From a virus: 64,000 nucleotides of DNA. The stretch is from IMG/VR virus record IMGVR_UViG_3300029651_000001, positions 1 through 64,000 of that record, one strand, 5' to 3'. The notes beneath the pieces are model-generated. The model searched no databases and was not told the origin of the DNA. It was given only the letters and a program-made list of their open reading frames with translations. The position numbers and the translations under genes were made by a program. Shown piece by piece: positions 1 to 64,000 of the stretch (the first letter of the stretch is position 1; every line of letters starts with the position of its first letter).

Positions 1-249
1 GCAGGGCCCGACCTTGCGGAGTTGGTACCGAAGTACCGGAAAAACCACTCTTCCGAATGGTTAATCCGCTACTACCGTAGCCCTTGCCCTGCATTGCCTC
101 GCCCTACCCAGCCCTGCCTAGCCATGCCTCGCCGGGCAGGGCCCGACCTTGCGGAGTTGGTACCGAAGTACCGGAAAAACCACTCTTCCGAATGGTTAAT
201 CCGCTACTACCGTAGCCCTTGCCCTGCAGCGCATTGCCTCGCCCTACCC
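1..249. repeat. Tandem direct repeat with a 135-bp period (copies 1-109 and 136-249; the 93-nt cores 1-93 and 136-228 are identical)
   Basis: GCAGGGCCCGACC...GCCCTGCA occurs twice. The flank TTGCCTCGCCCTACCC is repeated after a 5-nt insertion. Each core is closed by a 7-bp stem GCAGGGC/GCCCTGC. The window may truncate further copies. Confidence 0.9.
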
Positions 250-286
250 TGCTCGGCCGTGCAGTACCGCGCCAAACATCTTTAGT

Positions 287-304
287 TGGTGGAGCTGACC
301 ACCA
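287..304 (-). terminator. Stem-loop in the nrdB 3' region (6-bp stem; loop UCAGCU in transcript sense)
   Basis: + strand reads TGGTGG AGCTGA CCACCA. It is one of several hairpins between 286 and 400 downstream of the nrdB stop. There is no clear U-tract. Confidence 0.35.
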
Positions 305-403
305 GAACTACCTCTTAGAAAGAGGGCAGCCTGCTGATTACTCAGCCCTCGCTTTGGAACGCTCTGCGAAGCAAGGCTTTACCTTGCCTAACGGCGCTGT
401 ACA

Positions 404-1435
404 TTACAGAGCCGGGGCTGTTGGTAATTGTTTCCAATTCACCACATCATCCAGCCCAGAACTCTCGAACTCCAGCTTCACGCCGGACTGATATTCCTGG
501 TTGTGTTTCTCGAAAAAGTTGGTCTCCCGCTTCAGCTCCATCATCTCGGACAACCACGGTAAGGCACATCTGGCCCCGAACTCCGGCTCGAACCCGAGCT
601 TGTCTAAAGCTGTGTCCATGAGCCACTTGAAGTGCTCGATATGAAGATCCGGGCTATAACCTAAGATCGAGGGGATCGCGTGCCGGGCGTAGATCGCCTC
701 GGCGTCCAGGGCTTCCCGAATGATCGACACCACATCAGCACGGCTCAGGTAGTACCCGGTTTCCTCCTGGATCGTCGTGATTAACTTGACCCCGAACGGG
801 AAATGCCCGGCTAACTCATCCCGCAGGATGTAGGAAATCTGTTCCCCGGTGCCTGACATCAGGTTCCGTCGGGCCAGGCCCAACAGGGCCGCGAAGGAAC
901 AAGGGAAGTAACCACCTTCGACGCAGACGTAGAAGAACGTCAACCCTTTTAGAAATTGCTGCGGGGAGTCACCATATTGAGTTAACCAATCCGTGTGCCT
1001 ACGGATCAGGTCGAACTTTTGAGAGATCTCAGGCACCTTGCGGTACACGCCATAGATCTCTTGCTGATCCAGCCCGAGGCACTCGATGATGTGCTGGTAA
1101 CTTAGGCTGTGAATCCCTTCTTCCGCCAGCTGCCGGCCGAGTAATAGCTGAACTTCGGGCGCCGAGACCTTTTCATACAAAGCCACGGCGATGTTCCTCG
1201 CCACGGCCAAATCCTGCGTCGTTAATACCGCGAGCACTGTGGTGAACATCTCGGCTTCCACCGGCGACAAAGCTTTATTTTTCCACTGCTCGACGTCCTT
1301 GCTCATCTGGACTTGGAACGGGGTCCAGTGGTTCGCCAAGCTCTTCAGGGTTGCGTCCCAGGCCCAGATGTACTGGAAGGGAGCCAAATTGAATAGGGAG
1401 GGATCCCCGCCAATGATTCTTTTGCCTTCTATCAT
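404..1435 (-). CDS. nrdB: Ribonucleotide reductase class I small (beta) subunit
   Basis: Ferritin-like diiron motifs EEGIHSLSY, FFYVCVEGGYF and ILRDELAGH. Start trimmed to ATG 1435 (MIEGKR), just after the leader motif/GGAGA. The ORF-track extension to 1483 runs through hairpin 1461-1479. Confidence 0.9.
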   Translation of the reverse strand: MIEGKRIIGGDPSLFNLAPFQYIWAWDATLKSLANHWTPFQVQMSKDVEQWKNKALSPVEAEMFTTVLAVLTTQDLAVARNIAVALYEKVSAPEVQLLLGRQLAEEGIHSLSYQHIIECLGLDQQEIYGVYRKVPEISQKFDLIRRHTDWLTQYGDSPQQFLKGLTFFYVCVEGGYFPCSFAALLGLARRNLMSGTGEQISYILRDELAGHFPFGVKLITTIQEETGYYLSRADVVSIIREALDAEAIYARHAIPSILGYSPDLHIEHFKWLMDTALDKLGFEPEFGARCALPWLSEMMELKRETNFFEKHNQEYQSGVKLEFESSGLDDVVNWKQLPTAPAL

Positions 1436-1460
1436 CTCAATCTCAATCTCCAAAGGGTTA

Positions 1461-1479
1461 GGCCGGTGTGCTGCCGGCC
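1461..1479 (-). terminator. Intergenic stem-loop, conserved CAGCACA-loop class
   Basis: + strand reads GGCCGG TGTGCTG CCGGCC. In transcript sense it is followed directly by TAACCCTTTGGAGA. Confidence 0.6.
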
Positions 1480-1701
1480 TCACAGTAAATGACTAGGGAT
1501 GTCCTTAAATGCCTGGTGGTCCGCAGGTACGACGCCCACGGCATCCTCCGTATCCCTTACACCGGCCCGGTAGGCTGCTTTTATCAAGCGTTCTGCTACA
1601 TCGGCACGTACTTTGTTTTGCTTAACTCCACTGATATCCGCTAGCCGAGTGTCTTCCAGATTCAGCAGGATATTTTTCAGTCGATCGCTCATGCCTTTCA
1701 T
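1480..1701 (-). CDS. Hypothetical protein (73 aa)
   Basis: ATG 1701 overlaps the upstream stop (ATGA), with GGAG just upstream. Alternative ATG at 1692. The N-terminal extension to 1782 is dropped. Confidence 0.5.
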   Translation of the reverse strand: MKGMSDRLKNILLNLEDTRLADISGVKQNKVRADVAERLIKAAYRAGVRDTEDAVGVVPADHQAFKDIPSHLL

Positions 1702-1904
1702 GTCTCCACCATTGCCTCTACAAACCTGACGAACTCCTTCTCCCTCGCCTCGTCCACCGCATCCGCGGCCAGCCTGAGGCACTTGGCCAAGCCGTCCTCC
1801 CGTCGGTGTTGAAAGCGAGTGATCACCTGGCGGTTGATCCGGACTTCGTAGTCGTGAGGGCCGGTTTCCGCCGGCCGTTCGGTCACATTGACGATCGCGA
1901 TCAT
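1698..1904 (-). CDS. Hypothetical protein (68 aa)
   Basis: Begins MIAIVNVTERPAETGPHDYEV. ATG 1904 lies 2 nt after the stop of 1907..2104. Confidence 0.55.
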   Translation of the reverse strand: MIAIVNVTERPAETGPHDYEVRINRQVITRFQHRREDGLAKCLRLAADAVDEAREKEFVRFVEAMVET

Positions 1905-1906
1905 TC

Positions 1907-2104
1907 CTAGTATGCCTCCGCCAGCTCCTTCAACTCCTTTTCGACTTTCGGCCAACAGATGCTGCAGTAGTGCCGGTAACTGTGATCCGGATCCGTACCC
2001 CAACCGGCCAACTTCATTGTGATTTCCGGGGTGTCGCATTCGTCGACTTCAAGGGTGTTCCCACAGTCGAGGCCATCACATTTGACAACAGTTTGAATGG
2101 TCAT
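1907..2104 (-). CDS. Small Cys-rich protein (65 aa)
   Basis: Cys pairs KCDGLDCGN and HYCSICW. RBS is GGAGAAACC-ATG. Confidence 0.55.
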   Translation of the reverse strand: MTIQTVVKCDGLDCGNTLEVDECDTPEITMKLAGWGTDPDHSYRHYCSICWPKVEKELKELAEAY

Positions 2105-2116
2105 GGTTTCTCCAGG

Positions 2117-2371
2117 TTAACAATCACACGAGCAACCGCCGCCAGAGCTTCCAGAGTCACAGCCCCCCGAGCTGCCGTAAACCGGCGTGTGACTGGAGGA
2201 CGCCGAGGAGCTCGACGATCTCGAGCAGGCCCTCGCCGGCTTAACTGGCGGCATCGTCGGACAGTTCCTCGCCTTGCGCACCCCCCGATCCCACGGTCTC
2301 GGCGGCTGGACTTCCTCGGAAGCAGCAATTGATCGGCTCTTCTTGAATAGATTCTTCAGCCAATTGAGCAT
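2117..2371 (-). CDS. Possible overlapping small ORF (84 aa; Cys/Gly/Ser-rich C-terminus)
   Basis: Good RBS (GAGGTG N4 ATG) and a stop 12 nt before the next start. However, it overlaps the 3' end of 2241..2609 by 131 nt and is Ser/Arg/Pro-rich like an off-frame read. Confidence 0.25.
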   Translation of the reverse strand: MLNWLKNLFKKSRSIAASEEVQPPRPWDRGVRKARNCPTMPPVKPARACSRSSSSSASSSHTPVYGSSGGCDSGSSGGGCSCDC

Positions 2372-2609
2372 GTAACACCTCGTTTAACTTCTTCAGGAAT
2401 TCTTCATACGCTGCCTTGCAGCCGATTCGCCGCTTGATGTGCGGCGGGATCTTCGGCAGGTACCCGAAGGCCACATAACCTTCGTCGGCCCAGGTCCCAA
2501 GCACAGCGGTCCCGGTGTAACCCAGCAAAAGAAGCTTCTTGCCTTTCGGCGCGGGCTCTTCAAGAGGGTCGATCCACCAGACGATGGGCGCAGTCTTGGG
2601 CTCGATCAC
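2241..2609 (-). CDS. Hypothetical protein (122 aa)
   Basis: GTG 2609 overlaps the upstream stop (GTGA), with GAGGAG 6 nt upstream. The last ~35 aa are low-complexity. Confidence 0.55.
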   Translation of the reverse strand: MIEPKTAPIVWWIDPLEEPAPKGKKLLLLGYTGTAVLGTWADEGYVAFGYLPKIPPHIKRRIGCKAAYEEFLKKLNEVLHAQLAEESIQEEPINCCFRGSPAAETVGSGGAQGEELSDDAAS

Positions 2610-3004
2610 TCGGGACTCCTCAGAGGAGCACCTTCCTCAAGCATCTTTTCCAGTACCGCCAATTCATTCCAAGCCTTATGAGCCTGATGCAGCAGTTCGG
2701 AATCCTTGTCGTAAGGCCCTTCGATGACTTCCTTGATGGTGTGGCGCTCGCTGGCGTCCCCGTAACGGTTAATGGCATCTGGCACGTCCCGCCAACCACC
2801 CCACAAGTATTTCTCGGCCCCGTGCTGAGAGACAAACGCAACGGCTTCCAAGGCTCGCGGGAAGTACTGCAGGACGCCTCGCTTAATTGGTGGCTTGCCG
2901 GCGTCCAGCTTGGCTCCCGGGGAGTGAGGGGAGCGGCCTGTAGGATCCGTCTCCTGCAGAGTTGGTAGTTTGGGCACACTGGCCCCCCGTAAGTTTTCAG
3001 GCAT
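2606..3004 (-). CDS. DUF5664-like protein (dATP/dGTP diphosphohydrolase N-terminal-like fold, tentative)
   Basis: The pattern GAKLDAGKPP...ALEAVAFVSQHGAEKY...W...RYGDASERH resembles that phage family, from memory. Start trimmed to ATG 3004 after the leader motif at 3011-3024. Confidence 0.55.
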   Translation of the reverse strand: MPENLRGASVPKLPTLQETDPTGRSPHSPGAKLDAGKPPIKRGVLQYFPRALEAVAFVSQHGAEKYLWGGWRDVPDAINRYGDASERHTIKEVIEGPYDKDSELLHQAHKAWNELAVLEKMLEEGAPLRSPE

Positions 3005-3104
3005 GACACATCTCCAAAGGGTTAACGAAGTTCGGTACTTACTGAATACGGAATGTCGTTGGTTGAGATCGCGGTTCTGCAAGTCCCGTAGGTTCTCCAA
3101 AGAG

Positions 3105-3389
3105 TTAAATCCCGGTGCTGGCGTACCAGTAGAGCCAGGAGAGGATGCCTGCTCCCCCGACTAATGCCCCCAGAAGGAAGTAAATCAGCAAGGCTACCCA
3201 ACTGAGGCTTCTGCTGTCCTCGAAAAGCTCGTCGTTCGCTTGTTCCAGCTGCTTAATAGTGTCCCTCCAGTCGCTGTACAACTCATCCAACGTCTCCGCC
3301 CCTTCGGCGATGGAGTCCGCGGCCTCCCTGAATGTTTTCTGCAATGCTTTTACTTGCACCATAGGGTCCTGCTTATCGGCGTCACCCAT
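3105..3389 (-). CDS. Membrane-anchored hypothetical protein (94 aa)
   Basis: AAGGAG RBS. C-terminal hydrophobic segment WVALLIYFLLGALVGGAGILSWLYW. Confidence 0.6.
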   Translation of the reverse strand: MGDADKQDPMVQVKALQKTFREAADSIAEGAETLDELYSDWRDTIKQLEQANDELFEDSRSLSWVALLIYFLLGALVGGAGILSWLYWYASTGI

Positions 3390-3401
3390 TCCGTACTCCT
3401 T

Positions 3402-5570
3402 TTAAGTCAAAGTTATCACGTTACCTGCGTTGACAGCGTCACCCATCCGGTGACTGACCATCACAACTTGTGCGCCTAATCCTTGCAACATCCCGGCGAC
3501 TCTCGCCGCGTTCTCATCAGTCAAGTCCGCGCTCGGTTCGTCCAGCAGCATCGGCAGGTCTGCTCCATAGAAGACGCGAGCCAGAGCCACCCGGAGCCAC
3601 TGCCCGGTGATCGATGCCTCGCCGCCGGAGAGCTCCGACACCGGGATCTGCCGGCCGTTGTAAGCCACATAGAAGTCGCCACTGTTGGAACGGGTCACGT
3701 CCCTGATCAGTCCGTTCGTAGTGGTGTTTAGCAAGTGGTTGGCATAGTTAAGGAGCCCATCCCACACTTCCGCGGACCAGCGGGCCCGATTCTTCCGGAG
3801 GAATCTGTCGAGCTGGCCAAGGGTGTGCTGCTTCTTGCGGAGTTCGTCCAGCTGGGCTGCGGCAGTCTTGGCGGCTTCGATGCTGCGGGTGACGTTGTCG
3901 AGCTCTTGTTGGGTCGCTCTGACCTCGCCCGACAAGCGCATGACTTCAGCCTCCGACTGGCCCTTTACCGCCCGCCAATCCGTCAGCGCTTTCTGCAAGG
4001 ACGCGAGGTCTGGAGCCGTGCCTAGCTCTGCCAGCTGCGCCTCGTAGTGTTGGATGGCCCCGAGGTTTTTGTTCAGCGTAGCTTCCTCGCTGTCGCGTTT
4101 CGCCCTCTGGCCGACGACGTGGGCCAGTACGGACTGCCTGTTCTGACTCGCTTGAAGCAGCGCAGTACTTCGGGCAGACGCCTGATCCAACTGGGCCTGT
4201 AAGACGGTTGTCTCAGGAATCGGGCTCAGTTCTTTCCGCAAGGACTCCGCGGCCTTTTGCGCCGCTTCGAACTGGGCTGCCAGATTCGGCCTATACAGCC
4301 TCGTCAGTCTCGCCTTCTCGGCGCGAGCCCGGTTGTACTGCTCGGTGGCCGTTGCTACGGCCTGAACGGCCCCATTCTGATGCCTCTCTGCAGATGCGAA
4401 AGCTTCTTCCGCCCGTGCCTTTTCCTCTTCGGAGAACGGCCGGTGGCAACTCTGGCACACCGCGTTGAGAACGGCCATACGGGCCTCGTTCGTGGCCCGT
4501 ATGGCGACCCGGACCTGTGATTCAGCGTCGGCCATCCGCTGGTACAGTTCGTCGACGCGAGGACCCACCTCTTGTAGCTTCTGCTCGGCCGCCTGGGACT
4601 CCGAGATCTCCGCCTGCGATCCTTCCAGGAAAGCTTCCTTGTCCGCCAAGGCCGATTCAAGTCGGGCCCGTTCCTTCAGTTGCGAGCGGGCGGCCAGGAC
4701 CTGGGTTTGAGTCTCGGCAGCCTGCCGGTCGAGGTCTTGCAGCTCAGCCTGCAGGACGCTGGAATCCGGCAACTTGGCAAGATCCTCCTCCAGCCTCTGC
4801 AAGGCGGCCCGGGATTGGTCCACCCAAGTTTTGTGTTGTTGGAGGTTGCGGATGACGCTGTCGATCTGGTTGTGCTTCCGGAGCGCTGCTTGGTAGTCGG
4901 TTTCCGCTTGCTCCAGGGCCGTCCGGAACCGAGCCAGGGCCTCGGTCTCGACCTCCAGATCCGTCTCTTTCTGCTCGAGCTCAGCCTTCAACTGGTCCCG
5001 CCGTGCCACCAGGACGGTCACATCCGGGATCTCTCCTATCCCGGCAATCTGCCCCTCAACGAAGGACACGTCCTTAGAAACCAGGGTCAGCACCTTGTCG
5101 ATGAGATCGATCTTGGCAAGGTCCTCCACCCGCTTCTGGAGCCCGGTGGCGCCCATCGCCAGCAACGCCTGCGCCTCGCCTTGCTTGGAGTACGCCAGCA
5201 GCTGGAAGTCCTTGTAGCCGATGCCGAGGGCCTCCTCCACAAACGCGGTGACGGCCGAGGTGCCGGAGGCCAGAAGGACGCCGTTGGCGTCCATAACCTT
5301 GGCCGACTTCGGCGTCCGGACGATCGTGCAGCGGGGGTACCCGGGCAGGTCGAGCGTCAGCTCGACCTTGTGGCTGTCCGCGTCCCAGTGGGTCACGTTC
5401 GATTTGTCGAGCCCGGCGCCCTGGACCCCGAACAGGGCGTACAAGACTCCCTTCAGGCTGTTTGACTTCCCAGCCCCATTCGGGCCGGTGATGACGTTCA
5501 TACCTTGATCGAAGGTGGCCGATAGGCTTTTGTGGGTTTTGAAATTCTCAAGCTGAAGGCTGTGTAACAT
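3402..5570 (-). CDS. sbcC: SbcC/Rad50-like ATPase (recombination nuclease subunit)
   Basis: Walker A GPNGAGKSN, a long coiled coil with a CxxC hook (CQSCHRPF), the LSGGE signature and Walker B LLDEPSADL. Adjacent to an SbcD-like gene. Confidence 0.85.
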   Translation of the reverse strand: MLHSLQLENFKTHKSLSATFDQGMNVITGPNGAGKSNSLKGVLYALFGVQGAGLDKSNVTHWDADSHKVELTLDLPGYPRCTIVRTPKSAKVMDANGVLLASGTSAVTAFVEEALGIGYKDFQLLAYSKQGEAQALLAMGATGLQKRVEDLAKIDLIDKVLTLVSKDVSFVEGQIAGIGEIPDVTVLVARRDQLKAELEQKETDLEVETEALARFRTALEQAETDYQAALRKHNQIDSVIRNLQQHKTWVDQSRAALQRLEEDLAKLPDSSVLQAELQDLDRQAAETQTQVLAARSQLKERARLESALADKEAFLEGSQAEISESQAAEQKLQEVGPRVDELYQRMADAESQVRVAIRATNEARMAVLNAVCQSCHRPFSEEEKARAEEAFASAERHQNGAVQAVATATEQYNRARAEKARLTRLYRPNLAAQFEAAQKAAESLRKELSPIPETTVLQAQLDQASARSTALLQASQNRQSVLAHVVGQRAKRDSEEATLNKNLGAIQHYEAQLAELGTAPDLASLQKALTDWRAVKGQSEAEVMRLSGEVRATQQELDNVTRSIEAAKTAAAQLDELRKKQHTLGQLDRFLRKNRARWSAEVWDGLLNYANHLLNTTTNGLIRDVTRSNSGDFYVAYNGRQIPVSELSGGEASITGQWLRVALARVFYGADLPMLLDEPSADLTDENAARVAGMLQGLGAQVVMVSHRMGDAVNAGNVITLT

Positions 5571-5585
5571 AGGGCTCCAAAGGGT

Positions 5586-5882
5586 TCATTGGGGAATGTA
5601 ACGAATCTGGGCTCCTGCCCGCAGGCGGGGTTCCCACGTCTCTAAACCAGTAGGTTGAGCAACTTCGACCAACTCACCATTAAATAACTTAAGCCTGGAG
5701 AGTAAAACCAGCCTGTCGTTGTATAGGGTCAGGCGCCTAGCGATAACGTGCCCAAACCCGTACGTGTTTATTGTGTGATCATCGAAGTAGGTCACGGCTA
5801 ACCCGATCTTCGGTTTAATGCTCGTCCAAGGCGATGATTTAAGGAGCGTCTTCGCACGGGCTATCAGGTCTTCGGACACCAT
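5586..5882 (-). CDS. Hypothetical protein (98 aa)
   Basis: ATG 5882 (MVSEDL) lies 2 nt after the sbcD-like stop. The track extension to 5921 is dropped. Confidence 0.55.
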   Translation of the reverse strand: MVSEDLIARAKTLLKSSPWTSIKPKIGLAVTYFDDHTINTYGFGHVIARRLTLYNDRLVLLSRLKLFNGELVEVAQPTGLETWEPRLRAGAQIRYIPQ

Positions 5883-5884
5883 GG

Positions 5885-6946
5885 CTAGCCTCCCAGTAGC
5901 CTGGCGGCGTAGGCCTCCCAAAGTGACAACAATTCCGGCGCGTCCTTCAGCTCCGAGGCCACCCGGCTCGGGAGGTCCTGCAACTTGGTGACCGTGCCGT
6001 CGGCTTGCGGGAGGTTGGCTTGGGCGACTTGGACGCTATTTCGTAGCATCAGGAGGTCAGGCAACGCTTTCCAGTGATCTGAGACTGTCTTTGCGATCTC
6101 GGGCATCTTCTCGGCTGGCGCCATGCCAGTGACCTCCATGAACTGAATTTGCGCGTCCTTCCAGTCCGCAGTAGGCGTATTGAGTAGCTCCTCCCACGTC
6201 AGCCTGATGTACCCTACCGTAGCGTCCCAAATCTTGTGAGGGATCAACTTCCCGTCCTTGAATTCCCAAACGAATTTGTCCGAGATGTCCGAGAACGACG
6301 TCGGGTGGGTGTTGCCCAAGATCTGAAGCCGGCCGCCGAAATCCGCCCGCGGGATGTGCTCGTGCCCCAGCAGGATGTAATCGAACACCCGTAGGAGTTC
6401 CTCCGCCTTCGCCCGGGTCAGGTTGAGCGAGGCGTCGTTATCAGCGAAGCCGGAGTCGTAGTTGCAGTGGAGGCAGAGGATTGTTGGCACCGCTTTATGC
6501 TGGGAGACTGTACTCGCTTTCACCTCCTCTAGAGACTGATCGAATAGCTGCTGGGTTGCCATGTGGGGCACGAAATAGACAGAAGCTTCATTTTCCCATC
6601 GAAAGTCAAACCCCGGCTCGCCCACCTCCCCCGAGATCACCTTGTCCGGGTAAACCGACTGAATCAGTTGCAACGACGACTTGCGGCCTTCCCGGTTAGG
6701 GCAGTCGTGGTTGCCGGCGATGACGCCATCGATCTCGTTAACGACGGCCATGCCTTGCAGGATCACAGCTTCATCATTGCTCTCGGTATCGAACAAATCC
6801 CCCAAGCAGTACACGCTTTCCCCCCTGGGAAAACAGTAATGTGTTTGCAGGAACATCTTCTGCTTGAGTTTCGTCCTCGCCGCCGGTGTCGTGTGGCTGG
6901 TACGCTCCAACCCTAGATGCGGATCACTAAAAAACCAAATACTCAT
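5885..6946 (-). CDS. sbcD: SbcD/Mre11-like metallophosphoesterase nuclease
   Basis: Calcineurin-like motifs FFSDPHLG, LGDLFD, AGNHD, LHCNYD and LGHEH. AAGGAGGG RBS. Confidence 0.85.
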   Translation of the reverse strand: MSIWFFSDPHLGLERTSHTTPAARTKLKQKMFLQTHYCFPRGESVYCLGDLFDTESNDEAVILQGMAVVNEIDGVIAGNHDCPNREGRKSSLQLIQSVYPDKVISGEVGEPGFDFRWENEASVYFVPHMATQQLFDQSLEEVKASTVSQHKAVPTILCLHCNYDSGFADNDASLNLTRAKAEELLRVFDYILLGHEHIPRADFGGRLQILGNTHPTSFSDISDKFVWEFKDGKLIPHKIWDATVGYIRLTWEELLNTPTADWKDAQIQFMEVTGMAPAEKMPEIAKTVSDHWKALPDLLMLRNSVQVAQANLPQADGTVTKLQDLPSRVASELKDAPELLSLWEAYAARLLGG

Positions 6947-6955
6947 CGACCCTCC

Positions 6956-7660
6956 TTATGCAGACATACGTAGAGCTTGTTCGGTAAACCCATACTTCGC
7001 AGCCAGTTGCGCCTTATCGGTGTGTCTCAGATGGTTGGCAGGCAAGACTTCAACCAAGCTTCCCTTCAGGACTTTCACAATTCCTTGATCTTCCAAAGCA
7101 TTAAGCGCATACGTCGTCATCTCCCTGGAACACCTTGCAAGCTTGGCTAATACCGCTCTCGGCGCAGCGATTCTTCTAGTTCTGTTACCTAACTCTTCAT
7201 TGCTTTTTAATAAGTCAAGCAGCGCCAAATATACTCGGTCTTCTACCTTTCTGAATTCCCGACTGGCTATAGCCTTACTCAGGTTTAGTACTGTAGACGA
7301 TACTTGGACCAATATTGCCTCTAATACTTCAGCCCTAACATCGGCCGACATTGCTATTAGGGATTTTCTGAGAGCTCCCTTCGATATGGTTGCGACGCAT
7401 GACTCTACCTCAGCGGTCACCAGATAATCAAACGGCTGGCTCCCGAAAACCGTTTCCACTCCTACTATGCTGCCGCACCCTGCCCTGTATAGCAGAGTGC
7501 TTCTGTTGTCATCTTCCTCTTCACTAAGCACCTCAACAGAGAGCCCTCCGTGAATTACATAATACAGTCCGTCTAACCTTTTTCTATCCGTTAGTGGTTC
7601 GCCTTTTCTTACTAGACGCGATTCCCCTATTTTCAAAAATACTGTATGCAATGAATGCAT
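6956..7660 (-). CDS. Crp/Fnr-family transcriptional regulator (cNMP-binding domain plus C-terminal HTH)
   Basis: N-terminal beta-roll pattern (LVRKGEPL...LYYVIHGGLSVEV...LLYRAGCGSIVGVE...AEVESCVATI). HTH RAVLAKLARCSREMTTYALNALEDQGIV. Visibly AT-richer than its neighbours and lacks the leader motif. Confidence 0.8.
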   Translation of the reverse strand: MHSLHTVFLKIGESRLVRKGEPLTDRKRLDGLYYVIHGGLSVEVLSEEEDDNRSTLLYRAGCGSIVGVETVFGSQPFDYLVTAEVESCVATISKGALRKSLIAMSADVRAEVLEAILVQVSSTVLNLSKAIASREFRKVEDRVYLALLDLLKSNEELGNRTRRIAAPRAVLAKLARCSREMTTYALNALEDQGIVKVLKGSLVEVLPANHLRHTDKAQLAAKYGFTEQALRMSA

Positions 7661-7762
7661 GATGACATACCCCTATCTACCCCAAGTGCACATATTTTAC
7701 AGAAGACATCCGACAGCGTCCGTGAGAAAGACCGTAATACTATTCGTTTCTGGTGAGTTAGT

Positions 7763-8206
7763 TCACAGTTTCCTTACTGTTGTCATGATAAGGTCATGCA
7801 TATCTTCGATAACCCCAGATAATCTCGGTATTGTTTTGGATCCGTTCCGACACGCTTGAAGTACATCAACACCGTCGAAAAAATCCAAACGACCTTCCGT
7901 AAGGTCGGCGTACACATACCTCGATGGTTGGCCCGCTCGATGCCAAAGGGCGTGCTTTCCAAGCTGACCACGGTCTTCTTTTGCAAGCGCCACGACAGAC
8001 TCTCCAGTCACCGTGGACTTGCACTCCAACAAGACGGCGGCGCGAGGAACGACTAACAGGAAATCCCCTGGTTGCTTAGGCAAATACATTCCCCTTGCCG
8101 CCTTGGTGTCAGGGAAGCGATATGCAAATCCAGGGTGTTTCTTGCAGTAAGTGGTCAGTGCCCCCTGCAGTAGATCCTGCAGCTTAGTTCCGTCGTTCCT
8201 CGCCAC
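7763..8206 (-). CDS. PD-(D/E)xK-type nuclease-like protein (possible resolvase or endonuclease)
   Basis: PGDFLLV...LLECKS resembles a D...ExK catalytic core. AAGGAGG RBS. The second GTG (8206) has better spacing than the first (8209). Confidence 0.45.
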   Translation of the reverse strand: MARNDGTKLQDLLQGALTTYCKKHPGFAYRFPDTKAARGMYLPKQPGDFLLVVPRAAVLLECKSTVTGESVVALAKEDRGQLGKHALWHRAGQPSRYVYADLTEGRLDFFDGVDVLQACRNGSKTIPRLSGVIEDMHDLIMTTVRKL

Positions 8207-8216
8207 CACAGCCTCC

Positions 8217-8936
8217 TTACTTAAGTGCGGCCTCGATGCTCGCCCGGATATCGATGGACAAGGTCATGTTGTCCCTCATCCAACGCAAGGATCCTCGGTC
8301 GATGTCCTTGAAGCGCCGGCCTTTGAATTTCTTTCCGACCGGATTGACTTCCAGGATTCGGGGCTTCCTGAGATCCTCAGCCAGCTCCTTCAGGGAACAT
8401 TTGAGTTCCGCAAGGTACGAGAGCAAAAGTTCCCGGCACATCCAGCAGTCGGCGAGAGCGTCGTGGGCATTCTGGCTGTAATCGATTTCCCCTGTGCGCC
8501 TCTTGTCGTAGAGCGTCGTCAGCTGGTAGCTGGGCATCAGAGGTTCCACCCTGTGAGCGACCTGTAGCGTGTCGATCACGTACAGGTTGGGCGGCAGATC
8601 TATGTGCTTACTGATCATCCGGAGGTCAAACTGGGCGTTATGCGCACAGACGATCAGCTCAGCGTCCCGGTCCTGCGCAGCACGGAGGACCGTGGCCCAC
8701 CAACTCTGAACGACGTCTCTGGTCGGCGGAGCGTCCGCGACCTGGTGGTCGTAGATGCCATGGACGTTGGAGGCCCCTTCCGGAATTGGCTTGCCAGGGT
8801 TAGCTAGGCAGACGAAAGAGTCGACATGGAAGTCGTCCTCGTGCTGAACCAGAGATGCCAACTGAATGACTTCGTCGCCATCTTCCGGCTTTACTCCGGT
8901 TGTTTCGGTATCGAATATGGTGAGTAAAATTGCCAT
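8217..8936 (-). CDS. DnaQ-like DEDDh 3'-5' exonuclease with a DUF3820-like C-terminal tail
   Basis: Motifs FDTETTG, HNAQFDLRM and HDALADCWM. The tail has GKKFKGRRFKDI...LRWM. ATG 8936 shares one base with the dut stop. Confidence 0.8.
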   Translation of the reverse strand: MAILLTIFDTETTGVKPEDGDEVIQLASLVQHEDDFHVDSFVCLANPGKPIPEGASNVHGIYDHQVADAPPTRDVVQSWWATVLRAAQDRDAELIVCAHNAQFDLRMISKHIDLPPNLYVIDTLQVAHRVEPLMPSYQLTTLYDKRRTGEIDYSQNAHDALADCWMCRELLLSYLAELKCSLKELAEDLRKPRILEVNPVGKKFKGRRFKDIDRGSLRWMRDNMTLSIDIRASIEAALK

Positions 8937-9412
8937 CACGCCACTCCTGTGTGGCCGAAGCCGCCCGAGCGCTGCGTAGACTCCAGTTCGTCCACGATGT
9001 TCCAGCCAATCTCGATCACGGGGACAACAACCATTTGGCAGATACGCTGCCAAGGCTCGATAGTGATCCGGGTTTCTTCACTCCGATTCCACGCGGAAAC
9101 CAAAACCTCGTCCGTGTAGTCACTGTCGATTAGCCCGACGAGGTTGCCCAGGACAAGCCCCAAGTTACCCAAACCGGATCGAGGCAAGAGGATTGCTGCC
9201 AATCCTGCGTGTGGCAGCTGCATAGCAAAGCCGGTGCGGATCAGAGCTGTCTGCCCCGGAAGTAGGTGCATAGGCTTGTCAATCGCAGCTCTGATATCCA
9301 AGGCCGCGGACCCAGGTGTCGCGTACGTCGGTAAGTACTCCGTCAATTTCTCGTGGAGCACCTTGAGGCTGACGCTGAGCGCGGGGTCTTTCCATTGTTT
9401 TTGGTAGGTCAT
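8936..9412 (-). CDS. dut: dUTP diphosphatase (trimeric dUTPase)
   Basis: Motifs GSAALDIRA, GLIDSDYTDEV and RSGGFGHTG. Confidence 0.9.
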   Translation of the reverse strand: MTYQKQWKDPALSVSLKVLHEKLTEYLPTYATPGSAALDIRAAIDKPMHLLPGQTALIRTGFAMQLPHAGLAAILLPRSGLGNLGLVLGNLVGLIDSDYTDEVLVSAWNRSEETRITIEPWQRICQMVVVPVIEIGWNIVDELESTQRSGGFGHTGVA

Positions 9413-9427
9413 TGTGTCTCCAAAGGG

Positions 9428-12400
9428 TTAAGCAACTTTCAAAAGTTCGAGGTACTTGTCGAAGTCGATCGAATCGAGTTCGAGGCTGACCTCCGGGTCG
9501 TTCGCAGCCAGTGCTATGGGCGAATTGCTCCCGTCGTGGTACCAATAAGTGAGGTCCTTCGTCTCCAGAACCTTCCGCACTGCCGCCACGATTTCATCCG
9601 GTGTCGGGCACCGGCCTACATCCTCCTCTTTCAGGATTTCGATTTGGTCTCCAAAGTTGGGACCCAGGGACGGCGCCGACGGCAGTGGCACACCTAGACC
9701 CTCGACCGGGATCGTCATGATCTCGTAGAGCTCGGTGATGAGAGGGACGGCGACGCTGTGATGGCACGAGACCACCACTTCGTCGTAGATCGTTGCGATC
9801 AGGGAAGCGTCGTACCGCTGCAGGATCTTTCTTACCCACAACTCCTTCAACGTGCGTTTCAGGATGTCTGCGGCCAGGCCTTGAATCTTATAGTTCACGG
9901 CTTGACGGTGCATCCGGCTGACCAGGTCGTCGTTACCGATCAACAGGTTGTTGTAGAAATGTCGCCGGCTGCCGAACAGCGTGGACACGTACCCTTTTGC
10001 CATGAGATCGCCGATCACCTCGCGCCGCCACTCCTCGACGCGCCAGTTCAACGCCTTTTTGGTTCGCAGGTACTCGTCCGCCTCGATGACCGGACACAAG
10101 AGTTGTCGTGCCAGTTTTTCCGCACCAATTCCGTAAATCGAACCAAAGTTGATGTTCTTGGCCTTGCTGCGCAGATCCTTGAACTCCTTCGAACGAGGGT
10201 GCTCCTTGTCCTCCATGGTGTCGCGGAATTCCTCATACGACAGTTTCGCAATCGCCGCCCCCACCGCCGTATGCAGCGACATGGAGTTGTCGCCATCCGG
10301 CCCGTAGACTTTCAGCAGCTCTGGATCCTGGGAAAGTCCCGTCAGCTCTCGAAGTTCCTGTGACGACCAGTCGCAAGAAACGACCAGGTCGTGACCTTTC
10401 TTTCTGTTCGGTAAGATGTTTCTCCTGAACTTGACCCCTTCGCCCTTCTTCGGCCACTGGAACGGGTTCGGATTCGACCCAGACGGCCGGCGGGTGTCCG
10501 TACCTGTGGAGTTGACGCTCGGGTGAATGTTGCCGTCTAGCGGGTGCACCCACAAAGGGTACTTGGCGTAGAACAAGCCTTCCCGAGTCAAACATTCCTT
10601 GACCGTCTTCAAGGCAAGCAGCGCCTCTCGGCGCCAATCGCCTTCCTTGGTGTCCTCGGCGATGGCCATGGCCACGGCATCCTTGTCCGTACCCGGCGCG
10701 CCCGGCAATCCCAAAGCCTTACGTGTGTCGGAGACTTTGAGATTCCGGAGGCGAATCGGCAGCGCCAGCATGCCGTAGAGGAGAGCCACGTTCTGCTTGG
10801 GGGAATTAAGGTTTAGCTCGGAACCCTCCAGCACCCAACGCTCTTCCTCCGGTAGATCTTCTCGCAAGATCTCCTCGGCGTACCAGAGCAGTTCCTGAAC
10901 CTCCAGGTCCTCCTTCTTCTTGCCGGCGGCGCGGCCCAACATCCGCAAGAACTTCTCGTCGCCAGTCTCCTGGTTGTCCAGGATGTACCCGGTGATTGCT
11001 TTCTTTGATGTGGAAGGGATTTCAGGCATACCCAGCACAGCTGCTACCTTGCTGAGGCAAGCACTCGTGAACAGCGCCTTGATAGGTTTTGGTAGGCGTT
11101 TCAGCGGCTGATATGTTGCCATCTCGTAGCAATCCGCCTTGAGCTGTACCAGCGCAGCTGCCAATTCATCCTCGGTTTTGCCGTCTTTGGCCGCCTTTGC
11201 TCTGACCTCCATTGATAGTTCGTCGAACAAGATCTGGGCACCTTTGCCGATTTGCTCAGGGCTGCGGTGCTCTTCCAAGAGCTTTCGCAGCTTGTCCATC
11301 GCCTCGTTCAGCGTCCGCCGATCATCCTCTTGCTGCCGAGCCATTTCTTCGAGGTCGACCGAGATGCCGTCAAGGTATGACTGCGACAACGGATATACCG
11401 CGACGAACTCGTTCTCCCGAACAAAGTCCCAGGTTCCTTCGCATTCCAAAATCAGCCTGGAAAGCTCATATAGATGAGCGGTAACAAAAGGATCGTCCGC
11501 GCCGTAGTCGAAGACATGAGTCGCCGGGTAGTCGCACATCCGTTTACCCTTCTCGACGACGTCCTCGTAGTGTTTCTGATCGTAATCGAACCAGCTCTTG
11601 GTCAGATCCTTGAGACCGTGCCAGTCGTTCTCGTCGACATGACTGGCCATTATCTTGGTGTCGTGCAGGTTCGGGATGTCGAATCCGAGCTCGTTGAGGA
11701 CAACCGTACGCTCGAAGTAGCAGTTGTGCGCTACGATCGGCTTTTCCTTTGCAGCTCTCAGCAGGCCGACCAACTCCTCCTTCGGCAGGTTGGGTGTGTC
11801 CCTATGGTCAAACGAAGCGTAGATCGTGTATTCCAGGTTGTTCCCGAACGTGAAGCCGGCGCCGGCAACCCGATGTGACAGCATGTCGACGTATTCGCTT
11901 TGCGCGGCCTTGGCTTTATTGAAGGCTTCGTGCTGGACGTAATCCGAGGACTCGATGTCGAAGGCGACATAGGCGGACTCGTCCATCGCCTTGAGGATGT
12001 CCTCCTTCATGTCGGAATAATTACTGGCGTCGACCAGAATCTTGACCGGAGTCAGGTGTTGTAGCTTGCTGATTAAGTGAGAGCATCCGGTGTCGAGCAG
12101 GAGTTTGCGCAACTTCTGCTCGTCCGGCAGCCTTTTATGCCACTTGATTCGCTGGAACTTGGTCCCGTAGAACGCGTCCACCAAGTTGGGGTTGATGTTC
12201 GCAAGGTGCCAGCTATTGATCCACTCGTTCCGCTGCTCCCAAAGTTTCTCGAGCAGCTTGTGTTCTCCAGGCTCGTGTTTCAAGGCGTCACGAATCAATG
12301 GGAAGTCGCCGGATGCGATATCCTCCTTGATCTTTCGGAGACCGTCTTCCCCGTAGGCTTCCAACAGTTCCGGCCACTTAGCCGGGCCGAAACCTTTTAC

Positions 12401-13012
12401 ACCGACGTAGCCGTCCGAGGAGTCTCCAACCAAGCTCTTGTAGAGGGCCACGAACTCGGGGGTGACGATGTTTTGTCTCTTCTCTTTGACGCCTGCGATG
12501 GTTGCGTCATATTTGTGACAGTAATGAGGGGCAGGTTCCCCTCTCTGAAATACAAGGCATTGTTCCGATACTAGTTGGATAAGGTCGGCGTCCACGGTGT
12601 GGATGATTTTGCTGCCCTGCAACTTCTGAACCAGGTACCCAATCACGTCATCGGCCTCAACCCCGTCGACGTGAACCTGGACCACGCCCATGGTGTCCAG
12701 GAATTCATAGATAATCTGTTGAGCTTGGTTCAGGTTTTCCTTCACCTCCGGCAAGGGCTCTTGCCGTCCGGCCTTGTACTCAGGAAAAAGTGCTTTCCGG
12801 TAAACATTACCGGCATCCTTGACCGCAATAATGTCGTTAAGCCGAATACTCTCCGTAATCGGCAAGAAATAGCGGGTAATGAAATTTTCGAGAGCGAACC
12901 CTGGTGTGTTGAGTTTCGTCCCGTCCGACGCCTTGCTTGCGTCAGGGTCCGTGCCAGAGTGGTAGGCATGCAGGATCAAACCCCGAATATCGAGGATAGC
13001 TCGTAAAGTCAT
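9428..13012 (-). CDS. polA: Family A DNA polymerase with N-terminal 5'-3' exonuclease and 3'-5' exonuclease regions
   Basis: FEN-like N-terminus, exo motif FDIESSD, and palm motifs DWSSQELR, KNINFGSIYG and YDEVVV. 1194 aa. Confidence 0.9.
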   Translation of the reverse strand: MTLRAILDIRGLILHAYHSGTDPDASKASDGTKLNTPGFALENFITRYFLPITESIRLNDIIAVKDAGNVYRKALFPEYKAGRQEPLPEVKENLNQAQQIIYEFLDTMGVVQVHVDGVEADDVIGYLVQKLQGSKIIHTVDADLIQLVSEQCLVFQRGEPAPHYCHKYDATIAGVKEKRQNIVTPEFVALYKSLVGDSSDGYVGVKGFGPAKWPELLEAYGEDGLRKIKEDIASGDFPLIRDALKHEPGEHKLLEKLWEQRNEWINSWHLANINPNLVDAFYGTKFQRIKWHKRLPDEQKLRKLLLDTGCSHLISKLQHLTPVKILVDASNYSDMKEDILKAMDESAYVAFDIESSDYVQHEAFNKAKAAQSEYVDMLSHRVAGAGFTFGNNLEYTIYASFDHRDTPNLPKEELVGLLRAAKEKPIVAHNCYFERTVVLNELGFDIPNLHDTKIMASHVDENDWHGLKDLTKSWFDYDQKHYEDVVEKGKRMCDYPATHVFDYGADDPFVTAHLYELSRLILECEGTWDFVRENEFVAVYPLSQSYLDGISVDLEEMARQQEDDRRTLNEAMDKLRKLLEEHRSPEQIGKGAQILFDELSMEVRAKAAKDGKTEDELAAALVQLKADCYEMATYQPLKRLPKPIKALFTSACLSKVAAVLGMPEIPSTSKKAITGYILDNQETGDEKFLRMLGRAAGKKKEDLEVQELLWYAEEILREDLPEEERWVLEGSELNLNSPKQNVALLYGMLALPIRLRNLKVSDTRKALGLPGAPGTDKDAVAMAIAEDTKEGDWRREALLALKTVKECLTREGLFYAKYPLWVHPLDGNIHPSVNSTGTDTRRPSGSNPNPFQWPKKGEGVKFRRNILPNRKKGHDLVVSCDWSSQELRELTGLSQDPELLKVYGPDGDNSMSLHTAVGAAIAKLSYEEFRDTMEDKEHPRSKEFKDLRSKAKNINFGSIYGIGAEKLARQLLCPVIEADEYLRTKKALNWRVEEWRREVIGDLMAKGYVSTLFGSRRHFYNNLLIGNDDLVSRMHRQAVNYKIQGLAADILKRTLKELWVRKILQRYDASLIATIYDEVVVSCHHSVAVPLITELYEIMTIPVEGLGVPLPSAPSLGPNFGDQIEILKEEDVGRCPTPDEIVAAVRKVLETKDLTYWYHDGSNSPIALAANDPEVSLELDSIDFDKYLELLKVA

Positions 13013-13038
13013 AAGGCCTCCAAAGGTCTAAAACAGAA

Positions 13039-13063
13039 CGGCCGGCGTGTGCTGCGCCGGCCG
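13039..13063 (-). terminator. Intergenic stem-loop, conserved CAGCACA-loop class
   Basis: + strand reads CGGCCGGCG TGTGCTG CGCCGGCCG (9-bp stem). It lies between the stop at 13075 and the polA leader. Confidence 0.65.
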
Positions 13064-13074
13064 TCCGACTTATC

Positions 13075-13797
13075 TCAAGCTTTAGAGAAAGCCCAGGGGT
13101 AGAAAGGTTGTACGGCTTTCGTCACCTGTTCGCCGCAATATACTCGGACCATTTGCGTCGAGAGATGCTGACCCTGCAACCGCACCTGACAGGTGTAGAG
13201 GAAACCGGCGAGACGCCCAACGGAGGTTGGGGCTATCGACAGCATCCGGAACTCTCCGTCGTACGGCTCGCCAGGGGCATGCATCTCGACCAGGGCTTCC
13301 AGATACTTTTTCTGTTCCCATGTCTTGCCTTGCGCCTTCCAGCGTACGATCACATCGTCGATTTTTTCGCCGCGGGTCGAGATTATCTGATCATAGCTGT
13401 ATGCGATGTCGGCCTTGTTATCCATCACTTTCCCTTGCAAGAGGCCACGATAGACGAACTTCTCCTTCGTCTGGTGAATCCGGCAATGGAACTCGGTACC
13501 GTACTTGGTGCCGTCACTGTCTTCAAACTGGCCGTTCGTCTTTAGCGAGATAACCGGGAAGGATGTGAAGTCGAACTCCAGGCCCTCGTACCCTTGCTGG
13601 GCCAGATTTTCGGCAGACATCGAGCCTGAGTTGGCCGGCGCCGGCAAGGTGTTGCTCACCGTCTGTACGGCTGGCACAGCTTGATCCAGGTCTTGGGTCT
13701 CAGTAGCAGGGATGTACTGGGCTTCGGCCGGGGCCTGATCGACGTCCGGCTGGGTGGGTTGAGAGAGAGGTTGTACGGCGTGTCTTCTTAAGCTCAT
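13075..13797 (-). CDS. Hypothetical protein (240 aa) within the replication module
   Basis: ATG 13797 lies 7 nt after the GGAG of the leader motif. Disordered Q/P-rich N-terminus followed by a globular C-terminal part. An SSB or annealing role is only a positional guess. Confidence 0.6.
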   Translation of the reverse strand: MSLRRHAVQPLSQPTQPDVDQAPAEAQYIPATETQDLDQAVPAVQTVSNTLPAPANSGSMSAENLAQQGYEGLEFDFTSFPVISLKTNGQFEDSDGTKYGTEFHCRIHQTKEKFVYRGLLQGKVMDNKADIAYSYDQIISTRGEKIDDVIVRWKAQGKTWEQKKYLEALVEMHAPGEPYDGEFRMLSIAPTSVGRLAGFLYTCQVRLQGQHLSTQMVRVYCGEQVTKAVQPFYPWAFSKA

Positions 13798-13863
13798 ATG
13801 CGTCTCCAAAGGTTATGTCAGTGTCAGTGTCAGCGTCAATTTCACAGCTTTGCCCGAGCTGAC

Positions 13864-13885
13864 GTCGGGCGCGGTGCTGCGCGAC
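13864..13885 (-). terminator. Intergenic stem-loop, CAGCAC-loop variant
   Basis: + strand reads GTCG(GG)CGC GGTGCT GCGCGAC. The stem is bulged and the loop variant in transcript sense is AGCACC. Confidence 0.4.
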
Positions 13886-13933
13886 CGAAACTCGGTTAAC
13901 GGAAAGGCAGGCTAGTGTTAGGTTTCAGGTTTG

Positions 13934-15505
13934 TCAATCTAAGCTCCCCCTCAACCCTTCTTCCCCCAGCAGATCGGCCAACAAGGTTCGTTTGTCCCGG
14001 ACGACGCTGTTGGCTTGGGAGTCTCGACGGGTCAGATCGTTCCTCAACTTCACGGCGATCGTCTTCAGTGCGACCAGGATGTAAATGTTCACCGATTCAG
14101 CTTGTTGTCCTGTCCGGTGTAGCCGATCGATCGACTGCTGGAACACGCCGGGGATCGGGCAGACCTCGGCGTAGATCACGTGGGAACAAACGTGCTGAAA
14201 ACCGTCCACCCCAACGCCGCCCGAGCGAGGCTGAGCTACGATCAACCGGCACGTCGGGTCCTTGATAAACTTCTGCTTCTCATTCTCTCGTTCTTGTCCG
14301 GAGACTCCACCATACAACACAGCAGGGTTGAGCCTCTTGAAGTGGTCCAGTAGCTTCTCTACCGAATGTCTGTACCATGCGTAGATCAGGATCTTGTGCG
14401 CCCCTATCGACTTCACCAGCTCGTCCAAGGTGTCCAGCAGGTGGTTCTCCGCCGGCGGCCGGTCGGTATAGCGTTCTGGGGTCATCAATATCTGCTGCAT
14501 GATTTGGTAACAGGCTGAGGCGGACGTTGCATCGATCACTGACCCATCCTCGAACTCCAGAATCCGCTCGTCGACCAGCTTCTTGTACAGCCGCATATGG
14601 CTTTCGGAAAGCTCGATCGGGACCTCGGAGATGATACGGGGCGGGAGATCCGATACGTCCTTTTTGAGGACTCTGCGGCCGACGCTGTAAAGTCCTTGAT
14701 ACAAGTAGTCCTCGTTCATGTACCCGACAGTCTTCATAAATCCGCCCACGTCTGCCTGGATGCAGTGAACACGGTCGAAAGCCTTCTTGCTCCCATACCT
14801 CAAGGGGTTGAGAATGGCAATCAGACCGTAGGCGTCTTCCAGGGTATTCTCTATAGGCGTTCCGGTCATCAAAATGACGCCGTTAGATTCTTCACCATAT
14901 TTGCCGGCGAAGCACTTCACAGCATTGTGAATCTGGGTCCCCGCGGTTTTGACCGCGGTCGCCTCGTCGACGATCACGCATGTGTACCCCCTTGCAAGAA
15001 GAGTCCGCCAGGTGAACGTCTTAGCATCGAATCCTGGTTCAGAGATACCTTTGTCGCCCACAAACATCCGGTAGGACATTACCAAGACATCCGGCCAACC
15101 CTGGGCCTCCCACTGCTGGATCAAGGCGTCCCGGTCCGTTGGTTTACCGGCGAACCTCTCAACGGTGATGTGCTGCTCGATGTCTGGGAACATCATACGG
15201 AATGACGCCAGGAACTGAGGTGTTAGGAGCGGCGGCATGACGACCACCACCTTGTTTCCATACCCGATCAACCACGTTGCATACGCTTGCGCCGGGAATG
15301 TCTTGCCAGTTCCAGGCTCCGAGAAATCCCCCGACCGGACATGCATCCCATAATGGTTCAGCGTCTCTACCTGGTGGTAAAACGGCTCTTCTGCTAACCC
15401 CAGTTTCCACATCCATTTTTGCGGTACTGGGCAGTTCGCCGCGGCGAGAAATTCACCCAGCGTTCTGGGCTTGGGCTGTTGTTTCGTGGCTAGTGCTGTA
15501 GCCAT
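13934..15505 (-). CDS. SNF2/Rad54-family DNA helicase
   Basis: Motifs GTGKTF, VIVDEATAVK, MTGTPIEN and, in the C-terminal helicase domain, QSIDRLHRTGQ. Confidence 0.85.
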   Translation of the reverse strand: MATALATKQQPKPRTLGEFLAAANCPVPQKWMWKLGLAEEPFYHQVETLNHYGMHVRSGDFSEPGTGKTFPAQAYATWLIGYGNKVVVVMPPLLTPQFLASFRMMFPDIEQHITVERFAGKPTDRDALIQQWEAQGWPDVLVMSYRMFVGDKGISEPGFDAKTFTWRTLLARGYTCVIVDEATAVKTAGTQIHNAVKCFAGKYGEESNGVILMTGTPIENTLEDAYGLIAILNPLRYGSKKAFDRVHCIQADVGGFMKTVGYMNEDYLYQGLYSVGRRVLKKDVSDLPPRIISEVPIELSESHMRLYKKLVDERILEFEDGSVIDATSASACYQIMQQILMTPERYTDRPPAENHLLDTLDELVKSIGAHKILIYAWYRHSVEKLLDHFKRLNPAVLYGGVSGQERENEKQKFIKDPTCRLIVAQPRSGGVGVDGFQHVCSHVIYAEVCPIPGVFQQSIDRLHRTGQQAESVNIYILVALKTIAVKLRNDLTRRDSQANSVVRDKRTLLADLLGEEGLRGSLD

Positions 15506-15509
15506 TCAC

Positions 15510-18353
15510 TTACTCCTTAAAGCCGGACACGTCGATTCCTTTCCGACGCATCTCGGACAAGAACAAACCTAGCCACGGATTCCCGTCCGAGGCCCCGGGT
15601 ACAGGCCCGTAGGTCTTGAAATAAGGCTGGGACTTGCACACCTGCAAGAGATGTTGTGCATCGACTATCTCAGGCGTCTGGTTGACCGACCGCTTGTATC
15701 TCAGATACTCCAGGATGGCCAGGTTCAGCCGCAGATAAAGGCTGTCGCCCATCACGACGTAATGCTTGCCTTGGGAGAGGCGATTGGCAGACATCTGATC
15801 CTGAAGGGCCAGGATGTTGAAAGCTTCGAGGACGTTGTCAGCTTCCCGACGGTCTCGGCGTTGCTCGATATTGCATTGGTCCTCGTTGATGTGGTCGAGG
15901 TATTGTTCCTTGAGTCGGAAAATCCTTGCTTCCTCTTCTGGGAACCCTTTCTCGGCGAATAGGTCAGCCAACCAATTCAGCCCCAAGATCACCGTACCGT
16001 AGTTGGTTCGGCTGCGTGACTCCTCCAGCCAGCTCGGCACTTCGTTCATGGATTTCTCGTAGAACTGCTCGAACTCTGCCTGATCAACGAACAGGTTTTT
16101 CCTTACAAGCGTGGCATAGATCCGTTTCACTTGTTCCCGTTGGTTCGGGCGCTGCAGCAACTTGAAGTTCTTCCCATATAGCTTGTGCGCGTCCTTGCTG
16201 ACATGTACCTCCAAGCTTCTGGATACGAGCTCGTTCGACCCGGCGGCCGTGCCGCTTAGCTGGTTGACACACATCCAAATCACTGGCGTTTGAGCTTTGG
16301 TCTGGATCACGTCTGGACTAGTGATCCCGCTGCTGTCCCGTGATACTGTTCCTTGCTGCCAGAAACCTCCCTGGTAAGCCGCCTTCAAGGCCGTCACGAT
16401 ACTGTTCCAGCGGTGTTTATCCAGGTTGGCGTAGTTGACTTCATCCAGGGTGGTCGGAATGCTGGAATTGACCGACACGGTGTTACGCAAAGCGTAGGGC
16501 GTGACGCCTGGCGCTTGCAGCGTTCCTTCGGAGAAGTCGGCGCCGGCCAGCAAGGAGTAGGCTGTCGCTGACGCCGTCTTGCCTTCACCGGGGTTGCCCC
16601 AGATGTTCAGCAAGGGGAACTCCCGGTTGATCTTCATCATCCGCGGCCGAAGGGTGGCCGCTACGTTCCACCCAATGAACTGTGCTGCAATGTGCGGGAA
16701 ATTGCCTTCACACAAGAGCCTCACGGTCTCCTTGATCAACTCGACGTGAGGGTCCCTTTGGCCGATTACCGGAACCCCTTTGATCCGGGTCACCATTTGG
16801 CCGGGCCCCTCCTTGCCAGAGTACCGGAGGTAATCACTAACCTCCATGTCGTTGAGGCTCCAGTCGGGTTCTACGTAATACCAAATCTCCTTATTGCGTT
16901 CTGGATCGATATGGGCTTGCAGCCCTAGTGTTTTTGTCTTCATGATCACTTCTATGTTTTCAGATTGATTCAGCCATTTACTTTTAACCATTGCGCCGAT
17001 GTCGGAGAGTTCAGCTTCCGTGCCTCTCCAGGTTTGTGACCAGTCGCCGATCACTTCCTTGAAGCCCTTGGCTGACGCAAAAATCCTGGAAGGGAGGGTC
17101 AGCTTCCCCATCAAACTGCCGTCCTTCATGACGTCGACATCGATCGACTCGATGGCCTTGTTCATAGGGTCCGCACAGGTATCCACGTCTCGGTGAACCG
17201 CTGTCAGCCGAAACGTGATAGGCAGCACGATGTAATCGTCCCCTTTCGGTACCCGCCGCACGTACCCGCCCGGAGTCTCGTCCACCAGGTACCGGAACTC
17301 CGTGGTCTCTGCGGAGCGGATGACTGGACAGCCTTGGCAAGGGTTTCCCTCGAGTAGGGAGTTGATTGCCCGGCAAGCGAACCTGATTGAATGCTCTCCG
17401 GCGTATTCTGTTCGATCATGAACGTCCTTCTTGCGAGCACTTTGAGACGGGAACCGCCTCGATGTGTGATTCTTGCTGATTTCTTCGACCAGCCATTCTC
17501 GATCATGGTCGGACATCTCAACGTGTGCCAGATACGCTGCCATCTGCAGCGCTTTCTGGTTCCAATGAACATCCTTTCGAACCTTCTCACCTCCTTCCGC
17601 AAGCCATTGCACGCACAGAGGATGGTTATCGTTCCCAAACTTCTTGAGTGCTTCATCCGGGACAGGCTTGTGTTTCCTAGCCGCTGCTACATACTGCGCG
17701 TCCTTCTTCGCGTCGATGTACATCTGCGTTAGGATCGCAGGTGTCGGGAACCCTTTCTCTAACTTTGGAGTCTTGACGGTCCTGGGCGCCGAGACATACT
17801 GCAGGTATTTCTCGACGGTGATGGTTTCCACTTCCTCCAGATTTAGCGGCACCTTGTACCTGCCGTCCGGTCGAGGTTTATTCTCGACTCGCAACATGCC
17901 TCCCCGCTTACCGAAGTAGGGCTTCATGTCGAGTTCGGCTATGCCGGCGCGTTCCGCCAACTGGATAGCCATCTGTCGGTAAATGAGCGGTAATCGTTTG
18001 ACTGCCTGTCCTCCCCCGAACAGCTCGGCCGGAACCTGAACATGAAAGCCCTTTGATCCGGACGCGAAATAGTGCAGGTACCTTAGGTCTGCCACTCCCA
18101 CGCTTTTGAAGGCGTTCATGAGGGAGTGGAGATCTTGAATCGACTGCTCCAGACTGCCCGCGTCAAGGTCGAACCAAAGATCTCCTCGATACGAGACGTC
18201 GTCCCAGTCTTCTGCGTCCGTTTCCGATACGGACAGAACCGTCATGTGACACGCCGAGTCAGCCCGGATTTTCTCGACGTCCTCTTCCCTGGCCGTCAGC
18301 CATGTTTCGTGCGAACCTTTTTGATCCGCGTTTCTTTGATAGAACCTGTACAT
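15510..18353 (-). CDS. Primase-helicase (AEP primase-polymerase domain plus P-loop helicase domain)
   Basis: AEP motifs WFDLDAG and SGSKGFHVQVP. Walker A GNPGEGKT in the C-terminal half. 947 aa. Confidence 0.8.
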   Translation of the reverse strand: MYRFYQRNADQKGSHETWLTAREEDVEKIRADSACHMTVLSVSETDAEDWDDVSYRGDLWFDLDAGSLEQSIQDLHSLMNAFKSVGVADLRYLHYFASGSKGFHVQVPAELFGGGQAVKRLPLIYRQMAIQLAERAGIAELDMKPYFGKRGGMLRVENKPRPDGRYKVPLNLEEVETITVEKYLQYVSAPRTVKTPKLEKGFPTPAILTQMYIDAKKDAQYVAAARKHKPVPDEALKKFGNDNHPLCVQWLAEGGEKVRKDVHWNQKALQMAAYLAHVEMSDHDREWLVEEISKNHTSRRFPSQSARKKDVHDRTEYAGEHSIRFACRAINSLLEGNPCQGCPVIRSAETTEFRYLVDETPGGYVRRVPKGDDYIVLPITFRLTAVHRDVDTCADPMNKAIESIDVDVMKDGSLMGKLTLPSRIFASAKGFKEVIGDWSQTWRGTEAELSDIGAMVKSKWLNQSENIEVIMKTKTLGLQAHIDPERNKEIWYYVEPDWSLNDMEVSDYLRYSGKEGPGQMVTRIKGVPVIGQRDPHVELIKETVRLLCEGNFPHIAAQFIGWNVAATLRPRMMKINREFPLLNIWGNPGEGKTASATAYSLLAGADFSEGTLQAPGVTPYALRNTVSVNSSIPTTLDEVNYANLDKHRWNSIVTALKAAYQGGFWQQGTVSRDSSGITSPDVIQTKAQTPVIWMCVNQLSGTAAGSNELVSRSLEVHVSKDAHKLYGKNFKLLQRPNQREQVKRIYATLVRKNLFVDQAEFEQFYEKSMNEVPSWLEESRSRTNYGTVILGLNWLADLFAEKGFPEEEARIFRLKEQYLDHINEDQCNIEQRRDRREADNVLEAFNILALQDQMSANRLSQGKHYVVMGDSLYLRLNLAILEYLRYKRSVNQTPEIVDAQHLLQVCKSQPYFKTYGPVPGASDGNPWLGLFLSEMRRKGIDVSGFKE

Positions 18354-18421
18354 CGCTCACCCCAACTAATCTCGAACCCGCGTCCACTGCGGCTACTACT
18401 GATCCTGCCCTACCTGACCCA

Positions 18422-18835
18422 TTACGTTAGGTGAGGGAACTTCCGTCGGAGATAACTCAAGTGATGTACGCGGTACCCGAAAGGCATGTGCAGAGTGAAT
18501 ACGGGGCGTAAACCGTAATCGCTGTTGACCAATTGGAAGGGGGGAATGATGTCGATGATCAGCTTGTCGTCCAGCTGTACGGGTCTGCCACTGACGCCGT
18601 CATACCAGTGACCGGAGCGATCCTTTATGGTGAAACGTAAGTCTGGGTCCCGCAAATCCCAGTCCGTCAGTTCGAAATACTGCAGGACTTCCAGGGCGGG
18701 CGGTCGGTTGGTGGTGAGTGCGAAGATCGCGCCTCGGTTGAGGGCAATTCTGACGGTCTTCTTTAGGGGCAATGGTTTCAATTGGCCACGGATCACAGGC
18801 GAGTCCATAGGCCTGACCTTCTCGGCTCTCAACAT
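18422..18835 (-). CDS. Hypothetical protein (137 aa)
   Basis: ATG 18835 lies 7 nt after the GGAG of the leader motif at 18841. Confidence 0.6.
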   Translation of the reverse strand: MLRAEKVRPMDSPVIRGQLKPLPLKKTVRIALNRGAIFALTTNRPPALEVLQYFELTDWDLRDPDLRFTIKDRSGHWYDGVSGRPVQLDDKLIIDIIPPFQLVNSDYGLRPVFTLHMPFGYRVHHLSYLRRKFPHLT

Positions 18836-18866
18836 AGATATCTCCAAAGGGGGTTTCCGGTGTCCG

Positions 18867-18883
18867 GCAAGTGTGCTGCTTGC
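18867..18883 (-). terminator. Intergenic stem-loop, conserved CAGCACA-loop class (first of a tandem pair)
   Basis: + strand reads GCAAG TGTGCTG CTTGC. Confidence 0.5.
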
Positions 18884-18899
18884 GCGGGAACCAAAGTGC

Positions 18900-18924
18900 G
18901 GCCGGCTGTGTGCTGCAGCCGGCC
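18900..18924 (-). terminator. Intergenic stem-loop, conserved CAGCACA-loop class (second of a tandem pair)
   Basis: + strand reads GGCCGGCTG TGTGCTG CAGCCGGCC (9-bp stem). Confidence 0.65.
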
Positions 18925-18938
18925 ATCACAGAGTAGCG

Positions 18939-19238
18939 CTAGGTGTCTCTCTTCTGCAAGAGTGCCTTGACCTCTTCTCGAACAGAGGCCAGCGTTTGAT
19001 AAATGTCCTCCTGTACCGGAGTCCAAAGGCTTTCCGGGACTTCGATCACGTATTGTCCAGCGTTGTAACCAGCGACGATGTAGTCGAAAAGTTTATCCGC
19101 CAACGGGGTGTCGTGAAGATGAATCCAGGCGACGATGACGCCTCGGAACGCTTCGTCCAAAGTGAGTAAGGTGGACGACTCCTCGCGGGGAGGAGCAGTT
19201 TGTTTCTTGCGGGATGCGAAGTCTATAAGGTCTGCCAT
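18939..19238 (-). CDS. Hypothetical protein (99 aa)
   Basis: ATG 19238 (MADLIDF) has a GGAGGTG RBS and lies 1 nt after the upstream stop. Confidence 0.6.
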   Translation of the reverse strand: MADLIDFASRKKQTAPPREESSTLLTLDEAFRGVIVAWIHLHDTPLADKLFDYIVAGYNAGQYVIEVPESLWTPVQEDIYQTLASVREEVKALLQKRDT

Positions 19239-19239
19239 T

Positions 19240-19938
19240 TCACCTCCAAGGTCGTGTAAACGCCATCTCAAACCGCTTCCGCTTACTCGCCGGCCCATGC
19301 ACGTCGATCACGACGTCATAGTCCCGGCCATTGCAGCGCAAGCACCGAATACATTGGACGCCCAGCTTTTCAAACGGGCAAACAATCTCGCCCCGCTGCC
19401 GCGGACTGCCCTCTAATTTTGTCCGGTAAGTCCGCCACCCGAGACGCCTAGCCTCTGCCGCTTGATCCAGCGTCTCAACTGATGCCTGGCAAAACGCCTT
19501 CAACCGCTGATCCGTCGCCGGATGGTTCCACTGGTGAGTATAACCTAACCACCCCAAGGATTTGGACAAGAGCTGCTCCCAGATTTCAAACGGTGCCGCC
19601 GCTGGATCTCCGTAGGCTCCAAGCCGTACCGCCCGTCCGGCACCGATCAGGGTCAGTTTTTCCTCTTTGTAATTGCCAGCTCGGTATTCCCGGTAGATTC
19701 GGAGCGGGTCCTGCTCCACCCGGACGTAGCACGATCCCTTGCGATGCATACAGTCGCCGCAGATCGAGTAGTCCTCGCCGGATTTGACGGCATCCCTGGG
19801 ATCGATGTCCTCGCGCAGGATATACACTTGTGCGGTTGGACCGGTCTTCCGATTGTTCGAGGGTCGATCGATCCCGGTCGCAAGGCAAACGATCTCCTTA
19901 CCATCCAGGGCCGACGGCCCCCGGTAGAGTAAATGCAT
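19240..19938 (-). CDS. Conserved hypothetical protein (232 aa, Cys-rich)
   Basis: ATG 19938 follows the leader motif at 19944. Notable strings are ICGDCMHRKGSCYV, GAYGDPAAAP, GYTHQW and CIRCLRCNG. Confidence 0.6.
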   Translation of the reverse strand: MHLLYRGPSALDGKEIVCLATGIDRPSNNRKTGPTAQVYILREDIDPRDAVKSGEDYSICGDCMHRKGSCYVRVEQDPLRIYREYRAGNYKEEKLTLIGAGRAVRLGAYGDPAAAPFEIWEQLLSKSLGWLGYTHQWNHPATDQRLKAFCQASVETLDQAAEARRLGWRTYRTKLEGSPRQRGEIVCPFEKLGVQCIRCLRCNGRDYDVVIDVHGPASKRKRFEMAFTRPWR

Positions 19939-19962
19939 GGTAGTCTCCAAAGGGTAAAAACA

Positions 19963-19993
19963 AAAAGCCCAAGGTGTGCTGCCTTGGGCTTTT
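19963..19993 (-). terminator. Rho-independent terminator, CAGCACA-loop class
   Basis: + strand reads AAAAGCCCAAGG TGTGCTG CCTTGGGCTTTT. In transcript sense the stem is followed by UUUUUG. Confidence 0.75.
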
Positions 19994-20112
19994 CGGGTGT
20001 CGGGTATTTGTCGGCTATTGCCGATTTATTCCCCTAGCTCAGGTGTCTAATACATAGTTAGATAACTCTATCTGCTTCGTGTACATCACACCTTCTCAGT
20101 TTGATTAGTCTG

Positions 20113-20334
20113 CTACTCCACCGGCCGCAAGTGCCTAGTTGCGGACACAATGCACTGAGGGTCGTACCCTGACTCTGACTCTATCGCACACTTCGTTGCG
20201 ATCGGGTCGGCGCCTCCCTCGATTGCCTTGGCGATGAGCCGGTGCCGGTTCATCGTGCATGCGGCCGGAGATAAAAGAACTGCCGCAAGAAGGAGCAGAC
20301 CAACAATCCACAAGGTCATTTCTTTATAACTCAT
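20113..20334 (-). CDS. Small secreted protein or lipoprotein-like protein (73 aa)
   Basis: Signal-like N-terminus LWIVGLLLLAAVLLSPAAC, followed by a Cys. Confidence 0.55.
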   Translation of the reverse strand: MSYKEMTLWIVGLLLLAAVLLSPAACTMNRHRLIAKAIEGGADPIATKCAIESESGYDPQCIVSATRHLRPVE

Positions 20335-20335
20335 G

Positions 20336-21196
20336 TCAATTCCTCCATCCCAAGAATACCGGATGCCTGGGAGCCTCTTTCACACCAACTTGAAAGGACT
20401 TGTACTTAACCGTCTTGTGCAAGAGATGCTCACGCTCCTGCCAGATCTGCTCGCGATCGGCTTGGGTGAATCCGGTACCAATGTTGAACTGGATGCCGTG
20501 GGGATCCCGACAGACAAGAGCGCCCAGGATGCCCATGCCATGCTTGTTCTCCTTGTGGGAGCTGCGCTCCGTGAGGCCGAGCTCGTTGATTTTGGCTTCG
20601 TTGCCGTTGTGCATGAGCTCCTGGAAGCCGATGACGACGGCGTCGGAATCGGTGAAGCGCTTGACCTTGAGCAGGATCTGCTCCTTGGCTGTGGAGCGGC
20701 CGAACTTGTAGGTGGCGTTGGGGTCTCGAAGCATCGCTCCTTCGTACCCCTGGGCAAGGTAGCACTCCTCCCAGCTTTCCATGTCGGAAAGGAAATCAAC
20801 CTGCACTTGGTCCACCCAGAGCATCTGATCGCCAGCGACCTTACCCAGACCCGTATCCAGGCGATGCATGAAAGGTTTGTCCGGCTCGGTGATGTCGTCG
20901 AAGACGTGGAAGAAAATATCCCCCGTCTTATCGACTGAGTTCACCACCGAACTGGTGGTCCGGAACACATCCGCGCCGGTCGGGTCACCGACGATCAGCT
21001 CTCCATCCAAGCCATTAAACTCCCGTCGTCCGAACAACTCCTGGACTTGTTGGTTGCGGATGGGTTTGAGGGAGCGGCCGTAGACGACGCCGTCGATGAC
21101 GACGGCTCTGACGCCGTCGAGCTTCGGGCTTATGAGTTTCGGAAAGACAAGCGAATCGAAATCTGCTGGGCTGGCCAGCATTGGTTTGAAAGACAT
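20336..21196 (-). CDS. ATP-dependent DNA ligase
   Basis: Adenylation motif KxDG (SPKLDGVRAV). Size and layout resemble T7-type ligases. Leader motif at 21201. Confidence 0.85.
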   Translation of the reverse strand: MSFKPMLASPADFDSLVFPKLISPKLDGVRAVVIDGVVYGRSLKPIRNQQVQELFGRREFNGLDGELIVGDPTGADVFRTTSSVVNSVDKTGDIFFHVFDDITEPDKPFMHRLDTGLGKVAGDQMLWVDQVQVDFLSDMESWEECYLAQGYEGAMLRDPNATYKFGRSTAKEQILLKVKRFTDSDAVVIGFQELMHNGNEAKINELGLTERSSHKENKHGMGILGALVCRDPHGIQFNIGTGFTQADREQIWQEREHLLHKTVKYKSFQVGVKEAPRHPVFLGWRN

Positions 21197-21214
21197 GAAA
21201 CCTCCAAAGGGTTA

Positions 21215-21232
21215 AGCAAGGTGCTGCTCGCT
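21215..21232 (-). terminator. Imperfect stem-loop with a GTGCTG loop (CAGCAC class, degenerate)
   Basis: + strand reads AGCAAG GTGCTG CTCGCT, with one mismatch in the stem. Confidence 0.3.
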
Positions 21233-21233
21233 G

Positions 21234-21800
21234 TTACCGGTAGGCTCGGGTCGTGCTGCTAATCAGGCTGTACGCTGTAGCGACGCCTGCTTTATCCGCC
21301 GCGAAGTTCGCCGTGTTGCACGCCTTGATGTTGAGCATTGCCCCTGTCTGGAACGCATCCTGATTCGCCGCCAGGAAGATGAACTCCCAGGAGTATTTCT
21401 CTTCCTGGTGTTTGATCATTTCGGCGACCCGTTCCCGGGTGTACTCCTTGCTGGAGTTCTCGGCGCCGTCCGTCAGGATGGCGACGATCACTTTGCTCGG
21501 CTTTACGTCCGACCTAGCAAGCCGAGTTCCTATGGCATCGATCGTCCGGCCGATGGCGTCATAGAGTGCTGTGCTGCCTCGAGGCACGTAGGCATCGGCA
21601 GTTAGCTCCGGAACACCTTGCAGGTTAACGGCGTCATGAACCACTTGATACTCGTGGTCGAACAGAACAAGTGTCAGCTTGGCGTCTCCCGGAACTTCTT
21701 TCTGCTCTTTGAGGAAGGTGTTGAATCCGCCGATAGCATCGTCACGGATACTGGACATGGAACCGGAACGGTCAATGATACTAACTAGTTCTACGTACAT
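21234..21800 (-). CDS. von Willebrand factor A (vWA) domain protein
   Basis: MIDAS-like DRSGSM near the N-terminus and a later TDGAENSS. ATG 21800 with an AGGAGA RBS. Confidence 0.7.
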   Translation of the reverse strand: MYVELVSIIDRSGSMSSIRDDAIGGFNTFLKEQKEVPGDAKLTLVLFDHEYQVVHDAVNLQGVPELTADAYVPRGSTALYDAIGRTIDAIGTRLARSDVKPSKVIVAILTDGAENSSKEYTRERVAEMIKHQEEKYSWEFIFLAANQDAFQTGAMLNIKACNTANFAADKAGVATAYSLISSTTRAYR

Positions 21801-21808
21801 GATTTCTC

Positions 21809-22021
21809 CTAAACAACAGGTAACGCATAGCCGGCCAACTGCTCCAGCCAATCGAGCTGGGCGTCCGACACAAAGGCATCCAGACCGTAGCGGGCGAATG
21901 CTGCTTGCATCTGGCTGGTGAACTCAATGGCCTGGTCCGTGATGGCATTGGCCGCGGCGTCATCGATAAACCGTTTCACACGGGCCTCGGCCTCGTGCGT
22001 GCAAAGGTCTCTGAATCTCAT
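21809..22021 (-). CDS. Hypothetical protein (70 aa)
   Basis: ATG 22021 overlaps the upstream stop (ATGA), with GGAGG 5 nt upstream. The track start at 22033 is a TTG. Confidence 0.55.
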   Translation of the reverse strand: MRFRDLCTHEAEARVKRFIDDAAANAITDQAIEFTSQMQAAFARYGLDAFVSDAQLDWLEQLAGYALPVV

Positions 22022-22230
22022 CCAAGCCTCCAACCATGCCTACCCCACTTTGTCACGATGCCTGTAGAAACCAGGCCTATCGGGCCAAAGAGAATGGCTA
22101 CCAGAGCTAGAAATCGGTCCATAATTAACGTCTCCTCAGCTATCGTCGGCCACTCATCTTGGAAATACGCAAATAGCCACCCAGCTGAAACTAGCCCTAA
22201 CCCAACCCAAATAGTCAAAATCAGCAACAT
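22018..22230 (-). CDS. Small membrane protein (70 aa, two hydrophobic segments)
   Basis: ATG 22230 follows a leader-motif variant at 22236. Hydrophobic segments LLILTIWVGLGLVSAGWLFAY and FLALVAILFGPIGLV. Confidence 0.6.
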   Translation of the reverse strand: MLLILTIWVGLGLVSAGWLFAYFQDEWPTIAEETLIMDRFLALVAILFGPIGLVSTGIVTKWGRHGWRLG

Positions 22231-22246
22231 ATAAGTCTCCAAAAAC

Positions 22247-22273
22247 AAAGGCGCAAGGAGTGCTTGCGCCTTT
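22247..22273 (-). terminator. Rho-independent terminator (loop variant CACUC)
   Basis: + strand reads AAAGGCGCAAG GAGTG CTTGCGCCTTT. In transcript sense it is followed by GUUUUUGGAGA. Confidence 0.7.
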
Positions 22274-22291
22274 CCGGTTACGCCTTTCCGG

Positions 22292-22558
22292 TTACGTGTT
22301 TCGTCTCGTTATAGCTTGCTTCAGTGCAGTTTCCGAGTCGATGACCAGCAGGATGGCTTGATCCAGAGTGTACCCACGTTTCACGTACTCTTGGACCATC
22401 TGGTCCTTGACATCAACTAATCCTAGGCCGATGCTCTTAACCAGCCCTTTTATCAAGGGGCCGTAGCTCTCCAACTGTTCCACGACCGTCTGCGCCACCG
22501 GGCGGAGTTCTTCCGCCATTTGCATTACTTCCAGGATGTCTTTGGTGTTTATGCTCAC
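22292..22558 (-). CDS. Hypothetical protein (88 aa)
   Basis: GTG 22558 with GGGAGAG 5 nt upstream. It lies 2 nt after the stop of the HU-like gene. Confidence 0.55.
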   Translation of the reverse strand: MSINTKDILEVMQMAEELRPVAQTVVEQLESYGPLIKGLVKSIGLGLVDVKDQMVQEYVKRGYTLDQAILLVIDSETALKQAITRRNT

Positions 22559-22560
22559 TG

Positions 22561-22842
22561 TTACTCTCCCGCCCAGCTCGATAGGTTGGCCGTCGGCTTG
22601 ATGACGACGACCTTACGGGCCGGGACGTCGATCTGGGCGCCGGTCTGCGGGTTGCGAGCTTTCCGGGCCGGCCGCTCCTTTACACGTAAGGTGAAGAGGT
22701 TGCGCAGGTAGATGCTGTCGCCGGCATCAACCGCCTGCTCGATGGTTCTCTCCAGGGCATCCACGACGTCGTGGACAGCCGACCTGGTTAGCCCTGTGTA
22801 GGTGTTCTGGTGGACTTTTTCGATCAGTTCTTTCTTGTTCAT
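22561..22842 (-). CDS. HU/IHF-family DNA-binding protein
   Basis: MNKKELIEKV...TGLTRSAV..VDAL...I and the beta-arm RNPQTGAQIDVPARKVVVIKP are typical of the HU fold. Confidence 0.85.
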   Translation of the reverse strand: MNKKELIEKVHQNTYTGLTRSAVHDVVDALERTIEQAVDAGDSIYLRNLFTLRVKERPARKARNPQTGAQIDVPARKVVVIKPTANLSSWAGE

Positions 22843-22871
22843 ATAAGCTCCAAAGGGTTAAGGTCCTCCCA

Positions 22872-22898
22872 CAAAGAAGGCCCCCGACAACAGGGGCC
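22872..22898 (-). terminator. Rho-independent terminator
   Basis: + strand has the stem GGCCCCCG ACAA CAGGGGCC preceded by an A-rich run, which is a U-rich tail in transcript sense. Confidence 0.55.
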
Positions 22899-22966
22899 AA
22901 GAGGAGGAGAACTATGCGCGGAAAACAGTCTAAATGTAGGGTGTTATAATTTGCTAGCTGGCTACC

Positions 22967-23185
22967 TCACAGGTTTACTACTTGTTTGTTAGATACTCCA
23001 CAAAGTAATTGAATTGAGTCGTCCGTAAGGGATTCCATCCAGGTTCGCCCGGATTTAAGTGCTTGCCCCCGTGCCGAGAAAGACCATTTTGACTCAGCCA
23101 ATCGAAGCTCCTGACCCTCAACCGCGGCGAGTACGACGAACCGGTATCGGTTACGTTCAGTGTTGCGTTCGGCGATCAACCTCAT
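22967..23185 (-). CDS. Hypothetical protein (72 aa)
   Basis: ATG 23185 (MRLIAER) with a GGAGGAG RBS. It overlaps the stop of the upstream small ORF (ATGA). Confidence 0.55.
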   Translation of the reverse strand: MRLIAERNTERNRYRFVVLAAVEGQELRLAESKWSFSARGQALKSGRTWMESLTDDSIQLLCGVSNKQVVNL

Positions 23186-23346
23186 GGCAGTCTCCTCCAA
23201 AACACGGTCACGAATATACCGACCACCCCGACAGATTGAAGAAAAAGGACCTTCATGATTTGAATCAGATCCATGCCGCTGCGTTCCAGTAGCGTGCTGC
23301 TCACAAACAAGCAGACCACCCCAAGGATGAACAGGATTAACCTCAT
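23182..23346 (-). CDS. Small membrane protein (54 aa, below the ORF-track cutoff)
   Basis: Hand translation gives MRLILFILGVVCLFVSSTLLERSGMDLIQIMKVLFLQSVGVVGIFVTVFWRRLP. Coupled at both ends (TAATG upstream, ATGA downstream). Confidence 0.55.
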   Translation of the reverse strand: MRLILFILGVVCLFVSSTLLERSGMDLIQIMKVLFLQSVGVVGIFVTVFWRRLP

Positions 23347-24122
23347 TACAGCGACTCCTTCATCTTCTCGGCCAGAACGAACAATGCTTTGTTCAGCCGG
23401 CGATCCTCATCGATCGATGTGATCGGACGAGAGCGAGTGCGCCGGCCCTTCTCGGAAAAGGTACGGACACCTCCCTTGATCAGATTCTCCTGGACCCGGT
23501 TCATTGTGGTCCACAAGTCGTTGCCGTAATCATCCCGGCGGCGGGGCCGTAGGAGCCCCTCGATCGTGGCGGGGTTCGGCTTGTTGTCTGCGTCCTTCAA
23601 CACCCAGGCGGCCTCCGCAAAGGCTCGCTGTTGCTGGGGTCGTAGCTCAATAGCCCGCATCTCTTGGGAGAGTTCCGCGACTTTCGGGAGGTCCTCGACC
23701 ACGGTGAACACGCCCTCGATCACGTCATCCATGGTATGGCCAGTGTGTCGCACCCGGTGTGAGGCAACCATCGAATCCGGAACACACATCTGGTTCGAGC
23801 AGATGCACCGGAACAGGCCGCCCTCGAAGATCCAGGCGGAAGCGCCGTCGTGGGAATTGATGAGGGAAATCTCGCCGATAATGTCGCCCTCCTCGAGCCG
23901 GTGATCGTGGCTACGCAGGGTGACGCGGTGCTTCATGTACCCGCGGCGATTTGCGTCTCGGGCTTTCGTTTGATACGCCCGGACCGGGTAGAACCCTTGC
24001 TTCTCCAATGCCTGCAGCACTTGCAAGGTGGAGAACTGAACGTATTTCTCGGAAAGGTTCGGGGCGTGGGTCGTGGTGGCGACGGACGGGGCTTTGCTTA
24101 CGACTTGGTCTAAGGTCAACAT
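23346..24122 (-). CDS. DUF932/DUF945-family phage-plasmid protein
   Basis: Family-typical strings LINSHDGASAW and HRVRHTGH. ATG 24122 follows the leader motif at 24131. Confidence 0.65.
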   Translation of the reverse strand: MLTLDQVVSKAPSVATTTHAPNLSEKYVQFSTLQVLQALEKQGFYPVRAYQTKARDANRRGYMKHRVTLRSHDHRLEEGDIIGEISLINSHDGASAWIFEGGLFRCICSNQMCVPDSMVASHRVRHTGHTMDDVIEGVFTVVEDLPKVAELSQEMRAIELRPQQQRAFAEAAWVLKDADNKPNPATIEGLLRPRRRDDYGNDLWTTMNRVQENLIKGGVRTFSEKGRRTRSRPITSIDEDRRLNKALFVLAEKMKESL

Positions 24123-24151
24123 AGGTTTTGTCTCCAAAGGGTAAATACAAG

Positions 24152-24177
24152 GAGGGCGCCGATGCTGCGGCGCCTTC
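24152..24177 (-). terminator. Intergenic stem-loop, CAGCAU-loop variant
   Basis: + strand reads GGAGGGCGCCG ATGCTG CGGCGCCTTC (10-bp stem including one G-U pair). Confidence 0.6.
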
Positions 24178-24182
24178 GTGGG

Positions 24183-24425
24183 TTAAGATTTAAGGGCCTT
24201 CACCTCCATCAAAATCGCTTTGAAATCCTCGACGGCCAGGCGCAGGTCCATCTCAGTGCCGTGAGTGCTGCACAACCTCTCCGGATTCGCCCAACCTCTC
24301 CCTTTTGGGCAACCCTCCCTCGACGAAGACAACTCCCTTGCCTCGACTACCCGCCTAAGGCGGTTGTACTGGCTGTCCAACTCTTCCATGAGTTTCTTGT
24401 GTCTGATTTTGGTCAGTACGGGCAT
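24183..24425 (-). CDS. Hypothetical protein (80 aa)
   Basis: ATG 24425 with a GAGG RBS, 2 nt after the upstream stop. Confidence 0.55.
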   Translation of the reverse strand: MPVLTKIRHKKLMEELDSQYNRLRRVVEARELSSSREGCPKGRGWANPERLCSTHGTEMDLRLAVEDFKAILMEVKALKS

Positions 24426-24427
24426 AC

Positions 24428-24685
24428 TTACCTCGTCTCTGGTCCGCTGAAACCGATGCTAGGCTCCCGGTGCTGACGGGGCGGAGTGCGGAGTACGTGC
24501 TGTTTCTCCTCGGGCTCCGGATCCTTCGTAGCCCGGTACACGCCGTAACTGGTGAAGAACCCGCCCAAAGCCTCGATCGATTCGTCCAGGTGTCGAACTA
24601 AGAACTCCCGGCCGAAGTAGAAACCTCCGCCAGCGCCGATGAGGAAAACGAGGGTGAGCTTGGTAAACTCGGTTATGTCGATCAT
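24428..24685 (-). CDS. Single-pass membrane protein (85 aa)
   Basis: ATG 24685 follows the leader motif at 24691. TM segment LTLVFLIGAGGGFYF. Confidence 0.6.
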   Translation of the reverse strand: MIDITEFTKLTLVFLIGAGGGFYFGREFLVRHLDESIEALGGFFTSYGVYRATKDPEPEEKQHVLRTPPRQHREPSIGFSGPETR

Positions 24686-24722
24686 GCTTGTCTCCAAAGG
24701 TTGTGGTGATTAGCTCAGCAAA

Positions 24723-24989
24723 TTAAGTACCCGTCCTTAACAGCTCCTCGCTGCGATCGATCACCTCGACCTCGCCTGTGGTCTGTATCCAAACCTTTGC
24801 GCCGCAAGAGAGTGGGTTATCCGGCCGGTAAACGACTCGCGCCGCCTCCTTGCCGTCCTGTCCGTAGATGACCACCTCGTGGCCATAGGCGTTAGTCTTG
24901 CCTTGCTTGACGGTCACCACCGGGAAGCGGAAGCCGTTCCTTGCGTTGGCTTTGATACGATGCTGGTTGACGTGGATGATCGATTTCAT
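24723..24989 (-). CDS. Hypothetical protein (88 aa)
   Basis: ATG 24989 (MKSIIHVNQH) follows the leader motif at 24994. The 3' end contains TTAAGTACCCGTCCTTAA (24723-24740). Confidence 0.6.
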   Translation of the reverse strand: MKSIIHVNQHRIKANARNGFRFPVVTVKQGKTNAYGHEVVIYGQDGKEAARVVYRPDNPLSCGAKVWIQTTGEVEVIDRSEELLRTGT

Positions 24990-25009
24990 AAGGTCTCCAA
25001 AGGGTTGAG

Positions 25010-25501
25010 TTATCTCATGTCCTTGCGATGAGCAAAGCAAGGGTTCAGGCTTGCGTTGTTCGGATATGCTTTGGTTGACTGCCCTGTCTTTAGGCATGTC
25101 CCGTAGCACACCCATTTCCCGTTCTCCTTGCGTTGGAAAAAGCCACAGTCATTACAATCCGCGTCTATCTTCTGGCACTCGTAGGCTTCTTGGGCCTGTC
25201 CAGTCGACTTGCACTCCTTGTGACAAGGAGACTGGAAGGCCCACCAGTATGACGTCGTGGTGTCGAACGTCTTATCCGTGAGTGGTCCATTACAGAACCT
25301 GCACGTTTTGCTCGGACTGAGGTGCTTCAGCAAGAGGTAGGCCCGTAGGTACCGGTCTGGACTTGGGTCTAGTTCGGCTACCTCCAGTCTCTGGCCGGAC
25401 AGAAGCGCCAGCTTCATGTCCTTTTCGGAGATGGGCAAAGGTCCTTCGAAGCCCAGGCTGAGGTGTTTTAGAAGTTGTCTATCTCGTTTGTCATTACTCA
25501 T
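25010..25501 (-). CDS. Cys-rich hypothetical protein (163 aa)
   Basis: ATG 25501 (MSNDKRD). Multiple Cys pairs (CRFCNG, CHKEC, CNDCGF). Confidence 0.55.
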   Translation of the reverse strand: MSNDKRDRQLLKHLSLGFEGPLPISEKDMKLALLSGQRLEVAELDPSPDRYLRAYLLLKHLSPSKTCRFCNGPLTDKTFDTTTSYWWAFQSPCHKECKSTGQAQEAYECQKIDADCNDCGFFQRKENGKWVCYGTCLKTGQSTKAYPNNASLNPCFAHRKDMR

Positions 25502-25646
25502 GGTCTTTCTCAAATACGAACGCCCCGCACTCCGGGCACTCCAGATCGGAGAACTGGTCGCCGGCTTCGTGGCGCAAATGGGCATCTTTTGCGGGGTTGG
25601 GGTCGGTTCCTTCCCAGGCGCAGTTTTGGCAAGCGTAAGTAATCAT
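25494..25646 (-). CDS. Zinc-ribbon-like small protein (50 aa, below the ORF-track cutoff)
   Basis: Hand translation gives MITYACQNCAWEGTDPNPAKDAHLRHEAGDQFSDLECPECGAFVFEKDHE. ATGA coupling to the upstream gene. CxxC...CxxC pattern. Confidence 0.55.
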   Translation of the reverse strand: MITYACQNCAWEGTDPNPAKDAHLRHEAGDQFSDLECPECGAFVFEKDHE

Positions 25647-26152
25647 AAGGCATCCCTTGCCTCGAACTCAGTCCAGGACTTGAACACGCGTCCGCTCAAG
25701 TGAGTCCTCTTGAACCGGTAAACCTCTCCGTGCTGGGACAATCCGTATTGCCTTTTCCGATTGGTGACCTGAAGACCTGTAGGTTTGAGCCTGGGCTTGA
25801 GCTCGACGATGTCACCCTCCTCGAACTTAGTGTTCCGAGCGGCGTGATACCTCCTAACTCTCTCCCGCCACTCCTCGCTCGCCACCGGAACCATGTCGAG
25901 GTAGGAGAGCGGGCAGGTGTAATAGTAGGGGTGCATCGATTCACACATGTCCTTGTAACCCCATCGGCAATGTTCAGGGTGCCTCGACGCCTTACTGAGC
26001 AAGTAGCAGCCGATGAACCTGTCTTTGACTCCTTGTTCTACTGTCCACAAGGTGTTGCCGACTGTGCAGTGGGCGTAGACGGTGGCGCCGTTCCCTTCGA
26101 CGAGGTGTCTGATTAGGTCCTTACGAGTGGGTTCACAGAATAGCCAGCCCAT
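25643..26152 (-). CDS. Hypothetical protein (169 aa)
   Basis: ATG 26152 (MGWLFCEP) lies 2 nt after the upstream stop. Contains WGYKDMCESMHPYYYTCP. Confidence 0.6.
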   Translation of the reverse strand: MGWLFCEPTRKDLIRHLVEGNGATVYAHCTVGNTLWTVEQGVKDRFIGCYLLSKASRHPEHCRWGYKDMCESMHPYYYTCPLSYLDMVPVASEEWRERVRRYHAARNTKFEEGDIVELKPRLKPTGLQVTNRKRQYGLSQHGEVYRFKRTHLSGRVFKSWTEFEARDAL

Positions 26153-26154
26153 AG

Positions 26155-26457
26155 TTATGTTCTCCCCTTGGCTTCTGCCAAAGCTTCTGCCACCATGTCG
26201 GCAAAATAATCGTCCTTGTACTTGGTGTAGAACTCTTCGGATGTCTTGTAACAGCAGCACCCGAGGTAGGCAGTACCGAGTTCCTTGCCATCCATCCAAG
26301 CAGACACCTTGGCGCGGAACCAGGCTAAATCTGTAATCTTCCGGTAGTCCTTTTCAGACCAGCCGCACTCCTTGATGAAGTGGTGGCGCATGGAAGTGTC
26401 TTCAGGCTCGGCCTCGAAACAGATGATGAAGCCATCTCGCTCAAATAGTGGGATCAT
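26155..26457 (-). CDS. Hypothetical protein (100 aa)
   Basis: ATG 26457 (MIPLFERD) follows the leader motif at 26465. Confidence 0.6.
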   Translation of the reverse strand: MIPLFERDGFIICFEAEPEDTSMRHHFIKECGWSEKDYRKITDLAWFRAKVSAWMDGKELGTAYLGCCCYKTSEEFYTKYKDDYFADMVAEALAEAKGRT

Positions 26458-26482
26458 AGGTTTTCTCCAAAGGGTAAATACA

Positions 26483-26503
26483 GGCTCCGTATGCTGCGGA
26501 GCC
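26483..26503 (-). terminator. Intergenic stem-loop, CAGCAUA-loop variant
   Basis: + strand reads GGCTCCG TATGCTG CGGAGCC. Confidence 0.6.
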
Positions 26504-26582
26504 AAGAGTTACTTCCGCCGCCGCAGCCAACGGCGCAGGACTCGGAACAAGGAGAGGTAAAAGTTAAGAATCCAACTGTGCA

Positions 26583-26912
26583 TCAGTCCTCTTCGAAGGC
26601 GGTGTGCCCAATAACCAACGCCGCGGTCGTCCTCAACCCTCGCTCAAGCTCCTCGATCCGATCCAGCAACTTAAGCACGGTGGCAGGGTTGAAGGTGGCG
26701 ATGTGTTTAGCGTTCACTTCCGCCGGCTCAATGTGTACGTGAATAGCCTCCGCGTGCCACGTCTTTCTACCGTGATACAGATACTCCACATCGATCGTCT
26801 GGGTAGGTAGGTCTGCTTCCTCCCCTGCAGGCAGGAGTTCTCCGAGTTTCCATTCACCTTGGTTCGCCGCCTCGGCGATGCGCCGAAGCCTCGCTAAATT
26901 CAATTCAGTCAT
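26583..26912 (-). CDS. Ead/Ea22-like family member (GEW...NPATVLKLLDRIEELE)
   Basis: Contains ANQGEWKLGE and AKHIATFNPATVLKLLDRIEELE. Shares its architecture with paralogs at 28.9-34.5 kb. Confidence 0.55.
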   Translation of the reverse strand: MTELNLARLRRIAEAANQGEWKLGELLPAGEEADLPTQTIDVEYLYHGRKTWHAEAIHVHIEPAEVNAKHIATFNPATVLKLLDRIEELERGLRTTAALVIGHTAFEED

Positions 26913-26956
26913 TCTTTTGCCTCATGTTCTTCGATGGACTCAATCTCGTGCTTTGC

Positions 26957-27121
26957 CTACATTGCCGCACCGTCTGCACTGCGCCTAGACGTTAGATCAA
27001 CACGAACCTGGTCTCCTTTCTCGATCCGCCACCCGTATGGGAACGGCTCCATCGCCTCCAAGTAAGTGATCTTTACCAACCAGCCCTTATGGCTGAACTC
27101 CTGTGCAACCATATACGTCAT
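26957..27121 (-). CDS. Hypothetical protein (54 aa)
   Basis: ATG 27121 (MTYMVAQEF) lies 17 nt after the upstream stop. The track's N-terminal extension is Arg/Pro-rich off-frame-like sequence. Confidence 0.45.
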   Translation of the reverse strand: MTYMVAQEFSHKGWLVKITYLEAMEPFPYGWRIEKGDQVRVDLTSRRSADGAAM

Positions 27122-27138
27122 CCCATTATCCAATTCGC

Positions 27139-27447
27139 TCACGGCTTGTCTCCCCATTCCAAGCAGTCGTCGATGTTCGCCCGCAAGTCGTAGCCGTTCT
27201 CCCGCTCGAAGTTCCTGGCGAGCCAAACGTCGCCCAGGCGGGAGGCGCCGGTCACCCGGTAACGCTCGCCCTGGTAGGTGCAGAAGAGCTTGAACTGCTT
27301 CATCCAAGGTCTGAAGTACGACTGGAACACCGCGTTCAGCCGCATGTGAAACAGAACGAAACGGGCGTAGTTCTCCTCGTGGGAGTAGTTGTCGATCCAG
27401 TCGTCGACGTGGGTCGGACTAGTAGATAAGGCGGATTCCGTTGTCAT
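27139..27447 (-). CDS. Hypothetical protein (102 aa)
   Basis: ATG 27447. Overlaps the upstream gene by 29 nt. Confidence 0.55.
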   Translation of the reverse strand: MTTESALSTSPTHVDDWIDNYSHEENYARFVLFHMRLNAVFQSYFRPWMKQFKLFCTYQGERYRVTGASRLGDVWLARNFERENGYDLRANIDDCLEWGDKP

Positions 27448-27727
27448 CTTCTTCCTCGCTGGTAACTAAATCAGGTTCAAACACATCAACAACTTCGAAA
27501 CTTTCCGGGCTGATCTCCACATGAGTGATCGGCCATCCTTTAGCCTCGGCATAGGCGTTGATCTCGATCTCGGTGGGAGCAAGGTCCTCTATGACCTGCT
27601 CCGGATCGAACTGCCTTTCCTTCACTAGATTGTTGGCGATCTTCTCGGCTTGTTCCAAACTGTCCGCCTCAACCTCTATCTCGATGCCGACGGCAGCGCT
27701 GGCTTCGAAATGGACTCGGTACTTCAT
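27419..27727 (-). CDS. Highly acidic small protein (102 aa)
   Basis: Asp/Glu-rich throughout (EIEVEADSLEQAE, SEEEDDNG). Confidence 0.55.
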   Translation of the reverse strand: MKYRVHFEASAAVGIEIEVEADSLEQAEKIANNLVKERQFDPEQVIEDLAPTEIEINAYAEAKGWPITHVEISPESFEVVDVFEPDLVTSEEEDDNGIRLIY

Positions 27728-27731
27728 ACCT

Positions 27732-28079
27732 TTACTCCGATGCTTTTAACCGGTCATCCCAACAACATTCGCCTATCCATTCGTCTTGGTGGAGGTGCGC
27801 GGTTTCTGGGCTCGCTATTTCGCCGCAGAGGCTGCACTTGACAGTTCCACAACCTTGGTCGAGTGGGATTGACGGCATCGGGCTTACGTCAGGCTCATAA
27901 GCGTCAGGGATAGCCACTTCGTCGGGATGTATTTTGTACATCCAATCGATTAAACAAGATTGCTCGCCGGTATACTTCTGCATCTGTTCCGTTAGAAGCG
28001 CGGAGATCCCGTCACAAGCGCTGTCCTCGTCCTCGGCGTCAATTAGGAGCTGAACAACCGCGGTATAGGCTTTCTTCAT
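27732..28079 (-). CDS. Acidic Cys-containing hypothetical protein (115 aa)
   Basis: ATG 28079 with a GAGGTGGAAG RBS. C-terminal CGTVKCSLCGE...GECCW. Confidence 0.5.
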   Translation of the reverse strand: MKKAYTAVVQLLIDAEDEDSACDGISALLTEQMQKYTGEQSCLIDWMYKIHPDEVAIPDAYEPDVSPMPSIPLDQGCGTVKCSLCGEIASPETAHLHQDEWIGECCWDDRLKASE

Positions 28080-28221
28080 CTTCCACCTCACTCACATGAA
28101 TTTCTAACTCACCCAACGCGGCCTCGATCCGGCCGCGCAGGATCTCCCGCGCCTCGTCTTCGGACGAGGCCTCGATTTCGTCCTCGAAGTTGTCTTCGAG
28201 GTAGCAATAGAACTTAGCCAT
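28039..28221 (-). CDS. Acidic small protein (60 aa)
   Basis: ATG 28221 (MAKFYCYLEDNFEDEIE). The 3' end overlaps the next start by 41 nt, so one of the two boundaries may be wrong. Confidence 0.4.
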   Translation of the reverse strand: MAKFYCYLEDNFEDEIEASSEDEAREILRGRIEAALGELEIHVSEVEDEESLYRGCSAPN

Positions 28222-28234
28222 TACTACTTCACTT

Positions 28235-28513
28235 TCAAGTCGGTCCAGCAGCAGCATTCTTCATTCTTTCCTGAAGTTTCCCGGCCTCCAGCAGCCACTG
28301 GCCGGGCGAGTGTCTCGTCACGATCTCCTCGAACTCCAGCGGGGCTTCGTCCATGACGAAATACCAGAGTTCCGAGAACCTCTGATGGACTTTGACATCT
28401 AGCCGTAGCTGCTTTAACTCTCGGATCGCGTCGTCGAAGAGTTGATCCGGCCGCTCGTCGATTATTGGGAAGCTGGCTTTGGCCACTTCCAACCTTTCCA
28501 GGATGTCTTTCAT
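28235..28513 (-). CDS. Hypothetical protein (92 aa)
   Basis: ATGA coupling with the upstream gene. Confidence 0.55.
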   Translation of the reverse strand: MKDILERLEVAKASFPIIDERPDQLFDDAIRELKQLRLDVKVHQRFSELWYFVMDEAPLEFEEIVTRHSPGQWLLEAGKLQERMKNAAAGPT

Positions 28514-28884
28514 GTCCTCACCTCTGTCCCCTTAGGCAGTAACGGGCAGTCAACACGCTGTATTTTTCCTGTGAACCGGGTGTTTCCATTCTTGAACCGT
28601 TTGTACTTACCAACGAAGCGGTAAACGCCGACCTCGGAGCAAGGCCCGTTGTTCCTGATCTGATCCCACATGAAATCCTGCCTGTCCGCAAAGTATCTTG
28701 GTCCTTCCCCGAAGGTGGGAAAGTCACTCTCAATCACTACCATATCCCCATGTTGGCCGTAGATGAACAGAAACGCGCCTTCATGCTCTGTCCCTGGTTC
28801 GGCTTCGAGGTGCCCAAAGGTCGCGTGCATGACCTGGGCTTTGTGTCTCGATTCCGATTCGACGAATGCGTCTGCTAAACTCAT
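28510..28884 (-). CDS. Hypothetical protein (124 aa)
   Basis: ATGA coupling with the upstream gene. Confidence 0.55.
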   Translation of the reverse strand: MSLADAFVESESRHKAQVMHATFGHLEAEPGTEHEGAFLFIYGQHGDMVVIESDFPTFGEGPRYFADRQDFMWDQIRNNGPCSEVGVYRFVGKYKRFKNGNTRFTGKIQRVDCPLLPKGTEVRT

Positions 28885-29225
28885 ACTTTCACTCCCAGCT
28901 TCTCAAGTACTGCCCTCGCTCGATCCCTGGCCTCATAGTCGTAGTCCCGCTTGTCCTCTTCGTCCGCGATCTCTATCCAGTTTTCGAGGCAGGACGTGAC
29001 CTGGGCGAGGACCTCAGCGGCTTCGATGAGGTCGGGGAGGGCGTTGCGCATCTCAGCAACCAAGTCCAGGTTGGCTTGTCCGTCCTTAACCGCTCGTCTG
29101 TCCCCGTGAAAAGGTTCGAGGATGTAGTCCATGCCCCCTGGCGCGGGGACGGCGACTACAGCCCCGGTGGAAATCCATTCGCCCGGGGTTGCTTTGGCAA
29201 GCAGATCTTTTAATCGTTGGAGCAT
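28881..29225 (-). CDS. TPGEW...PDLIEAAE family paralog (114 aa)
   Basis: MLQRLKDLLAKATPGEW...NALPDLIEAAEVL. The start overlaps the upstream paralog by 16 nt. Confidence 0.65.
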   Translation of the reverse strand: MLQRLKDLLAKATPGEWISTGAVVAVPAPGGMDYILEPFHGDRRAVKDGQANLDLVAEMRNALPDLIEAAEVLAQVTSCLENWIEIADEEDKRDYDYEARDRARAVLEKLGVKV

Positions 29226-29551
29226 TCGATTTCTCCTTTGAGCTTTTCCAGAATTTTCGAAACCACGTCGCCAGCTAACATACCTTGCGCCGTTTCTAAG
29301 AACTTCTCCCGATCCTCATCCAGGTATGCCCCCCGCAAGATGTGCAGAGCCTCAGCGGCTTCGATGAGGTCGGGCATGAGGTTATGGGCGAGAACAATGA
29401 ATTCCGTATCAGCCGAGTACTCTTTCAGTTCCCGCCCATAGTTGGTCCGACAAACTACAATCCCGTCGGCATCCGTGACATAAACCTCGGAGGCCTTTTC
29501 CCATTCCCCTGGCGTTGCTCTGGAAAGGGCATCTTTCAATCGGTGGAGCAT
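29210..29551 (-). CDS. TPGEW...PDLIEAAE family paralog (113 aa)
   Basis: ATG 29551: MLHRLKDALSRATPGEW...HNLMPDLIEAAEAL. GGAGGCAGAGAA RBS. 16-nt overlap with the upstream paralog. Confidence 0.65.
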   Translation of the reverse strand: MLHRLKDALSRATPGEWEKASEVYVTDADGIVVCRTNYGRELKEYSADTEFIVLAHNLMPDLIEAAEALHILRGAYLDEDREKFLETAQGMLAGDVVSKILEKLKGEIECSND

Positions 29552-29934
29552 TTCTCTGCCTCCAGTTTGGATAACGCATCCCGCACCCTGCGAATGAGAG
29601 GCTGAGCTTCTCTGATCGGAAGTCGATCCCCAATGTGGGCAGACGAGAACTCGACCCAAGCTTGCATTGCCTCGATGGCTTCGATCAGATTCGGCATGCT
29701 GTTGTGGGCGGTGGTGATGAATTCGGCGTCACCGCGGTGAAACTCGAATAGGTCATGGTTTGTAGTTACGTACCTGTCCTTTACTTGTATGCTAGTGAAT
29801 GGGCGTGCCTCGTACTCAGCACGGTTCTCTTCACTCAACTCCCAGATTGGCCCGTCGAAATCCTCGTGTTGCCTGCACGGTTTCCACTCCCCCGGCGTTG
29901 CCGCGGCGAGCGCGGCTTTCAGTTTCTCTAGCAT
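29536..29934 (-). CDS. TPGEW...PNLIEAIE family paralog (132 aa)
   Basis: MLEKLKAALAAATPGEW...HNSMPNLIEAIEAM. Confidence 0.65.
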   Translation of the reverse strand: MLEKLKAALAAATPGEWKPCRQHEDFDGPIWELSEENRAEYEARPFTSIQVKDRYVTTNHDLFEFHRGDAEFITTAHNSMPNLIEAIEAMQAWVEFSSAHIGDRLPIREAQPLIRRVRDALSKLEAEKCSTD

Positions 29935-30134
29935 TCGTCGGTCTCCTCTCGAGCTGATTCGATGTAGTCCAGAATTTCCCCAATGGTCTTGTGTTGGAAA
30001 TCCGGGTATTCAAAAGCAGGGATCAGTACACTCAGCGCGTCTTGTAGAAACTCGTCCTCGTCGTATACATCGGAAAGCACTTCGCCCAATCCATAGTGGT
30101 AGTAAATGTATTTCTCAGCACGGTAGGGACTCAC
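29928..30134 (-). CDS. Hypothetical protein (68 aa)
   Basis: GTG 30134 in a GTGA overlap with the upstream stop. GGGAG 6 nt upstream. Confidence 0.5.
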   Translation of the reverse strand: MSPYRAEKYIYYHYGLGEVLSDVYDEDEFLQDALSVLIPAFEYPDFQHKTIGEILDYIESAREETDEC

Positions 30135-30469
30135 GAGCTACTCCCGACCACTTTGGCCAGCGCAGATAAACACTTGGCGTGAATCGCGTCCGCATCCTCC
30201 ATTGTGAGAGCAGTGCGTCCGTCGATACGCTTGATTGCCTGCAGCGCCTCGATCAACTCCCTCACCACTCCATCCTCCAACGCCTCGGTCGGGATGCCCT
30301 CGCAGGCGTTGACGCAGGCGACAATGCGGCGGGCGCTGGCCTCCTGAATCTCCGGCAGGAACTCGTCATTGTGTGTCAGGTAGAAAACCCACCCTTTATC
30401 ATTTCCGATGAGGGTTATGTTTGCGTCCGGGTGGCTTTTGACGTGCCACGGTTCGGGCGGGTAGCTCAT
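30131..30469 (-). CDS. PW...IVACVNA family member (112 aa), related to the GPW/AAPDLL group
   Basis: PPEPWHVKS...ASARRIVACVNACEGIPTEALE. ATGA coupling. Confidence 0.55.
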   Translation of the reverse strand: MSYPPEPWHVKSHPDANITLIGNDKGWVFYLTHNDEFLPEIQEASARRIVACVNACEGIPTEALEDGVVRELIEALQAIKRIDGRTALTMEDADAIHAKCLSALAKVVGSSS

Positions 30470-30813
30470 GCCTGGTCTCCTTTCAATCTAGATACAAACT
30501 CTCTGGCTGTAGCCATGGTCAGGGCCGGTATGATGTAAGCCGTGGTCCCGGCAGGTCCCTTCATGCTTATGCTTCGAGTGATGCACTCAAGGATATCGAG
30601 CAGGTCAGGTGCCGCCTCGATCAACTTTTGATTCCGTTCGCTCCGTTCCTCTGCGACCTTAGCCCTGCGGTCGCCCTCCTCGTCGGAGATTTCGTAACCA
30701 TCAAAGACCCAGTGCCGCTGCTCACGGTTGGCTTCGAGGATGGTGTAGGCACCCTCGGTGTCGGGGTGGTGGACGACGGTCCAGGGACCGGGTGTGTGTG
30801 TGTCATTCGCCAT
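30466..30813 (-). CDS. GPW...LIEAAPDLL family member (115 aa)
   Basis: TPGPWTVVHH...NQKLIEAAPDLLDILE. Leader motif at 30820. Confidence 0.6.
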   Translation of the reverse strand: MANDTHTPGPWTVVHHPDTEGAYTILEANREQRHWVFDGYEISDEEGDRRAKVAEERSERNQKLIEAAPDLLDILECITRSISMKGPAGTTAYIIPALTMATAREFVSRLKGDQA

Positions 30814-30882
30814 AATGTGTCTCCAAAGGGTGCGACGCCGTTTTGCGACGGCGCCGCAGGGTCAACTCCGGTCTCTGTGGGT

Positions 30883-31275
30883 TTACCCCTTGAGGGCGGC
30901 GATGCGGGCCTCGAGTTCTTCGACGCTGAGGTCCTTCAACGCTTCGTCCTTCTTGTGTTCCAGGACTTCCACCAGGCGCCCCAGTTCGGCCCTGCGCTGA
31001 GACGCGGCTTTCGCCTCTTCGCGCTCCTTGAGCTTGACGGCGATGATATGTTTCAAGATGTCCAGCTTGAGGGACAGCTCCTCGGACACCGGGCTTTTCT
31101 CGGTCACGAAGCTTTCCTCGGCCGACTCTTTCAGCTGAGCGTTGACGCCCTTCGCCACGATATCCAAGTCGAATCCGGTCTTGGACTGGAGTGGCAGATC
31201 CCACAGCTGTTCTGTGGATAAATCCCCGCGGATGCTGGAGAAACGGAGTTTCAAACGTGTAGCTTTTTCGAACAT
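30883..31275 (-). CDS. Hypothetical coiled-coil protein (130 aa)
   Basis: GAGGTAGG RBS. Contains RFSSIRGDLSTEQLWDLPL and a C-terminal helical K/E-rich region. Follows the 659-aa gene with a 9-nt gap. Confidence 0.6.
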   Translation of the reverse strand: MFEKATRLKLRFSSIRGDLSTEQLWDLPLQSKTGFDLDIVAKGVNAQLKESAEESFVTEKSPVSEELSLKLDILKHIIAVKLKEREEAKAASQRRAELGRLVEVLEHKKDEALKDLSVEELEARIAALKG

Positions 31276-31284
31276 GTACCTACC

Positions 31285-33264
31285 TCAGAAAAGGATATTG
31301 AAAAGACGGGTGCTGTTTTCGGTGACCACCCGAACCGTCACCGTTTCCCGCTTGGTGGAGGAAAATCCCAAGCCAGCCAACTGCTCATCCGTGACAGGGC
31401 ACTTGGTCTTATCACCCAGGACCTCGAATACCTTGCGGTGCTTTTCCAGAGGACCTGCCAGGAATTCGTTGTAGATTCCCCGAAGCGGTTGGTCGGCCTT
31501 GCATCCTTCCAGGATGAAGAACCAATGCTTGTTGCCGACCGCGCTATCCCCCCAGTAATTGGGACTGAACAGAACGGTGCGGACCTTGACGAACTTCTCC
31601 GTGGGGATTCCCCACACTTTCTTCGAGATTCCTTCTCCGTTCAGCTTGGGGTGAATTCGCGCCTCCACGATGACACCATCCCTGACCACAAACGTGCCCA
31701 CCTCCACGTTCCCCACCACACGGTGCGGATAGGTGTACTGCTTGACCCCATTACCGTCAGCGATCTCGGCAATGAAGCCCACGTCAGACGTTTCCCGGTT
31801 GGTGTACTGATTGACATACACCTGATATACCCCATCCTTCGGTGCCTTGAACGCCACATTTTCAACCGGTTCTCGAGAGGTACCGCAGCCAGCATTCATG
31901 TCCACATCCAGCTTGCCGCTCTTGTTGGCGTAGTAGATGTGATTTCCATTGGGTTCCACCACATGAATGTCCAGATCGTCATAGTTGAACCAGGCCAGAC
32001 TGAAGCGGAGTTTGGCGTCCACGTTGCCCCCAGCCTTCTTAACCTTTTCCGTGATACTGTCCGTCACGTTGCCGTTGTAAGACCAGGCAAAGCCGTTGTC
32101 CCACTTGAACAGCCGGCCGGAGTCGGTGTGTACCGGAGCCGTCACCGCGACCAGATTAGGGGTGTGCAAGTTCTTGAACAGAATGCTCATCTCCTTGGCG
32201 TTGGGCAGGACTTCAGCCATGAACGCTTCGATGGTGACGTCCGCGGCCTGAGCGGTGTTGCCCGGCTTTCGCTCAACGGCTGCAGCCATCAGCAGATCCG
32301 CAACCCCACCCTTCATCATGGGGCGGACGGACCCATCCACCCAGAGAACGTCGTTGACGCTCACGTCGGAGATGGTCGCCAGCCTCCGCTCCAAGGCGGA
32401 TTCAAGCCCCAAGCTTTCGATCGTTTCCATGGCTTGCTTGACCATGGCCGGTGTGATCAGCGCCGTCGTACGCTTGTAGTTCGCAGGCGCCACCTTGGTT
32501 TCGAAGGAACGGACAGCAGTTTCAAGGTCGACACCGTCCGACAGATCCGTGACGAGGGTGCCAATGACTGTATTGCGGAACCGCGCCGCCCGGCGAGTAT
32601 AGTTGCTTGCGATGAACAGCCGTCGTTCGGCCGGTTCCAAAGCCTTGTAGGTCCGCAAGCACTCAGCGAACTCCTTCAACGCCGGCAGATGTTCCTCGCC
32701 TCGGTACAAGCTCCCAGCGGCAATCAAGTCGAGGACCGTGTTGGCTGCCTCGACAGTCAACTCCTCCAACCCTCGCTCGAACACGGCCATAGTTGTGGCA
32801 GCTTCGCCCACATCCCGGTCGGGGGTACGGGTAAAATGCCGGTCGGCGATCCGACCATGGAAATGGTTCCAGATTTTGGTCTGGCCATCGACCACTTGTG
32901 GGGTCGCCGCCGCACCGTACTGCCGCTCCTTGGTACGGAAGACAGAGACGATAGGCTGGGCCAGGACATGCTCATGCAAGGCTTTGGAAACGACGTCATA
33001 CGGGTGCTCCAATCCGCTTACGTCCCAGAGCGTCTCTACCTTGCCGTCGACGATGGCAACTACTCCGCCCAGGTGTTTGATGAAGTTCCGGCAGCAGGAG
33101 CAGTCGTGTTCCGTATTCGTCCGATAGATCGGGTTTGTTCCTGCCGGAAAGGCGGCAAGATAGATGTCCCAAAGCTTGCTGGAATCGACCACGAAGAGCT
33201 CGTGGGCGGACAGCTGGGCGAAGCGGGCGGCGGTCTTCTCGGCAAAGGGTTTGAAGTTTGGCAT
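31285..33264 (-). CDS. Large conserved hypothetical protein (659 aa)
   Basis: ATG 33264 (MPNFKPF) follows CAAAGGAGAC. N-terminal EHDCSCCRNFIKH. The C-terminal DLDIHVVEPNGNHIYYANKSGKLDVDMN resembles a DUF2135-type beta-sandwich, from memory. Confidence 0.65.
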   Translation of the reverse strand: MPNFKPFAEKTAARFAQLSAHELFVVDSSKLWDIYLAAFPAGTNPIYRTNTEHDCSCCRNFIKHLGGVVAIVDGKVETLWDVSGLEHPYDVVSKALHEHVLAQPIVSVFRTKERQYGAAATPQVVDGQTKIWNHFHGRIADRHFTRTPDRDVGEAATTMAVFERGLEELTVEAANTVLDLIAAGSLYRGEEHLPALKEFAECLRTYKALEPAERRLFIASNYTRRAARFRNTVIGTLVTDLSDGVDLETAVRSFETKVAPANYKRTTALITPAMVKQAMETIESLGLESALERRLATISDVSVNDVLWVDGSVRPMMKGGVADLLMAAAVERKPGNTAQAADVTIEAFMAEVLPNAKEMSILFKNLHTPNLVAVTAPVHTDSGRLFKWDNGFAWSYNGNVTDSITEKVKKAGGNVDAKLRFSLAWFNYDDLDIHVVEPNGNHIYYANKSGKLDVDMNAGCGTSREPVENVAFKAPKDGVYQVYVNQYTNRETSDVGFIAEIADGNGVKQYTYPHRVVGNVEVGTFVVRDGVIVEARIHPKLNGEGISKKVWGIPTEKFVKVRTVLFSPNYWGDSAVGNKHWFFILEGCKADQPLRGIYNEFLAGPLEKHRKVFEVLGDKTKCPVTDEQLAGLGFSSTKRETVTVRVVTENSTRLFNILF

Positions 33265-33295
33265 CGGGTCTCCTTTGAAAGGCGTTTCTTGATAG

Positions 33296-33616
33296 TTAGG
33301 AAGGGTCACTGTCGAGCTCCTTCAGAAACTCACGGATTACGGCTCGAGCTTTCTCCATGTTCTCGAGGACTTGTCTGTAGTCAGTGATGATTTCTGCCAT
33401 CGCCGCTTCCTCTGCTGCTCGCATCTGCCGCAACAGTCTCAGCATCTCGGGCGCCGCTGCAAGCAGTCTGCCCGTCGCTTGGATTTCCGGCTCGTTAACC
33501 TCTCCGTAGACAGTGGCTATGCGACCGTAAGGGTCATGGATCTCTAGGTTGTCGCTATCGTTCTCCCCTTCGCCGGGCTGGAGAAGTTGGTATGGGCCAT
33601 CTATGGGTTTGCTCAT
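33296..33616 (-). CDS. GP(Y/W)...LLAAAPEML family member (106 aa)
   Basis: IDGPYQLLQ...ATGRLLAAAPEMLRLLRQM. Confidence 0.55.
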   Translation of the reverse strand: MSKPIDGPYQLLQPGEGENDSDNLEIHDPYGRIATVYGEVNEPEIQATGRLLAAAPEMLRLLRQMRAAEEAAMAEIITDYRQVLENMEKARAVIREFLKELDSDPS

Positions 33617-33634
33617 ACGTTGTCTCCTTAGGGT

Positions 33635-33841
33635 TTATGCAAACACTCGATAAGTGCAGGTCCGGTTATCCACCAGCGTCTTGCAAAGGACGTGTCCTTT
33701 AGACAAGTAGGTGGTGACTCCCAGGCCGTCCGGGTTCGTTCCCTCGTGCTGGTACTCGCCGGTCCATCCCTTGGAACGGAGCCACGCGGCGAAGTCGTGG
33801 TCGCCTTTGAAGTGGGTTTCTTTGAGGTTAGGAGGGATCAT
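33635..33841 (-). CDS. Hypothetical protein (68 aa)
   Basis: ATG 33841 with AAGGAGA 7 nt upstream (the track start at 33847 is a TTG). Contains the perfect palindrome AAAGGACGTGTCCTTT at 33685-33700. Confidence 0.5.
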   Translation of the reverse strand: MIPPNLKETHFKGDHDFAAWLRSKGWTGEYQHEGTNPDGLGVTTYLSKGHVLCKTLVDNRTCTYRVFA

Positions 33842-34163
33842 CGTCAATCTCCTTCAGGAAGTCGCTGATCTCCGCGTGTGCCTTGTCGCGGGCTTCGACC
33901 GCTAGTACGGATTCCCGATGCGTGCAAAAGTAAGGCAGGTCACGAAGATGCGTGACAGCGTTATCCAGCCGCCGCAAGAGTTCCAGCATCCTCGGCGCCG
34001 CGGCGAACAGGCGGGCGAGGGCCATCTCGTCTACCGCTTCGAGGTGGTCGTGAACAGTAGCGACGATATCGTCGTTCTCGTCGTAAATGTCGACCATACC
34101 GTTAAGACTTTTGCGAACTGGGTAGGCAAATCGGTATTTACCGCCGATCACGACCTCAGTCAT
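33828..34163 (-). CDS. LFAAAPRMLELL family member (111 aa)
   Basis: ALARLFAAAPRMLELLRRL, with the same C-terminal ending (KEIDDDPS) as its neighbours. Confidence 0.55.
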   Translation of the reverse strand: MTEVVIGGKYRFAYPVRKSLNGMVDIYDENDDIVATVHDHLEAVDEMALARLFAAAPRMLELLRRLDNAVTHLRDLPYFCTHRESVLAVEARDKAHAEISDFLKEIDDDPS

Positions 34164-34497
34164 TGTCGATCTCCTTCAACAGCTCACCGATCTCGATATG
34201 CACCTTGTCGTGCTCGTCGAGCGCGGCTTCGTAAGTGGTTTTGTCGTAGCACTCCGGAGCCAGCAAGGCGTAGAGGGTGGCGTCGGCCTTGTGTTGTCGG
34301 CGCAGGAGGTTGAGCATCCTTGTCGATTCCTTTGCTAGCTGTGCGGATATCTCCGCGCTTTCCGAAACCAAAAACATCCAGCTTGGAATCTCGAAGTGTT
34401 CGAGCGCCGCTTGCACCCTGCTGAAGGGGTTATTCTCCTCCGGGATGTCGGAGTTCTCGGGTTGGTAGTCGTCAGGGATTGTCAGTAGGATTTGCAT
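34156..34497 (-). CDS. Related family member (113 aa)
   Basis: ESTRMLNLLRRQ...ELLKEIDND. The C-terminus resembles those of 33296..33616 and 33828..34163. Confidence 0.5.
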   Translation of the reverse strand: MQILLTIPDDYQPENSDIPEENNPFSRVQAALEHFEIPSWMFLVSESAEISAQLAKESTRMLNLLRRQHKADATLYALLAPECYDKTTYEAALDEHDKVHIEIGELLKEIDND

Positions 34498-34878
34498 CTA
34501 AAGGTCCTCACTCTTGTAGGGTTGAACATGCCGGCAGCCGCAGTTCAAGCAGTCGTCGTCGCACATGGCGGTCCAAACATCCGGCCATTCGAAGCCACAC
34601 TTGGGGCACTTGTAGTAGTTCAGAAACTTTCGCTCTTTCTCGTCCGCCGGCTCGTCGTCGACCGCGGCCAACTTGATCGCATCGATAGGCTCCTGTCCTT
34701 CGTATGGGTTGTAGTCCAGGGATACCTCAGCCGTAGCCGGCTGGTCATCCAGCATCCCGAAATTCGCGTCCGCGCAATTGAAGAGTTCGGCCAACTTGCG
34801 CTTACCCTCCTCGACGCTATCGGCGCGGACCCGCATCGAGCAAGAGAGGATCAGGTCGAACAGGTATTCATGACTCAT
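34498..34878 (-). CDS. Hypothetical protein with a C-terminal zinc-ribbon-like Cys cluster (126 aa)
   Basis: ATG 34878 with a GAGGAGGAAG RBS. Contains YKCPKCGFEW...CDDDCLNCGC. Confidence 0.55.
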   Translation of the reverse strand: MSHEYLFDLILSCSMRVRADSVEEGKRKLAELFNCADANFGMLDDQPATAEVSLDYNPYEGQEPIDAIKLAAVDDEPADEKERKFLNYYKCPKCGFEWPDVWTAMCDDDCLNCGCRHVQPYKSEDL

Positions 34879-35146
34879 CGTCTTCCTCCTCGTTAAGGTC
34901 GTCTTCCTCGGCATACTCAACACACTCGAGGTCGCAAGAAGCTCGGAGCAGCTCCTCGACCACAGAGTAAAAGTCCGGATGGTCCACCAGGCTGGCCGGT
35001 GCCTCCACGATCTCCGAAGTCCGGTAGGCGTCCGCTGCGCAGTCGATTCGATCCTGCTCGGCGGCCTCTAGCGTGTCCCAAGCGTGGACGTAGAGCTCGC
35101 TGGAAGTCCCACCTTCTTGAACCAACAGATAAACCTTGTCACTCAT
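34868..35146 (-). CDS. Highly acidic small protein (92 aa)
   Basis: ATG 35146 with a GGGAGAAG RBS. C-terminus is EYAEEDDLNEEEDDES. Confidence 0.55.
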   Translation of the reverse strand: MSDKVYLLVQEGGTSSELYVHAWDTLEAAEQDRIDCAADAYRTSEIVEAPASLVDHPDFYSVVEELLRASCDLECVEYAEEDDLNEEEDDES

Positions 35147-35354
35147 CGTCTTCTCCCATTCTGAAATCAAATACGGTCCCGTCGTGGTGACATTCCATGC
35201 ACTCGATCAGGGAGTCCTCGTCCCAGACCACGTCTTCGTGATCACCGGTGCCGCTATCGTAAACTTCGAAGTACGTCTTGCACTCGATCTTGAACGGGCC
35301 TTCGCTCCCGCACTTGGGGCAGGCCATGCCTTCTAGGCAGTTGGTGTTAGCCAT
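35139..35354 (-). CDS. Zinc-ribbon-like small protein (71 aa)
   Basis: ATG 35354. Contains CPKCGSEGPF...CMECHHDG. Confidence 0.55.
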   Translation of the reverse strand: MANTNCLEGMACPKCGSEGPFKIECKTYFEVYDSGTGDHEDVVWDEDSLIECMECHHDGTVFDFRMGEDDE

Positions 35355-35547
35355 GCTTTTCCCCTTCTGGCAACACATCCAGCCAGTCTGAAAAACGTTC
35401 GTACTTCTCCGGCCGCTTCTCGATCAGAAGCCTCAACTCTCGCCGGGTTAATCCGTTCTTCACCATGTCGAGGAAGGCCAGATTAAGTTCAGCGATCTTC
35501 CTCTGCTCTAGATAGAAAATCTGAAGTTGGGTAGGTGGGTTAAACAT
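35347..35547 (-). CDS. Hypothetical protein (66 aa)
   Basis: ATG 35547. 8-nt overlap with the next gene. Confidence 0.5.
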   Translation of the reverse strand: MFNPPTQLQIFYLEQRKIAELNLAFLDMVKNGLTRRELRLLIEKRPEKYERFSDWLDVLPEGEKHG

Positions 35548-35556
35548 TGGATGCTC

Positions 35557-35820
35557 CTAAACTTCTTTCAGACGCACATACTTCACCCTCAGCGCAATCA
35601 CGCCAGGATTCCCCTCCTTAACGACAACGCCGTCCTTGATCCGCCCGATGTACAGTACTCTGGGGCCATTGCCCCAACGCCGGGTTAGCTCCTTTTGCAA
35701 GGAAGCCACGGAATCGTAACCGCCTCCTTCGGGATACGAGGCGGATCTCTTGAGGAACTCAATCCTACGAGTCCGGGTGTTGTAAAACCTGTCGAAAATC
35801 CTGACATCCAGCCTAGCCAT
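35557..35820 (-). CDS. Hypothetical protein (87 aa)
   Basis: ATG 35820 (MARLDVRIF) with a GGGAGA RBS. The track's N-terminal extension is Arg/Thr-rich and was dropped. Confidence 0.55.
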   Translation of the reverse strand: MARLDVRIFDRFYNTRTRRIEFLKRSASYPEGGGYDSVASLQKELTRRWGNGPRVLYIGRIKDGVVVKEGNPGVIALRVKYVRLKEV

Positions 35821-35989
35821 TCGGGGTCTCCCAAACTTTGCGTAAGTAAAACTCGTTCCGGTAGTAGTCCAGCCCCGACACCAGGACAATCGACACTGAC
35901 GTCGCCTTGTCCGGGATCGGGTTGTTGTAGATGTAGGCATGTCCGTCCTTGATCTCGATCGTTGTTCTTTCCTTACGGTGAGTCCTCAA
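35813..35989 (-). CDS. Possible small ORF (58 aa, TTG start, below the track cutoff)
   Basis: Fills the gap between 35820 and 35973. Hand translation gives ...IEIKDGHAYIYNNPIPDKATSVSIVLVSGLDYYRNEFYLRKVWETPNG. The stop overlaps the next ATG. The start codon is uncertain. Confidence 0.35.
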   Translation of the reverse strand: MRTHRKERTTIEIKDGHAYIYNNPIPDKATSVSIVLVSGLDYYRNEFYLRKVWETPNG

Positions 35990-36200
35990 TAAACTCCGGC
36001 GGGATCACTACGCCGTAGTGATAAGCGTCGAACCAGATAAGGGAGTCGGGCGGGAAGATCTCTTTCGGAAGAGACCTCAAGAAATAACACCCGGCCGTTC
36101 CTCCTTCGGTGATCTTGGAGCATAAAAGCCCCGCCGGCAGGGTAAGCTCCCCATATTCCCGAAAGTTAACCTTCGTCTCAGCCTTCAGTCTTGCAACCAT
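35973..36200 (-). CDS. Hypothetical protein (75 aa)
   Basis: ATG 36200 follows the leader motif at 36205. Confidence 0.55.
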   Translation of the reverse strand: MVARLKAETKVNFREYGELTLPAGLLCSKITEGGTAGCYFLRSLPKEIFPPDSLIWFDAYHYGVVIPPEFIEDSP

Positions 36201-36215
36201 GTGTTCTCCAAAGGG

Positions 36216-36482
36216 TTAGTGAACCGTAACGGACTCAAATCCGTCGACATGACTCCGCGTCATGTCGAGCAGCATGTTCGCGAAGCTGATCCAGTCCTGT
36301 AGGTTGTCCGGGCGACCTCTCAAGCGCTGCAAGTGCAAGTAGAGCTTGGCCTGCAGGTTGCAAAGGATCGACAGCTTCAGGAGGATCTCGTCCGCGGGAC
36401 TCTTAGCCAGGTCCTTGGTTTCTTTGGTTAGGAGAGCGCCGAGCTGGTCGGCGATCTCCTCGGGTTTGTTGAGGTTTGTCAT
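36216..36482 (-). CDS. Hypothetical protein (88 aa)
   Basis: ATG 36482 (MTNLNKP) in an ATGA overlap with the upstream stop. Confidence 0.55.
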   Translation of the reverse strand: MTNLNKPEEIADQLGALLTKETKDLAKSPADEILLKLSILCNLQAKLYLHLQRLRGRPDNLQDWISFANMLLDMTRSHVDGFESVTVH

Positions 36483-36736
36483 TGGTCCTCGCTTTCGCCT
36501 TCTCTCAGGCGCCATAGTTCACCAGCGATGTCGAACGGGTCGCTACAGTCGATTCCTTCCGCTAAGCAAGGGTTGTTAGGAAGATCGTCATAGATGTCTT
36601 CTTTCCTGTCGGATCTGGATAGTCCCGCTGACTCCATAATCATCCGACGGGTTGTCAGAAGCTCGTCTTCGTGGAATACGGATGTGGTCCAGCCTTCCGC
36701 TGTGATGTCGATCGTTACTCGGGTTGGTGTCTTCAC
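36479..36736 (-). CDS. Hypothetical protein (85 aa)
   Basis: GTG 36736 in a GTGA overlap with the stop of the upstream 53-aa ORF. Confidence 0.5.
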   Translation of the reverse strand: MKTPTRVTIDITAEGWTTSVFHEDELLTTRRMIMESAGLSRSDRKEDIYDDLPNNPCLAEGIDCSDPFDIAGELWRLREGESEDQ

Positions 36737-36894
36737 GCTGCCTCCTCGATGGACTTGTCTAAGGTCAGGTCCTTAAGCTTCTCTTCCCTCTCGGCCTGCT
36801 GTCGGCGGAGGCGTTCCTCCGGCGTAAGGTCGTCGGCCAAGTGGCGGGCGCAATCAAGGACTACGGGGTCAGGAAGTTCAGGAAGTTCCGGCAT
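36733..36894 (-). CDS. Small ORF (53 aa, below the track cutoff)
   Basis: Hand translation gives MPELPELPDPVVLDCARHLADDLTPEERLRRQQAEREEKLKDLTLDKSIEEAA. TTGGAGGGTGAAG RBS. Coupled downstream. Confidence 0.5.
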   Translation of the reverse strand: MPELPELPDPVVLDCARHLADDLTPEERLRRQQAEREEKLKDLTLDKSIEEAA

Positions 36895-36910
36895 CTTCAC
36901 CCTCCAAGAG

Positions 36911-37234
36911 TTATCTGTGCGGCCTGATAAGCACCGCGATCTGCGCGATCTCTCGGGTGTTCTCGATATCGCGGATACCTTTGTCGTCAGCGATCCGGCT
37001 GCCGATGACTTCGCCGATGGCGCCGTGAAGGCCCTCCTGGTCGCTGTTGGCCCAGGCGCGATTGATGATGATGTGCGCCCAGTAGTTACCGTCGCTGGTA
37101 CGGGCGACCTCGATCGCGCCCCCCGGGAATTCGATGATGTGCTCCGCTGACTCGGGCTTTTTGGCCTTGTCGCCGAAGAGTTCGATGCGCTTGGGGGCGC
37201 GTTTGAATTGGTACAGTTTGGCTGTGGCGGCCAT
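36911..37234 (-). CDS. Hypothetical protein (107 aa)
   Basis: ATG 37234 (MAATAKLYQF) follows the leader motif at 37240. Confidence 0.6.
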   Translation of the reverse strand: MAATAKLYQFKRAPKRIELFGDKAKKPESAEHIIEFPGGAIEVARTSDGNYWAHIIINRAWANSDQEGLHGAIGEVIGSRIADDKGIRDIENTREIAQIAVLIRPHR

Positions 37235-37251
37235 GGTTGTCTCCAAAGGGA

Positions 37252-37509
37252 TCATTGAGCGGGACAGGGTTCCGGGTTCCAAAGGACGTAGTACACGCTC
37301 ACCACGTCACGTAATCCTCGCAACTTGCGAACGGCTTCTTCGATGTCGTCCTTGGTGTGGTGGGGTTCCCAGAAAAGGGTGAAGTCGGCGCCGGCCCGAC
37401 TGGCTAACTTAGAGGTGAAGTAAACGCCGTTGACACACTCGTGATTCCTGACTGCCCAGCAGTATTCGCGCCGGTAGAAGGCTTCGTCGAAGGTTTTAAT
37501 TTCCCGCAT
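37252..37509 (-). CDS. Hypothetical protein (85 aa)
   Basis: ATG 37509 (MREIKTF) with a GAGGT RBS. Confidence 0.55.
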   Translation of the reverse strand: MREIKTFDEAFYRREYCWAVRNHECVNGVYFTSKLASRAGADFTLFWEPHHTKDDIEEAVRKLRGLRDVVSVYYVLWNPEPCPAQ

Positions 37510-37873
37510 GATTGACCTCGAGTGCTGTCTCCCAAGCCTGGAAGTCGTTGGCGAAAGATTCACTGGCGTCCATGGAAACGTAATCGTCGCCCTGCATGCC
37601 CATCTCCGAGTAGCCTAGCCAACCTTTGCAAGGTATTCCTTGCTCTTCGAAGTGCTGTAGGACTTCTTTGAGGAATTCTGGATCGGTGTGGATGAGGCCG
37701 TCGGTGGCTGTGTCCCAGGTGGTTGGGTCAAAGAACAGGCGCAGCTCGGCGGCGATGAACTCCCCGTCCTCTTTGTACACGTCGAGTTCCAGGCCCGTGA
37801 TGTGAACGGTTGTTTGCTTGGTGGACCAGTAGCCGGTTCCGTCAGTACGGAACCAAAGGTTGGTTGCGATCAT
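37496..37873 (-). CDS. Hypothetical protein (125 aa)
   Basis: ATG 37873 follows the leader motif at 37881. Confidence 0.6.
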   Translation of the reverse strand: MIATNLWFRTDGTGYWSTKQTTVHITGLELDVYKEDGEFIAAELRLFFDPTTWDTATDGLIHTDPEFLKEVLQHFEEQGIPCKGWLGYSEMGMQGDDYVSMDASESFANDFQAWETALEVNHAGN

Positions 37874-37891
37874 GGGTTGACCTCCAAAGGG

Positions 37892-37907
37892 TTAAGTACA
37901 TGTCCTT
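37892..37907 (-). promoter_or_regulatory. Oriented TTAAGGAC-NN-GTACTTAA-type site fused to the leader motif
   Basis: + strand reads TTAAGTACATGTCCTT, immediately 5' (in transcript sense) of AACCCTTTGGAGG. Confidence 0.5.
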
Positions 37908-37929
37908 GGCGCCGCGTGCTGGCGGCGCC
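37908..37929 (-). terminator. Intergenic stem-loop, CAGCAC-loop class
   Basis: + strand reads GGCGCCGC GTGCTG GCGGCGCC (8-bp stem). Confidence 0.65.
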
Positions 37930-37933
37930 CAAC

Positions 37934-38239
37934 CTACTTAATAATCTCGGTTTCGACGTCTTCCTCCCACTCCTCGTATTTAATGGGCGCATCCTTACCT
38001 TGCTCACCCTGAACGCAAGTCTCCGTCCAAGCGGCATATCCGAGCCCTTCGATATACAAACTCGTGGGTGGGCAGTGGCAGGCTAGCTGCTGCGCCACGT
38101 ACTCGAACAAGGCGTCCGGATGGCTGTCCAGCTTGAACATGTAAGACTCAAACTCCGCCCTATACTCAGGCGTCAGGAGGTGGTCGGGAATATCAATCTC
38201 GTATTCCCGTTCGGTGATGACTCTGACTTTCTTCTTCAT
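37934..38239 (-). CDS. Hypothetical protein (101 aa)
   Basis: ATG 38239 (MKKKVRV) in an ATGA overlap. Confidence 0.55.
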   Translation of the reverse strand: MKKKVRVITEREYEIDIPDHLLTPEYRAEFESYMFKLDSHPDALFEYVAQQLACHCPPTSLYIEGLGYAAWTETCVQGEQGKDAPIKYEEWEEDVETEIIK

Positions 38240-38433
38240 GCCGGCAACTCCCCATGTCGTACCCAATACACCAACTCTCCCCCAGACAGGGAGTCCGCAG
38301 TCAGTGATTGGGTGTTGTCATCGGGCACGTAGCCGTGCCTGTCCAGGTAGTCCGACTTGGCGGACTCGATGGTGTACTGGTCGAGGCTGTAGACCTCAAC
38401 GCCATTAGGTCCGGTTACTCTTAACAGTTTCAT
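38236..38433 (-). CDS. Hypothetical protein (65 aa)
   Basis: ATGA overlap with the upstream gene. Confidence 0.5.
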   Translation of the reverse strand: MKLLRVTGPNGVEVYSLDQYTIESAKSDYLDRHGYVPDDNTQSLTADSLSGGELVYWVRHGELPA

Positions 38434-38600
38434 GTTGTTCTCTTCGTTCTAGCTCGTTGTTCCGCAAGATAGCTCTGCACCGCCTTCTCCGGCGTCGACA
38501 TCCAATGCCAGCCGTCCGGATGTTTGAAGAGCTCTTGCCCGGTCACCTCCCCACGCTTGGTGAGGAGGTCGTAGGTTTGGCCTTTGTAGTCGAAGGTCAT
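38430..38600 (-). CDS. Hypothetical protein (56 aa)
   Basis: ATG 38600 (MTFDYKGQTY) in an ATGA overlap. The track's N-terminal extension was dropped. Confidence 0.5.
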   Translation of the reverse strand: MTFDYKGQTYDLLTKRGEVTGQELFKHPDGWHWMSTPEKAVQSYLAEQRARTKRTT

Positions 38601-39049
38601 GCTGTATCCCAGGGCGCGTGTTTCCACATGTCGAGATCCCTTATGATGCCTTCGGCGAGGTCTCGCCGAATCTCCATCAGCTCCTTGTACGTCCGGCACC
38701 GCGGCACATCTCCTTCCGCGCACTGATACAATAAACAGTCCATGGCCTTGTACCAGTCCGTCTTTAGGGTTGGCGATGGGTCGTGAAGTAAAGAAATGAA
38801 TTCGAACTTGAAGTCATCCAGAGGAATTCCGTCGGATTCCACTGTCCCTCGGCCGTAGCGCTGGTCCACGGCCTCGGAGTTCATGGCGAACAACCGCTTG
38901 CCGAGTTCGGTTAAGGCTTCTTCTTGCTGCGTAACGGAGTCGGTCGGAACAAAAACCTCGGCAAGGGTGAAAGCTTTCCAGTTCTTAGCCTGAACGATGT
39001 CTTGCAGGACGCGACACATGGTTGCGTCTGAGACGATGAATGCTGACAT
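38597..39049 (-). CDS. Hypothetical protein (150 aa)
   Basis: ATG 39049 (MSAFIVSD) follows the leader motif at 39056. The track extension to 39268 is Arg/Pro/Thr-rich off-frame-like sequence. Confidence 0.6.
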   Translation of the reverse strand: MSAFIVSDATMCRVLQDIVQAKNWKAFTLAEVFVPTDSVTQQEEALTELGKRLFAMNSEAVDQRYGRGTVESDGIPLDDFKFEFISLLHDPSPTLKTDWYKAMDCLLYQCAEGDVPRCRTYKELMEIRRDLAEGIIRDLDMWKHAPWDTA

Positions 39050-39098
39050 GCAATTTCTCCAAAGGGTTAGACTGCTTGTGCTGGGCGCCGCTAGCCGA

Positions 39099-39398
39099 CT
39101 ACGTGGCGTTCTCGTTGCCGTGCTTCTTCGGCGGCCACTCCGGCTCCACCCATCCGGGATGCACGCCGATCTTCTCGGCGATCGAGTCAACGTCAGACCA
39201 GATCTGAACGGTGTGGTCGTTATCCGCGGGGTACGCCACGACGTCGGTGTTCTCGGCCAGCTCCGCAAACTTCTGGGGAGTGAAATTCAACCGGTGCCAC
39301 AGAGCGCGGACGTCGTCCGGATTCTCGAGTACGATCTCGAGGCGGATAGGGTTTTCAGGGGTGGGTGCGTGAATGGTGGATACGATTGCTGATTTCAT
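39099..39398 (-). CDS. Hypothetical protein (99 aa)
   Basis: ATG 39398 follows the leader motif at 39403. Confidence 0.6.
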   Translation of the reverse strand: MKSAIVSTIHAPTPENPIRLEIVLENPDDVRALWHRLNFTPQKFAELAENTDVVAYPADNDHTVQIWSDVDSIAEKIGVHPGWVEPEWPPKKHGNENAT

Positions 39399-39418
39399 AT
39401 TGTCTCCAAAGGGTTGAA

Positions 39419-39437
39419 GGCGCCTGTGCTGGGCGCC
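39419..39437 (-). terminator. Intergenic stem-loop, conserved CAGCACA-loop class
   Basis: + strand reads GGCGCC TGTGCTG GGCGCC. Confidence 0.6.
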
Positions 39438-39440
39438 GGA

Positions 39441-39680
39441 TCAAAAGCGTCGAAGGTTCTTGTATTCGCGGGAGATTCTCTCACCTCGTATAAAGTCGTC
39501 CGCCAGATTCTCCAGGGCCACGCCGAACAGGAGGCCTCGGCTGTGGTTGTCTGGATCGATTGCGCCCGAATCAAGCAGGCGCTTGACCTCTGCTAAGAAC
39601 TGGTCTTTGATTTCTTCAGCCCGCTTCCGGGCAAGGAGTTGAGTCTCTTCCCGATAGGTTAGATTGGGTCTCCAAACCAT
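39441..39680 (-). CDS. Hypothetical protein (79 aa)
   Basis: ATG 39680 with a GAGGA RBS. Confidence 0.55.
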   Translation of the reverse strand: MVWRPNLTYREETQLLARKRAEEIKDQFLAEVKRLLDSGAIDPDNHSRGLLFGVALENLADDFIRGERISREYKNLRRF

Positions 39681-39689
39681 TGCAGTCCT

Positions 39690-39959
39690 CTAGGCTACGG
39701 TCAGAGACTCGACATCCTTGATGATGTCGTACTGTTGTACGAAGACGCTGTACTCTTCCCAGTCGATCCTGTCCTCGTGGATGACTATAGCGACCTTGTG
39801 TATCCCGCTCCCTGTGAGGTTCAAGGTCCTTAGAATCACAAGGCGATTCATGGCTACGTCCGCAACGCCTTTACGCTGCGCTATGACAAGGCGTCCGCCC
39901 GGCGGCAGGCTGCTCACTGCTTCTTTAATCTTTGGTAAAGAAAGTTCTATTGGGTGCAT
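39690..39959 (-). CDS. Hypothetical protein (89 aa)
   Basis: ATG 39959 (MHPIELSL) follows the leader motif at 39965. Confidence 0.6.
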   Translation of the reverse strand: MHPIELSLPKIKEAVSSLPPGGRLVIAQRKGVADVAMNRLVILRTLNLTGSGIHKVAIVIHEDRIDWEEYSVFVQQYDIIKDVESLTVA

Positions 39960-39980
39960 ATTCGTCTCCAAAGGGTTGGT

Positions 39981-40157
39981 CTAGTGTTGTTCAAACATAT
40001 CTACAAGCTTTCGCAACTGTTTTTTACGATCGTTGGACAACGACTGGGCAGCCCATATGCTGTCACTACAAAGTAGGTCAACGAGATCGTCGGCTGTGAT
40101 ACGTTCTTCGTCGAGCTCGTTGTCGAGATCGATCTTTACGGTGAGGGTAGTAGCCAT
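39981..40157 (-). CDS. Hypothetical protein (58 aa)
   Basis: ATG 40157 (MATTLTVKID) with a GAGAAGGTG RBS. Confidence 0.5.
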   Translation of the reverse strand: MATTLTVKIDLDNELDEERITADDLVDLLCSDSIWAAQSLSNDRKKQLRKLVDMFEQH

Positions 40158-40161
40158 AAAG

Positions 40162-40569
40162 TCACACCTTCTCGTAAATGTGGAAACAGAGCGCTTCATC
40201 TATCTCAGGCTCATCGTAAAGGTACTCACACTGCGGATCCTGACTGCCGATATACTCGCCCCACTTGTGCCAGCGCCAGCCGCCTTCCGGTGGTTGGTCG
40301 TCCTTGCGGATACGGGTAAGCGTAACGACAAACTGTCTGTCGCTATTCTCCAACTCGGGACATTTCTCGAGGAGGTTATCCAGGTTGTCGCAGACGCCGT
40401 AAGGGCCGACCGTAGTTTCGGGCCAGCTGTCGTAGTCGCGTAAAAAGTGGCTTCCGCCGAAGTGGTGTATCTCGTACACGCCTGGTCGTAGCTCCTGTCC
40501 AGGTTTTCCCTCAGCCAGTGCGTACAAGATAGGGTCGAGGGATAACGCGCGTGGTTCGCTGATTAGCAT
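40162..40569 (-). CDS. Hypothetical protein (135 aa)
   Basis: ATG 40569 follows the leader motif at 40577. Confidence 0.6.
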   Translation of the reverse strand: MLISEPRALSLDPILYALAEGKPGQELRPGVYEIHHFGGSHFLRDYDSWPETTVGPYGVCDNLDNLLEKCPELENSDRQFVVTLTRIRKDDQPPEGGWRWHKWGEYIGSQDPQCEYLYDEPEIDEALCFHIYEKV

Positions 40570-40698
40570 TCCTGTGTCTCCAAAGGTTAAGAAAAATCAC
40601 ACCGGTCGATCCGATCCATCAGGCACATCTCGAATGCCAACGGGTGACCGGGTTGGTGGTTTGCCGGATTTCGTCGACGATGCCCTGGGAGGTTTTCC

Positions 40699-40944
40699 TC
40701 ACCATAACCTCCGCCACAGCCTCTTCCACCAAGGCACCTTACGCATAGCCTCCCGGATCGGGGTCGTCATCCGTCGCCACAAATAATCGAACTCCAGCAT
40801 CTCGTCCAGGTCACCGCCAACTGCGACCCAAGCAGAATCCCTGTAGACAAGAGGTTTACTAAGGAACCGGACATTCGCGGCTTTGACTACTTCTTGCAAG
40901 TCTCCTAGTCGACCCGCGTCGACTCTGAAATACCTTGAAATCAC
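40699..40944 (-). CDS. Hypothetical protein (81 aa)
   Basis: GTG 40944 in a GTGA overlap, with AGGAGGG upstream. Trp/Arg-rich C-terminus WWKRLWRRLW. Confidence 0.5.
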   Translation of the reverse strand: MISRYFRVDAGRLGDLQEVVKAANVRFLSKPLVYRDSAWVAVGGDLDEMLEFDYLWRRMTTPIREAMRKVPWWKRLWRRLW

Positions 40945-41357
40945 CACACCCTCCTATAAAGGGTGCACAAGTCATACGGTGCGGCGCCTTCGGTGACCCA
41001 GATCTCGTCGTACTCGCCATCCGTAGTGACCACGATTGCTCCGGCAAGGCTCCCCATGTCAGGGGCGTATTGGTTCCGGAGTTCGTCGAGGGTGCTGCTG
41101 TCGGTGACCAAGGTACCCTGCAAGGCATCAAGGTATCTGTGGCTGGTCGGGAACAACTTGTTTCTCAGCCGGAAGATACAACCATCCATACTTCTGATGG
41201 TGTTCTCAGCCGTGCTAAGGTCTTCCTTGAGCTCACCAAGGGTTTCCTGCTCCTCATCGAGCCATGCCTCGATTCGCTCGGCCAACAGTTTAGCGAGCGG
41301 GTTGTCGTGGGCGTCCAGGGCAAGGGTGATGAGTTCGTCGGTGGTGAGGTGATTCAT
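40941..41357 (-). CDS. Hypothetical protein (138 aa)
   Basis: ATGA overlap with the upstream gene. Confidence 0.55.
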   Translation of the reverse strand: MNHLTTDELITLALDAHDNPLAKLLAERIEAWLDEEQETLGELKEDLSTAENTIRSMDGCIFRLRNKLFPTSHRYLDALQGTLVTDSSTLDELRNQYAPDMGSLAGAIVVTTDGEYDEIWVTEGAAPYDLCTLYRRVW

Positions 41358-41560
41358 CTCACTCCTCCGGTGTTGATCAACACGAACTGCCCGTCACGGT
41401 ATTCTGTGTGGCACACCACTCGTAGGTTTATGTCCAGTAAAGACCCGCCACCGTTGCGGGCAGCGGCGCACTCAACCAGCTCCTGCTTGGCAGACTTAAG
41501 GCCCTTGGCGTGGGCGTGTCGGCAGATGCCGTCGTACCAGCTGATAAAGAAAGTTTTCAT
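41354..41560 (-). CDS. Hypothetical protein (68 aa)
   Basis: ATG 41560 (MKTFFISWYD) follows CCTTTGGGAAC, a leader-motif variant. Confidence 0.5.
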   Translation of the reverse strand: MKTFFISWYDGICRHAHAKGLKSAKQELVECAAARNGGGSLLDINLRVVCHTEYRDGQFVLINTGGVR

Positions 41561-41810
41561 CGATTCGGTTCCCAAAGGTGGTTTATGTGAGCAAATCCTG
41601 CAATACCATTGAGGCGTGCTCGATAGCATCTTCGAGTGTGGGAAAGTGGATCATCGTCGTCCCTCCCTTCTGGCTGGGCTCTCCCGATGGCTTCCAGTAA
41701 ATCCCGTTTAGCTTAAGGGAAACCCCTCTAGCTACCGGTATGACCACTCCAACTTCCACCCCCCTTGTACTTCAGGTAGTAGATACCATTAGGCGAACGC
41801 CGTTTGGTTA

Positions 41811-42176
41811 TCATGACGGCAGCTCCGGCAGATCGATCTCGTCGCCGTATTTGCTGGCGACGAAGCAGCGCATGGCGGCAATGAGGGGTGTAGAACCACT
41901 TTGCACGCAAACCCAAGAGTCACTCGGAAACGCTCGCCACTCAGCTTCGCCCCAAGTGTTCTTAGACATCTTGGCAGCTTCGCGAATACGGACGATTGCG
42001 ATGCCTTGCTGCTCGATGATCGGTCCACCGAACATCCACTCTGTGGAGTATCGGAACGGGGCTGGTAGGTACAAGTTACCTGCTTTAAGGACACGCCCTT
42101 CAACGGCCCACCCTTCCCACAGAGCGACAGCCAGATCTAGGTAAACACCTTCAAGGTCGCAGACTCTGTGTTTCAT
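41811..42176 (-). CDS. NinX/DUF2591-like protein
   Basis: LEGVYLDLAVALWEGW...GGPIIEQQGIAI...GSTPLIAAMRCFVASKYGDEIDLP matches my memory of that phage family. Confidence 0.55.
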   Translation of the reverse strand: MKHRVCDLEGVYLDLAVALWEGWAVEGRVLKAGNLYLPAPFRYSTEWMFGGPIIEQQGIAIVRIREAAKMSKNTWGEAEWRAFPSDSWVCVQSGSTPLIAAMRCFVASKYGDEIDLPELPS

Positions 42177-42179
42177 GTC

Positions 42180-42365
42180 TTATTCCTCCTCGATCCTGAC
42201 GCTTTCACCCTGGCACAGCGCCATGTAGACCTGCCGCCAGCCGATGAGGAGGGCGCTGTAGGTGGTGTACCCTAGGTGATCTCGCTCAAACTCAGTCTGC
42301 TTCTCAATAGCTAGACGCAGTGCGGCCTTGAGGTTTGATCGCTTCATGGTTACGGGTTTGGACAT
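42180..42365 (-). CDS. Hypothetical protein (61 aa)
   Basis: ATG 42365 (MSKPVTM) with a GGAGGAG RBS. Confidence 0.5.
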   Translation of the reverse strand: MSKPVTMKRSNLKAALRLAIEKQTEFERDHLGYTTYSALLIGWRQVYMALCQGESVRIEEE

Positions 42366-42369
42366 CGGA

Positions 42370-42738
42370 TTACTCCTCCCACTCGACCGGGACCGTGGCG
42401 ACATGGCCAACATCTACCTCGGCTAAGGCATCTTCCTCAGTGGGGTATACAGCTCCGGCAAACGGGTTCAGTTCACTAGCGGCTTTATATATGTTGATCC
42501 ACCCCCGCTTCTTGACGGGGGCCATGACGAGGTCATGGTTCGATTTTCTATTTGTGAGGTATCTCCCTTCGGGAGTGTAAGTATATATACCCTCGTCCCC
42601 GTCCACGGGATTAAGGACGAGGGCTACTATCGGGTATCGGGTTGTCGCTCGGTCAAAGCAAAGGATCCGAGCCGGGTCACCGTTTCGGGTTTGTACCGGG
42701 GCGCCGGCTAGGGCTGCTTCAAGATCAAGAGGCTTCAT
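42370..42738 (-). CDS. Hypothetical protein (122 aa)
   Basis: ATG 42738 follows the leader motif at 42745. Confidence 0.6.
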   Translation of the reverse strand: MKPLDLEAALAGAPVQTRNGDPARILCFDRATTRYPIVALVLNPVDGDEGIYTYTPEGRYLTNRKSNHDLVMAPVKKRGWINIYKAASELNPFAGAVYPTEEDALAEVDVGHVATVPVEWEE

Positions 42739-42866
42739 GGTTACCCTCCAAAGGGTTGTTTACTGATCTTTATGTCCTTGGGTCGGTGGGACCAGGCTGT
42801 GACCCTACGGCCGATGCTTGTTGACTGCGCAAACGGTGCGCAGCCAAAGGTTCCTTAACCGTTTGA

Positions 42867-43169
42867 TCATGAGTGAAAGCTCCACTCGCAGGGCTTAAGC
42901 TCATCTTCGCCCGGCAGGCTGCCGCGGTAGACGGCGCCCAAGGTGAATCGGTGGACGGATTGGGTGCTGGTGTAACCGGCGACGAACTCCATCTGCCGTT
43001 TGTTGAAGTAAATGGAGACCCTGTCGTAGGCGTCCGGGCAGAAAGTGGCAAGCCGGCCGATCGCCTGCTGCATCTTGAGTATGCCGTCGGCGCCGTACAG
43101 CCTGTAGAGTTCGGCCTCAGTGTTCTGGAGGTCGGTGGGGTCGACGTGGAATTCAATCGTTCTCGACAT
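42867..43169 (-). CDS. Hypothetical protein (100 aa)
   Basis: ATG 43169 (MSRTIEFH) follows the leader motif at 43175. Confidence 0.6.
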   Translation of the reverse strand: MSRTIEFHVDPTDLQNTEAELYRLYGADGILKMQQAIGRLATFCPDAYDRVSIYFNKRQMEFVAGYTSTQSVHRFTLGAVYRGSLPGEDELKPCEWSFHS

Positions 43170-43186
43170 GGTTTGCTCCAAAGGGT

Positions 43187-43204
43187 TTAAGTACAGGTCC
43201 TTAA
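43187..43204 (-). promoter_or_regulatory. Oriented TTAAGGAC-NN-GTACTTAA site fused to the leader motif
   Basis: + strand reads TTAAGTAC AG GTCCTTAA. In transcript sense it is TTAAGGACCTGTACTTAAACCCTTTGGAGC. Confidence 0.55.
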
Positions 43205-43233
43205 CGCGGACCAGACGGTTAACTCAACAGGTG

Positions 43234-43569
43234 CTACCGGCCACCAGCTTGGGTGTCTTCAAAAGGGTCAGATTCCTGCTTGCTTTCGCTGGCCCTCATC
43301 TTTTCCGCCACATAGTGAAGCGCTATCAATCCACAAGTCAGCAGCCCTTCGACCGGGTCCGTTTTCTCTTTCCAGCTAGGGTAAGCGCTGGAAATGTCGT
43401 AAAGTCGACCCCGCATCATAACAAGCTGGTCGCTAATGTCCTCGATAATCTGGCTCAGGGGTTTACGGAAATCCGTGCCGTAAACCGGACGTTCTCTTGC
43501 CTTTTCTGCCAATTTCCGCAGACCTTCCTGAGTCCATCTACCGCATTCGCTGCAGTGTTCTTCTGACAT
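43234..43569 (-). CDS. Hypothetical protein (111 aa)
   Basis: ATG 43569 (MSEEHCSECG) with a GGAGAAA RBS. Confidence 0.55.
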   Translation of the reverse strand: MSEEHCSECGRWTQEGLRKLAEKARERPVYGTDFRKPLSQIIEDISDQLVMMRGRLYDISSAYPSWKEKTDPVEGLLTCGLIALHYVAEKMRASESKQESDPFEDTQAGGR

Positions 43570-43583
43570 AAGTTTCTCCGTGG

Positions 43584-43727
43584 TTAGAGTTTGGGGATAC
43601 CAAAGATCGCCGCGGCTAACAAAAACCAACCCCAATCAGGGCTCCCGCGGTGGGCCAACACGCCTGACGTCACGACACATGTCAGGGTGATGACAACTTG
43701 GGAGAGAATATGGATTGTTTCAAGCAT
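43584..43727 (-). CDS. Small two-TM membrane protein (47 aa, below the track cutoff)
   Basis: Hand translation gives MLETIHILSQVVITLTCVVTSGVLAHRGSPDWGWFLLAAAIFGIPKL. GAGGAG RBS 5 nt upstream. Confidence 0.5.
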   Translation of the reverse strand: MLETIHILSQVVITLTCVVTSGVLAHRGSPDWGWFLLAAAIFGIPKL

Positions 43728-43770
43728 TAGTACTCCTCTATGAAGCCCGCCCAGATCACTAACTTGATTG

Positions 43771-43983
43771 TTATGTCTCGCATAGCCTCGGGGCCCTCTT
43801 CAGCCGTCTTGCCTTCTTCGCCTTGCGTCGCTCCTCGGCCACGGCCAGGGCACGTTTGTCAGCCTCGGGGTCCTGCTTCTTAGGTAGCGCACGAGGCTGA
43901 GGCTGCGGGAGAGCCAGATCCAGTAGGCCGGGCCGCAGCGTGGCAAGAAGCCCCAGAGCAAGCAACGGGCTTCTACTTTTCAT
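43771..43983 (-). CDS. Secreted basic small protein (70 aa)
   Basis: ATG 43983 with a GGAGGTG RBS. Signal-like MKSRSPLLALGLLATL, then a K/R/A-rich tail. Confidence 0.5.
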   Translation of the reverse strand: MKSRSPLLALGLLATLRPGLLDLALPQPQPRALPKKQDPEADKRALAVAEERRKAKKARRLKRAPRLCET

Positions 43984-44551
43984 CCAGCACCTCCGTGCAA
44001 TGCATTGCAAGGACTTCATAGGCTACCTGGCTTAGCTCATGCTCCATGCTCTCTTTGCTTTCGAAAATACCAGTCGTGAACACATATCCCATCTTGTCCC
44101 GATACAAGGCGTAGTGAACCTTCCTGATCTTCGGTTTCATGTAAAGAAAAGGTTCACCGAGACAGCCGTAGCCTTGCGCAGAGAGTGCGTGAACTCCCCC
44201 GGTATTGAGGTTAATCGTCACTACGCGGAATGCTGGACGCGCTTCCGTAACATAGGCAACGAATTTATGCTCGCTGCCGTCAGTGTCCACGGCCAGCTGG
44301 CCGGCCTTGAAAGCCTCCAAATTAAAAGGAATTCTGTTCACGTTTTCAGTCTCCAAAGGGTTGCGCAGGATTTTTAATTCCTCGGTAGGTCCGTATAACG
44401 CCATGGCCGGCTCGCCACCATTACCGTAATCCGTATACACCTTGAGCAGTCCATCTTGGGTTCTCACCACCCGGACGACCCGCTCGTTGTGTTTGGGGCC
44501 TCGATGACCAATCCAATCACCAGGCATGAGGTCCTTAGCCTCAATCTTCAT
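43973..44551 (-). CDS. Hypothetical protein (192 aa)
   Basis: ATG 44551 follows the leader motif at 44559. An in-frame internal leader motif plus GTG lies at 44350-44362. Confidence 0.6.
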   Translation of the reverse strand: MKIEAKDLMPGDWIGHRGPKHNERVVRVVRTQDGLLKVYTDYGNGGEPAMALYGPTEELKILRNPLETENVNRIPFNLEAFKAGQLAVDTDGSEHKFVAYVTEARPAFRVVTINLNTGGVHALSAQGYGCLGEPFLYMKPKIRKVHYALYRDKMGYVFTTGIFESKESMEHELSQVAYEVLAMHCTEVLDEK

Positions 44552-45182
44552 TTTTAGCCCTCCAAAGGGTAATCAGGCCTGCAAGGATGAGGGTTGTAGT
44601 GGACGGCTCCGGCAGTTCACGGGTCTCTCTGTCCGGCGCCGCCTCCCTCACCTGTAGCCGGGTGATGTTCCCGCACACCCGAGGTACGGCGATGATGTAC
44701 TCGCCCAGCCAGTACACCTCGGCTCGCTCGTAATGCAAGTCCTTGAAATTGGTTCGGGTTCCGTAACACATGCTGTTGCCGAACGCCATCGAATAGGTGG
44801 GAACATACCAATGGTGGGTGTCTCTGACGCCTGCATTGCTGAACACCGCCTCGTCATCGGAATCCTTACGCTTGATCCGGTCGGTCAAAACCTTGGCGGA
44901 GTCCGTGTCTACGCCGAGGGTCCGCAAGGCGGAGTAGATATCCCCCGTGAATGGGTGGCTGCCAGGATTGCCCCATTTGCAGCCGTAGCGGAGTTGAAGC
45001 GGCCTGTATTCCGGCTCCCTGATCGGTTCTACCAAATCGGCTGCGTTGCCCAGATCCGTAACACCGGTGGAGTCCGGAGTTGAGGGGGCGATTGTGACGG
45101 TCGTGATCGCCGCCGACAGCGGCAATGAAAAACACAAGCTCCCGACGATGAACCCTCGCCAGAATCTCGACGGTCTTTTCAT
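44541..45182 (-). CDS. Secreted protein with a PEP-CTERM-like sorting signal (213 aa)
   Basis: N-terminal signal-like FIVGSLCFSLPLSAA. The C-terminus LPEPSTTTLILAGLITLWRAKNED combines PEP, a hydrophobic helix and basic residues. Leader motif at 45189. Confidence 0.65.
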   Translation of the reverse strand: MKRPSRFWRGFIVGSLCFSLPLSAAITTVTIAPSTPDSTGVTDLGNAADLVEPIREPEYRPLQLRYGCKWGNPGSHPFTGDIYSALRTLGVDTDSAKVLTDRIKRKDSDDEAVFSNAGVRDTHHWYVPTYSMAFGNSMCYGTRTNFKDLHYERAEVYWLGEYIIAVPRVCGNITRLQVREAAPDRETRELPEPSTTTLILAGLITLWRAKNED

Positions 45183-45199
45183 AGGAGGTCTCCAAAGGG

Positions 45200-45216
45200 T
45201 AAGTACATGTCCTTAA
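45200..45216 (-). promoter_or_regulatory. Oriented TTAAGGAC-NN-GTACTTA site fused to the leader motif
   Basis: + strand reads TAAGTACATGTCCTTAA. It overlaps the inverted repeat ATGTCCTT (45207-45214) / AAGGACAT (45223-45230). Confidence 0.55.
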
Positions 45217-45227
45217 GGATTGAAGGA

Positions 45228-45256
45228 CATCGGCCGTGGTGAGAACACGGCCGATG
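45228..45256 (-). terminator. 11-bp stem-loop, candidate 3' boundary of the tmRNA locus
   Basis: + strand reads CATCGGCCGTG GTGAGAA CACGGCCGATG. In transcript sense it is followed by UCCUUCAAUCCUU, a weak U-tract. Confidence 0.45.
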
Positions 45257-45261
45257 GCTTG

Positions 45262-45498
45262 CCGGATAAGCTCCGGCGGGCTCTTGTTGCTGGACTTGTA
45301 CGGCTTACAGCTCCCGTTTGGTTGTACCTTGATTTCCCCCTAATGCTTGCGGGCTGCAGGGTTTGTGCATCTTGGGTGCGCGAATTCCCATGTCCGGACG
45401 CAGTCCCAAGTAGCAATCAAAGCATTACCATCCAACCAATAATGGCTAGGTCGCAGCTCCCCGGATCGTGTCTGTTACCGGATAAGCTCCGGCGGGCT
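45262..45498. repeat. 21-bp direct repeat CCGGATAAGCTCCGGCGGGCT (45262-45282 and 45478-45498)
   Basis: Exact 21-mer copies 216 bp apart, downstream of the tag frame. Each contains the 5-bp hairpin CCGGA/TCCGG. Similarity extends about 8 nt further on one side. Confidence 0.85.
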
Positions 45499-45563
45499 GT
45501 TGTCGCCAACGACTGCGATTCGGTTGCCCGGCTTCTGTTCTCAAGCGCCGGGCAGGCTCGGCT

Positions 45564-45605
45564 TTAGGCGGCTGCCTTCAGCGGGGCATACGTATCATCG
45601 TTTGC
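45564..45605 (-). other. tmRNA tag reading frame: ANDDTYAPLKAAA followed by a stop
   Basis: GCA AAC GAT GAT ACG TAT GCC CCG CTG AAG GCA GCC GCC TAA. The GCA resume codon, AND start and AAA end are typical of proteolysis tags. Confidence 0.75.
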
Positions 45606-45882
45606 CTTTGTGGTTTTGCGCGGTTAACGCCCGTCGCCTTTCGTGCTGCCATCTCTGCTTTGCTGCCCCGTCGAAACCTGGCTGGCCCATCAGAAGAAGG
45701 CTGTTAGAGCGTGCAGTAGGAGTCGAACCTTCTTTTGGTGGACCAGGCCGGAATTGAACCGGCGTCCGAGACAACTCCACTTCGATGGAGTTACAGCAAT
45801 TCGGCGCCCAATCTATTCGGCAGACTCCCACTGGACTAGGAGCGCATACTGCCGGCATCCCTACAGGGCGGCCAGGTCTGCC

Positions 45883-45911
45883 TTATTGTGAAATCGGTAA
45901 TATCCCTACAA
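45883..45911 (-). promoter_or_regulatory. Candidate sigma70-type promoter for the tmRNA locus
   Basis: Transcript sense reads TTGTAG, a 17-nt spacer, then CAATAA, immediately upstream of GGCAGACC (45882). Match to consensus is weak to moderate. Confidence 0.3.
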
Positions 45912-46007
45912 AGTCCGTGTCTTCTCGTTCTCCAATTAGGGCGACCCCGTCCGGGCGTAATACATCCAGCTAGGATTAAAAATACCGGCGAGGTCGCGGA
46001 ACACATA

Positions 46008-46033
46008 ATAAAAAAGCCGGCGTTGAGCCGGCT
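46008..46033 (-). terminator. Rho-independent terminator downstream of 46058..46297
   Basis: Transcript sense reads AGCCGGC UCAAC GCCGGCU followed by UUUUUUAUUAU. Confidence 0.8.
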
Positions 46034-46057
46034 ATGGGGTCAGTTCACAAGGTTTGG

Positions 46058-46297
46058 CTAGCCGTGTGAGCTACACCACCGTTTCGATACGAAATATCCA
46101 ATCTGGTGGCTGACTACCCGGTAAACACCTTGCCCAAACCAGCCCTGACTGGGGACACCGTGCTTCTTCCGGCCGTAGATGTCGGCCGCCGGCACTCCGA
46201 AGACCCACACGGCCATGGGCGTCAGGTCGCCTCCGCAAGCGGGGGCCAGGGCTAGGGCGATCGAGAGGTAAAGGGTTAAGGTGATTGTTGATGTCAT
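46058..46297 (-). CDS. Small secreted or lipoprotein-like protein (79 aa)
   Basis: ATG 46297 (MTSTITLTLYLSIALALAPAC) follows the leader motif at 46302. Confidence 0.55.
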   Translation of the reverse strand: MTSTITLTLYLSIALALAPACGGDLTPMAVWVFGVPAADIYGRKKHGVPSQGWFGQGVYRVVSHQIGYFVSKRWCSSHG

Positions 46298-46353
46298 ATG
46301 ATCTCCAAAGGGTTGAGGTTGTACATCCTTGTCGGCCGTCCTTGGCCGCATCC

Positions 46354-46371
46354 TTAAGTACTTGTCCTTAA
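46354..46371 (-). promoter_or_regulatory. Oriented TTAAGGAC-NN-GTACTTAA site
   Basis: + strand reads TTAAGTAC TT GTCCTTAA. The nearby hairpin CGGCC GTCCTT GGCCG (46333-46348) carries GTCCTT in its loop. Confidence 0.5.
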
Positions 46372-46381
46372 ACTTTCCAGG

Positions 46382-46687
46382 TCAAGGCTGGAACCCGCTT
46401 AATGCGTTCTTCTGACCCTTCAGGAACTGCTGCTCCAACAAGGATCTGAGTTCCTGCTCGGTCAGGATGAAGATGTCTCCGTCCAGTTCGATGAGGCTAC
46501 CCGCCATTTTCACGGTTATCGGCTCGTCGTCGGCAAGGATCAGGTGAGCCAGCTCGTGAGCCAGCTCGTCTTTCAGATAACGGATCGCGTCATCCATGGT
46601 GCCGTATCGCGGGTCTTTCATGTAGGTTTGCTTTGCTCGGAAGCGCCTCTTCGGCAACTCGTTGGCGTCGAATATCTTGTCAAACAT
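46382..46687 (-). CDS. Hypothetical protein with an HExxH string (101 aa)
   Basis: ATG 46687 (MFDKIFD) follows the leader motif at 46695. Contains DELAHELAHLIL. Too short to call a metalloprotease. Confidence 0.55.
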   Translation of the reverse strand: MFDKIFDANELPKRRFRAKQTYMKDPRYGTMDDAIRYLKDELAHELAHLILADDEPITVKMAGSLIELDGDIFILTEQELRSLLEQQFLKGQKNALSGFQP

Positions 46688-46737
46688 CTTTACCTCTCCA
46701 AAGGTAGGACATAAACGTCCATAAGGACAAGGGATTG

Positions 46738-46752
46738 AGGACGTGTACTTAA
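46738..46752. promoter_or_regulatory. AGGAC-GT-GTACTTAA site in the opposite orientation to the other copies
   Basis: + strand reads AGGACGTGTACTTAA. The region 46703-46752 also holds GGACATAAACGTCC and AAGGACAAGG. Confidence 0.4.
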
Positions 46753-46767
46753 TCAATGAATCCTGAA

Positions 46768-46956
46768 TTAAACGTCATGTTCGGAGAGCCGCTGATATTC
46801 GAGGTCGAACCATTTCCACCAAATCGATCTCTCGGGCTCTGTTTTATATGGGTTTTCGTCGGCGCTTTGCTCTTGACCGGGACATTGATAATACCGACGA
46901 GCTGCTTGAACAGCTTCAAGGGCGATTTTGTTTTCGTTCTGCTTATCGATGCTCAT
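46768..46956 (-). CDS. Hypothetical protein (62 aa)
   Basis: ATG 46956. Trp-rich WWKWFDLEY. Confidence 0.5.
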   Translation of the reverse strand: MSIDKQNENKIALEAVQAARRYYQCPGQEQSADENPYKTEPERSIWWKWFDLEYQRLSEHDV

Positions 46957-46968
46957 TATTGTGCCCCG

Positions 46969-47151
46969 TTAGCGTGTCCTTCGGGGTGGCCGTTCGTCGA
47001 TCTCAATACCTCGCCGTGCTGCTTCCAGCAATGCCAGCTGTGCGTAAGCCTTGCGGCCGGCGGCGGATTCCTTCTCGTAAACGCCGCGGACTTGGGCATC
47101 CGTACAGGTTTTGACGTAAAGCGTGAACTCGAGTCGATCTCGTTTGGTCAT
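46969..47151 (-). CDS. Hypothetical protein (60 aa)
   Basis: ATG 47151 (MTKRDRLEF) with AAGGTG 6 nt upstream. The track start at 47160 is a GTG without an RBS. Confidence 0.5.
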   Translation of the reverse strand: MTKRDRLEFTLYVKTCTDAQVRGVYEKESAAGRKAYAQLALLEAARRGIEIDERPPRRTR

Positions 47152-47183
47152 TGATTTCACCTTGATGTGTGGGTTGACGTTGT

Positions 47184-47858
47184 TCAGGGTTCCTCTGCAA
47201 GAAGGCTCAATCGCTCCGCTTCGATCTCTTCGTCGGTCAGGTCGACGGGCTGGATCTTGCTGGCGAGGGCGGACAAGTCTTCCGTATGTTCCGTGAAGTT
47301 CTGCGGCGGCTGGCCTGCTCGCAAGGTGGCAAGGTAAGGGATTATGAAATGGTCCAGCGTGGATTTCATGATCTCTTTGGCCGCGTTTTGTAAGTGTATG
47401 GTTAACTTTTCGGCAATGATGCTTTCGGCTTCCGTGACTAGACTCCTCAGCAGTGTCGCTTCCGCTGTCTCTCGAACCTCAAAGACGGGCATTCCCGCCC
47501 GACCAAAGACCACCCATTCGTCCGACAGGTCCAAACCAAACCGAGTACGCCGGTTGTTTCGGCTGTAAATCGACGTAATCGACAGGTTGTACTTCTGGAC
47601 CCACTCGTCAATAGGCCAAGTAATACCTCGAATAGTGAACGTCAGCACGGACTTACGAGTCCGGCGATCCCTAGGCTGCCCGTAGTCCGTATGACAGCGA
47701 CAGCGGAACCGTCCTTGGTTCCACAAGGATGTGGAAATCGAGCGTAATCCCTCACAGGAATTACACATAGCAAGCCAGTGTTTCCCTCTTCTTCCCTCGG
47801 GTCCGTGAGATGTCCCAATGACTTTGTACCCATTCTTAGTGTCGCCGATCTTTGGCAT
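47184..47858 (-). CDS. Putative DNA-binding early protein (224 aa)
   Basis: First gene downstream of the AT-rich region. The N-terminal G.YKVIG...WLAMCNSCEG...RCRCH pattern resembles Zn-finger DNA-binding modules of phage endonuclease-associated proteins. The function is not established. Confidence 0.55.
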   Translation of the reverse strand: MPKIGDTKNGYKVIGTSHGPEGRRGKHWLAMCNSCEGLRSISTSLWNQGRFRCRCHTDYGQPRDRRTRKSVLTFTIRGITWPIDEWVQKYNLSITSIYSRNNRRTRFGLDLSDEWVVFGRAGMPVFEVRETAEATLLRSLVTEAESIIAEKLTIHLQNAAKEIMKSTLDHFIIPYLATLRAGQPPQNFTEHTEDLSALASKIQPVDLTDEEIEAERLSLLAEEP

Positions 47859-48424
47859 ACCATCACCTGTAAAAACTAAATAAGGCAGGAGTTCTACGCA
47901 AAATGGCGTAGATTTAGTTTGATATTGTTAGTTTAAGTTTGATTTTGCGTCCGCGCAACAAAATCATTCTGCCATAACCCGTATGTACAAGAGAGTCGGG
48001 TATGATTCTGTCCATGCCAATCTGTGTGTACTTGCAACAGAAACGCTCGTTCAATAACTGAGATCATAGCCGGGTTTATTTGTCAATACATGCGCGCAAA
48101 AAGCATGTATAACTTATGTACAACGCAGTTGGCCAGAAATTTTAGATTTTTGGGCGGCGATGTACAAAAAGTATAGCTACGGGGTCGTTAGTATTGCTGC
48201 CAGCGTTTTGACGCGGTGTTGAGGAAAATCAATGGTATACCTGGGAGACTTTGACGCTGTGCAGCGTAAAGCAAGGTTTTAAGTCTTTTTCGATATTAGA
48301 AAATGCTAATGCGCTTCCTAAAACAACTTTCGCTCGCAGCAGCGAACCAGCAGGCGCGATTTACGCCCAATGAATTTTTCGACTTTGCTCCTCAAAATAA
48401 AAAAACTAACAATACTTCAATAAT
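47859..48424. other. AT-rich gene-free region (candidate replication origin and/or early promoter hub)
   Basis: No ORF of 60 aa or more on either strand. ATGTACAA at 47983, 48116 and 48160. Hairpins CTACGC/GCGTAG (47894-47911) and ATACATGC/GCATGTAT (48086-48110). Direct repeats TTAGTTTGAT / TTAAGTTTGAT at 47914-47944. ACGCTG TG CAGCGT at 48254-48267. Confidence 0.6.
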
Positions 48425-48691
48425 CTATACATTAGAAGGCATGTTCTTTGCATCCTTATGATTTACGTTTAGAATCAAAGGGTTAGACCACTCTTGCCAA
48501 GTCCATACCTCTCCTTGCTGGACCACCCAACCCATTCCTGACTCGCCTTGTTCCTGGATAAACACGATTGCAAACTTCTCCCCAAGCTTCCTTGCCTGGG
48601 ACACAGCGACATCCCACCCCTCAACCACCCTCCCCAGCAACACCACCTCTTCTTGCAGCTCCACGCCGACCCTTACTTCATACCGACGCAT
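48425..48691 (-). CDS. Hypothetical protein (88 aa)
   Basis: ATG 48691 (MRRYEVRVGV) with a GAGAGG RBS. The track's N-terminal extension is Gly-rich low-complexity sequence. Confidence 0.55.
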   Translation of the reverse strand: MRRYEVRVGVELQEEVVLLGRVVEGWDVAVSQARKLGEKFAIVFIQEQGESGMGWVVQQGEVWTWQEWSNPLILNVNHKDAKNMPSNV

Positions 48692-48858
48692 AATTGCCTC
48701 TCTTGCTGCCGGGCCACCAACTCCGCCTTGACTTCCGACATTTCCGCGGCCAATAAATCCCTCTCCACGCCTGGCGTCATCTTTGACAGCTGCCGTACCA
48801 ACATCGACAGCGTCACCGTCAACACCTTCGTATCCTGACAAAGCCCCTCATTACTCAT
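48673..48858 (-). CDS. Possible small protein (61 aa)
   Basis: ATG 48858 in an ATGA overlap with the upstream stop. The 3' end overlaps the next start by 19 nt. Confidence 0.4.
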   Translation of the reverse strand: MSNEGLCQDTKVLTVTLSMLVRQLSKMTPGVERDLLAAEMSEVKAELVARQQERQLCVGMK

Positions 48859-49067
48859 GCGAATAACCTCCCGACAGCGTTGTCTACGTCCTTGCGAGCT
48901 GCCAGCTCCCGCTTCAAGATCCGTATGGCTAGATTACAATCTAGCCTTACATTACCCGGATTCAAACGATCTCTGAGGATCTCCAGTTCGAGCAGACGTG
49001 CTCGGATTTGTTGCTCACTTGCTGTGTCGGCGAAGCGGGTGACATTCTTGATAAATTCTTCAGGCAT
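48855..49067 (-). CDS. Small helical protein (70 aa), paralog of 49265..49474
   Basis: ATG 49067 (MPEEFIKNV) follows the leader motif at 49074. Shares MP..F...A..SEE.I.A.L..L.IL....AI..LKKELA.R with its neighbour. Confidence 0.6.
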   Translation of the reverse strand: MPEEFIKNVTRFADTASEQQIRARLLELEILRDRLNPGNVRLDCNLAIRILKRELAARKDVDNAVGRLFA

Positions 49068-49097
49068 GACACATCTCCAAAGGGTAATGACAACCTC

Positions 49098-49113
49098 AAG
49101 GACAGCCGTCCTT
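49098..49113. promoter_or_regulatory. Palindrome AAGGAC-N4-GTCCTT
   Basis: AAGGAC AGCC GTCCTT, between the leader motif and the terminator at 49122-49146. Confidence 0.55.
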
Positions 49114-49121
49114 AAGGCATG

Positions 49122-49146
49122 AAAAAAGCCGGCGATCAGCCGGCTT
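49122..49146 (-). terminator. Rho-independent terminator
   Basis: Transcript sense reads AAGCCGGC UGAUC GCCGGCUU followed by UUUUC. Confidence 0.75.
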
Positions 49147-49154
49147 GCATCCAT

Positions 49155-49173
49155 ACAGCGTCAGCGACGCTGT
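49155..49173. promoter_or_regulatory. ACAGCGTC palindrome (copy 1)
   Basis: ACAGCGTC AGC GACGCTGT. Confidence 0.55.
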
Positions 49174-49175
49174 GC

Positions 49176-49191
49176 AATACACATGTGTATT
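49176..49191. promoter_or_regulatory. Perfect 16-bp palindrome AATACACATGTGTATT
   Basis: Read directly from the sequence. It is unique in this window and intergenic. Confidence 0.5.
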
Positions 49192-49232
49192 CGGTTTGCA
49201 GTTTTACGTGCCCCAAACCGGAAAAGACACGC

Positions 49233-49253
49233 TTAAGGACAACTGTCCCTAAG
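49233..49253. promoter_or_regulatory. Palindrome TTAAGGAC-N4-GTCCCTAAGG
   Basis: TTAAGGAC AACT GTCCCTAAGG. Confidence 0.55.
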
Positions 49254-49258
49254 GTGTT

Positions 49259-49277
49259 ACAGCGTCACTGACGCTGT
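49259..49277. promoter_or_regulatory. ACAGCGTCA palindrome (copy 2)
   Basis: ACAGCGTCA C TGACGCTGT. It overlaps the stop codon of 49265..49474. Confidence 0.55.
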
Positions 49278-49474
49278 TCATCCTTACGGTCGGCCGCGTA
49301 GCGGCTAGCCAATTCCTTCTTTAACACTTCGACGGCGTGCTGCGCTGCCGCACGCGTACCGTCGTTCTCGCCGTGCTCGGCGAGAATGGCCAAAGCCACC
49401 AATTGAGCGAGGATGGTTTCCTCGCTTGCCTTGGAGGCAAGGAGGTCCACCCATTGGCAGAAATGTGTGGGCAT
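49265..49474 (-). CDS. Small helical protein (69 aa), paralog of 48855..49067
   Basis: ATG 49474 (MPTHFCQWV) follows CCTTGGAGAAACC. Confidence 0.6.
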   Translation of the reverse strand: MPTHFCQWVDLLASKASEETILAQLVALAILAEHGENDGTRAAAQHAVEVLKKELASRYAADRKDEQRQ

Positions 49475-49508
49475 TTCAGGTTTCTCCAAGGACAGTATTC
49501 TTATGACT

Positions 49509-49528
49509 GACGCTGTCAAGACAGCGTC
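49509..49528. promoter_or_regulatory. ACAGCGTC palindrome (copy 3, arms in the inverted order)
   Basis: GACGCTGTC AA GACAGCGTC. Confidence 0.55.
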
Positions 49529-49543
49529 GATGGGTTCGCATCC

Positions 49544-49563
49544 TTAAGGACGGCTGTCCTTAA
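49544..49563. promoter_or_regulatory. Palindrome TTAAGGAC-N4-GTCCTTAA
   Basis: TTAAGGAC GGCT GTCCTTAA. It overlaps the stop codon of 49560..49808. Confidence 0.55.
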
Positions 49564-49808
49564 TGAGCGACGGCTCCCCCGCAATAGCCGCAGTCGCCGT
49601 GGCGTGTGCGGTCCCCGCCGTCGGGGCACTCACACCGGCGGGGCATAGGGGCAGGCAGCATCTCCCAAGTCACCCACTCCGCCCCTTGCGGGGCGTTTTC
49701 GAGTGTGTAACGAGCAGCATCCTTGCCGGTCAGTTCCCCGTCGTGCTGAACGAGGAATGATCCTTGGTCGCAAAAGGCATCCCAGCCCCAGTAGACTCGG
49801 TACAACAT
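49560..49808 (-). CDS. Hypothetical protein (82 aa)
   Basis: ATG 49808 (MLYRVYWGW) follows the leader motif at 49815. C-terminal Cys cluster CECPDGG...CGYCGG. Confidence 0.55.
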   Translation of the reverse strand: MLYRVYWGWDAFCDQGSFLVQHDGELTGKDAARYTLENAPQGAEWVTWEMLPAPMPRRCECPDGGDRTRHGDCGYCGGAVAH

Positions 49809-49828
49809 AGGGATTCTCCAAAGGTAGG

Positions 49829-49859
49829 ACAGCGTCAGCATTCATACGGCTGACGCTGT
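49829..49859. promoter_or_regulatory. ACAGCGTCAGC long hairpin (copy 4)
   Basis: ACAGCGTCAGC attcatacg GCTGACGCTGT (11-bp arms). Confidence 0.55.
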
Positions 49860-49864
49860 AGGGC

Positions 49865-49895
49865 TAAAAGGCCCCGAGTACAGGCGTACTCGGGG
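49865..49895 (-). terminator. Stem-loop terminator downstream of 49904..50197
   Basis: + strand reads CCCCGAGTAC AGGC GTACTCGGGG (10-bp stem). In transcript sense it is followed by CCUUUUAG. Confidence 0.55.
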
Positions 49896-49903
49896 AGCGG
49901 GAA

Positions 49904-50197
49904 CTAGTCCCGCATGTCGAAGATGTGTAGGGCTTTCGCCTCGAACTGAGGCGGAGCCCCTTCCGGGGCTCGGTTGGCGTTCTCGAAGACGCCAACCATG
50001 AATGAGGAGGACAGCCGCATAGCAGCGGCCGGATGGACTACGACGACGCCCTCGAAGGCGCCGCGCTCGTAAACCCACGATGGGCTTACGGTGAATGCGT
50101 CGGCGTCGCCGACGCCGACCAGCTCGATCCCTTGCTCTGCGGCAAGGGATATCTGTTCGTGGGTGGGAGTGTGACGGCTGATAAATGCAAATCTCAT
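49904..50197 (-). CDS. Hypothetical protein (97 aa)
   Basis: ATG 50197 (MRFAFISRH) with a GGAGAT RBS. Confidence 0.55.
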   Translation of the reverse strand: MRFAFISRHTPTHEQISLAAEQGIELVGVGDADAFTVSPSWVYERGAFEGVVVVHPAAAMRLSSSFMVGVFENANRAPEGAPPQFEAKALHIFDMRD

Positions 50198-50277
50198 TGT
50201 ATGGATCTCCGATGAAAGTACAGCGCCCACGTTTACCACATTGCCGCCCTGGGCGCGTAGGGCGGCAAGCTTGCCGA

Positions 50278-50340
50278 CTACCCTACGGGCGGGTAGTCAG
50301 CGTCGGTAACTTCTGTGACGTCTAAGAACTCGACGATCAT
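50278..50340 (-). CDS. Micro-ORF (20 aa) behind a leader-like motif
   Basis: CCCCTGGAGAACCGCC ATG. Hand translation gives MIVEFLDVTEVTDADYPPVG. Preceded by ACAGCGTCA palindrome copy 5. Could be a leader peptide or not translated. Confidence 0.3.
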   Translation of the reverse strand: MIVEFLDVTEVTDADYPPVG

Positions 50341-50365
50341 GGCGGTTCTCCAGGGGTTGAGGGAA

Positions 50366-50384
50366 ACAGCGTCAATGACGCTGT
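50366..50384. promoter_or_regulatory. ACAGCGTCA palindrome (copy 5)
   Basis: ACAGCGTCA A TGACGCTGT. Confidence 0.55.
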
Positions 50385-50435
50385 CCCGGTCGAAGAAAGT
50401 AGGCACTAATTCCTTGTGCCGAGTGTGGGGTGTCC

Positions 50436-50756
50436 TTAGAATATACGGGTGACACCTTTGGCTTTGGGCGTCTCGCCCTGCCAAAAGACGACCTTGAGCC
50501 GCGGATAGTGCTGATCGCGGTACTTGATCGCGGTCTGAAACGGCGTGTTTTTATCGAATTCAATCCGAACGTCGCCGAATTCATCCTGAAGCGTTAAGGA
50601 CCTGTACTTAAGCCAGCGTGTCTTTGCCGCGAGGTCATCCAATTCCGAGCCAGTGAATCCCTGGCCCAGGATCGGGCGAATCCGGCCGCGGCTGTCCACA
50701 CGTTCGCCAAACGCACGGCGGCGCCCATGGTGGGAATGGGGGGAATCTTCGTGCAT
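50436..50756 (-). CDS. Hypothetical protein (106 aa)
   Basis: ATG 50756 (MHEDSPHSHHG) with TGGAG 6 nt upstream. Confidence 0.55.
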   Translation of the reverse strand: MHEDSPHSHHGRRRAFGERVDSRGRIRPILGQGFTGSELDDLAAKTRWLKYRSLTLQDEFGDVRIEFDKNTPFQTAIKYRDQHYPRLKVVFWQGETPKAKGVTRIF

Positions 50757-50775
50757 GGTTGACTCCATTTGAGTG

Positions 50776-50815
50776 CTAAGGACATGTCCCTAGCGGGTTA
50801 GGGACATGTCCTTAA
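50776..50815. promoter_or_regulatory. Tandem pair of GGGAC/GGAC-AT-GTCC palindromes
   Basis: CTAAGGACATGTCCCTAG (50776-50793), then cggg, then TTAGGGACATGTCCTTAA (50798-50815). The two sites are reverse complements of each other. Confidence 0.6.
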
Positions 50816-50836
50816 CAGCGCCGTCCTTGGCGCTGT
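50815..50836. promoter_or_regulatory. ACAGCGCC hairpin with a GTCCTT loop (copy 6, variant)
   Basis: ACAGCGCC GTCCTT GGCGCTGT, just downstream of the stop of 50842..51546. Confidence 0.5.
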
Positions 50837-50841
50837 CCAGG

Positions 50842-51546
50842 TTATGCGCGGCGACGTCTCGGCTGAGTTGCCTTTTCCAGTTCAGCCACTAGAGTGGCGT
50901 TCATTGCCTTCAGGTTTTCGATTTCCTGATAAGCTGCAATCAGCTCTTCAACCATTTTGGCTTTGTCGCTATCGAGTGCCGCAACCTGATCACGAAGTTG
51001 CCTGTTTTCCTTAAGCACTTCCTGTATTTTGGCATTGGCGCTGTCGAGCCGTTCCTTCGCTGACTTTTCCCGCTCTTCCGGGTTAGGTTGACTTGCCCCA
51101 ATGGCGGCCGCTTCTGCTGTCTGTGCAGGTGTTTCGTTCGCTTCAGGTGCAGGCAACCGCTTTGCACGTCCAGCGACAACACCCGCTTTACCTTCGCCAC
51201 TGATACCGAAGGTTTTACCTTCGGGCAGTGACAAGGTGAACTGTCCACGTTTCCACCATTGCAAGACGCGTTCACGGACACGCCTAAGCGCTTCGGGTGA
51301 GTTGCGCTCACTGTCTACGATCGCCTGCAGCACAGTGATCTTTTCTTCGTCCGTGCTGCGGGCACGGACAGCTGCAAGCGCTTTGCCTTCGTAGCTAGCT
51401 GCTTTCTGGTACGCAGCAACAGCGAAGTCTTTCGCCTCATCGACTGTCAATGCTTGCAAGTCGTCAAAGCTGGCTTTTTCCAAGTCAACGGCCAGAATGA
51501 GTTCGCCAGAAACAGCGCCAGTGTTTAAGTCTTTGTTTTCGCTCAT
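50842..51546 (-). CDS. Coiled-coil hypothetical protein (234 aa), first leftward gene
   Basis: ATG 51546 with a GGAGATAAAACG RBS. The C-terminal third is a heptad-like K/E/L-rich region ending RRRRA. Confidence 0.6.
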   Translation of the reverse strand: MSENKDLNTGAVSGELILAVDLEKASFDDLQALTVDEAKDFAVAAYQKAASYEGKALAAVRARSTDEEKITVLQAIVDSERNSPEALRRVRERVLQWWKRGQFTLSLPEGKTFGISGEGKAGVVAGRAKRLPAPEANETPAQTAEAAAIGASQPNPEEREKSAKERLDSANAKIQEVLKENRQLRDQVAALDSDKAKMVEELIAAYQEIENLKAMNATLVAELEKATQPRRRRA

Positions 51547-51565
51547 CGTTTTATCTCCGAAAGTG

Positions 51566-51622
51566 TTAAGTACATGTCCCTAAGCGGGACTCGTTAAGTA
51601 CACGTCCTTAAGGACGCTGTCC
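51566..51622 (-). promoter_or_regulatory. Operator/promoter cluster at the divergent switch
   Basis: + strand has TTAAGTACATGTCCCTAAG (51566-51584), TTAAGTACACGTCCTTAA (51594-51611), and an overlapping AAGGACGCTGTCC (51610-51622). Confidence 0.6.
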
Positions 51623-51628
51623 TCAGTA

Positions 51629-51675
51629 GGCGCACCCTTCCCGTGCCGGTCAGAACCAGCTCGACGGGGTGCGCC
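51629..51675. repeat. 9-bp inverted repeat GGCGCACCC / GGGTGCGCC in the divergent intergenic region
   Basis: Arms at 51629-51637 and 51667-51675, with a 29-nt spacer. Confidence 0.6.
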
Positions 51676-51738
51676 GTACTATTAAAGAGCAACCCGGCCG
51701 GGGTGCTATCTCAGCAAGCCCGCAGGGTGACAATAGTA

Positions 51739-51767
51739 TTGACCCTGGCCATGACTTTTACTAGGGT
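51739..51767 (+). promoter_or_regulatory. Candidate rightward sigma70-type promoter
   Basis: TTGACC (51739-51744), a 17-nt spacer, then TAGGGT (51762-51767), about 70 nt upstream of the first rightward ATG. Confidence 0.35.
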
Positions 51768-51839
51768 GAGAATGGGCCTATATATAGCCCCACCCCACAA
51801 ATTTTTGCCAATCCGAAACCTATCCATTACAATTACTAC

Positions 51840-52214
51840 ATGGTCAAAGACACCATCACCAAACAAACCTCCACCGGCCTCGTCTACCAAGCCCGTCTCC
51901 GGGATCGGAAGACCCGCCGGATCACTTATCTTGGGGTGTGCCACACCCGCGAGGAGCTCGATGCTCTCTACTCCTCCGCCTTATCGGCCCACAAAACAGG
52001 GCAACCTTTGCCGACCAAAACCAACAAGGTCAAAGTCGGTGACGCTGTCCTGACTCGAACCCAGTGGTACCAGGTCCTCAAGGTCTGCCAGCAAGCCGTT
52101 TACCAGGCTGCCGCTCGCCGCAACCTCTCCGTCGAAGAGGAAATATCCCGCCGGGCGAGCCTCCTAGATCCACCCCTTCTTGCCGAAAGAGTGAAAATCG
52201 TCTCGAATCCCTGA
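51840..52214 (+). CDS. AP2-like DNA-binding protein (124 aa), first rightward gene
   Basis: TGLVYQARLRDRKTRRITYLGVCHTREELDALYSSA fits the AP2/integrase-type three-strand-plus-helix pattern (Y.A.....K...LG.F.T.EEA..AY). No obvious SD. Confidence 0.5.
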   Translation: MVKDTITKQTSTGLVYQARLRDRKTRRITYLGVCHTREELDALYSSALSAHKTGQPLPTKTNKVKVGDAVLTRTQWYQVLKVCQQAVYQAAARRNLSVEEEISRRASLLDPPLLAERVKIVSNP

Positions 52215-52327
52215 GTCACCTCACAAATATCCCCACTCCTTGTGAGAACTCCCTCTATCTTCTAAATCTCCACTTCCACTAACCTATTGCCGTCCCTTCC
52301 TTCCTGGGGACGATGGGTGCTTCCCCT

Positions 52328-52357
52328 GGCCCGCCGAACCTCGGCGGGCCTCTTTTT
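52328..52357 (+). terminator. Strong rho-independent terminator
   Basis: GGCCCGCCGA ACC TCGGCGGGCC followed by TCTTTTT. It lies inside the N-terminal part of ORF-track entry 52313..52909, which I therefore shortened. Confidence 0.85.
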
Positions 52358-52429
52358 AAGTATCCGACGACACGCAGCACCGTGTTTCAGGGAAACCAGG
52401 ACGTAGCCCATGGACGGGCAGGCTCACGG

Positions 52430-52909
52430 ATGAGCCGACACCACCTTTGGAGGCCGCTTCTGTTAAACAACCCCAATGGCGTCAACCTTGACGAGCTGAT
52501 CGATTTCCTGATCACCAGGAAACAATTCCTGCGGCCGGAACAACTTCAGCGTCTTCAGATTGCGTTTCCCGCGCCTAACGACCCTACACCCCCTCCCGTC
52601 ACTCGCTTTGGCTCTGAGTTCGATCTCCTCGAGGAGATCCAGACCCAGATTAACGCTGTGCAGATTCTGCGCGACCGGGTGATTCAGGACGGTGAACTGG
52701 CGGAAGGAGTTTCGGTGCGAGATGCCAAGGAGGCGTTGTCTGCGGCAACCTCGCTGATCACCACGTTGAACAAGGTCTACCAGGAGATCGTCAACGCCAA
52801 CCGGCTGCGGCAGGTTGAGCTGGCTACGGTGGAAGTCATCAAGGAGTTCCCGGAGGTGCACGCACATTTCTTTCCCTTGTTGAAAGCCAGACTGGAAAGC
52901 CTTGAGTAA
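52430..52909 (+). CDS. Hypothetical protein (159 aa); small terminase is only a positional guess
   Basis: First ATG after the terminator. Helical protein at the head of the late block. No recognisable motif. Confidence 0.5.
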   Translation: MSRHHLWRPLLLNNPNGVNLDELIDFLITRKQFLRPEQLQRLQIAFPAPNDPTPPPVTRFGSEFDLLEEIQTQINAVQILRDRVIQDGELAEGVSVRDAKEALSAATSLITTLNKVYQEIVNANRLRQVELATVEVIKEFPEVHAHFFPLLKARLESLE

Positions 52910-52914
52910 CACCT

Positions 52915-53151
52915 ATGAATTTCAACCCAATCCACCTTTACTTCGAGAAACCGGACAACTGGCAGCTTGGTTCCCGGACCGGCTGGATTCACTGGCGGGC
53001 CTGCTTGGATGCCGAACAAGCTGTCAAGGTCGCCCGTGATGTCGTCAAGAGAGACGTATTGAAAGGCACGACCAGGTACAAGCTGGTGGACAAGCGCTCC
53101 GGCGAAGAGATTGTGCGGAGTGTAGACACGCTGAAGGACATCGCGGTATGA
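52915..53151 (+). CDS. Hypothetical protein (78 aa)
   Basis: ATG 52915. The next gene overlaps by ATGA. Confidence 0.55.
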   Translation: MNFNPIHLYFEKPDNWQLGSRTGWIHWRACLDAEQAVKVARDVVKRDVLKGTTRYKLVDKRSGEEIVRSVDTLKDIAV

Positions 53152-53375
53152 ACACATTGACGTCTGTCGGGATGCTTGAAAGACCCGCTTCCCAGTTCGT
53201 TCTCACCGGTTTCTCCAGACCCATCATGGCCGGCAAGCAGCTGGCGTACCACCAAGGTCAGGCTTATGCCCTGCCGAACGACGAGTACTGGATGTTCAAA
53301 AACCTGTTCCCGGACGTCGTTTTCAACCTGACCCACAACAAACTGTCGGCAGCAATAGCCAGGGAGATGCGATGA
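53148..53375 (+). CDS. Hypothetical protein (75 aa)
   Basis: ATGA coupling at both ends. Confidence 0.55.
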   Translation: MNTLTSVGMLERPASQFVLTGFSRPIMAGKQLAYHQGQAYALPNDEYWMFKNLFPDVVFNLTHNKLSAAIAREMR

Positions 53376-53917
53376 GCGCCTTCGATCTATTGTCCCCGGA
53401 GATTTTGAGCTCGATCGACAGGTTCGCCGGCCCCGATCTGCCGCTCGACATGGTACGAGCCATGACTGTAGTCGAGTCCGGCGGCAACCCCTTCGCCTGG
53501 AGAACCGAGCCGAAGTATCGTTACTTGTGGAATAACGCTGCAAATACGCCGTTCAGGCCGCTAACGACGGCGGAGATCCTTTCCGAGATCGCACCTACCG
53601 ACTTTTCCGTGCCGAAAGAGCTCAATTCTTCCCGGAATACCGAGTGGTGGGGGCAACAAGCATCGTGGGGGCCTCTTCAAATCATGGGCGCCGTCGCCCG
53701 TGAGTACGGTTTCAGGGGGCATTTCCCCCAACTTTGCACGGCCGAGGGCGTGAAATACGCCTGTCTGCACCTGAAGCGGCTGAGAAAGCGATTTTTGGCA
53801 GTTTTTGGGTGGGATGGGGTGATTTCCGCCTACAACCAGGGTTACCCGACGATGGTTGGAGCCAAGTTTAAGAACCAGAAGTACGTCGACAAGGTGTTAA
53901 AGCTGTGGCGTGGATGA
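53372..53917 (+). CDS. Lytic transglycosylase (SLT domain), endolysin-like
   Basis: Catalytic-region VVESGGNP, GPLQIMG and AYNQGY are typical of goose-type/SLT family members. Confidence 0.8.
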   Translation: MSAFDLLSPEILSSIDRFAGPDLPLDMVRAMTVVESGGNPFAWRTEPKYRYLWNNAANTPFRPLTTAEILSEIAPTDFSVPKELNSSRNTEWWGQQASWGPLQIMGAVAREYGFRGHFPQLCTAEGVKYACLHLKRLRKRFLAVFGWDGVISAYNQGYPTMVGAKFKNQKYVDKVLKLWRG

Positions 53918-54081
53918 AATCTCGACTGAAAGTTAGCAGGGAAACCCAATTTTGGTGCTGGTTCGCCCTTTCTTGCCTGCTCGGGCTGCTCTCCAAGTCG
54001 GTCGGCGGACCCTTGAACGACTCCTTGGCCTGGAGTTTCTCTTTTTCTGCGGCAGTTATCGCGTTTTGGAGGTGCCGGTGA
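53914..54081 (+). CDS. Small membrane protein (55 aa, below the track cutoff), holin or spanin candidate
   Basis: Hand translation gives MKSRLKVSRETQFWCWFALSCLLGLLSKSVGGPLNDSLAWSFSFSAAVIAFWRCR. ATGA coupling to the SLT gene and TGATG coupling downstream. Confidence 0.5.
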   Translation: MKSRLKVSRETQFWCWFALSCLLGLLSKSVGGPLNDSLAWSFSFSAAVIAFWRCR

Positions 54082-54347
54082 TGTCAAAGGCGTGGTGGGA
54101 AGACTTTAGGGAATGGCTGAAGTGGTGTGTCGCCGGCGAGGAGCTGCGGAAGTTGGAACAGTACCGGACAACTGTCTGCACGTACCGGATGTGGTTGGCT
54201 GAGTTCAAGGACATTTCTACGGTTTTGGACAATTTGAATGCTGAGGTCGAAGGTGGTGGATACCTAAACGCAAGCTCACCGCCTGGAGAGCAAGGTCCGT
54301 GGGAAATAGCTAGCCTCAGGGAAGTTGTGAGGTCAATCAGATGTTGA
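54081..54347 (+). CDS. Hypothetical protein (88 aa)
   Basis: ATG 54081 (MSKAWWEDF) with a GGAGGTG RBS. The track start at 53952 was dropped. Confidence 0.55.
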   Translation: MSKAWWEDFREWLKWCVAGEELRKLEQYRTTVCTYRMWLAEFKDISTVLDNLNAEVEGGGYLNASSPPGEQGPWEIASLREVVRSIRC

Positions 54348-54514
54348 AGTGGCTCAGGGAGGCTTTTTGTTGGCACGAGCTGCGCTTTGTAAACCGACTG
54401 CGGCTGGTCAGGAAAAACAATTGGCTGGAGAGCGTCCCGGTTACCGAGCTGTGCTGTTGGAAGTGCGGCGCGGATGAGCAGAGGCTGCTCTCGTTATGGG
54501 GATTTTGGGCCTGA
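54341..54514 (+). CDS. Small Cys-containing protein (57 aa, below the track cutoff)
   Basis: Hand translation gives MLKWLREAFCWHELRFVNRLRLVRKNNWLESVPVTELCCWKCGADEQRLLSLWGFWA. Coupled at both ends. Confidence 0.4.
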   Translation: MLKWLREAFCWHELRFVNRLRLVRKNNWLESVPVTELCCWKCGADEQRLLSLWGFWA

Positions 54515-56301
54515 TGCACCCTCTTGTCGTTGAGTACTTTGATCGTATCCACGACGCTGTCCTTGAAACGTCTAGCCTGAGTCGCGTTTCGGACTGGATG
54601 ACGAAGCGGACCTTCCTGAACGGGAAACCTTTTAGCTTCAAGGATCACGAGTACCAGATCGAGATCGTCAATACCCAGCACCCGAACTCTTGTTGTATCA
54701 AGCCGTCCCAGGTAGGTATGTCGGAGGCGGAATACCGGATGACTCTTGGGTTGCTGGACATGACGCCCGATAGCGTTGCCCTGCTCCTCATGCCTACCGT
54801 CCACGAGGCTCAGCGTCAGGTCAAGAGCCGTATTGATCCGATCATCCAGGGCTCGAAACACTTGAATTCCAGATTGAATCCTGGAAGTGACTCGGCCAGC
54901 TTCAAAATGATCGGAACTAGTCAGCTCCATGTTGGAGGGACTTACGGCAAGGCGATCATTTCTATCCCTTGCTCTATGGTAATCGTCGATGAACGGGATT
55001 TCTGCAACCCAGAAGCGTTGATCACCGCGGAGTCCCGCTTGTCGCATGCGCCGCATGTCGACGAAAAGACCGGTCTCCGTGGATTTCGGCGGGAATTTTC
55101 GACGCCGACGGCGTCAGGCATAGGGGTATCGGAATCGTTCGAGCAGTCGGATCAGAAGCGCCGGCTAGTCAAATGCAAGCGCTGTGGTCATTGGTTTTGG
55201 CCTAATCTGTTGGTCCACGGGGTGATCCCAGGGTTCGACCGGAGTCTGGAGGACATCACCTACCTGGATGTCCGGGCGTTGGAAGCCAAAGGGCAGATCG
55301 CTAATGCCAAAATCCTTTGCGAAAAGTGCCACAACCCGATTACCAAAGAGAATTTGGGGCCGGAGTACCGGGAGTGGGTGGCGGCCCACCCAGAACGGTA
55401 TCTGGTGGAGGGGTTCGCGGTAAGTCCGTTTGATTTGCCGGAGTACCACACGGCCCCGACCTTGTTGCGGAAGTTGATCAAGTTCAAGAACGAGTTCGGC
55501 CACTGGAAGAACTTCACGCTGGGGCTGTCCCACGACGACGCCAGTAACTCTATCCTCGACGAGGTCGTCGAGGAAAACACTGTAATCAAGCCGATCCCTC
55601 CGGACGTGGCGGAGGCGATGAAGCTGCACGGCTGCATTGCCGGGCTCGACGTTGGTAAAACGTCGTGGCTGACGATCGGCAAGGTGGTCGGCCGGAAGGT
55701 CCACATCCTGTGGGTCGAACAGATCCGGCTTCGAGGCGAGAACGGCGACGGCCTGAAGGAGCATGTCATCAAGCGGCTCAAGCAGTATGGCGTCATCCGC
55801 TTCGTATCTGACGCCCTACCTTACACCGACACGATTCTTAGTATTCGAGACGCGATGCCGGACCAGTTGGTGTACCCCTGCATGTACACCTTGACCGACA
55901 AGAAACTGCCGGCATACGTCCCCAAGGAAACGGAGGGAGAGCGTCAGGTGGACGCCAACCGAACCAAGACGTTGAACCGGGTGGCCAAGCGGGTGAATGG
56001 TGGTGAGGTCCTGTTTCCGATGATGGACGAGATGGAAACCGTTCGGGACCATTTTCAAGGGATGAAGCGGGTGGATCAGACCGACGACCACGGCGAGGTC
56101 GAGCAAAACTGGGTCAAAGGCAGCCGGGACGACCACTACTTTCACGCAGCCAATTACTTGCTGATCGCGGCGGACATGATGGAGGAGTACTACGGGGACT
56201 GGGCGCCGGTGCCTTCGATCACGCAGATCGAGGTCGGTAAAAAAGCAATAGTTGACAAACCGCCCTTGTTCTTGAGGCCGGCCTCCACTAAGATACTGTA
56301 A
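54514..56301 (+). CDS. terL: Terminase large subunit
   Basis: Size and position immediately upstream of the portal. The N-terminal ATPase-like region has KPSQVGMSE and acidic motifs (VIVDERD). ATG 54514 is coupled (TGATG) to the upstream ORF. Confidence 0.7.
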   Translation: MHPLVVEYFDRIHDAVLETSSLSRVSDWMTKRTFLNGKPFSFKDHEYQIEIVNTQHPNSCCIKPSQVGMSEAEYRMTLGLLDMTPDSVALLLMPTVHEAQRQVKSRIDPIIQGSKHLNSRLNPGSDSASFKMIGTSQLHVGGTYGKAIISIPCSMVIVDERDFCNPEALITAESRLSHAPHVDEKTGLRGFRREFSTPTASGIGVSESFEQSDQKRRLVKCKRCGHWFWPNLLVHGVIPGFDRSLEDITYLDVRALEAKGQIANAKILCEKCHNPITKENLGPEYREWVAAHPERYLVEGFAVSPFDLPEYHTAPTLLRKLIKFKNEFGHWKNFTLGLSHDDASNSILDEVVEENTVIKPIPPDVAEAMKLHGCIAGLDVGKTSWLTIGKVVGRKVHILWVEQIRLRGENGDGLKEHVIKRLKQYGVIRFVSDALPYTDTILSIRDAMPDQLVYPCMYTLTDKKLPAYVPKETEGERQVDANRTKTLNRVAKRVNGGEVLFPMMDEMETVRDHFQGMKRVDQTDDHGEVEQNWVKGSRDDHYFHAANYLLIAADMMEEYYGDWAPVPSITQIEVGKKAIVDKPPLFLRPASTKIL

Positions 56302-56320
56302 TGTTGCTGGTACGCACGGA

Positions 56321-56340
56321 CGAGGGTCAGCACACCCTCG
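56321..56340 (+). terminator. Intergenic stem-loop, conserved CAGCACA-loop class (plus-strand copy)
   Basis: CGAGGG TCAGCACA CCCTCG on the + strand. Here the loop reads CAGCACA on the strand that is transcribed, as it does for the minus-strand copies. Confidence 0.6.
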
Positions 56341-56401
56341 CCCGCACTTCCGGTATTTCTGACAACGGGGGACCGACTGAACCCCGCCCTTTGGAGACCT
56401 T

Positions 56402-56464
56402 ATGATCATCCAGTCAGGCTTTCAGGGTATGAGACATCTCACAAAAAGTCAACCTTTGACGTGA
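56402..56464 (+). CDS. Micro-ORF (20 aa) behind the only plus-strand leader motif
   Basis: CCCTTTGGAGACCTT ATG. Hand translation gives MIIQSGFQGMRHLTKSQPLT. Ends 22 nt before the portal start. Confidence 0.3.
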   Translation: MIIQSGFQGMRHLTKSQPLT

Positions 56465-56486
56465 GCTACCTCACAAGGATTCGTGA

Positions 56487-57959
56487 ATGGCAGCTCCGAA
56501 AAGGACTTCTAAAGGGTCTGTAGACCCTATAAAGCTTCCTAACTCCCTTATTAAAGGGGTCAGGACGGCGACCCCGGCGTCAGGAAAGGATGCCGATTCG
56601 TCTATTTCCAACACACTGACTTCGGCCTTCAACAGGTCGATTACAGATCTCCGCACCCTCGAGGATAAAGAGGCATTGCGCCTGCTTGCTCGAGCCTACG
56701 GAGATGTCTCGACAGCAGTCTGGTCTACCTTGAGCCTGGCGAACACGCCGTTGAAGGTGCTGGCCTACGACAGCCAACATCAGATCAGCTTCGACGGCAC
56801 GATGCTGACCAAGACGATCCTGACTCGGATGAATTACACGTCGGACTACACCAAAGGGTTCGACGATCGGCCGTCTCTGGAAGGGATCAAAAACTCTCTT
56901 CTGAGAGACATCCTTCTGGCGGGCGCGTGCGGGGGAGAGTTGGTTCTCGATGAACAACGCCTCCCCAACCAATTCAGAGTCACATCAACCAAGACTCTTA
57001 AGTTCAAGACCGGTACCAAACGGAGTGGTACGTCCTACAACATTGTGCCAGTGCAGAAAGTAGGCTCTGACGAAGTCATACTTAGTTTCCCCACCTTTTT
57101 CTATGAGGCTTTGGATCAGGATCCGGAGTCCGCGTACGCGTTCTCGCCTCTTGAGCCGGCACTGAATTCGGCTCCGCAGTACACGGAGTTGCTGGAGGAT
57201 GTTCGCCGAGTGGTCCGGCGGTCCGGACATTCCCGCCTAGTGGTCAAACTGATCACTGAACAGATCATTAAATCTGCACCGCCGGAATACAAAGGTGACC
57301 CGGACAAGATGCAGACCTGGATGACCACGCTGCGGGACCAGATTAAGGAGGAACTGGAGAACCTGAGCCCGGAAACGGCGTTGGTGTTGTTCGATACGCT
57401 GGAGGCCGACTATCTCAATTCCCAGATTGGCGGACAGTCAGAGTATGGGCCGTTGGTCGAAACTTTTGACGGGGTTCAGTCCACAGCACTCAAGACACCT
57501 CCCTCGGTTCTGGGCAAACGGATGGGGGGGTCCCAGAACGTCTCATCCACTGAGTCGCTGCTTTTCATCAAGACCGCATCAAGAATCCAACCCCCTGTCG
57601 CTGCGGTGCTATCTAGGGCGATGACCCTAGCCGTCCGGCTCTACGGGTTCGACGGGTACGTGATGGTCTCATTTGACCCAATCGATTTGCGGCCGGAGCA
57701 CGAGCTCGAAGCCTTCAAGCAAATGAAACAGCAGAGGGTGTTGGAGCTCTTGTCACTCGGGTTCCTGACTGACGACGAGGCCGCGGAGGAGTTGCGCACC
57801 GGGATGAGAGCCCCGGGAGCGCCCAAGTTGAGCGGGACATTCTTCTACCAAAACCAAGGATTAGGAGCCCCTCCCAACCCAAACGGGGACCCCGCTAAGC
57901 GGGCGTTAACCGGCGACTCTCCGAAGTCCAGCGGAGGTCGGGACAATGCACAAAGGTGA
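56487..57959 (+). CDS. Portal protein
   Basis: 490 aa, directly after terL and upstream of the S49 protease, matching lambda-like head-module order. No motif verified by eye. Confidence 0.6.
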   Translation: MAAPKRTSKGSVDPIKLPNSLIKGVRTATPASGKDADSSISNTLTSAFNRSITDLRTLEDKEALRLLARAYGDVSTAVWSTLSLANTPLKVLAYDSQHQISFDGTMLTKTILTRMNYTSDYTKGFDDRPSLEGIKNSLLRDILLAGACGGELVLDEQRLPNQFRVTSTKTLKFKTGTKRSGTSYNIVPVQKVGSDEVILSFPTFFYEALDQDPESAYAFSPLEPALNSAPQYTELLEDVRRVVRRSGHSRLVVKLITEQIIKSAPPEYKGDPDKMQTWMTTLRDQIKEELENLSPETALVLFDTLEADYLNSQIGGQSEYGPLVETFDGVQSTALKTPPSVLGKRMGGSQNVSSTESLLFIKTASRIQPPVAAVLSRAMTLAVRLYGFDGYVMVSFDPIDLRPEHELEAFKQMKQQRVLELLSLGFLTDDEAAEELRTGMRAPGAPKLSGTFFYQNQGLGAPPNPNGDPAKRALTGDSPKSSGGRDNAQR

Positions 57960-58221
57960 CATCGAGTGGCATAGCGGCGTTCTCCGTGTCTTCGCCCCTG
58001 GCAAGAGCAAACAAAACCGAGACCACTATGTCTGGTGTTGCACAGTCCAGCGGGTAGGAGACACCGCAATCCTGTCCGGGGTGCTCGAAGCTCCAAGCGC
58101 GACCATCAGAAAGGCAGGAATACAAGCCCTTGCCTCGCAAGGTGTAAGGTTCGTTGAGTGGGAACGCTGGGAACCGGGGTCCAGCGAACCGAGAAAGAAA
58201 ATCAGAGTAAGAATTGCATGA
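57946..58221 (+). CDS. Hypothetical protein (91 aa)
   Basis: ATG 57946 with GGAGG 8 nt upstream. Confidence 0.5.
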   Translation: MHKGDIEWHSGVLRVFAPGKSKQNRDHYVWCCTVQRVGDTAILSGVLEAPSATIRKAGIQALASQGVRFVEWERWEPGSSEPRKKIRVRIA

Positions 58222-58529
58222 TGGATCAGTTCACCACCACAGAACCTTCGATAAAAACTTGGATAGGACTGATTAGTACAGTCGCACTATCCGCGGCAGG
58301 TTCCGCCATCGCTGCGATAAAGTGGACAGTTAATAAGTACATACAGAAGATCGAAGCCACTGAGACCAAGATAACCGAGCTGCAGAGAACATACGTCTCC
58401 CGCACCGAACTAGAGTCTTACCTCGCCAAGCTGGAATCCCGCCTGGAGACGCAGACGGTGTCTGGTTTCAACTCCATGCATCGGCGCCTAGACGAGCTCT
58501 ATCAAACGCTGTTGAACAGCTCCAAGTAA
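58218..58529 (+). CDS. Membrane-anchored coiled-coil protein (103 aa)
   Basis: ATG 58218 in an ATGA overlap. TM segment WIGLISTVALSAAGSAIAAI followed by a heptad-like region. Confidence 0.55.
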   Translation: MMDQFTTTEPSIKTWIGLISTVALSAAGSAIAAIKWTVNKYIQKIEATETKITELQRTYVSRTELESYLAKLESRLETQTVSGFNSMHRRLDELYQTLLNSSK

Positions 58530-58572
58530 CATCTGAATTACTAGCTTGTATCGTCCCTGCTACAGTGATATA

Positions 58573-58590
58573 ACATTGTCAGCTCAATGT
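58573..58590 (+). promoter_or_regulatory. Stem-loop with a UCAGCU loop
   Basis: ACATTG TCAGCT CAATGT. It has the same transcript-sense loop as hairpin 287-304 and covers the track start codon at 58587. Confidence 0.4.
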
Positions 58591-58601
58591 CAGGGATCGA
58601 C

Positions 58602-59999
58602 ATGCACCGCTTCGAACTATGGATGGGGAATTCCGCCTCGCTGGATGACTATATCCAGCGCATTCAGGCTGTTTCCAAGGGGCTTTACGCCTACTCTGAT
58701 GACGATAGCCCGGATCCGGTCTATTTCGACCTACAAGGCAACCTCGGCATCGTTCCCATTAAGGGGTCGTTGACCAACAGCGACGCCTGGTACAACCGGT
58801 TCCTTGGCCTCACCTCTTACACCCAAATCCGCAATGCCTTGATCGAGGCGTCTCAACACCCGGACGTCGAGACCATTCTCATGACGGTCGACTCGGGAGG
58901 AGGCTCTGCCTCCGGCGTTTCCGATCTCGGTCAACTCATCAAGCTGATCAATGCCGACGTCAAGCCGGTAGTCGCACACACCAGTGGCACGATGGCTTCC
59001 GCCGCGTATTGGCTTGGCGCTTCGGCCGGCAAGGTTTACGCCTCGGACACCGCGGCCGTCGGCAGTGTTGGCGTTATCGCCGTCCACATGGACATCTCGA
59101 AGTCGCTGCAGCAGGACGGCATCAAAGCCACAGTGTTCCGCGCTGGGGACTACAAGGCGCTCGCCAACCCGTACGAACCCTTGTCCGACCGGGCCAAGGC
59201 GCAGATGCAGAGCCAGCTTGACACCCTGTACAGCATTTTTGTCGACCACGTCGCAGACGCTCGAGGCGTGAGCGCGGCCTACGTCAAGGAGCACATGGCC
59301 GACGGCAAGGAGTTCATTGGCAAGGACGCCAAAGACGCTGGGCTGGTGGACGAAATCCTGTCCCTCGATCAGCTCGTTCAGAAATTGCAGGCCGAGAAGC
59401 CTGCTGACTCACGATACAAGGAGGTATCCGTGGCACAGAAATCCCGCAAATTGACCGATAAGACGGTGGCTGCGATTGCAGCCGGCGTCGACGTGAAGAC
59501 CGCTCTGGAACAAGCGCCGGAAAGCGAAACGGAGACGACCGAGACGCGTACAGACCCTACCCCCGAGGCGAATACCGAGCTCCCCGCAACGGACCCCACG
59601 CCTGCGGCTGAGGACTCCGAGCCCAAGACTTCTCAGGACCAGGCGCCCCTCGTCAATTATCTGCAAACCCAATTGGACGCCAAGACCAGCGAGCTTGTCG
59701 ATCTGAAGGCTGCCAACAAGCAGCTGGAAGCTCAGCTGGCCGGTTACAAGGCCAATGAACCTGAGCTCTGCAAGATCGTGGCGCAGTACACCAACAAGAT
59801 GCAGATCGCTTTAGGTGGCATAGCCGTGGATCTATCCAAGCTGCCGGCCGACACCTTGCTGGCACAGTGCGCTCAGGTCCAGGAAACCTTCAACAAAACC
59901 TTCCCGGTTGGGGGCGTAACGGCGACCCCGTCCATGGAGGAATCCCCGACAGCCGAAGCGGACCCCGCCAAGCTCAGAGCCGTTAAGCTGAAGAAATAA
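58602..59999 (+). CDS. Head maturation protease (S49/SppA family) fused to a scaffold-like C-terminal region
   Basis: Motifs VDSGGGSASG, GTMASAAYWLGASAGKVYAS and GSVGV. The C-terminal half is an acidic/Pro-rich linker plus coiled coil, as in lambda C/Nu3. ATG 58602 with an AGGGA RBS. Confidence 0.8.
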   Translation: MHRFELWMGNSASLDDYIQRIQAVSKGLYAYSDDDSPDPVYFDLQGNLGIVPIKGSLTNSDAWYNRFLGLTSYTQIRNALIEASQHPDVETILMTVDSGGGSASGVSDLGQLIKLINADVKPVVAHTSGTMASAAYWLGASAGKVYASDTAAVGSVGVIAVHMDISKSLQQDGIKATVFRAGDYKALANPYEPLSDRAKAQMQSQLDTLYSIFVDHVADARGVSAAYVKEHMADGKEFIGKDAKDAGLVDEILSLDQLVQKLQAEKPADSRYKEVSVAQKSRKLTDKTVAAIAAGVDVKTALEQAPESETETTETRTDPTPEANTELPATDPTPAAEDSEPKTSQDQAPLVNYLQTQLDAKTSELVDLKAANKQLEAQLAGYKANEPELCKIVAQYTNKMQIALGGIAVDLSKLPADTLLAQCAQVQETFNKTFPVGGVTATPSMEESPTAEADPAKLRAVKLKK

Positions 60000-60025
60000 C
60001 TCTTGCGTAACAAGGAGGTTCGCAG

Positions 60026-60469
60026 ATGACCACGTTTGCTTTTACCGAGTTAGTGCCCACCGAGAAGGTGCTTTCCACCGCCTTAGGTCCGGACGCCAAC
60101 ACCAAGTTTGCCGACGCGGATGTCGGCAAGGCTGTGAAGTTGGGTACTGCCAACAACTATGTCGCAGTCGTCGCCGACGACGAGATCGAGGGCTTTGTGA
60201 CTTCGATCGAGCCGTTCACCGTGAATAGTGGGTTTTCGTTTGGAGGTGTCGTCGTCTCTGGCCGGGTCACGGCCGAAGTTGGCGCCAACCAGGGCGTGAC
60301 CCCAATGGCCGTGGGCGACTACGTCGTCGCCGACACCCCGGTGGCCTTGGGCACCGCGGGCAAAGCGAAGGTGAAAACCGGTGCGCCGTCGAAATATCTC
60401 TGGCGGTGCGTCCGGATCATCTCCGGCACCGGAGCAGCGGGCAGCACCGTCCTGCTCGAAAGAACTTAA
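60026..60469 (+). CDS. Head decoration-like protein (147 aa)
   Basis: AAGGAGG RBS. Lies between the protease-scaffold and the capsid gene, at the lambda D position. Gly/Val-rich, beta-type sequence. Confidence 0.45.
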   Translation: MTTFAFTELVPTEKVLSTALGPDANTKFADADVGKAVKLGTANNYVAVVADDEIEGFVTSIEPFTVNSGFSFGGVVVSGRVTAEVGANQGVTPMAVGDYVVADTPVALGTAGKAKVKTGAPSKYLWRCVRIISGTGAAGSTVLLERT

Positions 60470-60501
60470 TTTATCTCATCGGGCAAGGAGGCCTTACAGA
60501 G

Positions 60502-61692
60502 ATGCCACAAATCAGAGACCGAGAAGGAAAAGTCCAGGAAGTCGACGTGACCCTGGAGGACTACAGGGGGGCCGTTGACTCGGGGATGAGTTTCCCGGCG
60601 TACCTCAAAACCAAATTCAAGACCGACGAGGAGAAGTACGGGACACCGTTCGAGCAAATGCTGGCCTCCAGCGGCTTCTTCTTGCGAGAAGACCGGGCCT
60701 CCGGCATCCGTCCGCCGACCGTGAAGCAGATGCTGGAGTACAACGGCAACTCGATCAGCATGGGCCCGCTGGTCCGTCCGGACGGTTCGCAGGCGCTGAC
60801 CATTACGGGTCGACTGCTGTTCGCGACGACCGTGATGGAATTGGTGGAAAGCGCTCTACTGGAAGACACCAGCTCGTATGCGGCCATGTGGAACCGGCTC
60901 ATTGCCGTAACTACGTCGGTGGACACGCCTCGGGTGGACATTCCGATCATCACGTCGACCGGGCCGCGTGCTGACCGTAGTCAGCCGATCGCTCAGTTGG
61001 CGACGCCGCCCAACATGACCAGCATCACGCTTAGCTCGAAGAGCTATCGGATGCCGACGTTCTCGATCGGTCTCGAAATTTCGTACGAGGCGCAAGCAGC
61101 GGTGACACTGGATCTGGTCAACATCATCCTGAAGCAGCAAGCTGAAGGCGAGCGGATGGCGTTGATCGACGAGGCGATCAAAAGGCTGGTCGACGGCGAC
61201 ACCGACTGGGGTTTGTCGGCGCTGTCCGCAGACCTGATCACCGCGTACGACAGTACCATTAACACCAACGGCAAGATGACCCAGGAGGCATGGGTCAAGT
61301 GGCTGCGCTCGGATCGGCGTCGCAAGACCATCAATTGGGTGATCGGAGACCTGAACGCTTATCTGGCTGTTGAAGGTCGCGAGAACCGCCCGACGGTCAC
61401 TAACAACAAGGGCACCGACGAGCGGATCAACTCCGTACCGGTCTTGGCCGATATCGGGTTGCCGCAGCAGGTCAACTTCTTCGACATCGACACCGATATC
61501 CTCGGCGCCAATACGATCGTCGGCGTGGATACCTCCAAGGCGATTCGCAAATGGGTATACACGGGGGCGGAGTATGAGGCTATCGAGCAGTTCGTGCTGC
61601 GTAAAGCTACTGCGCTTCGCATCGACTGGTCCGAAGCCTACGGCCGAATCTTCGACGAAGCCTTCAAGAAGACCACGCTGACTACTTCTTAA
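60502..61692 (+). CDS. Major capsid protein
   Basis: ATG 60502 with an AAGGAGG RBS. 396 aa, at the lambda E-like position and followed by a strong terminator. Confidence 0.65.
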   Translation: MPQIRDREGKVQEVDVTLEDYRGAVDSGMSFPAYLKTKFKTDEEKYGTPFEQMLASSGFFLREDRASGIRPPTVKQMLEYNGNSISMGPLVRPDGSQALTITGRLLFATTVMELVESALLEDTSSYAAMWNRLIAVTTSVDTPRVDIPIITSTGPRADRSQPIAQLATPPNMTSITLSSKSYRMPTFSIGLEISYEAQAAVTLDLVNIILKQQAEGERMALIDEAIKRLVDGDTDWGLSALSADLITAYDSTINTNGKMTQEAWVKWLRSDRRRKTINWVIGDLNAYLAVEGRENRPTVTNNKGTDERINSVPVLADIGLPQQVNFFDIDTDILGANTIVGVDTSKAIRKWVYTGAEYEAIEQFVLRKATALRIDWSEAYGRIFDEAFKKTTLTTS

Positions 61693-61698
61693 CCGATG

Positions 61699-61728
61699 GG
61701 CCGGGGCTAAGAACCCCGGCCTAATTTT
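61699..61728 (+). terminator. Rho-independent terminator after the capsid gene
   Basis: GGCCGGGG CTAAGAA CCCCGGCC followed by TAATTTT. Confidence 0.8.
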
Positions 61729-61733
61729 GCTTG

Positions 61734-61931
61734 ATGAGTGACTCGATTTCTCAACTTCGCGCCAGGCTACAGGAGCCATCTACTCGTATCGGGATTGTGT
61801 TTCTCGTTGGACTGCTGGGGCACAAGATCTCGATCGAATGGACGCAGAACGCCATCGACGCGTTTTTGCTCATCCTGTCCCTGTATGAAATTTGGCGCAA
61901 AGAGCACGCACACAAGGAGAACCCCCCGTGA
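61734..61931 (+). CDS. Hypothetical small protein (65 aa)
   Basis: ATG 61734 (the track start at 61731 is a TTG). No clear RBS. Hydrophobic stretch IGIVFLVGLL. Confidence 0.4.
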   Translation: MSDSISQLRARLQEPSTRIGIVFLVGLLGHKISIEWTQNAIDAFLLILSLYEIWRKEHAHKENPP

Positions 61932-62431
61932 GACGGACACTTAACGTACTTTTGTTTACTGGGTTAGCGGCGTTTTCGTCGATTAGCCACCCGGCAGCTC
62001 TTTCCGATTACCTGGAAAACAAACTTGTCGACTATTTGCTGCGAGGCCAAGCCTATTCGGCTCCGGCATCTGTTTATGTCACCTTGGCCACTACTTCCGG
62101 CAGTGATGCGGCTTGTGGCACCGAGGTCTCCGGAGGTAGCTTCGCACGGGTTGAGGTCACCAGTTCGCTTTCGAACTGGGCAGGCACTCAGTCCGCGGGG
62201 TCTACTACAGTATCCAGCGGCACCGGTGGTACGACGTCGAATAACGCGGCTATCACCTTCCCGGCGCCGACGGCGAACTGGGGTCAGGTGACCGAGTTTT
62301 GCGTTTTCGATGCAGCAACAGATGGCAACCTCTTGTTTCGATCAGCACTAACTACCCCGAAGACGATAAACAACGGGGACGCGGCCCCGAGCTTCGCGAT
62401 CGGAGCGCTCACGTTCCAGATCGATAATTGA
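61928..62431 (+). CDS. Virion-associated protein candidate (167 aa)
   Basis: GTG 61928 in a GTGA overlap. The pattern LENKLVDYLLRG...VYVTLATTS...GTEVSGGSFARV...ITFPAPTANWGQVTEFCVFDA recurs in phage structural modules, from memory. Confidence 0.5.
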   Translation: MRRTLNVLLFTGLAAFSSISHPAALSDYLENKLVDYLLRGQAYSAPASVYVTLATTSGSDAACGTEVSGGSFARVEVTSSLSNWAGTQSAGSTTVSSGTGGTTSNNAAITFPAPTANWGQVTEFCVFDAATDGNLLFRSALTTPKTINNGDAAPSFAIGALTFQIDN

Positions 62432-62440
62432 GGAGACGTC

Positions 62441-62863
62441 ATGACTCGCTTACTGTTGGCTTATTTAGCTGCCACGGCATTGCTGTCGGGTTGCGCAGGA
62501 TTCGGCCGCACTGAGGCGCTCGGCCTCACTCAGGCACTGCTTGCCGCTATCCCTCAAGACGCCATCACTCAAGGCACCTTCCTGACTGGCACTTTGGCGG
62601 ATTCAGGCTCGTTCGAGACGGCTGTGGCGCCGGTGAAGACCAGGCTGGCTGTCGTTCGCCGGTCAGCTGCCAAGGCCGTGAGAGAGAAACGCATCAACAT
62701 GGCGACAGCTAAAGAGATCTTGAGGCTGTCCGACAAAGCGGACGCCAAGATCAACCTCGCCTGGTCCGACAAGCAGGGCACCCTCGCGGCCAAGCTAGCC
62801 CTTGCGGATGCCGAAGCGCTGTTGGATCAGGCCGATACTTTGCTGGAAGGAACACGTAAATGA
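62441..62863 (+). CDS. Lipoprotein (140 aa)
   Basis: GAGGAGA RBS. Lipobox LLSGC after a signal-like N-terminus. Confidence 0.6.
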   Translation: MTRLLLAYLAATALLSGCAGFGRTEALGLTQALLAAIPQDAITQGTFLTGTLADSGSFETAVAPVKTRLAVVRRSAAKAVREKRINMATAKEILRLSDKADAKINLAWSDKQGTLAAKLALADAEALLDQADTLLEGTRK

Positions 62864-63024
62864 AAGTGGATGTTGCACTGAGGCTGTCGGCAGCCTTGCT
62901 AGAGGCTGCGGAGAAGGCTATCAAGAAAGGTCAGAACGAGTTCGATCTGATGGAAGCCTTGTCAGATGAAGCCGCGTCCGCCCGTGCGGACTTGGTCGAA
63001 GCTATCCAGGAAGCGCAGCCGTAA
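62860..63024 (+). CDS. Small helical protein (54 aa, below the track cutoff)
   Basis: ATGA coupling. Hand translation gives MKVDVALRLSAALLEAAEKAIKKGQNEFDLMEALSDEAASARADLVEAIQEAQP. Confidence 0.45.
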   Translation: MKVDVALRLSAALLEAAEKAIKKGQNEFDLMEALSDEAASARADLVEAIQEAQP

Positions 63025-63110
63025 TCCTTTTGTCTCGTCTGACACTGACGATCGAACTGGGTTGCGTGTTCCGTTGAGAGGTTTGTCCGAGGGCGTGACG
63101 AGTATGGGTC

Positions 63111-63551
63111 ATGGACTACCAGGCACTTAAAACTGAAATCGAAACCGGACCGCTGTCAGCCGAGATCGCGCCGTATCTTGCAAATGGCAACTTGGACGGC
63201 GTGCTCGGTGTACTCAACGATCTCCGGTTTTCTCGAGTCGCAGACACATATGTTAATGCGCGGCGGCTGATGTCGTTGCTCGGTGCCGCCGAAGCTGTCG
63301 TGATCCTCGACAAGCTTGATGCGGCCAAGGCCAGCGATGCGCGGCTCAAGTGGGCGATGAACTTCATGGTTAACGGCGGAGTTAACTTGGGGGATCCAGA
63401 AACCCGGCTAGCATTAGAAGACCTGGCGTTGTCGGGAGTGCTTACGAACGAAGAACGCGACACACTTAAAGCATTGGCGGAAGTGCCTGCGAGCCGAGCC
63501 GAACTGCTGTTCGGCCGACGACTTACTTTGCCTGACTTGTGGAGGCTTTGA
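63111..63551 (+). CDS. Hypothetical protein (146 aa)
   Basis: ATG 63111, in the late-module context. Confidence 0.55.
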   Translation: MDYQALKTEIETGPLSAEIAPYLANGNLDGVLGVLNDLRFSRVADTYVNARRLMSLLGAAEAVVILDKLDAAKASDARLKWAMNFMVNGGVNLGDPETRLALEDLALSGVLTNEERDTLKALAEVPASRAELLFGRRLTLPDLWRL

Positions 63552-63552
63552 A

Positions 63553-63948
63553 GTGACTGCTTTAGCCGCCAATTGGCGCATTCAAATTAAAAATTCAACC
63601 GGCGCCACGTCTGGAGCTGTGTCGGTCAAAGGCAAGCGCTGGGTACCCGGCAGCTCCGGGGAGATAAATTTCGAGGACAGCGAACAGACGTTCGCTTCCG
63701 ACACGACAATTGCGTCCGGCGCATATCTCTCAGGCTCGTCAATCAGTAACGACGGTGTGGGAGAAGGGTATCACGGCGTCCAACTGTCAATTTCAATTAC
63801 AAATGGATCGAGCGCCGGCAACTACGAGTTGTATTTGCAGCACTCGTCTGATGGTGGCACAACCTGGCCCGATGCTGGTGAGGGTGAGCTGATCGGCGTG
63901 GTAAATGTCGGCGCGAGCGCCACGAAAAAGACGAGCTTAGTTATTTAA
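63553..63948 (+). CDS. Hypothetical protein (131 aa)
   Basis: GTG 63553 with GGAGG 7 nt upstream. Ser/Gly-rich, beta-type sequence. Confidence 0.5.
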   Translation: MTALAANWRIQIKNSTGATSGAVSVKGKRWVPGSSGEINFEDSEQTFASDTTIASGAYLSGSSISNDGVGEGYHGVQLSISITNGSSAGNYELYLQHSSDGGTTWPDAGEGELIGVVNVGASATKKTSLVI

Positions 63949-64000
63949 TGTCGGTGATCACCCTTCCAAGCCGCAAGATCCGACTACGGGATTTCAAGCC
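63948..64000 (+). CDS. Partial CDS (5' end only; runs off the window)
   Basis: ATG 63948 in a TAATG overlap. Begins MSVITLPSRKIRLRDFK. Confidence 0.4.
   Translation, partial: MSVITLPSRKIRLRDFK

Follow-up and report, generated by a model that had tools for sequence, protein, structure and literature searches.

A circularly permuted, two-piece tmRNA gene occupies the minus strand from about 45853 to 45499 of the window, the 64-kb stretch of viral DNA analysed here. The gene is most likely a bona fide, probably functional permuted ssrA of the beta type, carried as an accessory by an uncultured phage of virulent type whose genome measures at least 93 kb. In this gene the order of the parts is acceptor piece, 47-nt hairpin spacer and coding piece, so that the 3' tRNA half with its CCA comes first. 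The core claim of a sequence-only reading of the same DNA, that a phage carries a complete permuted tmRNA, is supported by two independent detectors, by an unconstrained co-fold and by covariation in the family. The same three lines of evidence agree with its further claim that the mature tmRNA must consist of two base-paired pieces, which is thus supported as a structural prediction.

Identification of the permuted tmRNA gene

Two detectors were employed to identify the gene. ARAGORN independently called a permuted tmRNA at 45473-45828 with the tag ANDDTYAPLKAAA, identical to the tag of the sequence-only reading. Covariance models from Rfam gave full-length matches to RF01850 beta_tmRNA, with 119 bits (gathering score 84, E 1e-35), and to RF04321 tmRNA_permuted, with 124.3 bits (gathering score 47), both above the gathering score. 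The RF01850 score lies at the low end of the range for viral relatives (111-183 bits). Inspection of the sequence located every element of a permuted tmRNA that had been listed earlier, each where it had been placed. The surrounding gap is indeed without a called gene, but it measures 875 bp (45183-46057) and not the 850 bp first described. Exact copies of the T-loop motif GGTTCNANTCC are found at only two places in the 64 kb, the true T-arm and the intervening segment. Approximately 0.5 exact matches are expected by simple arithmetic; the shuffle control (15 found, 18 expected) covers the one-mismatch T-loop search only.

ARAGORN also listed a standard one-piece tmRNA at 45736-46145 with the tag GSTPAFLLCVPRPRRYF, whose GGGCUGG at 46145 can pair with CUGGUCC. 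This pairing needs three G·U wobbles, compared with one in the permuted reading, and the 5' part of the call falls inside a called protein gene, with a tag that crosses the terminator of that gene and lacks an Ala-Ala end. Where the two calls share their 3' end, Rfam scores the beta permuted model best. The one-piece call was rejected, and the probability that it is the true gene is negligible. Two conditions named beforehand as refuting the permuted reading did not apply: the covariance-model hits are strong, and an alternative 3' acceptor strand (YUGGYCC) does not occur along the 1.5 kb that follow the tag.

Organisation of the locus

All features of the locus lie on the minus strand. An intrinsic terminator of the upstream gene, with a 7-bp G+C-rich hairpin and a T-run, was found at 46005..46033 using a terminator scan and is predicted to isolate the tmRNA unit, shielding it from upstream transcription. 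The 5' leader (45811..45853; Rfam alignment and co-fold) contains a hairpin, GGCAG...CUGCC, at approximately 45853-45819, and also the sequence that aligns with the 5' portion of Rfam beta_tmRNA, which in that model is promoter-like and unstructured. The acceptor piece, which is the 3' half of the tRNA-like domain, spans 45736..45810 according to ARAGORN, Rfam, co-fold and alignment. It comprises P2 strands (45798-45767), a T-arm GCCGG/UUCAAUU/CCGGC with the loop UUCAAUU (45763-45747), the 3' acceptor strand CUGGUCC (45746-45740), the discriminator A (45739) and the encoded CCA (45738-45736).

The intervening segment of 47 nt (45689..45735), predicted to be lost during maturation, folds as a closed hairpin. 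The closing stem described before is present, with 9 bp (45734-45726 paired with 45702-45694) in the minimum-energy fold instead of the 7 bp then counted. A closed spacer hairpin is a trait of the family, found in 85 of 87 members, while its 47 nt exceed the median length of 31 for the viral family set. The T-loop-like remnant noticed in the spacer loop was seen again as GGUUCGACUCC at 45729-45719; this motif is private to the present phage (1/87 family members).

The coding piece (45499..45688) was delimited by the same four methods. It begins with the 5' acceptor strand GGGCCAG (45688-45682), followed by GGUUUCGAC (45678-45670) and P2 strands (45670-45644). Pseudoknot PK1 (45643-45618) lies between P2 and the resume codon GCA (45605-45603), which opens the tag frame GCA...UAA (45605-45564), encoding ANDDTYAPLKAAA and then a stop. 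A post-tag hairpin (45554-45525) and a 3' tail (45520-45499) complete the piece. Further downstream are a 32-nt repeat copy A (45475..45506), a structured non-coding unit of about 190 nt (45283..45474), a second 32-nt copy B (45259..45290) and a perfect 11-bp hairpin, CAUCGGCCGUG / CACGGCCGAUG, at 45228..45256. This hairpin has no U-tract and directly precedes the ribosome-binding site of the next gene, which encodes 213 aa (45182-44541); it may be a 3'-end mark or a stabiliser.

RNA structure and covariation

Co-folding the two pieces without constraints produced the expected pairing, with the T-arm, a 7-bp intermolecular acceptor stem carrying a G·U at position 3, and P2, for a total of 34 intermolecular pairs. 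G3 (45686) pairs with U at 45742 and forms the G3·U70 alanine identity pair, as had been proposed. In the same fold UUGGCG (45509-45504) pairs with CGCCGA (45806-45801).

To evaluate these pairs, an alignment of 71 viral beta-type tmRNAs was used, consisting of the window's copy and 70 relatives. The window's own pairs are 79.3% paired across the alignment, versus 62.2% in shuffles, with a covariation score of 0.425 compared to 0.147 for shuffled alignments; none of 500 shuffles reached this score, and slid controls scored 0.065-0.105. Across the 71 sequences, pairing reaches 98.8% in the acceptor stem and 99.7% in the T-arm, and the U·G pair corresponding to G3·U70 is kept in 71/71. In P2, pairing amounts to 95.1% for P2a and 82.5% for the distal part, with compensatory changes, while family support for the middle segment, taken in the register of the window, is poor (45.7% paired). 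A local acceptor-piece hairpin, CUCCA/UGGAG, had no family support and was dropped. In PK1, the second stem is a strong 6-bp helix (45637-45631 with 45623-45618) showing compensatory changes in the family, and the first stem is weak here, having 2-3 pairs versus 4-5 in relatives.

The weak first stem of PK1 is one of several features that could point to a recently captured, decaying and non-working ssrA copy, a passenger from the host or from another phage. An atypical tag end, a model score below most relatives, the stray T-loop-like remnant in the spacer and the lack of a recognised sigma-70 consensus promoter in 45000-46400 are consistent with the same idea. Against decay, G3·U70, the discriminator A, CCA, T-loop, GGUUUCGAC, resume codon and in-frame stop are all intact and the second stem of PK1 is strong; in addition, the mature pieces are free of substitutions and indels in strains from many samples, whose flanks vary. 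Decay of the gene is therefore quite unlikely, and a working beta-type tmRNA is the preferred reading.

Phage genome and strains

The phage-borne position of the gene is confirmed by its genome context, with head and packaging genes (terminase, portal, protease and major head protein) on one side and replication genes (DNA polymerase, primase, helicase, SbcCD, RNR and ligase) on the other. A host ssrA, or an attachment-site fragment of it, in a prophage integrated at ssrA was considered, since tmRNA genes are frequent integration sites (PMC4383910, PMC11915505) and a 32-nt direct repeat reaches into the 3' end of the present gene. This explanation is highly improbable and largely refuted. The gene is complete and no fragment; about 9 kb separate it from the terminase and about 27 kb from the replication genes, small ORFs of uniform G+C (52-61%) lie on both sides, and no integrase was seen among the 20 largest ORFs scanned. 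The arrangement is repeated in contigs up to 93 kb, the repeat belongs to an intergenic element widespread in phages and elsewhere unlinked to tmRNA, and no match was found by two specific sequence patterns to a cellular ssrA in 185,579 species genomes. The gene is inside a virulent-type phage genome and not at a prophage edge.

The same locus was found in at least 24 contigs, up to 93 kb in length, and one of the flanking proteins has index entries in 26 blocks of the assembly collection. With an identity of at least 99.2% over most of the span that was compared, these strains are too close to be informative for covariation; their flanking genes differ by about 0.8%. The mature pieces show zero substitutions or indels across strains, a result that is not statistically significant because only about 2 were expected. 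The single strain substitution inside the gene, at 45713, is in the spacer loop. Nearby variants include an indel at 46015 in the T-run of the upstream terminator, an SNP at 45835 in the loop of the leader hairpin and an SNP at 45247 in the stem of the 11-bp hairpin.

Tag peptide and proposed mechanism

The tag frame had been read as 45605-45564, encoding ANDDTYAPLKAAA, and this holds, with the same tag given by ARAGORN. It has 13 codons and a stop, from GCA at 45605 to UAA at 45564, and the resume column aligns with the family. The N-terminal part, ANDxxY, also agrees with the family. The tag ends in ...PLKAAA, without the usual hydrophobic residue at the third-from-last position, and an AAA end is rare (2/71). 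The ...KAAA end instead of ...LAA may alter the handling of tagged proteins, and it is plausible that the phage RNA supplements or rewires host trans-translation, as first suggested.

The steps of maturation and function proposed here follow established tmRNA biology, reportedly worked out by Keiler, Shapiro and Williams in 2000 and by Sharkady and Williams in 2004. By analogy, one precursor RNA would be transcribed, RNase P would cut at G1 (45688) and 3' trimming would expose CCA at 45736. The two RNAs would remain base-paired through the 7-bp acceptor stem and the long P2 helix. Host AlaRS would charge the molecule, and host SmpB and EF-Tu would deliver it to stalled ribosomes, where translation would resume at GCA and append (A)ANDDTYAPLKAAA. 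The likely benefit for the phage would be that ribosomes are kept free while host and phage mRNAs degrade during infection. No SmpB was found in the window, where a tblastn search with an approximate E. coli SmpB query gave nothing below E = 5 (a weak negative), so the tmRNA would depend on host SmpB.

A different role would be that of a decoy or inhibitor, in which the tRNA-like domain binds host SmpB and outcompetes host tmRNA, mainly without productive tagging. Such a role is the one proposed for mycobacteriophage DS6A, whose tmRNA consists of the tRNA-like domain only, and besides this domain-only phage form a similar molecule is described to inhibit tmRNA (Hudson 2014, PMC4131195; 2025 tmRNA database paper, PMC11915505). 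The missing phage SmpB in the window and the atypical tag end would fit a decoy. The present gene, however, keeps a complete coding piece, with PK1, resume codon, 13-codon frame and stop, which would be needless for a pure decoy, and the N-terminal half of its tag is canonical. A decoy is thus very unlikely, and productive tagging is the favoured function.

Repeat element and adjoining non-coding RNA

The core of copy A, AGCCCGCCGGAGCTTATCCGG (45498-45478), adjoins the 3' end of the tmRNA gene, and copy B, with its core at 45282-45262, is 91% identical to copy A. The 32-nt direct repeat was found to be an instance of a widespread and so far undescribed phage intergenic element of 18-29 nt with the core CGCCGGAGCYTATCCGGC. 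This core is strictly conserved in 114 unrelated viral contigs with 36-67% G+C, where it is oriented in the gene direction, is positioned right after stop codons and has no link to tmRNA or tRNA genes. An origin of the repeat as an integration scar is weakened by this recurrence. The element has no Rfam family match, gave only chance matches in annotated phage and plasmid records, and is absent from the literature text searched. Loci with the element recurrently contain sigma-factor genes, which suggests that it may be a promoter read by a phage sigma factor; no sigma homologue was found in the present window. More broadly, the element may represent a signal of a new kind in phages, marking gene boundaries or serving as a promoter or operator.

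The two copies bracket the unit of about 190 nt (45283..45474) beside the tmRNA. Gene calling and Rfam gave nothing for this unit, and no homologue of it turned up in 2.47 Mb of compared loci. The 296-nt stretch that contains the unit, both element copies and the terminal hairpin has a fold z of -3.16.

Two further readings, which do not exclude each other, are (a) a functionally altered tmRNA variant and (b) a role of CGCCGGAGCYTATCCGGC as a new phage signal; they are held as unlikely. If (a) were true, ribosomes would be rescued while tagged proteins would be degraded differently from host-tagged ones, which would be a true rewiring of trans-translation.

Relatives and host

No match was obtained when the DNA from 44.0-47.5 kb was compared with 50,697 phage records. 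A generic pattern for the permuted junction yielded at least 120 IMG/VR contigs. The nearest 14 viral contigs are all of beta type, with 111-183 bits. One of the viral loci (L067) has a beta-type tmRNA flanked by terminase and DnaB helicase. The closest viral relative is approximately 70% identical over the core, and a metagenome scan for the UUCAAUU T-loop variant returned 19 loci, none of them close. The phage lineage is without a cultured relative, the best terminase identity being 33.6%, and the nearest cultured phage is too distant to help in assigning a host.

Searches through the terminase, the 213-aa protein and the upstream 124-aa protein found no diverged relative of the phage carrying the tmRNA gene. 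Terminase-related loci (L121-L143) stop short of the tmRNA position or have another gene order, and none has a tmRNA. For the downstream 213-aa protein just two clusters of homologues were found, and the 2.8-kb contig with a 59%-identical homologue (L154) has a different gene order and no tmRNA; the 124-aa protein matches only itself. The two-piece form had also been taken as a hint to the host lineage. The beta subtype is borne out, but its value as a host indicator is weak, since phage Melnitz shows that the type of a phage tmRNA can differ from that of its host (PMC9004378), and the cellular genomes searched above offer no match.

Significance

Phage two-piece tmRNAs are already published and abundant in IMG/VR, so the gene is real but not new in kind, and alone it leaves existing knowledge unchanged. 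It is a well-documented case of a virus with ribosome-rescue machinery in the rarer two-piece form, in a lineage without cultured relatives, and the phage tmRNA catalogue gains one G+C-rich member of the beta type with an unusual tag end. Should its expression and tagging be demonstrated, the gene could help to test the purpose of phage tmRNAs, freeing ribosomes versus altering the fate of tagged proteins. The more open question that the locus raises concerns the conserved intergenic element that adjoins the tmRNA gene on its 3' side.

Comparison with known systems

With the beta-type permuted tmRNAs (RF01850), the present gene shares the gene order, encoded CCA, GGUUUCGAC, intermolecular P2, PK1, the GCAAACGA resume region and a short hairpin spacer, usually with UGAU before G1. 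It differs in its acceptor stem, GGGCCAG/CUGGUCC, in a T-loop UUCAAUU where most relatives have UUCGAnU, in the 47-nt spacer with a T-loop-like motif, in the 13-residue KAAA-ending tag and in being carried by a phage.

Precedents for phage tmRNAs are described in PMC9004378, PMC7162821 and PMC11915505. Buchholz (2022, PMC9004378) counted 53 two-piece forms among 133 unique tmRNAs from 402 phage genomes. Other phage two-piece tmRNAs, for example those of Melnitz and pelagimyophages (PMC9004378), are likewise complete permuted ssrA genes in lytic-type genomes without a nearby integrase. The gene of the Methylophilales phage Melnitz is alpha-type and linked to a glutamine riboswitch, whereas the present one is beta-type, with no riboswitch found by Rfam. 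The one-piece phage tmRNAs of the mycobacteriophage Bxz1 group, Bacillus phage G and huge phages (PMC4131195, PMC7162821) are standard and non-permuted, and some huge phages also encode SmpB, unlike the present window, in which none was found. What these one-piece forms and the present gene have in common is a phage-encoded ribosome-rescue RNA, presumed to sustain translation during infection.

Identification of the tmRNA Gene

A circularly permuted, two-piece tmRNA gene carried by the phage had been proposed from the sequence alone, and this claim was confirmed and its interpretation supported by ARAGORN and by the Rfam models RF01850 and RF04321. ARAGORN called a permuted tmRNA at 45473-45828 with the tag ANDDTYAPLKAAA. 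Both covariance-model matches were strong, with beta_tmRNA (RF01850) matched over its full length at 119 bits (gathering score 84, E 1e-35) and tmRNA_permuted (RF04321) at 124.3 bits (gathering score 47). Reading of the minus strand located every element that had been listed: the T-arm GCCGG-UUCAAUU-CCGGC (45763-45747), the 3' acceptor strand CUGGUCC (45746-45740), the discriminator A (45739), the CCA (45738-45736), a 47-nt intervening segment (45735-45689), the 5' acceptor strand GGGCCAG (45688-45682) followed by GGUUUCGAC, and the tag frame GCA...UAA (45605-45564). A search for another 3' end downstream of the tag found no alternative 3' acceptor strand within 1.5 kb, so neither this check nor the covariance models refuted the proposal. 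The core determinants of the tmRNA are all intact, and the gene encodes a beta-type two-piece tmRNA of the phage.

ARAGORN also made a second call, a standard tmRNA at 45736-46145 reusing the 3' end of the permuted gene. It was rejected because its acceptor stem would take three G·U wobbles, it lies within a called protein gene and crosses the terminator of that gene, and its tag has no Ala-Ala end.

Structure and Covariation

When the two proposed pieces were co-folded without constraint, the expected tmRNA architecture was obtained, with a predicted T-arm, a 7-bp intermolecular acceptor stem in which G3 (45686) pairs with U (45742), and a long P2 helix joining the two pieces (45798-45767 with 45644-45670). 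An extra helix was predicted to join 45806-45801, at the 5' end of the acceptor piece, to 45509-45504, at the 3' end of the coding piece.

For a covariation test, the window RNA was aligned with 70 non-redundant permuted tmRNAs of viral contigs and the window's own pairs were scored. In this 71-sequence alignment 79.3% of the cells were paired, against 62.2% in shuffles, and the covariation score of 0.425 (0.147 in shuffles) was reached by none of 500 shuffles, with slid controls at 0.065-0.105. Compensatory changes were present in the acceptor stem (98.8% paired), the T-arm (99.7%), P2a (95.1%) and distal P2 (82.5%); the middle P2 segment was poorly supported in the window's register, with 45.7% paired. 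The G3-U70 pair that had been claimed is borne out by the family, since U·G occupies acceptor position 3 in 71 of the 71 tmRNAs. The support for PK1 comes from its second stem, with six pairs in the window and compensatory variation across the family; in the window copy the first stem, of 2-3 pairs, is weak. A local hairpin inside the acceptor piece found no support in the family alignment.

Intervening Segment and Tag Peptide

The intervening segment folds as a closed hairpin, as it does in 85 of the 87 family members, which typically have a UGAU end directly before G1. The T-loop UUCAAUU itself is a minority variant, carried by 8 viral contigs. A T-loop-like remnant had been noticed in the spacer and proved to be an exact T-loop motif, GGUUCGACUCC (45719-45729, minus strand), 31 nt past the true T-loop. 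Just one other exact match exists within the 64 kb, and of the 87 family spacers examined the window's alone carries the motif, which is probably the leftover of a past rearrangement or recombination.

The N-terminal half of the tag, ANDDTY, is canonical. Its ...PLKAAA end is unusual, as only 2 of 71 family tags end in AAA, and 59 of the 71 have L, M, V or I at the third position from the end. In the E. coli ssrA tag, the C-terminal L-A-A is read by ClpX and the N-terminal part by SspB. Because ClpX reads L-A-A, a tag ending in ...PLKAAA could, by analogy, be targeted to ClpXP more weakly. Two more novel readings of the locus are considered rather unlikely: a tmRNA with an altered degron that rewires tagging, and a new kind of gene-boundary, promoter or operator signal in the undescribed conserved intergenic element at the 3' boundary of the gene.

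Genomic Context and Expression

The window is phage DNA, with the terminase large subunit, portal, head protease and major head protein on one side of the tmRNA gene and DNA polymerase, primase, helicase, SbcCD, RNR small subunit, DNA ligase and a polymerase exonuclease on the other. Its G+C content is uniform (52-61%), and a scan of the 20 largest ORFs turned up no integrase. Where they were compared, over ~20.6 kb, the window and the ENA contig ERZ27257335:k141_10347 (93,085 bp) are 100% identical. The tmRNA locus is present in at least 24 contigs, the flanking protein is indexed in 26 blocks of the collection, and a gene-free gap of ~875 bp recurs in every locus that reaches upstream of the gene for a 213-aa protein. 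The flanking phage genes and this recurring locus place the tmRNA gene inside the phage genome, ~9 kb from the terminase, and not at a prophage-host junction. The phage lacks a cultured relative, the best terminase identity being 33.6%, to Vibrio phage SHOU24.

The closest terminase relative, on the viral locus L121, has 89% amino-acid identity. When L121 5465-7255 is set against window 1440-2613 and 54496, homologues of window 1.4-2.6 kb (the end of the RNR small subunit and its neighbours) lie directly upstream of that terminase; therefore either the genes are ordered differently or, in L121, the window phage's 52-kb early block is elsewhere or absent. The window also encodes a Crp-like protein (cNMP-binding domain and HTH_Crp_2) and a DUF932 protein, at 6956-7660 and 23346-24137 on the minus strand.

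Among strains, including the slightly more diverged viral loci L288 and L289, no substitution was found in either mature piece. The sole change inside the gene is at 45713, in the loop of the intervening segment, and the flanking protein genes differ by ~0.8%. The unchanged mature pieces fit purifying selection, but no more than about two changes were expected, so this is not significant alone.

No sigma-70 consensus promoter was found for the tmRNA gene. The gene upstream closes with a strong terminator, which suggests that the tmRNA is a separate transcription unit. It would be processed and would act in trans-translation as established for two-piece tmRNAs. It would rely on host SmpB, because no SmpB-like ORF was found in the window (weak evidence, from an approximate SmpB query), and on host AlaRS, EF-Tu and RNase P.

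A Conserved Intergenic Element Beside the Gene

At its 3' end the tmRNA gene overlaps with a 32-nt direct repeat on the minus strand (45475-45506 and 45259-45290), whose two copies are 91% identical. The core of the repeat, CGCCGGAGCYTATCCGGC (45478-45498 and 45262-45282, minus strand) also occurs in the viral loci L174-L287, the dominant form spanning ~29 nt. An integration scar was the first impression; this reading was weakened, as the core is not private to the phage: CGCCGGAGCYTATCCGGY is carried by 114 IMG/VR viral contigs, each fetched locus having 1-3 copies. Across 110 unique contexts the dominant form has CCCCACGGCC-CGCCGGAGCCTATCCGGC-A after a stop codon, and a minor form, CTTAT, is found in A+T-rich contigs and in the window. 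The element follows the direction of the genes, with the stop codon of the upstream gene directly before it and the next ATG usually ~12-45 nt downstream (by eye, in the listed contexts). The contigs bearing it range from 36 to 67% G+C. Its 5-bp stem GCCGG/CCGGC is invariant, and because of this lack of variation its recognition looks sequence-specific rather than structural.

No Rfam family covers the element, annotated phage and plasmid records gave chance matches only, and the sequence was absent from the literature text searched. Phage sigma-70-family factors are frequent in the element loci, with clusters that extend over 13 and 11 loci; the window has no homologue of these factors. Elsewhere the element showed no association with tRNA or tmRNA genes. 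As a best guess, it may be a gene-boundary signal resembling a promoter or an operator, or else a hairpin for termination or processing. In L182, an A+T-rich viral contig, near-threshold hammerhead ribozyme matches lie between element copies (11088-11138 and 11735-11787), scoring 32.1 bits for type I (gathering 34) and 25.7 for type III (48.5).

The two copies in the window bracket a gene-free unit of ~190 nt (45283-45474, minus strand) that is structured on folding. The 296-nt stretch comprising this unit, both copies and a terminal hairpin outfolded 200 of 200 shuffles (z = -3.16). The unit matched no Rfam family, and the 2.47 Mb of fetched loci contained no homologue of it; it may be a small RNA in its own right.

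The 213-aa ORF (44541-45182, minus strand) immediately follows the tmRNA unit downstream; it has a signal-peptide-like N-terminus and a C-terminus resembling a PEP-CTERM sorting signal (...LPEPSTTTLILAGLITLWRAKNED). Pfam gave no match for this ORF, and among 5.8 billion proteins it has just two clusters of homologues. An extended leader motif, (A)ACCCTTTGGAGA(C), far longer than a plain Shine-Dalgarno sequence, stands 4-8 nt ahead of the start codon of 19 window genes (for example at 45199, 46312, 39975, 39413, 9427 and 56387). It has two copies in L154, the locus with a 59%-identical homologue of the 213-aa protein. At 1-260, L154, which comes from a relative of the window phage, carries a TnpB-like zinc-ribbon C-terminus and then a hairpin, directly upstream of the homologue of window 42867-43181.

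Comparison With Known Phage tmRNAs

The hint at the host lineage that had been suggested is weak. The beta subtype of the tmRNA points toward a putative betaproteobacterial origin, whereas phage Melnitz shows that the tmRNA type of a phage can differ from that of its host (PMC9004378), and 185,579 species genomes, scanned with two specific patterns, gave no cellular match to the window tmRNA.

Phage-borne tmRNAs, two-piece ones included, are already documented. Buchholz et al. described a two-piece ssrA in Melnitz and reported tmRNA in 402 of 18,146 phage genomes, with 133 unique forms, 53 of them two-piece by ARAGORN (Buchholz et al., 2022, PMC9004378). Huge phages with tmRNA and SmpB (Al-Shayeb et al., 2020, PMC7162821) and mycobacteriophage and Bacillus phage G examples (Hudson et al., 2014, PMC4131195) are also known, and the 2025 tmRNA database, the source of RF04321, holds 79 bacteriophage sequences (PMC11915505). 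In IMG/VR, a generic permuted-junction pattern matched at least 120 contigs, and the 14 nearest to the window among the matches listed are all beta-type (111-183 bits). In the viral locus L067 the tmRNA gene sits between terminase and DnaB helicase. The window tmRNA is only ~70% identical to its nearest viral relative among the matches listed.
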